A stretch of DNA of 32,000 bases, from NCBI RefSeq assembly GCF_018336915.1, contig NZ_CP064927.1:150001-182000 (forward strand), read 5' to 3'. The stretch comes from Acaryochloris marina S15 (GTDB lineage Bacteria; Cyanobacteriota; Cyanobacteriia; Thermosynechococcales; Thermosynechococcaceae). Under the pieces are notes generated by a model. That model was given only the letters and a program-made list of their open reading frames with translations, did not search any database and was not told where the DNA came from. Both the position numbers and the translations under genes were made by a program. Position 1 is the first letter of the stretch. Each line of letters starts with the position of its first letter. Below are positions 1-32,000 of the stretch, in pieces.

Positions 1-185
1 AACATAAACACTAATGTTCCCTCTCCGAAACTAACTTATTTATTAGCAGTACGAAGAATAGATTTCCTTTAGAATTAGAGAGCTTAAAACCTTTATCTAA
101 GAATCAACTAGCATCTCAGTTTCCACTTAAAGCTTGAGATACCATTATTCCTAAACAGTCTCCAATCTTGAAAAGGAGGTTATAG

Positions 186-1073
186 ATGCAGCGATTTGAG
201 CGCTTCCAATCAATTCAACAGCTCGACCCGAGAAAGGATAACTGCGAAATTTGCAGACAACTAGTGGGTTATGAATTTCCTTGGGATATCACCCGTGCAT
301 TAGAAATTGCACTCTTTCGCACCTTTTGTGTACCCAGCATAGCTACTCTCCTAGATCGTACTGCGGAGTTCCACCACCATTCCCAAAAACGCTACGACGA
401 CACGGGATTGATGGTTTCTTTACTGTTTAAGTGGGGGCATAATTCACCTAAAGGCCAGGCTGTAATTCAACGCATGAACCAAATTCATGGTCGGTTCCCT
501 ATTGACAATGCTGATTATGTTTACGTTCTCTCTACCTTTGTGTATGAACCTATACGGTGGGTTGAGCGATTTGGGTGGCGTCAGTTAAGCCAATTAGAAA
601 AACAGGCTTTATTTCACTTTTGGTCTTCTGTCGGACAACAAATGAAGATTCAAGATATCCCCAGCACCTATGAAACCTTTGAGCAATACAACCTAGAATA
701 TGAGCATCATCATTTTCAGTACAGTGAGGTCAATCAACGAGTGGGAGAATCTACATTAACCCTCTTTCTCAGTTGGTTCCCAGCCCCTTTACGCCCGCTA
801 ATCCAACCCTTTGTATATGCGCTCATGGATGATGCCATGATCCATGCGTTTGGTTTTCCATCTCCACAAATATGGCAGCGAGAATTTTTAGAGAAATTGC
901 TGAGGTCTCGTGGAAAGCTACTTCGCTATTTCCCCCCACGTCAAATCCCTAGTTTCTATAGCGATGAACCGCAACGGAGTTATCCTAAAGGTTATGGTTT
1001 AACTGATTTAGGCCCACCCAAAATACTATCGGACTTAAATGCTCGAAGAATAAAGACGCAGCAGGATCGATAG
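186..1073 (+). CDS. MpaB/DUF2236-family oxygenase-like protein
   Basis: 295-aa ORF with an RBS (aaggaggt) just upstream of the ATG. The motif string FPWDITRALEIALFRTFCVPSIATLL..KRYDDTG..MNQIHGRF..YVLSTFVYEPIRW..GWRQLSQLEKQA matches my recollection of the DUF2236/MpaB family. The family call is from recall only. Confidence 0.5.
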   Translation: MQRFERFQSIQQLDPRKDNCEICRQLVGYEFPWDITRALEIALFRTFCVPSIATLLDRTAEFHHHSQKRYDDTGLMVSLLFKWGHNSPKGQAVIQRMNQIHGRFPIDNADYVYVLSTFVYEPIRWVERFGWRQLSQLEKQALFHFWSSVGQQMKIQDIPSTYETFEQYNLEYEHHHFQYSEVNQRVGESTLTLFLSWFPAPLRPLIQPFVYALMDDAMIHAFGFPSPQIWQREFLEKLLRSRGKLLRYFPPRQIPSFYSDEPQRSYPKGYGLTDLGPPKILSDLNARRIKTQQDR

Positions 1074-1139
1074 AAATCTGAGTGGCTCGACCACTCTCCT
1101 CGTCTGACTAGCCTTGCAATCCTCTAATTTCGCTCATGC

Positions 1140-1949
1140 TTAAGCAGACTCAGCGTGTCTCTCCAACTTCTTCATGATCTTATTAAGGATTAGTCGAATA
1201 GCTTCATGACTCAATCCAATCTGTTGGCCTATTGCTCTCATGGACTTGGGCTGATCATCTTCAAGGCCATATCTCTGGCTGAGGATAAATCGCTCCCGTT
1301 CATCTAAATGCGCCATTACCTGAAACAGTTGCTCGTCGAGTTGTAGAGCTTCCATGTAGAGGGTCGGTTGATTATCACCAGCCAGTCGATCAAGGAGGGA
1401 ATCTTTTTGTTCAGGACCAACGGGCTGATCGAGGGACGATACCTTTTGGAATAATTGCAGGGTCCGTCTAACGATTGCCGGTTTGATGCCTGTAGCTTCC
1501 GATAATTCGGAGAGGGATGGTTCTCGACCGAGTTGTTGATTGAGTTCTCGGTAGTGCTTTTTAATTTTGTTGGCTGTATCCCATTGATGATGAGGGATAT
1601 AGATAGGACGTGATTTGGCTCGAAGGGCAGCGGTAATCCCTTGTCGAATCCACCAGTAGGCATAGGTACTGAATCGACATCCTTGGGCAAGGTCAAATTT
1701 ATCAACAGCAGTACTTAATCCAATGCTGCCTTCTTGAATCAGGTCTAGCAAAGGTAATCCTCGGTTTTGATGCTTCTTGGCAATGGAAACGACCAGGCGC
1801 AAGTTACACTCGATCATCCTTTGCTTAGCTCGAAGGCTTCCCGCTTTGGCTTGTCTGGCCAACTCAATTTCTTCTTCATGGGAAAGGAGGGGATATCGAG
1901 CCATTTCTTTGAGGTAGAAATGAAGACTGTCAGTGGTAGTAGCCATCAT
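1140..1949 (-). CDS. RNA polymerase sigma factor, sigma-70 family (short form lacking region 1; group-3-like)
   Basis: 269 aa. Region 2 is FYLKEMARYPLLSHEEEIELA..NLRLVVSIAKKHQNRGLPLLDLIQEGSIGLSTAVDKFD..RFSTYAYWWIRQGI. Region 4 HTH is KSMRAIGQQIGLSHEAIRLILNKIMKKL. Confidence 0.9.
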   Translation of the reverse strand: MMATTTDSLHFYLKEMARYPLLSHEEEIELARQAKAGSLRAKQRMIECNLRLVVSIAKKHQNRGLPLLDLIQEGSIGLSTAVDKFDLAQGCRFSTYAYWWIRQGITAALRAKSRPIYIPHHQWDTANKIKKHYRELNQQLGREPSLSELSEATGIKPAIVRRTLQLFQKVSSLDQPVGPEQKDSLLDRLAGDNQPTLYMEALQLDEQLFQVMAHLDERERFILSQRYGLEDDQPKSMRAIGQQIGLSHEAIRLILNKIMKKLERHAESA

Positions 1950-2043
1950 TGAACCTGGTGAACATCACTGGTAGAGAATTACCCTGAATAGCTTGATAGG
2001 GGAAGGAAAATTGATATTTCTTAAGGTAAAAATAGACATAAAG

Positions 2044-2077
2044 AAGCTGGCAGAATCATACAAATATCCGCCAGCTT
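2044..2077 (-). terminator. Candidate intrinsic terminator downstream of the HU gene
   Basis: An 8-bp stem, aagctggc (2044-2051) / gccagctt (2070-2077), with an 18-nt loop. On the minus strand a T-rich tract (ctttatgtctattttt) follows. It lies between the HU stop and the sigma gene start. Confidence 0.35.
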
Positions 2078-2121
2078 GGATGTAGGAATGAGGTTAAATC
2101 TTTAGCGATGTCCTTAGTTTA

Positions 2122-2397
2122 TCAGTCCTTCACTTTCGCTTTGAAGTCTTTACCCGCACTAAAGGCAGGCACTGTTGTTGCCTTGATTTTAAGTTTTTTG
2201 CCTGTCTGGGGGTTTCGCCCATCCCGAGCTTTACGATCCCTCGCTTCAAAGCTGCCAAAGCCTACGAGGGTGACCTTCTCACCAGAACTCACACTGTCGA
2301 TAATTGCCTCAGTCATAGCTGAGAGTATGGTATCGGCCTGTTTCTTAGTCGCACCAGATCGCTCAGCAATAGCATCAACTAAATCACCTTTGTTCAT
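2122..2397 (-). CDS. hup: HU-family DNA-binding protein
   Basis: MNKGDLVDAIAERSGATKKQADTILSAMTEAIIDSVSSGEKVTLVGFGSFEARDRKARDGRNPQTGKKLKIKATTVPAFSAGKDFKAKV is a canonical HU/IHF fold sequence. I use the ATG at 2397 rather than the upstream alternative start at 2412 in the ORF track. Confidence 0.92.
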   Translation of the reverse strand: MNKGDLVDAIAERSGATKKQADTILSAMTEAIIDSVSSGEKVTLVGFGSFEARDRKARDGRNPQTGKKLKIKATTVPAFSAGKDFKAKVKD

Positions 2398-2656
2398 GGT
2401 TATACCTAACAAGTGGGTCAGTATTGCATCCTAGGCTTTTCATGTGAGGTTTTCTTGAGGATTAAGATTCTGGGCTTCTAGTAAGTTGTTGTGATGGCTT
2501 TGCACCTCTTCCAGCATTCCAGCAATCATTGGAATACATTCGTTCATGACCTGGATGGGTTGCCATTGAGGAGATTCAGGTTGTTATGACATGGTGATAA
2601 TAGAATCAGAGGATTAGTGGCAACCTATCAGATTCAGCCTCAACAAATACCACTTG

Positions 2657-3127
2657 TTACTTTGGGTGTCGGTTGAGATTTCTAGTTGGTGTTTTCCAGA
2701 TCGTTTTCAAGCGCTGTAATCCTTTTTTGTTGATATTGATTTCGTCGTCTATGAGCTTAAGCTCACTATTGGCAAAGCTTGAGCCAGCAGCCCAGAGGAT
2801 GCTAGTGAATTCATTATGTTTAAGGTCAGAGGGAACAAATTTTACCAGTTCATCATTGGAAAATATTTCATGGATTTTCTTCATGGTGTCAGGATACTGA
2901 GCCTCTAGTGCTCGGATGTAAAGCGAGAGCAAGGGTGTGGGATCATCAGCACCAAATATGGCATAGCAAATACAGGTGGAGGTCGTCACCATCCAGATCG
3001 CTATTTTGTGCGGTTCAGTGGTGCGATCTCGGGCCATCTCCAAAACGAGATCAACCATGTTTTTCCTAAATGGATTATCCAGACGAGTCTCTAGGTTTTT
3101 CCAGACGGCTAGGATGTTTGGATCCAT
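2657..3127 (-). CDS. Hypothetical protein
   Basis: 156-aa ORF starting with ATG. I recognise no motif. The overlapping plus-strand ORFs (2673..2900, 2976..3188) look like shadows. Confidence 0.45.
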   Translation of the reverse strand: MDPNILAVWKNLETRLDNPFRKNMVDLVLEMARDRTTEPHKIAIWMVTTSTCICYAIFGADDPTPLLSLYIRALEAQYPDTMKKIHEIFSNDELVKFVPSDLKHNEFTSILWAAGSSFANSELKLIDDEININKKGLQRLKTIWKTPTRNLNRHPK

Positions 3128-3254
3128 TGGAGATTATGTTTTTCAGTCCTTTTATATCTGGATACCTAAATCAGCCCAACGGTCATAATTGAGAATTCCC
3201 TTTAGTATGGCAGCCTGGACAGTAGATCCTCCACAGCCTCCTATCATTGAATCA

Positions 3255-3875
3255 CTACGGAGGGGAATTTTGAGGATCTGGTGAAGTGCTACAAGCAACC
3301 CCCAAATCCTCAAAATTTCCCTCCGTGTCAATTACCCAAGACTGGTTCACCAAATCTCTGAGAGTGTTCGACCATCTCAGCTCTGGCTCAATCTCCAATA
3401 AGAAAAAATTAGCTTTCAGTTTCTCTAGGGATTCTGAATACTCTTGCAGAAACATTGAAGTCAATGGTGCAATCCCATCGGTAATAAATACAATATCGAC
3501 CTCACTGTAATCAGCATCCTGTTCAATGATGTCCCGTGCTTTCTCCAGTGGCGCTTGAAACTTTGTCCCACCATTAGTAGGACTTGTGATCAACAATCGG
3601 ATCATCTGATCAATATCCTCTTTGGGATGAATTTGAATTGGCTCAAAGCAAATCGACTCAAACCGAATCACTGATAACACCCGATCTTGCTCATTCGCTA
3701 ACTTCACCAAAGCCACAATCAGCACTTTTGACCATAAATCTCGGACTCAAGCATGGCCTGTTGTTGACCATAAACGGGCTTCCCTTAAATAGTCAAAAAT
3801 CCAACTAGCTAGCCCCATTGGGATGAGTTGATGTTGGTATGTGCAACAATCAATACACCGCAAACACTTGACGAA
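3255..3875 (-). pseudogene. von Willebrand factor A (vWA) domain relic (ViaA/CoxE-like C-terminal domain)
   Basis: The ORF 3255..3725 carries vWA-type strands: SKVLIVALVKLANEQDRVLSVIRFES, TNGGTKFQAPLEKARDII and VDIVFITDGIAP. In the same frame upstream, an in-frame TGA (3747-3749) separates it from ..LRCIDCCTYQHQ..WIFDYLREARLW. That position is where the MIDAS DxSxS motif would sit, and here it reads D-C-C-T-Y. No credible start codon exists and the N-terminal part of the protein is absent. Confidence 0.45.
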
Positions 3876-3877
3876 CT

Positions 3878-4414
3878 ATGGCACCCAAATTTGACTATAT
3901 GAATGACAGTGGAGCCGCTGACGTTGGGCAAAGTATCTTCGAGGAAATATCGGAATCCAGAGAGGAGCCTATTGCCGCATCACCCCGGATTGAAATCAGA
4001 AAGGTGGAAGTAGAATCAACAACTAAAAAGAACGGCCAATTTCTTGGAGTAAGGGAGAGCGTTCGCTTTGCCGTACCTAATTGCAACCTATCGGTCTTAA
4101 CTGAAATCGATTGGGACGAACTATCAGTTTGGGCAGACGAGACTATCAAGCAGTATTTAAAGCTAATGAACCCAGAGCTGACGCCTCTATTCCAACGAGA
4201 CAATAAGAAGAAGAAGTTCAAGCCAGCGAGTACTCAAAGTCCTTGCAGCTTGGCTGAGAGATACCCTTGTTATGTAGAGCTAAAGCAGGCGAGGGGCAAT
4301 ATGCTGTATGTTCATTCTAAATTGCCTAACTCAGATCGACTGTGGAAAAATACTTTTTGGTACTGCTGGGCTGAGGATGTGAATCGGGTCGAAGCTGGTC
4401 TGAAGAAAAAATAA
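3878..4414 (+). CDS. Hypothetical protein (acidic N-terminus, basic KKKKF patch)
   Basis: 178-aa ORF starting with ATG, with no recognisable motif. Confidence 0.4.
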   Translation: MAPKFDYMNDSGAADVGQSIFEEISESREEPIAASPRIEIRKVEVESTTKKNGQFLGVRESVRFAVPNCNLSVLTEIDWDELSVWADETIKQYLKLMNPELTPLFQRDNKKKKFKPASTQSPCSLAERYPCYVELKQARGNMLYVHSKLPNSDRLWKNTFWYCWAEDVNRVEAGLKKK

Positions 4415-4627
4415 ATCCGACCAAAGAGACTGGGTGATGTAGATACACCAGTTGGTCGAGATCCAAAAGAATCGGCTTTACTGCAAAATCTCTTAATTTC
4501 AAGAGAGTGTTGATTTGAGTACTGTGCCGATATAGAATTGCCATCCATCTATGCTTGGAAGTTATGGCGAAAATCAAGATGTTATTTGAAGATAATAGAA
4601 ATCATCTTGCTGGAGACTGAAATCAAC

Positions 4628-5206
4628 ATGGCTTATGTATGTGAATTAGACTCTGGCCAAAACGTGTACCTTGATAATCAAGGCGATATGACCCTAATCA
4701 CTTCAATGATGGTTACCCCTGGGCAGCAACAGCAGTCTAGTAATAGTTTTGAAACAGGCTGTTGGACAGCTCTACCTGAAGTTTATCGAACATCCCAGGG
4801 AGCAGTCATTAAATTGACCACTACTCAAGGTGAGCAATTTATCCAGGTGCAAGGTAGCAAAATGAGCAACATGGCGAGCATGCCATCTTTGCAGAAGTCT
4901 CAACAGATACAGATAAACCAGGGTGAGGCGACATCTTTCACTGCTTCCATTCCTGTACAGGAGACTCTACCGCAGATGCAACCCATGCAGCCGATGCAGC
5001 CGATGAAAATGGGGGATATGGAAATGGGGATGAACCCAATGGAAATGCGTATGGGCAATATGCATCTGAGTATGGAGTCAAAGGGTTCAGAATCGGCTTA
5101 TCCGGAAAAGACTCAATCAACAGGACGAAACTTTTGTAATCAATGTGGAGTGGCTCTTGACGCAGAAGATCGCTTTTGTTCTAGCTGTGGACACAAATTG
5201 GCCTGA
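4628..5206 (+). CDS. Zinc-ribbon protein with a Gln/Met-rich low-complexity region
   Basis: The C-terminus NFCNQCGVALDAEDRFCSSCGHKL is a CxxC..CxxC zinc ribbon. It is preceded by MQPMQPMQPMKMGDMEMGMNPMEMRMGNMHLSM. I prefer the ATG at 4628 (MAYVCELD...) over the alternative start at 4538 in the track. Confidence 0.6.
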   Translation: MAYVCELDSGQNVYLDNQGDMTLITSMMVTPGQQQQSSNSFETGCWTALPEVYRTSQGAVIKLTTTQGEQFIQVQGSKMSNMASMPSLQKSQQIQINQGEATSFTASIPVQETLPQMQPMQPMQPMKMGDMEMGMNPMEMRMGNMHLSMESKGSESAYPEKTQSTGRNFCNQCGVALDAEDRFCSSCGHKLA

Positions 5207-5347
5207 GATGGCTCCATATAAAAAATACTCTGGCTGGAATAACCCCAGCCCGACCCCAAAAAGTCTAATAATGCAGCATCCCCAAATAAAAGCAGGGAGC
5301 AGAGCAAAGGCAACAGCTCTATTTACCATTGGTCATTAAGTTCAGCT

Positions 5348-5500
5348 TATTGTGGGTCTTGAATTGCATCAGACTCTGTAACATTATGGAAAATTACACA
5401 GTTGGCCACTAGATGGTTGTACTTGATGCGCTTGCTTAGCTCATCACGATGATTGACCCTAATCACCTGATGCTCCCAACCAAACGCCAATATCAGATGT
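5348..5500 (-). pseudogene. Tn3-family transposase C-terminal remnant (about 50 codons)
   Basis: My own minus-strand translation gives HLILAFGWEHQVIRVNHRDELSKRIKYNHLVANCVIFHNVTESDAIQDPQ*. The G-x-IR...E...YN-LVAN-VI--N pattern resembles the conserved C-terminal block of Tn3-type TnpA. It is bounded upstream by a stop codon and has no start. Confidence 0.35.
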
Positions 5501-5526
5501 CAACCACTGCATCAATCAATTAAAGA

Positions 5527-6816
5527 TCAATGCCAATTTGGGTTCCAATGTGATATCCAATGACGCCAGCGTGGAGAACGATCTACAAAATAGAAATGGG
5601 TCTGATCGGCTGACACTGATTGATCGATAGAAGCTGAGCTAATAGGAAAGCGAGATTGTATGGAACCATCTATTTTAGAAAGGATTGTAACCGCACTTTT
5701 GGAATCGGATAACCATCTTTGATGGGTTGTATCTATGACCGCAACATATTCAGATGTGACGCTTGGCGTATGGAATATATCAGTCTTGAGCTGACGAAAC
5801 CACTTTTTCTTACCGTTATTGACCTTTAAGGCTGTGATTCCATACCGGGATATATGTCTATAATCGGGATCTGGATCGCATTGGATATATAGGGTCTCGG
5901 AATCCGTTGTCAAATTATTGGTGGTAGACCCAGTTCCACAAATCCCTTCCGATCTCCACTTGTTTTTCCCCGTTTTGGCATCAAAGGCTGTTACCGAATT
6001 TCTATCACTGATTAATAAAGTATTTCCTGTTAATCCGATCTTTTTAACTGGTGTAGATAGTTGAAATTTAGGTTTTCCACTCTCAGCATCCCGCACCTGA
6101 ATCTTCTCGCCATCCTTAAAGTACACAGAATGTTCATTGGCGATGAGAAATTCATCATGGCTAGTTAAATGACTGCGACAAAATTGCTCAGGTAATCTAA
6201 ATTCCCATTGAGTCTGTTTGATCCACAGATCCCGCTTTTTCAGAACAACTTTAGCTTGATCACAACCTGTTTTCCATATGGGGAATTGCTCAAATGTCAT
6301 CATCCATAGGATCTGATTATGGTTAAATAAACTAGTTTTACCATTGAAAGATAGAAAAAAACGTTGAGAAACTTGCTCATAATCACCCGTTTCACGATCA
6401 AAGACCACCATCTGGTTAAAGTGATCATTGCTTCTGATCGGTAAATTAACAATTAATGTCTGAGGTGTAGCAACAGGCAATGCAATTTGTAGAATATTGG
6501 CTTTTTCAGCATAGTCAGAAAAAAAATTTTGTTCCCAAACAAGCTGCCCTGTTTGAGTAGAAAATGCTGAAATTTGTTGCCAACCCTGCCCATTCGAATC
6601 CGTTCGGATAATTTGTAGGAAAAGCTTGCCATTATGAATGACAGGCGTCGTAGCTTCTCCATTAAAAGAATCTAAGACTTTTGACCAACGTACCTTACCA
6701 CTCTGAGCATCGATAGAAAATAATCGAAGCTCCTTCCAACTGGCAAATACGATAAAGCCAAGACAGCACAGTATGAATCCAGAAAGTCCCCATCTATTCA
6801 ATAAGCGCTTTCTCAT
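5527..6816 (-). CDS. Membrane-anchored PQQ-like (BamB-type) beta-propeller repeat protein
   Basis: The N-terminal TM helix is GLSGFILCCLGFIVFASW. Propeller-blade motifs recur: SGKVRWS, TGQLVWEQ, SGKPKFQ, TGKNKWRS and NGKKKWFRQ. Confidence 0.65.
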   Translation of the reverse strand: MRKRLLNRWGLSGFILCCLGFIVFASWKELRLFSIDAQSGKVRWSKVLDSFNGEATTPVIHNGKLFLQIIRTDSNGQGWQQISAFSTQTGQLVWEQNFFSDYAEKANILQIALPVATPQTLIVNLPIRSNDHFNQMVVFDRETGDYEQVSQRFFLSFNGKTSLFNHNQILWMMTFEQFPIWKTGCDQAKVVLKKRDLWIKQTQWEFRLPEQFCRSHLTSHDEFLIANEHSVYFKDGEKIQVRDAESGKPKFQLSTPVKKIGLTGNTLLISDRNSVTAFDAKTGKNKWRSEGICGTGSTTNNLTTDSETLYIQCDPDPDYRHISRYGITALKVNNGKKKWFRQLKTDIFHTPSVTSEYVAVIDTTHQRWLSDSKSAVTILSKIDGSIQSRFPISSASIDQSVSADQTHFYFVDRSPRWRHWISHWNPNWH

Positions 6817-6909
6817 TGGGTGAATTGATTGCTAATAGTACTTTCTAGTATTTTCAATGACATTACAGTCTAGCTAATGCTCAAACTACAAATTTGTAAA
6901 GAACTTCAC

Positions 6910-7177
6910 ATGGATTATAAAGAGCTAAAACAGGCGATAAGCAGCTACTCAGAGATGGATTTAGAACAGCGAAAAAACTGGTATTCTCCAGCAGCAGAGG
7001 CTTACAACAAAGCAAGACCTCGTTACCCCCGAGATTTGATTGGTCAAGTTATAGATATTGCTCAAATATCTTCTAACTCGGATATTCTTGAGGTGGGATG
7101 TGGTCCTGCGACGGCAACAGTCGCATTTGCTCCATTAGGCTCTCAGATAGTTTGTTTAGAACCTAACGCAGATTTTT
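6910..7177 (+). pseudogene. Class I SAM-dependent methyltransferase, 3'-truncated by the IS1-like element
   Basis: SAM-binding motif I (ILEVGCGPATATVAFAPLGSQIVCLEPNADF) is present. The reading frame then runs directly into the IS terminal repeat, which supplies the stop codon. No continuation is found beyond the other IS end. Confidence 0.65.
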
Positions 7178-8398
7178 GGTAGTTAGGTGAGATTATCTCA
7201 GCCCCTCTAGCTAAGGGAGGCTCGAAAAAGGTATTGCTGAAGAGAGTTATTGAGCCAAGATACTCCCATGGAAGAGAAAAAAAGGCCATTACTTTCAGAG
7301 CTAGCTTGCGTGAACTCTAACTGTGAAAGCTATGGTCAAGCGGGCCTTGAGAATTTAACAGTACGTAAAGTCTACGGACAAGATCGAATACGGTATCTGC
7401 GCTGTCATAGCTGTGGAGCAGAGTTCAGTGAACGCAAGAACACTGCCTTTTGGAATACAAAAATCCCTGAATCTCGAGCAATAGAAGTAGGTCGTCAAAT
7501 TGCAGAAGGAACGTCTATCAAAGGAACATCACGTCTGACCTACACCCATCCGGATACGGTGAAACGTTTGACCCTCAAGTTTGGTCAGCATGCCCAGGAC
7601 TTTCATGAGCAGGAAGCTCAGCAACTGGATATCGACATACTAGAGATGGACGAACGTCATGGATACGTCGCCAGCAAAAAGCAGCAGTGTTGGGATGCGG
7701 TATCCATTGATGCCGCCAGTAAATTCATTGTCCACGTGGCCGTTGGTCCCCGTAACACAGACCTGATAGAAAGGCTGATGCAAGGCAGTCACAGACGACT
7801 AGCTCATCCCCAAGACCTGGTGCTGATGACCGATGGAGAAGCGAGTTATCGCACTCTCTTTCCGGTCATCTTCGGGGTGTCTTACCTCCCCCCCGTCAAA
7901 GCACGATGGGTCGACCTCCCAACTCCAAGTATCGGATTCCTCGAACCCTTGCCCACGTCCAAGTCATCAAGCATCGTCAGGGACAAAAGTTAGAAGCCGT
8001 AGAGGTGAGCAAAGCTCATGGGAGCTGGCAACGGATTAATCAAGCGCTAGATGAAATGGGTTACAACATCCCCAACACCTCAACTGTGGAGCGTTTCAAT
8101 GGCACTGCACGACGGATGAATGCTCATCAAGTCAGACGCTCACTTGCTTTCGCTCACCGCAGTGATACTCGTCAGGCCGTTGCTTGGTGGAGTGCTACAG
8201 TTTACAACTGGGTGAGAGAGCATCGCAGTTTACGAGCTCCTCTAGAAGTACCCGAGGGTAAAAAGCGCTTTCAACAGAGAACTCCTGCCATGGCAGTTGG
8301 ATTAACTGAACACATTTGGACCGAAGCTCAGATCCTCAGAGCACCCGTTTATATAGCTTCTCAAGAATAGGGGGCTGAGATAATCTCACCTAACTACC
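7178..8398 (+). mobile_element. IS1-family-like insertion sequence (1221 bp)
   Basis: Perfect 28-bp terminal inverted repeats: ggtagttaggtgagattatctcagcccc at 7178-7205 and its reverse complement at 8371-8398. They enclose a two-frame transposase. No flanking target-site duplication is visible. Confidence 0.85.
7250..8370 (+). CDS. IS1-like transposase in two overlapping frames (7250..7993 and 7906..8370); a -1 shift is needed
   Basis: The N-terminus has a zinc finger plus HTH (CVNSNCESYG..CHSCGAEFSERKNT). DDE-type blocks are WDAVSIDAASKF, LMTDGEASY and VERFNGTARRMNAHQVRRSLAFAHR, the last resembling the IS1 InsB ERxNxxxRxxxxRxxRxxxxFS signature. A -1 slip in the C7 run at 7888-7894 joins ..FGVSYLPP to RQSTMGRPPNSKYRIP... 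Confidence 0.75.
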
Positions 8399-8505
8399 CC
8401 CTGTTGTTACTCAACAAAAACGTGATTTAGTTCCGATTAATGCGGTGCAGGATTACGGTAGATCCAGTACAAGTGACATAGTATCCTTCAACTGTAGTTT
8501 TAATA

Positions 8506-9261
8506 ATGTGCGTCACGATGTCTTCAAACGCTGTTGAACATTACGATAAACACCTTGGTAAGTTCTACGCCTGGATGGTCGGAGACTTTACAGGGGCATC
8601 GAAATCAATGGCTGATTATTTCGACACAATTGGACTGCAACCGACCTCGACGGGGAAAGCCGTGGATCTCGGTTGTGGTCATGGACTCCAGACTATTCCA
8701 CTCGCCAAGCGTGGTTTTGCTGTTATGGGGATAGATACTTGCGCTTTTCTGCTTGAAAAATTAAAGGCAAATATAAATGAGCTGCCAATCGAATTACTTC
8801 AAGCTAATTTACTGTCGTTCCCAAAGCATATTCATTCAGAGGTTGATGCAGTTGTTTGTATGGGTGACACCATCACTCACTTAGACTCGATAGGAGATGT
8901 TAAAAACCTCATCCTATCTATCTCTGAATCGCTATCCCCAGGCGGCTCTTTCTGCGTGTCGTTCCGTGACTACACACAATCTGAACTCACTGGCATCTCA
9001 CGCTTTATTCCGGTGAAATCTGATGATTCACGTATCCATACCTGCTTCCTTGAGTATGATTCGACGGTTATTCATGTCCATGATCTTCTTCATACAAGAG
9101 AGCAAGATGGATGGTCCTTATCAGCTAGTTCCTATGACAAGCTTCGTCTTGCTCCCGAGGTTCTCAAAAATCTAGCTCACGACAATAAATTAAAGCTTGT
9201 CAGTGAAATCACAATTCGTGGCATGAACTACTACTCATTTCAAAAGCACATTGAAAGCTGA
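8506..9261 (+). CDS. Class I SAM-dependent methyltransferase
   Basis: Motif I is KAVDLGCGHGLQTIPLAKRGFAVMGIDTC, followed by post-I/II motifs (DAVVCMGDTITHL, LSPGGSF). The start could instead be the ATG at 8518. Confidence 0.8.
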   Translation: MCVTMSSNAVEHYDKHLGKFYAWMVGDFTGASKSMADYFDTIGLQPTSTGKAVDLGCGHGLQTIPLAKRGFAVMGIDTCAFLLEKLKANINELPIELLQANLLSFPKHIHSEVDAVVCMGDTITHLDSIGDVKNLILSISESLSPGGSFCVSFRDYTQSELTGISRFIPVKSDDSRIHTCFLEYDSTVIHVHDLLHTREQDGWSLSASSYDKLRLAPEVLKNLAHDNKLKLVSEITIRGMNYYSFQKHIES

Positions 9262-9282
9262 GAGTGTTGGTAGGATCACATG

Positions 9283-9400
9283 GTTCAAGTTTTAGGATGT
9301 CAGGGTAACATTTTTCTATAACCAAAAAATCAATAAGACCCCTGTATAGTAATGATCTTAAGCTTTTTCTCTTCAGTAAAAGTGTTACCCTGACTTGAAC
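9283..9400. repeat. Imperfect inverted repeat / hairpin element between the methyltransferase and the IS5 remnant
   Basis: The left arm is gttcaag(ttttaggatg)tcagggtaaca (9283-9310). The right arm is tgttaccctgacttgaac (9383-9400). The arms are complementary apart from a 10-nt bulge. Confidence 0.4.
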
Positions 9401-9401
9401 A

Positions 9402-17017: not shown

Positions 17018-18928
17018 CTAGCCCTTCGGCTTGGGAAACTTGGAAGGGGGCTCAAAGGTTTGAACAGGCGTATCTTTTAATGCCTCACTCATAAACTCTC
17101 GCCAAACAGGGGCCATCCACCCTCCACCGGTTGCCCCAGAACCCATCCGAGAGTAGTTGTCATTGCCTGCCCACACTGCTACTGAGAGTTGAGGAACATA
17201 TCCCACAAACCAAACATCTCGTTCTGATGATGTTGTTCCCGTCTTCCCTGCAGCTGGACGACCAATCTGCGCTGCAACGCCCGTTCCACTTTGCACAACG
17301 GTTTGCAACGTACTATTAACGGAGGCAGCAGCCCAAGGATTTAGCACCAGCTTAGGTTGTGGGGTATTATCAATCAACACTTTGCCTGCAGGATCTGTGA
17401 CTTGGAGAATGGCTGTTGTTTTGGACTGCCAGCCATTATTAGCAAAGGTGGCATAGGCTGAAGCCATCTCTACGGGAGTTAAGTCCACAGCGCCTAAGGG
17501 GAGTGAAATCACATTGGGGATCGGGCTAGTAATTCCTAATTTACGACTGACATCTATCACATTCTTAATGCCCACTTTTTGACCCATGACAATAGCAGGC
17601 ACATTGCGCGATTGAGCGAGAGCTTGGCGAATGGACATTGAGCCTTGAAAACTGCGGTCATAGTTTTGAGGTTTATACCGCTCTATACCACCATCATTGA
17701 AGCTCACGGGAGAGTCGTTAATCATTGAATCTGGGGTGTACTTCCCCGTCGCAAAGGCGGTGTAATACACAAAGGGTTTGAAAGCAGAACCGGGTTGTCG
17801 ATAAGCCTGAGTCGCCCGATTGAATTCACTTTTTTTGTTATCCACTCCACCAACGATGGCCTTGATGAAGTGCGTTCTCGGATCGACCGCGACTAATGCC
17901 ATCTGGTCCGCAGCATAGGCATAGTGTTGATGATTCCTGCGAACGGTCTTCTCCGCAATTTCCTGCATCTTCCAATCAAGAGTCGTTTGAACTCGGAATC
18001 CTCCTCTAACGAGTGCCTCTCGACCAAATCTTTCAGTCAATTCCTGAATGACGGTATTGGTGACATCAGGGGCTTGGCTCCGTTGATAGGAGGTAATTTC
18101 TCCTAAAATGATTTTCTCTGTCCGAGCTGCTTCAGCCTCAGCAGATGTAATCCATTTCAGTTCCTCCAAACGCCCCAGAACGATGTCCTGTTGTTCTTTA
18201 GCAAGGTCTAAATCTACAAAGGGACTATACCCTTCTGGTGCTTTGATAATCCCAGCCATCATGGCGGATTCAGCTAGGGTCAGATCTTCAGCAGATTTAT
18301 TGAAATAACTCTGGGCGGCTGTTTCTATGCCATAGGTATTATGTCCCCAATACACTTGATTGAGGTACAACTCTAAAATTTCATCTTTACTGAGCAGTTG
18401 TTCGATTCTCAGTGCTAGAACTGCTTCTGCGAGCTTGCGACTAAAGGCTCTTTCTGGGGTCAGATAGAGATTTTTAGCCAGCTGCATACTCAAGGTTGAT
18501 GCCCCTTGTACCGTCTGACCTGCCTGGTAATTGGTGATGGCTGCCCGCAGGATACCGACTGGATTAATGCCGTCATGTTGGTAAAAGTTGCTATCTTCGA
18601 TGGCGAGTACGGACAGTTTCAAGTGGGGAGAGATTTTAGCCAGTGGGACAACCTGGCGATTTTCTTCCTCATGCAAGCCCGTGAGCAACTTGCCGTTGAT
18701 GTCATAGATGTAGGTTGTTTCGTTGGGTGAAAAGCGGGTTAATGAAGTCACATCAGGCAGATCACGATAACTAATCGCTACCCCCATCAGTCCTCCTGCT
18801 AAACCAGCACTTCCCAGGAGGGTCAAGGTCAATATGGTGGTCAAGGTAGTATTGCCTATCCCCCTTAAAAAGAGGGTGGAGGTTGATCTAGAGGAGAAGT
18901 CTCGAGGAGAAGTGGCACTAGATGACAT
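17018..18928 (-). CDS. Class A penicillin-binding protein (bifunctional glycosyltransferase/transpeptidase, PBP1A-type)
   Basis: N-terminal TM anchor. GT51 motifs are AIEDSNFYQHDGINPVGILRA, GASTLSMQLAKN and RKLAEAVLALRIEQ. Transpeptidase motifs are GSAFKPFVY (SxxK), SRN and GKTGTT. Confidence 0.95.
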   Translation of the reverse strand: MSSSATSPRDFSSRSTSTLFLRGIGNTTLTTILTLTLLGSAGLAGGLMGVAISYRDLPDVTSLTRFSPNETTYIYDINGKLLTGLHEEENRQVVPLAKISPHLKLSVLAIEDSNFYQHDGINPVGILRAAITNYQAGQTVQGASTLSMQLAKNLYLTPERAFSRKLAEAVLALRIEQLLSKDEILELYLNQVYWGHNTYGIETAAQSYFNKSAEDLTLAESAMMAGIIKAPEGYSPFVDLDLAKEQQDIVLGRLEELKWITSAEAEAARTEKIILGEITSYQRSQAPDVTNTVIQELTERFGREALVRGGFRVQTTLDWKMQEIAEKTVRRNHQHYAYAADQMALVAVDPRTHFIKAIVGGVDNKKSEFNRATQAYRQPGSAFKPFVYYTAFATGKYTPDSMINDSPVSFNDGGIERYKPQNYDRSFQGSMSIRQALAQSRNVPAIVMGQKVGIKNVIDVSRKLGITSPIPNVISLPLGAVDLTPVEMASAYATFANNGWQSKTTAILQVTDPAGKVLIDNTPQPKLVLNPWAAASVNSTLQTVVQSGTGVAAQIGRPAAGKTGTTSSERDVWFVGYVPQLSVAVWAGNDNYSRMGSGATGGGWMAPVWREFMSEALKDTPVQTFEPPSKFPKPKG

Positions 18929-19147
18929 GGTGTATTAAAGGGCAACCATGACACACTAAATTTGGAGTGTGAGGTTACTGCTAAAAAATAACTGAGAAGC
19001 TTTCTATACCTAAAGTCTGCCCATACTAAAGTAAAGTTTCACTCTCGATCTTAAAGAGCCATCATCTCTGCAAAATAACGCAACAATATGGGGATTTCAT
19101 GAGCTAGTTAAACAACCCAGATTATCGATGACTGTGTTAACGACCCG

Positions 19148-19387
19148 TTAAAAAATCGCGGAAGCTAGTGATTCGTCAGCTTTGGGAACACCACCCAAGC
19201 GCCGCTCAAGCAAGGTATATCGTTGCCTATCTTTGATCTGCCTGACGGCCATGCTGATCGCATTCTTGGGATCCACAAGAACTACCAGCTTCTTTGCCAG
19301 TGTCGATCCGGTATAGAACAAATTACGGTTGAGCATGATGTAATGCTGCATATACATGGGCAGAATGACGACGGGATATTCCGACCT
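19148..19387 (-). pseudogene. RecD2-type SF1 helicase, C-terminal 80 codons only
   Basis: SEYPVVILPMYMQHYIMLNRNLFYTGSTLAKKLVVLVDPKNAISMAVRQIKDRQRYTLLERRL matches helicase motifs V/VI of RecD2-like proteins (..SEFPVVVLP...MLQRNLLYTAITRAKKLVVLVG...). The motif VI Arg is replaced (TRAK to TLAK). Everything upstream of the QGSEYP motif is replaced by repeated module copy 2. Confidence 0.75.
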
Positions 19388-19411
19388 CCAACTCATCTCC
19401 CTGAAGCCCAA

Positions 19412-20000
19412 ACCACCAGCCGACCTCCCAGAGAAACCCTCGACAAACACCGAAGCAACCCCCGCATACCTAGATAAGGCATCATTCCCTACCATCGACC
19501 GGAAAGATGATTCGCCAGTGGAGCGCAAGGTAACTCCACAGTCTAAAGACAATGATTGCACCACTGAACCCACCCCCACATACGACCGCAGCGAACCCAC
19601 CGACACACGGAGAATGCAGCGAGGGTATTCAGCTCAGCCAAACACCAGGAAGAGTTCGCCCCCCAGAATATCGAGAGAATTTGAGTCCAAATTCCACTCA
19701 CTTGAGAAGCGTCAAAGGAACTTGGTTCAGATACTCAAGCTAAAGGGTCAGCTTGAGTATCTGACCGTTTCTCGAAGCAGTTCAGGGAAGTACTGGATCA
19801 CCATCGAGGGCAGCGGTATACCGTTTATCAGAATTTCGTTTGAAACACCTGAGTTCTGTTTCGAGTGTGCCTTGGAATTAGAGGACACGTTCGATGTGTT
19901 TCAGGTTTTGAGTCTGCGGCCAGGGGAGACCATTGAGCGGATTGAGGAGATGATCGGGGTGTGGTTGGATCGGGAGCGGGTGAGTAGGGCTTGGGGGTGA
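19412..20000 (+). CDS. Repeated module copy 2: paralogue of 12307..12895 (start undefined)
   Basis: This is the conserved part of ORF 19356..20000. The C-terminal domain QLEYLTVSRSSSGKYWITIEGSGIPFIRISFETPEFCFECALELEDTFDV.QVLSLRPGETIERIEEMIGVWLDRERVSR is almost identical to copy 1. The ATG in the track lies antisense to the RecD2 remnant. Confidence 0.5.
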
Positions 20001-20022
20001 TGGTAGACAGCAAAGGAATTAT

Positions 20023-21408
20023 GGCTCTCCGGTAATTAGCGTGGTGACACCCTACATATAGTGTTTATTCCTTAGTCATCTCCTATGGAATGATCTGAGG
20101 AGGTACTTCAGAACGAGAGTGTCATGGATAACTCAATTCGCATTCCCCTCAACCTTCCCGATGTTCAAGTTCTAGAGCTATCGAAGACGGAACGAGGGGA
20201 TTGGCTGATCAAAATTGAGAGTACTCTGCAAGGAACAACCTGCCACAAATGTGGACATGAGATTACTGACCTTCATTGCCATGATCAGGCTCTTCGAATT
20301 CGTCACTTGCCATTGTTCGAAGTACCAGTGTATTTAGAAATTCGGCCCAAGCGCTATCGATGCGGGTATTGCGATGACCATCCCACAACAACTCAACGCT
20401 TAGAATGGCATGAACCTCGCAGTCCCAATACAAAAGCTTATGAGCATTGGCTTCTGCGTATCCTGATCAACTCAACGGTCTCAGATGTTGCTAGAAAACT
20501 AGGCGTTAGTGAAGGTGTCGTCAGTGGCATTATTGATCGCTGGATTGCCTGTCAAGTTGACTGGAGCGAATATTTAGACCTCAAGGTTATCGGGATTGAC
20601 GAGATTTCGCTGAAAAGAGGCCACCGTGATTTTGTAGTTTTGATCACGATTCCTACCACAGGCGGAGTAGACATATTGGCAGTTCTGGCCGACCGCAAAC
20701 AACAGACCGTTGCAAATTTCTTCAATCGATTCCCCTTCATTTACGCCAAACCATTGAGCGGGTTTGTACTGATATGTATCAAGGATTTGTCAATGCAGTC
20801 CGTGAACAACTCCCTCAATCCAAAATTGTCATTGACCGCTTTCATGTGGCCAAAGCCTATCGTAATTGCGCCGATACGGTTCGTAAACGGGAGGTCAAAC
20901 GTCTACGCCAAGAACTCCCTAAGCAAGACTATGACAGTATCAAAGGTGCGATGTGGGCCTTTCGAAAACGGCCTGAGAATCTCCAGGAGTCAGAACAACA
21001 GTTGCTTGAGCGAGTGTTTGCTTATTCTCCTGAGATGAAGCAGGCCTACAAACTCCGAGAGGAATTGACACAGATATTTGAGGGTAGGTACACCAAAAAC
21101 GGAGCTAAATGTGCCATCCGGGCTTGGTGTAAACGAGTCCTCAAAAGTGACATCAAGGATTTTGAGAGTTTCCTGACCACTGTCAACAATTGGATGGATG
21201 AGATGACCAACTATTTTCTGGAGGGATGGACCAGTGGCTTTGTCGAAGGATTTAACAACCGAGTTAAGGTCCTAAAAAGACGATGCTACGGTATTTTCGA
21301 TATTGAAAGGCTCTTCCAAAGAATTTCGCTTGACCTCAATGGGTATCAGACTTTTGCCTTGACCTAAATACTATATCTAGCGGCTACCACGCTAATTCCC
21401 AGAGAGCC
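20023..21408 (+). mobile_element. ISL3-family insertion sequence (1386 bp) with an 8-bp target duplication
   Basis: Terminal inverted repeats begin GGCTCTC: ggctctccggtaattagcgtggtgac.. at 20023, and the reverse complement of ..gtcaccacgctaattcccagagagcc ending at 21408. The direct repeat ggaattat sits at 20015-20022 and 21409-21416. Confidence 0.9.
20124..21367 (+). pseudogene. ISL3-family transposase, split into two frames (20124..21038 and 20774..21367)
   Basis: The N-terminal zinc-finger region is TCHKCGHEITDLHCHD..YRCGYCD. The central block is IGIDEISLKRGHRDFVVLI. The C-terminus is DMYQGFVNAVREQLPQSKIVIDRFHVAKAY...GFVEGFNNRVKVLKRRCYGI. Homology switches frame around 20727-20737 (cgattcccctt). 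A -1 shift there gives FFNRFPLHLRQTIERVCTDMYQGF. Confidence 0.85.
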
Positions 21409-21542
21409 GGAATTATAGAGTGCAACCTATAACTGATCTGAAAAGTTTAGGGGAGGTGTAAATTATTCCTTCATTATAGAAAAATTTCAGTCTTGCATGA
21501 AATAATAATGGTATCTTTGAGTGCATTTTAGGTTGTCAATCC

Positions 21543-21833
21543 ATGCATAACTTGACACCATTTCCTGGAACTTCTCTTACAGAAATTTTCCTTTCAAATC
21601 CTAAATCTTTTAGTGATGCTGATACAGCTATTTCCCATCTGAAGGCTGGTGAACTTATCCTTGTAAACTCAAAGCATCTGGCAGGTGATTCAGCTCAAAG
21701 GATTATTGACTATTTAGCTGGTAGTGTTCAATCGTTAGATGGGCAATTTACTGAAGTTGGCAATGGAGTGTATTTGTTCTCACCACCAACTATTCCAACT
21801 CAAAAATTCTCAAGTCCCCCTTCTAAAAAATAG
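21543..21833 (+). CDS. Short stand-alone SepF-core (DUF552) protein
   Basis: EIFLSNPKSFSDADTAISHLKAGELILVNSKHLAGDSAQRIIDYLAGSVQSLDGQFTEVGNGVYLFSPPTI aligns along its length with the SepF C-terminal domain. It is 96 aa and has no N-terminal amphipathic helix or linker. Confidence 0.75.
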   Translation: MHNLTPFPGTSLTEIFLSNPKSFSDADTAISHLKAGELILVNSKHLAGDSAQRIIDYLAGSVQSLDGQFTEVGNGVYLFSPPTIPTQKFSSPPSKK

Positions 21834-21876
21834 CTTTCAGGTGAGTGAATAAAAATATGAAGCTAGATCTGCTTTA

Positions 21877-22161
21877 CTAGCGTCGTCCACCACCAAAGTT
21901 ACCACCACCACCTCTATTCTCACGAGGCTTTGCCTTGTTTACTTTCAGGGTGCGGCCCAGCCATTCAGCCCCCTCAAGTTCTTCTATGGCTTTAGCTTCT
22001 TCGGTATCATCACCCATTTCAACAAAACCAAATCCTCTCTTCCATCCTGTTTCTCGGTCAGTAGGAAGGCTAACCTTTTTGATGGTTCCATATTCGGCAA
22101 AAGCGGTATTTAGATCTTGCTCTGTAACGTAATAGGAGAGGTTACCAACGTAAATCGACAT
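21877..22161 (-). CDS. RRM-type RNA-binding protein with a Gly-rich tail (cyanobacterial Rbp class)
   Basis: RNP2 is IYVGNLSY and RNP1 is RGFGFVEM. The C-terminus is RENRGGGGNFGGGRR. Confidence 0.93.
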   Translation of the reverse strand: MSIYVGNLSYYVTEQDLNTAFAEYGTIKKVSLPTDRETGWKRGFGFVEMGDDTEEAKAIEELEGAEWLGRTLKVNKAKPRENRGGGGNFGGGRR

Positions 22162-22521
22162 GATGCTAAGCCGAAATTAGTCAAGATTATGCTACCTGAT
22201 CCCCATTTTTTTCGCTGAGAGCAGACGTAATCTTTTTAGAGACTATGCATGATTTATCAGTTCAGCTGTAGAAGGAAATTGAAATCAGTTGTTTGTTATG
22301 GCAGTCGCCATTTTGTCGATGACAGGAGGGCTAGCTACAACAGCTTGACTCTCAGTATTTGCATGTCTTGCAAGAAGTGGCGACTGCTATACCTTTACCC
22401 TGACTACTCATTGAGATATACAATCTCAAAGCAATACGTCGTATATTTTTGACATAAAGTAAAAAATATATTACTATGCACTAAAGATACTTTATATGCT
22501 TGTGCAAAGTATGAGGTGTAC

Positions 22522-22977
22522 ATGGCGACATTTCAGCAAAAAAATATAACTGTGTCCTTAACGACTTTCTCGTTGATTCTGCTTTTCTTTTTGCTGCGAA
22601 CTGCTCAATTAGTACAAAGCAACAATTTTAATGAGTCAAGCGTAACCCAACTATGGATTATGGTAGCGGTGCTTGCAGTTTGTGCGACGGTTTTAGCAAT
22701 GATTGTCACGCATACTATTTCTGCTACAGCCAATGCAGTACAATCTGGCGAGCCTAATTTTGAATTCGACGATCTTGTTGATGAGCGAGACCAGCGCATC
22801 GACCACAAAGGTACCCATATTACTTACAGAATTACATCGCTAGGCACCTTCATCGCTATGTTGACGTTTGTGCTTGGGCAATCACCGCTTATCATGTTTT
22901 CTTTACTCATTCTTTTTGGTCTCATTGCACAAATTGTAGGGGATGCCATGCGTTTACGACTTTATCAGCAAGGATGA
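22522..22977 (+). CDS. Small multi-pass membrane protein co-oriented with the XRE regulator
   Basis: There are four predicted hydrophobic helices: VSLTTFSLILLFFLL, LWIMVAVLAVCATVLAMIV, ITSLGTFIAMLTFVL and LIMFSLLILFGLIAQIV. I use the ATG at 22522, which follows gagg. It lies 26 bp upstream of a short HTH gene, a widespread gene pair. Confidence 0.55.
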   Translation: MATFQQKNITVSLTTFSLILLFFLLRTAQLVQSNNFNESSVTQLWIMVAVLAVCATVLAMIVTHTISATANAVQSGEPNFEFDDLVDERDQRIDHKGTHITYRITSLGTFIAMLTFVLGQSPLIMFSLLILFGLIAQIVGDAMRLRLYQQG

Positions 22978-23003
22978 GAAAGTGAGTAATTACAGAATTG
23001 ATA

Positions 23004-23231
23004 ATGAGTGATTACAGAATTAATAACAATATCCGCAAACTACGTTTTTTCCATAATGAAATAACACAACAAGAACTAGCAAAGCGTGTTGGGGTTACCA
23101 GACAAACTATTAACGCGTTAGAAAAAGGAAAATATTCGCCATCATTGGAACTGGCATTTCGCATCGCGCTTGCATTTGGTGTGCCTCTTAATGAAGTATT
23201 CTCATACGATCTTGACGACACGATCAAATAG
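23004..23231 (+). CDS. XRE-family helix-turn-helix transcriptional regulator (short, about 75 aa)
   Basis: [59 protein letters not shown] is a canonical Cro/C1-type HTH. I prefer the ATG at 23004 to the TTG at 22998. Confidence 0.88.
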
Positions 23232-23464
23232 TTCAACACGATTCGATCTCGACGGCATGTTTTTCTTGGTTATAGAAATTGCCGCTTCATTATTAATAAT
23301 TTGGTATGCATGAACTTATGGCGTTGGTCTAATGCCAATTTCTTGTATACATGAACTACTCAATTGGAAGAATTGACCCGTTTGCAATACTTTTGAAAAT
23401 CTATACAGGTCATCTCGCTGGGTAATTGGTATAACACCTCTTTCATTATTAAATTGAATCAGCC

Positions 23465-24127
23465 ATGATAAGTCTAAAGAAATCAGAATGGATCATCTTG
23501 ATCGGATTACTTCTACTTAGCTTTGTCCCTTGTGTAGGTGGAATATTTCGACTGGTGGACCTGCTTAGCAGTTCAGGATTAGTACCTGAAAATCCGAGAA
23601 TACAGTTAGCACCAATTCCAGTTGTATTCCACATCTTGACCGCTGTTCCATATTGCATTCTTGGAGCCTTTCAGTTTCTTCCCAGTGTTATAAGAAGGTA
23701 TCCAAAATGGCATCGGCTAGCAGGTCGGCTATTGGTTCTAGCAGGTATGATTTCCGCCCTTTCGGGGTTGTGGATGACTCACTATTACTCCTTCCCTGAT
23801 GAGCTTCAGGGAGTCCTACTTTATTGTGTTCGTATTATCGTTGGATTCGCCATGATTGCATATATTTTACTAGGACTAGCAGCGGTTCTAAAACAGCGGT
23901 TTGTGCAACACCGAGCTTGGATGATCCGTGCGTATGCACTAGGTCAAGGAGCAGGAACGCAAGTATTTATTACAATACCGTGGTTATTGACTGTTGGAGA
24001 GCCAAGTGGGCTTACTCGAGATCTATTAATGACGTTTGCCTGGATTATCAACATAATCGTAGCCGAGAGGGTGATTAATAACCGAAGTAACGGGATTGGA
24101 TCTGGTACAAAACTGGGTAACAGCTGA
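23465..24127 (+). CDS. DUF2306-like integral membrane protein
   Basis: About six TM helices. The HILTAVPYCILGAFQFLPSVIRRYPKWHRLAGRLLV pattern (H...Q F...R..P..HR..GR) matches my recollection of DUF2306. Confidence 0.55.
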   Translation: MISLKKSEWIILIGLLLLSFVPCVGGIFRLVDLLSSSGLVPENPRIQLAPIPVVFHILTAVPYCILGAFQFLPSVIRRYPKWHRLAGRLLVLAGMISALSGLWMTHYYSFPDELQGVLLYCVRIIVGFAMIAYILLGLAAVLKQRFVQHRAWMIRAYALGQGAGTQVFITIPWLLTVGEPSGLTRDLLMTFAWIINIIVAERVINNRSNGIGSGTKLGNS

Positions 24128-24335
24128 CTGCCTGACATAAGTGGGGTTATGCCGACATACGCCTAATTTTTCTCACAGGATCGCTATGAACTATATTTAG
24201 CAGTACTTTTCAGACTTTAAAATTTAGGTTTTTGTGAGTTTATATGCCTGACCACAGCAGATAGATCAGAAAATGGTGTCTGCTAGAAAGTAGATAGAAG
24301 CATAGCATCCATATTCCTCACGGTGCATAGATTAA

Positions 24336-24535
24336 GACCTCAAACGACCGAAGCTGTATTTTGGTGCAGAATAGACCTATAAGCTATGAATAGCAGAGAT
24401 TTTAGCAAATTCCATTAAATATTGCTTATTGAGAATCTTATCGGTTTGCAAACGCTGTAACGACCAAAACAGGTTAATTACTATAGTGCATTTATACTAA
24501 ATTGCCCCATATCGCAGCTTCAGTCGTTTGAGGTC
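24336..24535 (+). mobile_element. MITE-like element, family A, copy 1 (200 bp)
   Basis: Terminal inverted repeats are gacctcaaacgaccgaagctg ... cagcttcagtcgtttgaggtc. It has no coding capacity. A second 200-bp copy lies in the same orientation at 24962..25161. Confidence 0.75.
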
Positions 24536-24540
24536 AAGAA

Positions 24541-24936
24541 CTAACAAAAAGCGATTGCTTCGACTTCCACAAGAGTTTCTGGAGAAGCCAGAGAAGCAAC
24601 TCCAATGCATGTTATGGCAGGACGTGATTCGCCAAAGAAATTAGCTAAAATAGGCATAATTTCGTTTGAGTATTCACCAAATTCGCCTCGAATATAAATA
24701 CGAGCTCGCAATAATTTATCGATTGATGACCCCGCGTTTTCCAAGGCAATTGTCAAATTAGCGAGTGCCTTTCGCATCTGACCTTCAACAGACTGTTCTG
24801 TCGTTTCATATTGATGATTCCAATCTACTTGACCAGAGAGAAAAATAAGTCCCGATTGAGTCTCGATCGTAGCTTGGGACATACCATATGGAGCACCATC
24901 AAACAATTCTGGGGGATTGATTAGTTTTTTATTCAT
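24541..24936 (-). CDS. RidA/YjgF/UK114-family protein (reactive-intermediate deaminase family)
   Basis: 131 aa. LIFLSGQVDWNH.., ALANLTIALENAGSSIDKLLRARIYI and RPAITCIGVASLASPETLVEVEAIA are typical YjgF-fold motifs. Confidence 0.85.
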   Translation of the reverse strand: MNKKLINPPELFDGAPYGMSQATIETQSGLIFLSGQVDWNHQYETTEQSVEGQMRKALANLTIALENAGSSIDKLLRARIYIRGEFGEYSNEIMPILANFFGESRPAITCIGVASLASPETLVEVEAIAFC

Positions 24937-24961
24937 CTTGATTTTCTAAATGTACTTGCAA

Positions 24962-25161
24962 GGCCTCAAACGACCGAAGCTGCGTTTTGGGGCAGCTTAA
25001 CCCTAAAAGTCATGAATAGTAACGGTTTCAGATACTCTCATTAAATATTGCTTATTGAAAATCCAGTCAGCTCGCAAAAGCTGTAACGACAGAAATTGGT
25101 TCAGTGCCACAGTACATTTATACTAAATTGCCCCATATCGCAGCTTCCGTTGTTTGAGGCC
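24962..25161 (+). mobile_element. MITE-like element, family A, copy 2 (200 bp)
   Basis: Terminal inverted repeats are ggcctcaaacgaccgaagctg ... cagcttccgttgtttgaggcc. Internal blocks shared with copy 1 include attaaatattgcttattga, gctgtaacgac and catttatactaaattgccccatatcgcagctt. Confidence 0.75.
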
Positions 25162-25249
25162 CATTTGGCTCAAAAAGCCGACTTGCTGCTTATGCTCGAT
25201 TTTCCTGCAACCAGTTCACTAGATCAGTAGGTTCCGTAAAGTCGAGCAG

Positions 25250-25368
25250 GGAAGCGTAATAGATTCGTAGTCTATATTTTATGATGAAGTTTATTCAGGG
25301 AACTACAAATAAATAAGGGAATTGTGATTCATTGATTTTACATTCCAATTAACCAATCATCGGAACAT
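25250..25368 (+). repeat. Partial MITE family B copy (left 119 bp only)
   Basis: It appears identical by eye to 27884..28002. It lacks the right-hand 41 bp, including the right terminal repeat. Confidence 0.8.
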
Positions 25369-25509
25369 GGGGTTTTTTGAACGTCCCCTCGAAAAGGTAC
25401 ATTCCAGGCTTTTGAGGTGTAAGTATAACCGAGTAGATTATGTCTAAGAAGCTTTTATAGTGAGGGTTTTAGCCATTTCTAGAAAATTAGTGTGGATGCT
25501 GAAAGCCTG

Positions 25510-26656
25510 GGGAGCATGTCACCTTTGCATGCCAATTAAACCATTGAGATAAGCACACCGATGTGCAAGCACTTGCGGAACATTGCTTTCATTCCACTGC
25601 GCCCCTGAAATTTTGACTCTGCGACTAATCTGTTTGATAGCAGATTCAACAGCTCCAGAGCCAATGGAACAAATTTGCTCACTCTGGTAATAGTCATAAT
25701 TGACGATCCGATGCCGATGTTTGCGAACATAGTTGCAAAAGACTTGGGCCTGCTTTTTCTTCAACGACTCAAACAGAGCCAAGGTTTCATCAACCTTCCC
25801 CTGCCATAAGAGTTGTTCCGCCTGGTGCAGACGTTTGAGAGATCCACCGACCTTATGAAGATTTTCCACCAGATGGTACCAGTCCAGAATTTCTCGTCGT
25901 TGCTCAGGTATGCTCAGCTGACTAACAATGTTCCAAATGCCATCATGACCATCCCCTAAGCAGGTCACTGGGGAGGCTAACGGTTGCTGGTGAGTCCAGC
26001 CAATGAGGCGGGCATTATTGTGATAATCCGCGATGAGTCCCACCTCTGTTGCCAGGGTTTTATAGTCTTTCCACTGACAAGGTTGTCCTGCAGGGGTGCG
26101 GATGCGCACTTTGCCACCATCTACACTTACTTCGGTTAAAACTTCGTGGGCCTGGGGCTCAGGAAACTGTTGTTGATGGACTAATCGTTGCTGAGTTTTG
26201 GCTGCAATCTGAATCCCGGTTAAATAAGCCACATCTTGAGCGGCTTGAGCGTAGGAGACATTCGCACTGATGCGTAAACAACAATTCTCTAAATGAGGAC
26301 TGATTTGACGATAGGAGGAAACAGCGAGATGCTGTGCCTGGTGAGTTGTAACGGTTAGAACACCCAAGGTGCTTTTCAGCTTTCGGTTACGGCCTGCTGC
26401 TGTGCCAGTAGCTGTGCGGATAAAAAATGACCGAGTTCGGGACTGACATGGGTCTGGATTTGCTGACGCACCGTCATCTCAATCCCTTCTAGCGTCTTCA
26501 TGTCTGCTGGATCGCTTTCCTCGTAGAGTAATTGAGCTATCGCATCGAGATGGATTTTGAGTTGAGCTGCTTTTTCTGAGTTCATCAATGAAGACTTCTG
26601 GGCAACACTTGTATCCTCTACTGTTTCACAACAATCTGCAAAGGTGACATGCTCCC
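25510..26656 (-). mobile_element. ISKra4-like insertion sequence (boundaries approximate)
   Basis: A 14-bp perfect inverted repeat, gggagcatgtcacc (25510-25523) / ggtgacatgctccc (26643-26656), encloses the transposase. The transposase stop codon lies inside the left repeat. No target duplication was identified, so the ends may extend a few bp. Confidence 0.55.
25519..26585 (-). pseudogene. ISKra4-like transposase in two frames (N-terminal part to 26376; C-terminal part 25519..26367 plus open upstream extension)
   Basis: C-terminal part: VSVDGGKVRIRT, CLGDGHDGIWNIV, ILDWYHLVENLHKVGGS, LWQGKVDE, KHRHRIVNYDYYQ and SIGSGAVESAIKQISRRVKISGAQW. The C-terminal frame stays open upstream to the T6 run (plus strand aaaaaa, 26422-26427). 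One extra T would join ..SPELGHF to FIRTATGTAAGRNRKLKSTLGVL.. The likely start is the ATG at 26585 (MNSEKAAQL..), just inside the right inverted repeat. Confidence 0.7.
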
Positions 26657-26792
26657 ATACATCTGAGCTTAGAATTATCAGATGTTGACTTGAGAGTGTA
26701 ATCATTCTTATATAATCAACCGTCTATTTCATATAATTAAAGTTTAGATCTCCAATTCTAATACAGGCTAACGTAGTTATTTATTTACACCT

Positions 26793-27740
26793 ATGCAAAG
26801 AGTGATTTCGGTTGTTTATATTAGCTGGATATTTATAAATACTCCTATTACACCAGCATATGCTCAGCCTTCTCAAGAAGTGATACAGTCGCCTGGAACT
26901 AAAAAAAATAGAACAATAAGACAACCAATATTATTAAGTCAACAGAGATTTACTAAGTCAGGAAGTAACGAACCTGAACCGGTATACATAGATCTCGGGA
27001 AAAGCGATAATTTCTTTAAAATAATTCTTAGTTTAATCGGGTCATCTATTGCAGTTATATCTCTCCCTATTTCTAAATTAATTAGCAAAAATATTGATAG
27101 AAAATCTGCACTCCAAGAGTCAAAAAAGATTAATGAAATTGCAGAACTTGTTAAGGCTGAATCAAAAATAGAAAATGTTGCTCTTGCCAGAACAATTGCT
27201 GAGAAATCTTTAGGCGAAGATACAATATTAGAAATTAAAGAAAAGATACAAAGTATTGAGATTGAAGTATCAGAATTAAATAGACCAATTAAGTCGGCAA
27301 TAGAAGGTTTGGTTAGAAACTATCATTCACAAGCTCTCAGGCAATCTGCAATTCAATTCTACTTTAGTTTAATAGCAGCAACTTTTGGTTTTGGTCTCAT
27401 CATATATGCAGGAATAGAAACATTAGATTCGAGAGACTCAGGAAAGATTATAAATACTATCCCAGGTGCAGTAATTAGCGGTGTCTCAGCACTATTTTTT
27501 AAGCAAGCTGAGGAAACTAGAAAGAGAGCCACAGATTTATATGATCGTCTACGTTCTGATGAAAGACAATTAAAGGCAATCTCCATTGCTAGTCAAATAG
27601 AAAGTCAGGAAGTTCGTTCACTTGTACAAGCGCAATTAGTGCTACACCTTGCAGATATAGAAACTGCGAACCCATTAGATCTCAGCTCTAAAATCCCTAA
27701 TTTAATAACATCGAAAGTCTTAAAAAGTGATGAAGCTTAG
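26793..27740 (+). CDS. Membrane protein: signal/TM region, coiled coil and a C-terminal two-TM hairpin module (resembles TRADD-N-associated / SLATT-like 2TM effector domains)
   Basis: The putative signal peptide is MQRVISVVYISWIFINTPITPAYA|QP. A TM helix is FFKIILSLIGSSIAVISLPI. A Glu/Lys/Ile-rich coiled coil spans about aa 105-175. The module itself reads QALRQSAIQFYFSLIAATFGFGLIIYAGI..(loop)..IINTIPGAVISGVSALFFKQAEETRKRATDLYDRLRSDERQLKAISIASQIESQEVRSLVQAQLVLHL. Confidence 0.55.
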   Translation: MQRVISVVYISWIFINTPITPAYAQPSQEVIQSPGTKKNRTIRQPILLSQQRFTKSGSNEPEPVYIDLGKSDNFFKIILSLIGSSIAVISLPISKLISKNIDRKSALQESKKINEIAELVKAESKIENVALARTIAEKSLGEDTILEIKEKIQSIEIEVSELNRPIKSAIEGLVRNYHSQALRQSAIQFYFSLIAATFGFGLIIYAGIETLDSRDSGKIINTIPGAVISGVSALFFKQAEETRKRATDLYDRLRSDERQLKAISIASQIESQEVRSLVQAQLVLHLADIETANPLDLSSKIPNLITSKVLKSDEA

Positions 27741-27883
27741 CAAACCCTAGGGTCTAAGGTTTGATGTGTGGACATAACGCTATCCCTCAACTGGTTTCGG
27801 GTTTTATTCCATCGGCAGAATAGGCTGTAACCGTTGTCCTACATAGCATTCCAACGATACAGACTAAAATGGCCCCAGCCTTT

Positions 27884-28043
27884 GGAAGCGTAATAGATTC
27901 GTAGTCTATATTTTATGATGAAGTTTATTCAGGGAACTACAAATAAATAAGGGAATTGTGATTCATTGATTTTACATTCCAATTAACCAATCATCGGAAC
28001 ATTGATAACTTCGCAGGTTAGACTATAAATCTATTACGCTTCC
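27884..28043 (+). mobile_element. MITE-like element, family B, complete copy (160 bp)
   Basis: The terminal inverted repeats ggaagcgtaatagattcgtagtcta ... tagactataaatctattacgcttcc are 25 bp with 2 mismatches. The interior is AT-rich and non-coding. Confidence 0.75.
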
Positions 28044-28135
28044 TATGACACTGTCACCCCGTTTTGAACCTGGCCAGTTTATCCATAGAATAAAGCCCGA
28101 AATGAGTTGAAGGAAATCAGCTCAAATATACTCTC

Positions 28136-28468
28136 TTAATTAGGAAATTTACATTTCACCTCAACCTCCAAATTTCCACCTACGGTTCCCTCCGTTATGA
28201 ATGGGATGCCAGCTTTGCCGCCCATATTGAGTCCAAACTTAAACGTTAATTCTTCAACCTCTGCCTTTGAAAAATTTTGAAATGCAGTAACTACATATTC
28301 AGTATAATCAAACATCAATTGTCGAGCTGCATCTAGTTTTATAATCGTATTTCTATTCAGGCCATATTCCTGAATATCATCATCACCAGGAGCAGCCATA
28401 ATATTCAGATCAACCTCAATTTCACTAATTTCTTCTTTATGCTGGAATGTAAGTTTTGCTTTAGACAT
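28136..28468 (-). CDS. trypco2-like (CU044_2847-type) small protein
   Basis: 110 aa from the ATG at 28468. The C-terminal beta-rich segment VEELTFKFGLNMGGKAGIPFITEGTVGGNLEVEVKCKF matches the E-l-x-F-x-f-G-v....a-G...........a-n-l-k-V-x-l-k pattern I recall for trypsin-co-occurring domain 2. It is divergently arranged 120 bp from the protease-STAND gene. Confidence 0.5.
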   Translation of the reverse strand: MSKAKLTFQHKEEISEIEVDLNIMAAPGDDDIQEYGLNRNTIIKLDAARQLMFDYTEYVVTAFQNFSKAEVEELTFKFGLNMGGKAGIPFITEGTVGGNLEVEVKCKFPN

Positions 28469-28588
28469 ATTGGCTATCACTAATTAATTTAACTAACATG
28501 ATCCATTAAAAATTGAATCTTGCATTCATTATAAAAGTTATATTATGCTTTGATTACTATTTTCGCTCAATTCAGAAGATAACGCTCA

Positions 28589-30622
28589 ATGGAAAGGGAA
28601 GCACTCGTAATTGGAATTCCTGAATATGACAACTTCAGTTCTCTACCAAAAACTACAATAGATGCTGAGGCTGTGGCAACACTGCTCGAAAAATATGGAG
28701 GCTTTAGAGTTGAGCGTTTACCCAAAAAATTAAATCCTGATAAAACTGGTCAAACCACTAAAGCAGATAAAGTTACTTATAAGCAGCTAGCAACTGCTCT
28801 CAAAGCTTTTATCCAAAGAGCTAATAACAAATACGCACTTATTTATTTCACTGGCCATGGATTTACAGAGCAGAGCTTATTAGGAAGGACACGGGGGTTT
28901 CTATGTCCATCTGATTGCTCTATCAAACATAATGATGAAGGCATTATTTCTAGTCAAGTGAATGGTTTAGATTTTGAAGAATTAAACCATTCACTTGAGC
29001 AAGCACAATTCAGCCAACTGGTATTGCTACTGGATTGTTGTCATAGTGGATATTTTATTGAAAGATATCAAGTTGAGAATGGCTTAAAAACATTCTTAGG
29101 ATCAAAAGATTTTTATCTGATCACTGCTTGTTTAAGTAGTGAAACTGCAAAAGCGATCATAAGCAAAGAGAACAGCGTTTTTTCTGGAGCAGTTATCCGT
29201 GGTCTCTCACAAGAGAATCAAGATCATGATGGAAAGATCAGTGCCAGTCGTCTATTCGATTTTATTCAAAGAGAGTTGAAGAGCCGACTCCAAGAACCTC
29301 TACACCTAGGTTCTGGTAGTTCAATTAATCTATTAACATACGGAAATATTGAATCAAGCACACCCGTAATTCTCGATGGCAACGGTGAACCACAATGTCC
29401 CTATCGAGGTTTATCTCCTTTTGAAGTTGAACACGAAAAATTTTATTTTGGACGAAGAGCTGAAGTACAAGAAATCATCCAAAAACTGTATTGCTTCTCG
29501 TTCGTATCCATTATTGGAGCATCAGGGAGTGGTAAGTCTTCGTTAGTAAAGGCTGGGTTAATTCCCCATCTTGAAGATGAATGGCATATTTTGAATTCTA
29601 TTAAACCAGATGCTCGACCTATAGTTAATTTAGGTCAAGCAATTGGCAGTCTGTTCGAACTATCCTGTGATCGTAAACAGATCATAGAACTGCTTGAAAA
29701 AGATGGTATTTCACCAGTTTTAGAGATGTTATCAAAGACTACTTTAATGAATTCAGGGAAGCAGAAAATATTGCTAGTGATTGATCAGTTTGAAGAGGTT
29801 TTTACTATCTGTGTTTCTGGTAAAGAAAGATCGCAATTTATTGAGTGTATGGCTGCGGTAAAAGCTCATGATAATTCTCCTTTATCTATTGTAATGACGA
29901 TAAGATCTGAGTTTACACATGATCTTTTTCAAGTCTACAACAATCTTTTTCAGAGGAATAAAGATTCAATACTTTGGTTGGGTCAACTACAAGGAGAGGA
30001 CTTGCGGGAGGCTATTAAACTACCAGCAATGAATCAAGGTTATACCCTGGAGGCAGGGTTAATGGAATTGCTTGTGAATGATGTTCAGGCTGAAATGAAC
30101 TTTCTGCCCTTGCTAGAATTTGCATTAACTGAATTATGGGATAGACGAGAAAAAGCTAGAAAAGAGCTTCCGCTTCGTACTTATATGGATATGAATCGCT
30201 TGTCAGGAGCATTAGATAAGCGTGCGGAAGATGTATATAACGATGCTTTAAGAACAGAAGATGAACGTTCCTGGATTAAGCGCATTTTTTTGGAGTTAGT
30301 TCGTTTTGGTATACAAGGTATAGATACAAGAGAGCGCAAAACTCGTAAAAGTCTAATAGCAATGGGACCAACCCCAACAGAACAAAGTGTAATTGACAAG
30401 GTAATTGAAGTCCTCATACAAGGCCGGCTATTAGCATCAACCAATGAGCATGAAATTGACTTGGTCCATGAAACCTTAATGTCTGGCTGGAAACGCTTCT
30501 CTAAGTGGCGGAAAGAGAATCGTGAGGACAAACTATTAGTTCAGCAACTTGGGGATGCCGTGACAGAATGGCAACGTGAAGGAGACTCTTTTCTATTACA
30601 AGGGGGGGCTAGCAAAGGTTAG
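28589..30622 (+). CDS. Caspase-like (peptidase C14) domain fused to a STAND-class P-loop NTPase (nSTAND1/NACHT-like); frame ends prematurely after a G7 run
   Basis: Caspase dyad: ALIYFTGHGF (His codon 28856-28858) and LVLLLDCCHSGYF (Cys codons 29036-29041). NTPase: PYRGLSPFEVEHEKFYFGRRAEV, Walker A IIGASGSGKSSLVKAGLIP (from 29516) and Walker B-like KILLVIDQFEEVFT. Helical arm: LPLLEFALTELWDRR ... LVHETLMSGWKRFSKW. The stop comes 4 codons after gggggggg-less run ggggggg at 30602-30608. Confidence 0.85.
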   Translation: MEREALVIGIPEYDNFSSLPKTTIDAEAVATLLEKYGGFRVERLPKKLNPDKTGQTTKADKVTYKQLATALKAFIQRANNKYALIYFTGHGFTEQSLLGRTRGFLCPSDCSIKHNDEGIISSQVNGLDFEELNHSLEQAQFSQLVLLLDCCHSGYFIERYQVENGLKTFLGSKDFYLITACLSSETAKAIISKENSVFSGAVIRGLSQENQDHDGKISASRLFDFIQRELKSRLQEPLHLGSGSSINLLTYGNIESSTPVILDGNGEPQCPYRGLSPFEVEHEKFYFGRRAEVQEIIQKLYCFSFVSIIGASGSGKSSLVKAGLIPHLEDEWHILNSIKPDARPIVNLGQAIGSLFELSCDRKQIIELLEKDGISPVLEMLSKTTLMNSGKQKILLVIDQFEEVFTICVSGKERSQFIECMAAVKAHDNSPLSIVMTIRSEFTHDLFQVYNNLFQRNKDSILWLGQLQGEDLREAIKLPAMNQGYTLEAGLMELLVNDVQAEMNFLPLLEFALTELWDRREKARKELPLRTYMDMNRLSGALDKRAEDVYNDALRTEDERSWIKRIFLELVRFGIQGIDTRERKTRKSLIAMGPTPTEQSVIDKVIEVLIQGRLLASTNEHEIDLVHETLMSGWKRFSKWRKENREDKLLVQQLGDAVTEWQREGDSFLLQGGASKG

Positions 30623-32000
30623 AGAAAGGTGGTCAACTCTCCATAAGATAGTCACACCTCTAGTTCGAGATTTTTATCAATGCAGCATTGATAAAGAAGT
30701 AGAGAAAATTGAAATTCTAGAGAAGGCTTTGAGGGAAGCGGAGTTACGAGAACAAGCCTGGAAAGTTATGTGTCTCATTCCTACTAACCTCCATGAGGCT
30801 GCAGCCTTGGCAATACAAAATACACAAAAGAGCGACGAACTTATCTATGGAGAAGTGCTTGCTCCTGTACAGGGGAATTTAAGAACTATTAGCGACAAGA
30901 TTGTAGAACTATACTGCTATCAAGACCACGGAGTTCCTTGTCTATCTGTAGCCTTTAGTCCCAATGGCCAGCAAATTGTGGGTGGTGATGATGATGGGAA
31001 CCTATGGTTATGGAATACATTTGAAACTTCCAGTGGCGTACCTTTCCATGGTCATACTGCTTCTGTGGGGTCCGTTGCCTTTAGCCCTGATGGTCAGAAG
31101 ATTATTAGTGGTAGTGATGATAAAACACTTCGACTATGGGATTCGCATGGTAATCAAATTGGCGATCTTTTTCGTGGTCATAAGTCTTCTGTTTGGACTG
31201 TAGCCTTTAACCCAAACAGTCGGACAATTGTTAGTGGAAGTGCTGACGGAACTCTAAGGCTATGGGATCTACAAGGAAATACTATTGGTAAACCTTTTGA
31301 CTGCCACGGGATTACAGTACTTTCCGTAGCTTTTAGTCCTAATGGCCAATACATTGTCAGTGGTAGTAAAGATAAAACTTTAAGGCTATGGGATTTACAA
31401 GGAAATACTATTGGTAAACCTTTTTATGGTCATGATGATTTTGTTTTTTCAGTGGCCTTTAATCCTAATGGTCAGCAAATTGTTAGTGGTAGTGCTGATG
31501 GAACTCTAAGGCTATGGGATCTACAAGGAGATACTATTGGTAAACCTTTCCATGGTCATACTGCTTCTGTGGGGTCCGTTGCCTTTAGCCCTGATGGTCA
31601 GAAGATTATTAGTGGTAGTGATGATGGGACCGTACGGATATGGGATATATTCGGACACCCCATTTGTAAACCTCTTCATGGTCATGCTAATTCTGTTCTG
31701 TCTGTTGCCTTTTGCTATGATTGCCAGACAGTGGTCAGTAGTGGAGATGATAAAACAGTTCGACTATGGGATATAAAAAACCATACTATTTCTACTCTCC
31801 AAGGCCATATTGGTATGGCTTGGTCCGTAGCCTTTAGTCCTAATGGCCAACAAATTGTCAGTGGTAGTAATGACAAAACAGTTCGACTATGGGATACACA
31901 AGGCAATTCTATTAGAGACCCTTTTCATGGTCATACTGATTCTGTTTTGTCCGTAGCCTTTAGTCCTAATGGCCAACAAATTGTCAGTGGTAGTAATGAT
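30609..32000 (+). CDS. Continuation of the STAND protein in the +1 frame: linker plus WD40 beta-propeller repeats (runs off the window end)
   Basis: This frame is not in the supplied ORF track. I translated it by hand: it is open from 30564 to 32000. It reads LAKVRERWSTLHKIVTPLVRDFYQCSIDKEVEKIEILEKALREAELREQAWKVM..., followed by repeated GH..SV.SVAFSPDGQ.I(V/I)SGS.D.T(L/V)RLWD units. Confidence 0.85.
30924..32000 (+). repeat. Tandem 126-bp WD40-coding units (at least 8.5 units in the window) with very high DNA identity between units
   Basis: One example is the 81-bp perfect repeat cctttccatggtcatactgcttctgtggggtccgttgcctttagccctgatggtcagaagattattagtggtagtgatgat at 31041-31121 and 31545-31625 (offset 504 = 4 x 126). 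Another is ggaactctaaggctatgggatctacaagga at about 31250 and about 31500. A third is tccgtagcctttagtcctaatggccaacaaattgtcagtggtagtaatga at about 31822 and about 31951. Confidence 0.9.

Follow-up and report, generated by a model that had tools for sequence, protein, structure and literature searches.

The locus at the 3′-end of the window, by which we mean the whole stretch of 32,000 nucleotides from Acaryochloris marina S15 that was analyzed, is probably (at roughly 55%) a frame-broken representative of a two-gene conflict module, widespread in cyanobacteria and serving cell suicide or immunity, whose small protein would form pores once it is cut. Modules of this class are already known: they have been catalogued since 2020, and a related small protein (Trypco2) was tested in 2025. 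The following features were identified.

25510-26656: IS-like element
27884-28043: MITE-like element with 25-nt inverted ends
28136-28468, minus strand: Trypco1 / CU044_2847-family gene, ATG start, 110 aa (WP_212667259.1)
28469-28588: AT-rich divergent spacer of 120 bp between both start codons, read directly from the sequence
28589-30622, plus strand: frame-0 ORF of 677 aa, caspase-like protease and nSTAND1 NTPase (WP_212667260.1)
28598-29284, plus strand: Peptidase C14 (orthocaspase/metacaspase-like) domain, aa 4-232 (Peptidase_C14, 68 bits, cut-off 21.4)
28856-28858 and 29039-29041, plus strand: catalytic His90 and Cys151 within the C14 domain
29399-30583, plus strand: nSTAND1 NTPase module, aa 271-665 (nSTAND1, 330-333 bits, 375/379 profile positions covered)
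29516-29542, plus strand: Walker A, GASGSGKSS, aa 310-318
29771-29797, plus strand: Walker B, LLVIDQFEE, aa 395-403
30602-30608, plus strand: G7 homopolymer at which the reading frame breaks (from the sequence)
30609-32000, plus strand: +1-frame continuation with a coiled linker, followed by a WD40 array from about 30924 (from the translation)

The large gene encodes a caspase-like protease, an STAND NTPase and WD40 repeats

The layout originally predicted for the large protein, a caspase dyad followed by an STAND NTPase and WD40 repeats, was borne out by profile searches (Peptidase_C14, 68 bits; nSTAND1, 330 bits; WD40, 312 bits over 9 stretches). The AF2 model of the 677-aa ORF reached a pLDDT of 86.9. 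In Foldseek searches its N-terminal domain matched metacaspase and MALT1, while the NTPase matched Apaf-1, MalT and archaeal STAND-like ATPases. At profile level the caspase domain was similar to metacaspase-1 (7qp0 and 4f6o), MALT1 and TbMCA2, its DCCHSG aligning with DSCHSG. Most motifs were read as had been proposed, namely FTGHG within YFTGHGF (His90), DCCHSG (Asp149, Cys150, Cys151), Walker A and Walker B; only "FFGR" had to be corrected to FYFGR. The latter belongs to the lead-in CPYRGLSPF...FYFGRR with which the NTPase module begins and which is followed by a helical/winged-helix arm.

His90, Cys151, Asp25 and Asp149 were invariant in 16 and also in 64 homologues, as were the Walker A and B residues in the latter set. 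Asp25 and Asp149 stand where metacaspases have their acidic S1 residues. Metacaspases and MALT1, the best matches of the protease in both sequence and structure, cleave after basic residues (PMC5756287), and since both acidic S1 residues are kept, cleavage by the protease is predicted to follow Arg or Lys. The NTPase had been assigned to the STAND class, with nSTAND1/NACHT proposed as search profiles. It clearly is nSTAND1 (cut-off 27.1), whereas NACHT and NB-ARC (13 bits) matched below their cut-offs and at P-loop level only and were rejected. The WD40 array consists of 42-aa (126-nt) units forming at least eight blades and continues beyond the window end, as predicted; its 126-nt direct repeats are 66-79% identical.

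The reading frame is broken at a run of G residues

Frame 0 is ended early by a stop codon (30620-30622) just past the G7 run. Deletion of one G created an open frame up to the window end (1137 aa, still running), and the +1 frame past the run contained no stop in about 465 codons. The repaired junction FLLQGG-LAKVRERW agrees with the family consensus YLMQGGLLAEVRxxW. An independent short-read assembly revealed G8 at the same run, which is likewise out of frame, the in-frame lengths being G6 and G9. In DNA that is otherwise 99.97% identical, the length of the run is the sole difference between both assemblies. The closest homologue reads CAA GGG GGG CTG CTA GCA, compared with which the G7 run looks like a 2-nt loss that joined a G onto a G6 run.

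There is nearly an even chance that a real frameshift splits the caspase-NTPase from the WD40 sensor and that what this strain carries is an inactive remnant, heading for loss. This is suggested by the out-of-frame lengths of both assemblies, by the apparent 2-nt deletion and by the truncated 677-aa product annotated by NCBI. Furthermore, relatives are sometimes broken too, by frameshifts (L010, L072), in-frame stops (L021) or a fragmented Trypco1 gene (L090), mobile elements are abundant around the locus, and the Trypco1 protein of the window deviates at two positions where the family mostly has a basic residue (R53F, K64Q). However, Q64 is shared with 14 other family members, and none of the invariant catalytic, Walker and family residues has been lost. 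Because the downstream frame has remained open over about 465 codons, which is not expected by chance, any inactivation must be very recent. The difference between G7 and G8 moreover indicates that the length of the tract is uncertain or variable.

A frame break that is not fixed at all is possible but rather doubtful. It would be due to a homopolymer error of sequencing or assembly, or to slipped-strand phase variation switching the sensor coupling on (G6/G9) and off (G7/G8) within the population. Two nearly identical assemblies differing only here are consistent with it, and so is the fact that 30602-30608 is the sole run of at least seven G in 32 kb. G9 would yield QGGGLA, equal in length to QGGLLA of the family, and the remainder of the gene looks fully functional by its sequence. 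On the other hand, both observed lengths are out of frame, and short-read assemblies are usually correct at G8. To our knowledge, no case of phase variation is known from the caspase-STAND/Trypco1 family. In A. marina S15 the sensor is probably uncoupled by the poly-G frameshift, which probably leaves the copy inactive or, at most, able to switch.

The small protein belongs to the Trypco1 family

The divergent gene of 110 aa and the spacer of 120 bp were found at the predicted coordinates. An alternative GTG start at 28480, upstream of the ATG, would extend the protein to 114 aa. Within the spacer one promoter-like site (28570-28542, minus strand) faces the Trypco1 gene; across the scanned region, such sites were no more numerous than in shuffles. 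The protein had been described as trypco2-like, which turned out to be incorrect: it matched Pfam Trypco1 (46.5 bits, cut-off 24.6), and Trypco2 was absent from its Pfam matches at E ≤ 0.1. Its proposed membership in the CU044_2847 family was affirmed (NCBIfam CU044_2847_fam, 57 bits, cut-off 23).

The predicted layout comprises an N-terminal β-hairpin, an acidic disordered linker, a helix (39-64) and a long amphipathic β-hairpin (70-87 and 91-107) ending in a conserved C-x-F-P. After this motif a single residue follows in the window protein, compared to mostly 2-10 aa in the family (1-20 overall). The AF2 monomer supports this topology at low confidence (pLDDT 56.7), and the model gave no significant match in a PDB search. 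Within the family, the hydrophobic positions of the hairpin hardly vary (~100% conserved), and the β hydrophobic moment of strand 2 is high (z = 3.3). The cross-strand pairs 73-105, 77-101, 81-97 and 85-93 carried opposite charges in 98.7-99.6% of 349 homologues; charges were complementary in 277/278 to 320/322 sequences for the four registered pairs, with several independent charge-swapped patterns. This covariation supports a long amphipathic β-hairpin as it occurs in pore formers. The helix showed no clear amphipathicity (z = 0.7). No strictly conserved basic residue that could be an obvious P1 site was found in the family alignment.

Trypco1 and the caspase form a conserved pair across cyanobacteria

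Synteny of the small gene with caspase-STAND homologues had been suggested as a test and was confirmed across cyanobacteria. In 75 of 79 genome loci a divergent Trypco1 gene adjoins the caspase gene, whose start lies 35-250 bp away, a head-to-head gap of about this size being kept among related loci. All six homologues that were looked up individually, with WD40, histidine-kinase, cyclase, SpoIIE or no C-terminal domain, retain the divergent Trypco1 gene as well. The proteins encoded next to Trypco1 comprised caspase, nSTAND1 and WD40 (57), caspase and nSTAND1 (12), caspase only (9) or caspase and WD40 (1), counts that also take in four separately looked-up loci. In homologues, histidine-kinase, adenylate/guanylate cyclase, GGDEF, SpoIIE/PP2C, CHASE2, GUN4 or phycobilisome-type domains take the place of WD40, and Trypco1 is still present. 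Between Trypco1 and the caspase domain, pairwise distances were correlated (r = 0.89, reached in 0/2000 permutations), and paralogous pairs in one genome have diverged in both genes. The two genes co-diverge and their pairing is strongly conserved, the pair being retained even where other parts of the large protein differ.

Genomic surroundings of the pair

The locus had been placed in a defence island, a notion which we regard as weak. The AT-rich stretch (GC 0.35-0.37 at 27-30 kb vs 0.40-0.50 across most of the window) and the MITE-like and IS-like elements are present as described, but recognisable defence genes are absent from the neighbourhood of the pair. The remainder of the window encodes transposases, a PBP1, a sigma factor and the like. 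The neighbouring 2TM gene was rejected as a conserved partner, as none of 83 related loci contained a homologue. PADLOC assigned neither protein to a named defence system, its matches being limited to a generic caspase model and to models for repeats. The module occupies differing genomic contexts and lies in low-GC DNA next to mobile elements.

Comparison with known systems

The role of the small partner had been considered unstudied, which is outdated. SsPepco, a Pfam Trypco2 protein, is a latent β-barrel pore-forming toxin that becomes active once its trypsin-Avs4 partner has cleaved it (Evans et al., bioRxiv 10.1101/2025.11.14.688446). Like this pair of Streptomyces subrutilus, the locus combines a protein of ~110-120 aa devoid of an enzymatic motif with a protease-STAND NTPase-repeat sensor. 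In both small proteins amphipathic β strands with one hydrophobic and one charged face were predicted or observed, and in both systems the protease-effector pair is retained while sensors vary. However, homology between Trypco1 and Trypco2 was not detectable by hhalign (probability 0.04% with the single sequence, 1.1% with a four-sequence Trypco2 alignment). Moreover, the window protease is a C14 cysteine protease instead of a trypsin, the NTPase is nSTAND1 and not of the Avs4 type, and the genes diverge, in contrast to the Streptomyces Trypco2 genes, which run in the direction of their partner and abut it. In place of a long C-terminal tail and an N-terminal helix, the window protein features an additional hairpin at its N-terminus and an acidic linker.

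In Ktedonobacter racemifer, an STAND protein with an N-terminal caspase-like domain, caspase-Avs12, likewise has a small neighbour, EACC1 (defined in Kaur et al. 2020, PMC7159879), which it cleaves to free a pore-forming fragment (bioRxiv 10.1101/2025.11.14.688446). The best NCBIfam match of the window caspase domain was the EACC1-associated caspase model, but with 86 bits at a cut-off of 140 membership in this subfamily was rejected. Furthermore, the partner is Trypco1 instead of EACC1, and EACC1 is predicted to be cut at Asp, while the S1 residues of the window protease predict Arg/Lys.

The WD40 orthocaspases of cyanobacteria (Trichodesmium TeMC9, Gloeobacter enzymes) share the p20-type C14 domain, the His/Cys dyad, the metacaspase-like acidic S1 pocket and C-terminal WD40 repeats (PMC5756287, PMC7475262, PMC8283722). 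A limited check of this literature found the protease treated alone and no discussion of a conserved Trypco1 neighbour; the STAND module was named nSTAND1 later. The order from WD40 sensor via STAND NTPase to caspase activation resembles the Apaf-1 apoptosome and those bacterial Apaf-1-like STANDs that begin with a caspase; in the window protein the protease is fused directly and not recruited by CARD, as also noted for cyanobacterial proteins (bioRxiv 10.64898/2026.01.04.697583). The NTPase model matched the Apaf-1 structures 1z6t and 3sfz (E ~1e-5), yet its Pfam family is nSTAND1 and not NB-ARC. Bacterial gasdermins, whose neighbouring protease strips the inhibitory part of a latent pore former, leading to abortive infection, are similar in logic, but share neither sequence nor fold with Trypco1, which is about one third of their size and has a predicted single-hairpin build.

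Proposed mechanism and alternative functions

By analogy, the WD40 propeller would bind a trigger, most plausibly a phage protein, whereupon the nSTAND1 NTPase may swap its nucleotide and oligomerize as STAND proteins do. Oligomerization would gather and activate the N-terminal caspase-like domains, and the protease might then cleave the neighbouring Trypco1 protein, which, like Trypco2/Pepco and EACC1, would form or unlock an oligomeric β-barrel pore killing the infected cell. The sensor-plus-executioner logic of the original prediction is reasonable on the confirmed domain architecture, but the caspase, which had been regarded as the effector, is more likely a licensing protease, and Trypco1 the terminal effector, as the Trypco2 Pepco precedent suggests. 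The families of all domains, the intact catalytic and NTP-binding residues, the head-to-head synteny, the co-divergence of the pair and the covariation in the hairpin are established for this locus.

Several points weigh against a pore-forming module. The tested Pepco is a Trypco2 protein without detectable homology to Trypco1, and the window protein lacks the charged, proline-rich C-terminal tail of ~20 aa that SsPepco loses. The lack of a strictly conserved basic residue as an obvious P1 site, the helix without clear amphipathicity, the poor model with its fruitless PDB search, the PADLOC result and the broken frame in both available assemblies have to be added.

It is unlikely that the caspase itself is the terminal effector degrading cellular proteins, with Trypco1 as an accessory inhibitor, antitoxin-like partner, adaptor or decoy substrate. 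Bacterial caspase-like proteases cutting many cellular targets (PCaspase) are a characterized class (bioRxiv 10.1101/2025.11.14.688446), and a divergent Trypco1 gene with its own promoter region, which is not co-transcribed, would suit a separately regulated controller; homology to the tested Trypco2 was not detectable. But the hairpin, with its invariant hydrophobic face and salt bridges, looks like a membrane-inserting or oligomerizing element rather than a protease inhibitor, Trypco1 and caspase stay together while the remainder of the large protein varies, and the toxicity of both Pepco and EACC1 was lost on deletion of the small protein (bioRxiv 10.1101/2025.11.14.688446).

Equally improbable is a module that is not primarily antiviral, but a regulated-cell-death or signalling device for stress or development answering endogenous cues; the exchange of WD40 for signalling domains, the lack of a PADLOC system match and of recognisable defence genes nearby, and the increased expression of orthocaspases including the WD40-bearing TeMC9 during iron starvation and bloom collapse of Trichodesmium (PMC5756287) point to it, while the response of tested related protease-effector-STAND modules to phage proteins (bioRxiv 10.1101/2025.11.14.688446), an STAND-plus-repeat-sensor architecture typical of pattern recognition, and variable contexts in low-GC DNA near mobile elements, like those of mobile defence genes, argue against it.

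Being out of frame in two independent assemblies, the copy of A. marina S15 is a poor exemplar of its module. For the family, we favor a constant pair of Trypco1 and an orthocaspase-type protease that is probably combined with an STAND switch and, at the C-terminus, with a domain that varies and is WD40 in this copy. As many homologues carry a kinase, cyclase or PP2C domain instead of WD40, the input of the module need not be a phage.

Domain identities of the two divergent genes

In the window, which is from Acaryochloris marina, the Trypco1 gene and the gene for the large protein are oriented divergently and are separated by a short spacer:

28136-28468, minus strand: Trypco1 gene, 110 aa, product identical to WP_212667259.1
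28469-28588: spacer of 120 bp between the two divergent genes
from 28589, plus strand, stop at 30620-30622: large ORF, 677-aa product identical to WP_212667260.1

WP_212667259.1 and WP_212667260.1 share one 210-kb record. The original prediction had described a trypco2-like gene next to a caspase/STAND/WD40 gene. Every motif it quoted was found in the translated sequence of the large gene, namely His90 in YFTGHGF, DCCHSG (aa 149-154), PYRGL...FYFGR, the Walker A motif GASGSGKSS and the Walker B motif LLVIDQFEE. HMM searches with Peptidase_C14, nSTAND1, WD40 and CU044_2847 all yielded scores well above the curated cut-offs. WD40 scored 312 bits over nine stretches of the repaired large protein, and the array comprises at least 8 units of 126 nt and is still running at the window end. 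The observations were confirmed, and the interpretation was right in part only. The small protein matched Trypco1 instead of Trypco2 (PF19493, 46.5 bits, cut-off 24.6, profile positions 16-98 of 98), and Trypco2 did not give a match at E <= 0.1. It also matched CU044_2847_fam (NF041216) with 57 bits (cut-off 23), the family under which it is annotated by NCBI. Trypco1 and Trypco2 were named by Kaur et al. as small proteins co-occurring with peptidases in NTP-dependent conflict systems (PMC7159879).

The N-terminal domain of the large protein scored 68 bits with Peptidase_C14, and D25, H90, D149 and C151 were invariant among its homologues. A PDB search with the caspase domain as a single sequence did not reveal any match, while a profile search succeeded and retrieved fungal metacaspase-1, MALT1, Arabidopsis metacaspase-4 and T. 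brucei MCA2. In the profile alignment, DCCHSG lies opposite DSCHSG, with D149 opposite its D, and D25-A26 lies opposite ND-A of CINDA in metacaspase-1. For the 677-aa product, AF2 gave a confident model (pLDDT 86.9). Foldseek related the N-terminal domain of this model to metacaspase 7qp0 (TM 0.60 on the target), MALT1, GSU0716 and caspases 4, 9 and 11. By profile and model, the protease has the C14 p20 fold together with its catalytic His/Cys dyad. Both acidic S1 residues of the metacaspase/orthocaspase branch are present, D149 in the D-x-C motif and D25 in the x-N-D motif. An acidic pocket makes all characterised C14 enzymes except animal caspases cut after Arg or Lys (PMC5756287). Because of this general rule and the retained acidic S1 residues, and by comparison with the pocket residues of TbMCA2, we predict that the window protease would cleave after a basic P1 residue (Arg/Lys).

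The NTPase domain covered 375 of the 379 positions of the nSTAND1 profile (PF20703) with 330-333 bits. GASGSGKSS and LLVIDQFEE were invariant in the homologues; behind them come the helical/winged-helix arm and then the WD40 repeats. Scores with NACHT (PF05729, 12.9 bits versus a cut-off of 26.7) and NB-ARC (PF00931, 13.3 bits versus 23.5) stayed below threshold and were confined to the P-loop. With the NTPase part of the AF2 model, Foldseek retrieved the archaeal ATPases PAB2304 and SSO1545 as well as Orc1/Cdc6, Apaf-1 and MalT. As judged from profile and model, the domain belongs to the nSTAND1 clade of the STAND NTPases.

Conservation of the gene pair in cyanobacteria

An exhaustive HMMER search with the small protein yielded 148 cluster representatives; when it was used on its own in a word-indexed search for homologues, it retrieved only itself. 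By the Trypco1 profile search 1,792 proteins were obtained, and among the matches listed all were annotated as Trypco1 and were cyanobacterial where named. In metagenomes, close relatives of the small protein were encountered only twice (44% identity). Relatives of the caspase-nSTAND1 protein number more than 2,600, and even the closest share only 42-46% identity. They end in WD40, histidine kinase, cyclase, GGDEF, SpoIIE/PP2C, CHASE2, FGE-sulfatase or pentapeptide-repeat domains, or in none.

The synteny proposed for the two genes was borne out twice. Six homologues, with a WD40, kinase, cyclase or PP2C domain or without a tail, were looked up, and in all six the gene immediately upstream, on the opposite strand, encoded Trypco1. 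A genome scan, carried out on one genome per species with an alignment of 11 close Trypco1 relatives, disclosed close relatives of Trypco1 at 79 distinct loci, every one of them cyanobacterial. At 75 of these a gene with a caspase domain starts 35-250 bp away, always divergently. The architectures encoded next to Trypco1, counted with four further loci besides those of the scan, were caspase+nSTAND1+WD40 (57), caspase+nSTAND1 (12) and caspase with other domains or alone (10). Pairwise distances of Trypco1 and of the adjoining caspase domain were correlated with r = 0.89, a value inflated by relatedness, and none of 2000 label permutations reached it. Since paralogous pairs inside one genome are divergent in sequence in both genes, each Trypco1-caspase pair evolves as a unit.

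The genes flanking the pair vary from locus to locus. As a candidate third component, we considered the following gene:

26793-27740, plus strand: CyanoTRADDas_TM gene, 315 aa, two-transmembrane domain (54.8 bits) and long coiled region

It was rejected, as a homologue was present in none of 83 related loci. Because the pair is conserved, the flanks differ and the two-transmembrane gene is without a homologue in those 83 loci, the system consists of two genes, a constant Trypco1-protease core, usually with an nSTAND1 chassis and a variable C-terminal domain. In several homologous proteins (P0004, P0038, P0057, P0089 and others) and loci (L004, L090, L091, L031) the WD40 repeats are replaced by histidine-kinase, cyclase, GGDEF, SpoIIE/PP2C, CHASE2, GUN4, phycobilisome-protein or FGE-sulfatase domains, and Trypco1 is still divergent. 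As "sensors" such domains are unusual, which hints that the input may be something other than a phage protein.

A predicted charge-paired hairpin in Trypco1

The AF2 monomer of the small protein was of low confidence (pLDDT 56.7), with a clear topology. From the N-terminus onwards, the model predicts a short hairpin, an acidic and disordered linker (22-38), one helix (39-64) and a long hairpin (70-87 / 91-107), the latter encoded at:

28148-28261, minus strand: hairpin residues 70-107, from the Trypco1 family alignment

In the alignment, positions 71, 74, 76, 78, 80 and 82 on one strand and 100, 102, 104, 106 and 108 on the other are hydrophobic in approximately 100% of the sequences, and the positions in between are occupied by Lys or Glu in about equal parts. 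These charges were strongly coupled across the hairpin:

Opposite charges at four registered residue pairs (349 unique Trypco1 homologues examined)
Pair 73-105: 320/322
Pair 77-101: 303/307
Pair 81-97: 277/278
Pair 85-93: 282/285

The phi values of the registered pairs were -0.97 to -0.99, and non-registered pairs correlated less strongly. At least four distinct charge patterns occur among the homologues, generated by compensatory Lys/Glu swaps that leave the pairs opposite in 98.7-99.6%. The alignment describes a hairpin that would be long and amphipathic, with a conserved greasy face and a charge-paired, presumably salt-bridged face backed by covariation. Beta-barrel pores are built from elements of this type; a Trypco1 oligomer or barrel is putative. 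A Foldseek search with the monomer model gave nothing significant, and stem hairpins of alpha- and gamma-hemolysin appeared only at E > 2, which we do not take as evidence.

Cys106 of the terminal C-x-F-P motif is nearly invariant (334/344). The tail past this motif is polar and 1-20 aa long in the family (mostly 2-10); in the window protein it is a single residue. No strictly conserved Lys or Arg marking a cleavage site was found in the family alignment. Position 64 was considered as such a site and rejected: about 93% of the homologues have a basic residue there, yet the window protein and 14 others have Q.

Comparison with Pepco and EACC1

Sister modules have been tested by Evans et al. The Pepco protein of Streptomyces subrutilus (SsPepco) is cut after Ile97 by the neighbouring trypsin-Avs4, forms SDS-resistant 9-10-mer beta-barrels and is needed for portal-triggered toxicity. 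EACC1, encoded beside caspase-Avs12 in Ktedonobacter racemifer, is likewise cleaved to a pore-forming fragment (both bioRxiv 10.1101/2025.11.14.688446). Like Pepco, the window protein is encoded close to a protease-sensor fusion gene, here 120 bp from a caspase-nSTAND1-WD40 gene. The Pepco barrel, built from amphipathic beta strands, is hydrophobic outside and has a charged lumen, and the charged positions of the predicted Trypco1 hairpin would be of the lumen type. Pepco also possesses a charged, proline-rich, disordered tail of approximately 20 aa that is removed after a conserved Ile, whereas the window protein lacks it and the family alignment did not disclose a conserved Ile-Arg site in the Trypco1 tails.

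SsPepco is a Trypco2 protein (PF19631, 65.6 bits). When the Trypco1 profile was compared by hhalign, the probability was 0.04% against SsPepco and 1.1% against a Trypco2 alignment of four sequences, which is shallow enough that distant homology of the two families is possible. Their layouts differ as well. In Trypco2 the helix comes first and the protein ends in a long tail that can be cleaved off; the gene abuts that of the partner and runs in the same direction. Trypco1 begins with a hairpin and acidic linker, its helix is internal and a tail is nearly absent, and the gene diverges from that of the partner. On two Streptomyces plasmids (L087, L088) Trypco2 genes were co-directional with and directly abutted genes for large tetratricopeptide or FxSxx-COOH-system proteins, unlike the Trypco1 genes of cyanobacteria, which were invariably divergent. 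The window large protein scored 86 bits with caspase_w_EACC1 (NF047832), below the cut-off of 140, and there is no EACC1-like gene adjoining the large gene.

A frame break at a G run

The large gene is interrupted at a homopolymer:

30602-30608, plus strand: G7 run where the frame of the large gene breaks, followed by the stop at 30620-30622

Downstream, the +1 frame is open for about 465 codons to the window end and encodes a coiled linker followed by WD40 units. Removal of one G creates the junction FLLQGG-LAKVRERW, which matches the family consensus YLMQGGLLAEVRxxW. Compared with the closest homologue, which reads CAA GGG GGG CTG CTA GCA at the same spot, the window looks as if it had suffered a 2-base loss that fused a G onto a G6 run. 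Runs of G5-G6 are frequent here in the relatives, and 30602-30608 is the only run of seven or more G in the whole 32 kb.

An independent short-read contig of the locus (L001; Logan, SRR12447961) spans 27973-31069 and is identical over 3,098 bp except that it has G8. G7 and G8 are both out of frame; the in-frame lengths are G6 and G9, and G9 would give back a protein of the usual family length. Neither the plasmid collection (searched for the locus) nor the metagenome contigs (searched for the G-run flanks) contained a match. The window protein has retained every residue that is invariant in 64 homologues, among them the catalytic dyad, the Walker A and B motifs, PY and GR. Because of these residues and the open downstream frame, the lesion is one of three things: very recent, variable or a homopolymer miscall. 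The G run could be a phase switch or a sequencing artefact, and the window copy may be dead. As regards programmed frameshifting at the G run, intact relatives encode the large protein as a single ORF. By eye, no obvious Shine-Dalgarno-like sequence precedes a candidate GTG restart near 30577.

Other copies are broken as well. Frameshifts occur in L010 and L072, in-frame stops in the caspase gene of Nostoc flagelliforme FACHB-838 (L021), and the cyclase-type locus L090 has a fragmented Trypco1 gene. These disruptions suggest frequent decay or turnover of Trypco1-caspase modules.

Genomic surroundings

The locus has a low GC content (0.35-0.37) and is accompanied by numerous mobile elements and other genes:

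7250-7993, plus strand: IS1-like fragment
10543-11781, plus strand: Mutator/IS256-family transposase, intact, 388 bits
13008-14297, plus strand: eCIS core / DUF4157 protein, 429 aa, 112.8 bits
20124-21367, plus strand: ISL3-family transposase, split into two overlapping ORFs
24334-24533 and 24960-25159: direct repeats of 200 nt each, 80% identity
25250-25368: partial MITE copy, 119 nt, 100% identical to the element at 27884-28043 and 2.6 kb from it
25510-26656, minus strand: IS-like element with perfect 20-nt inverted repeats at its ends
27884-28043: MITE-like element of 160 bp, terminal inverted repeats of 25 nt (GGAAGCGTAATAGATTCGTAGTCTA); it lies downstream of the Trypco1 gene, 92 bp from the stop codon

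In the IS-like element, two ORFs (109 aa and 282 aa) make up a split transposase-like frame, for which a weak UPF0236-type match was obtained. The 33-nt inverted ends of the copy at 24334-24533 suggest a second small MITE family. Also present in the window are genes for a class A PBP, a group-2-like sigma factor, a methyltransferase and a GNAT protein. DUF4157 occurs in proteins that serve contractile injection systems as cargo or toxins; near 13008-14297 no injection-system genes were recognisable. Among the window ORFs scanned there was no TRADD-N protein. The window is a mosaic rich in mobile elements, and the defence island proposed for these surroundings could not be recognised.

With PADLOC-DB 2.0, a library of 2023, the large protein matched the generic 'caspase' model (51.7 bits) and, on the WD40 array, a repeat model; weak unrelated matches were obtained with mad3 (P-loop) and two Cmr8 models. 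No system-specific model (Avs, bNACHT) recognised the large protein, and the small protein had no match in this library. By analogy, an anti-phage abortive-infection function of the window module is putative, and this copy is frame-broken.

Proposed mechanism and significance

In analogy to the sister modules, a trigger would be bound by the WD40 domain, whereupon nSTAND1 would oligomerise and the caspase-like domains would be activated. The protease might then cleave Trypco1, and the cleaved protein would form a pore and kill the cell. The analysis directly yielded identities, conservation and structural covariation, and every step of the mechanism is one that we infer. We consider it a well-motivated hypothesis and do not go further, because the tested SsPepco is a Trypco2 protein without profile similarity to Trypco1 and has a different layout. 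Two other explanations are conceivable. One is a role in stress or developmental signalling, for which the kinase, cyclase and phosphatase variants of the large protein speak; the other is that Trypco1 regulates the system and is not its effector.

A more far-reaching reading, which we regard as a long shot, extends the cleavage-and-pore mechanism. Trypco1 would be an evolutionary solution separate from Trypco2, in which the N-terminal hairpin and acidic linker restrain a single-hairpin pore former that is licensed by a cut of the metacaspase type, made after a basic residue, and the poly-G run of A. marina would be a slipped-strand sensor switch. If this joint reading were true, coupling and uncoupling at the NTPase-WD40 junction by the poly-G run would turn a suicide module on and off at the population level.

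With the window locus, a type of system that is already known and very common gains a further member, in this case a frame-broken one. The consequence for the locus itself is modest, one broken Acaryochloris copy being added to a large family with thousands of cyanobacterial members. The logic of such modules has been described computationally since 2020, and sister modules were tested in 2025. Hence, the original statement that the role of the small partner was unstudied no longer applies to the class, as Evans et al. tested sister modules; it still holds for the Trypco1-caspase version. This combination of Trypco1 and orthocaspase is the commonest cyanobacterial version, and no relationship in sequence between its small protein and the tested Trypco2 could be detected. 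For this version, the charge-swap covariation offers a structural hypothesis, a salt-bridged amphipathic hairpin, and the conserved acidic S1 residues a predicted Arg/Lys cleavage site. If cleavage and pore formation are borne out, the long-discussed 'orthocaspase cell death' of cyanobacteria would gain a defined executioner substrate.
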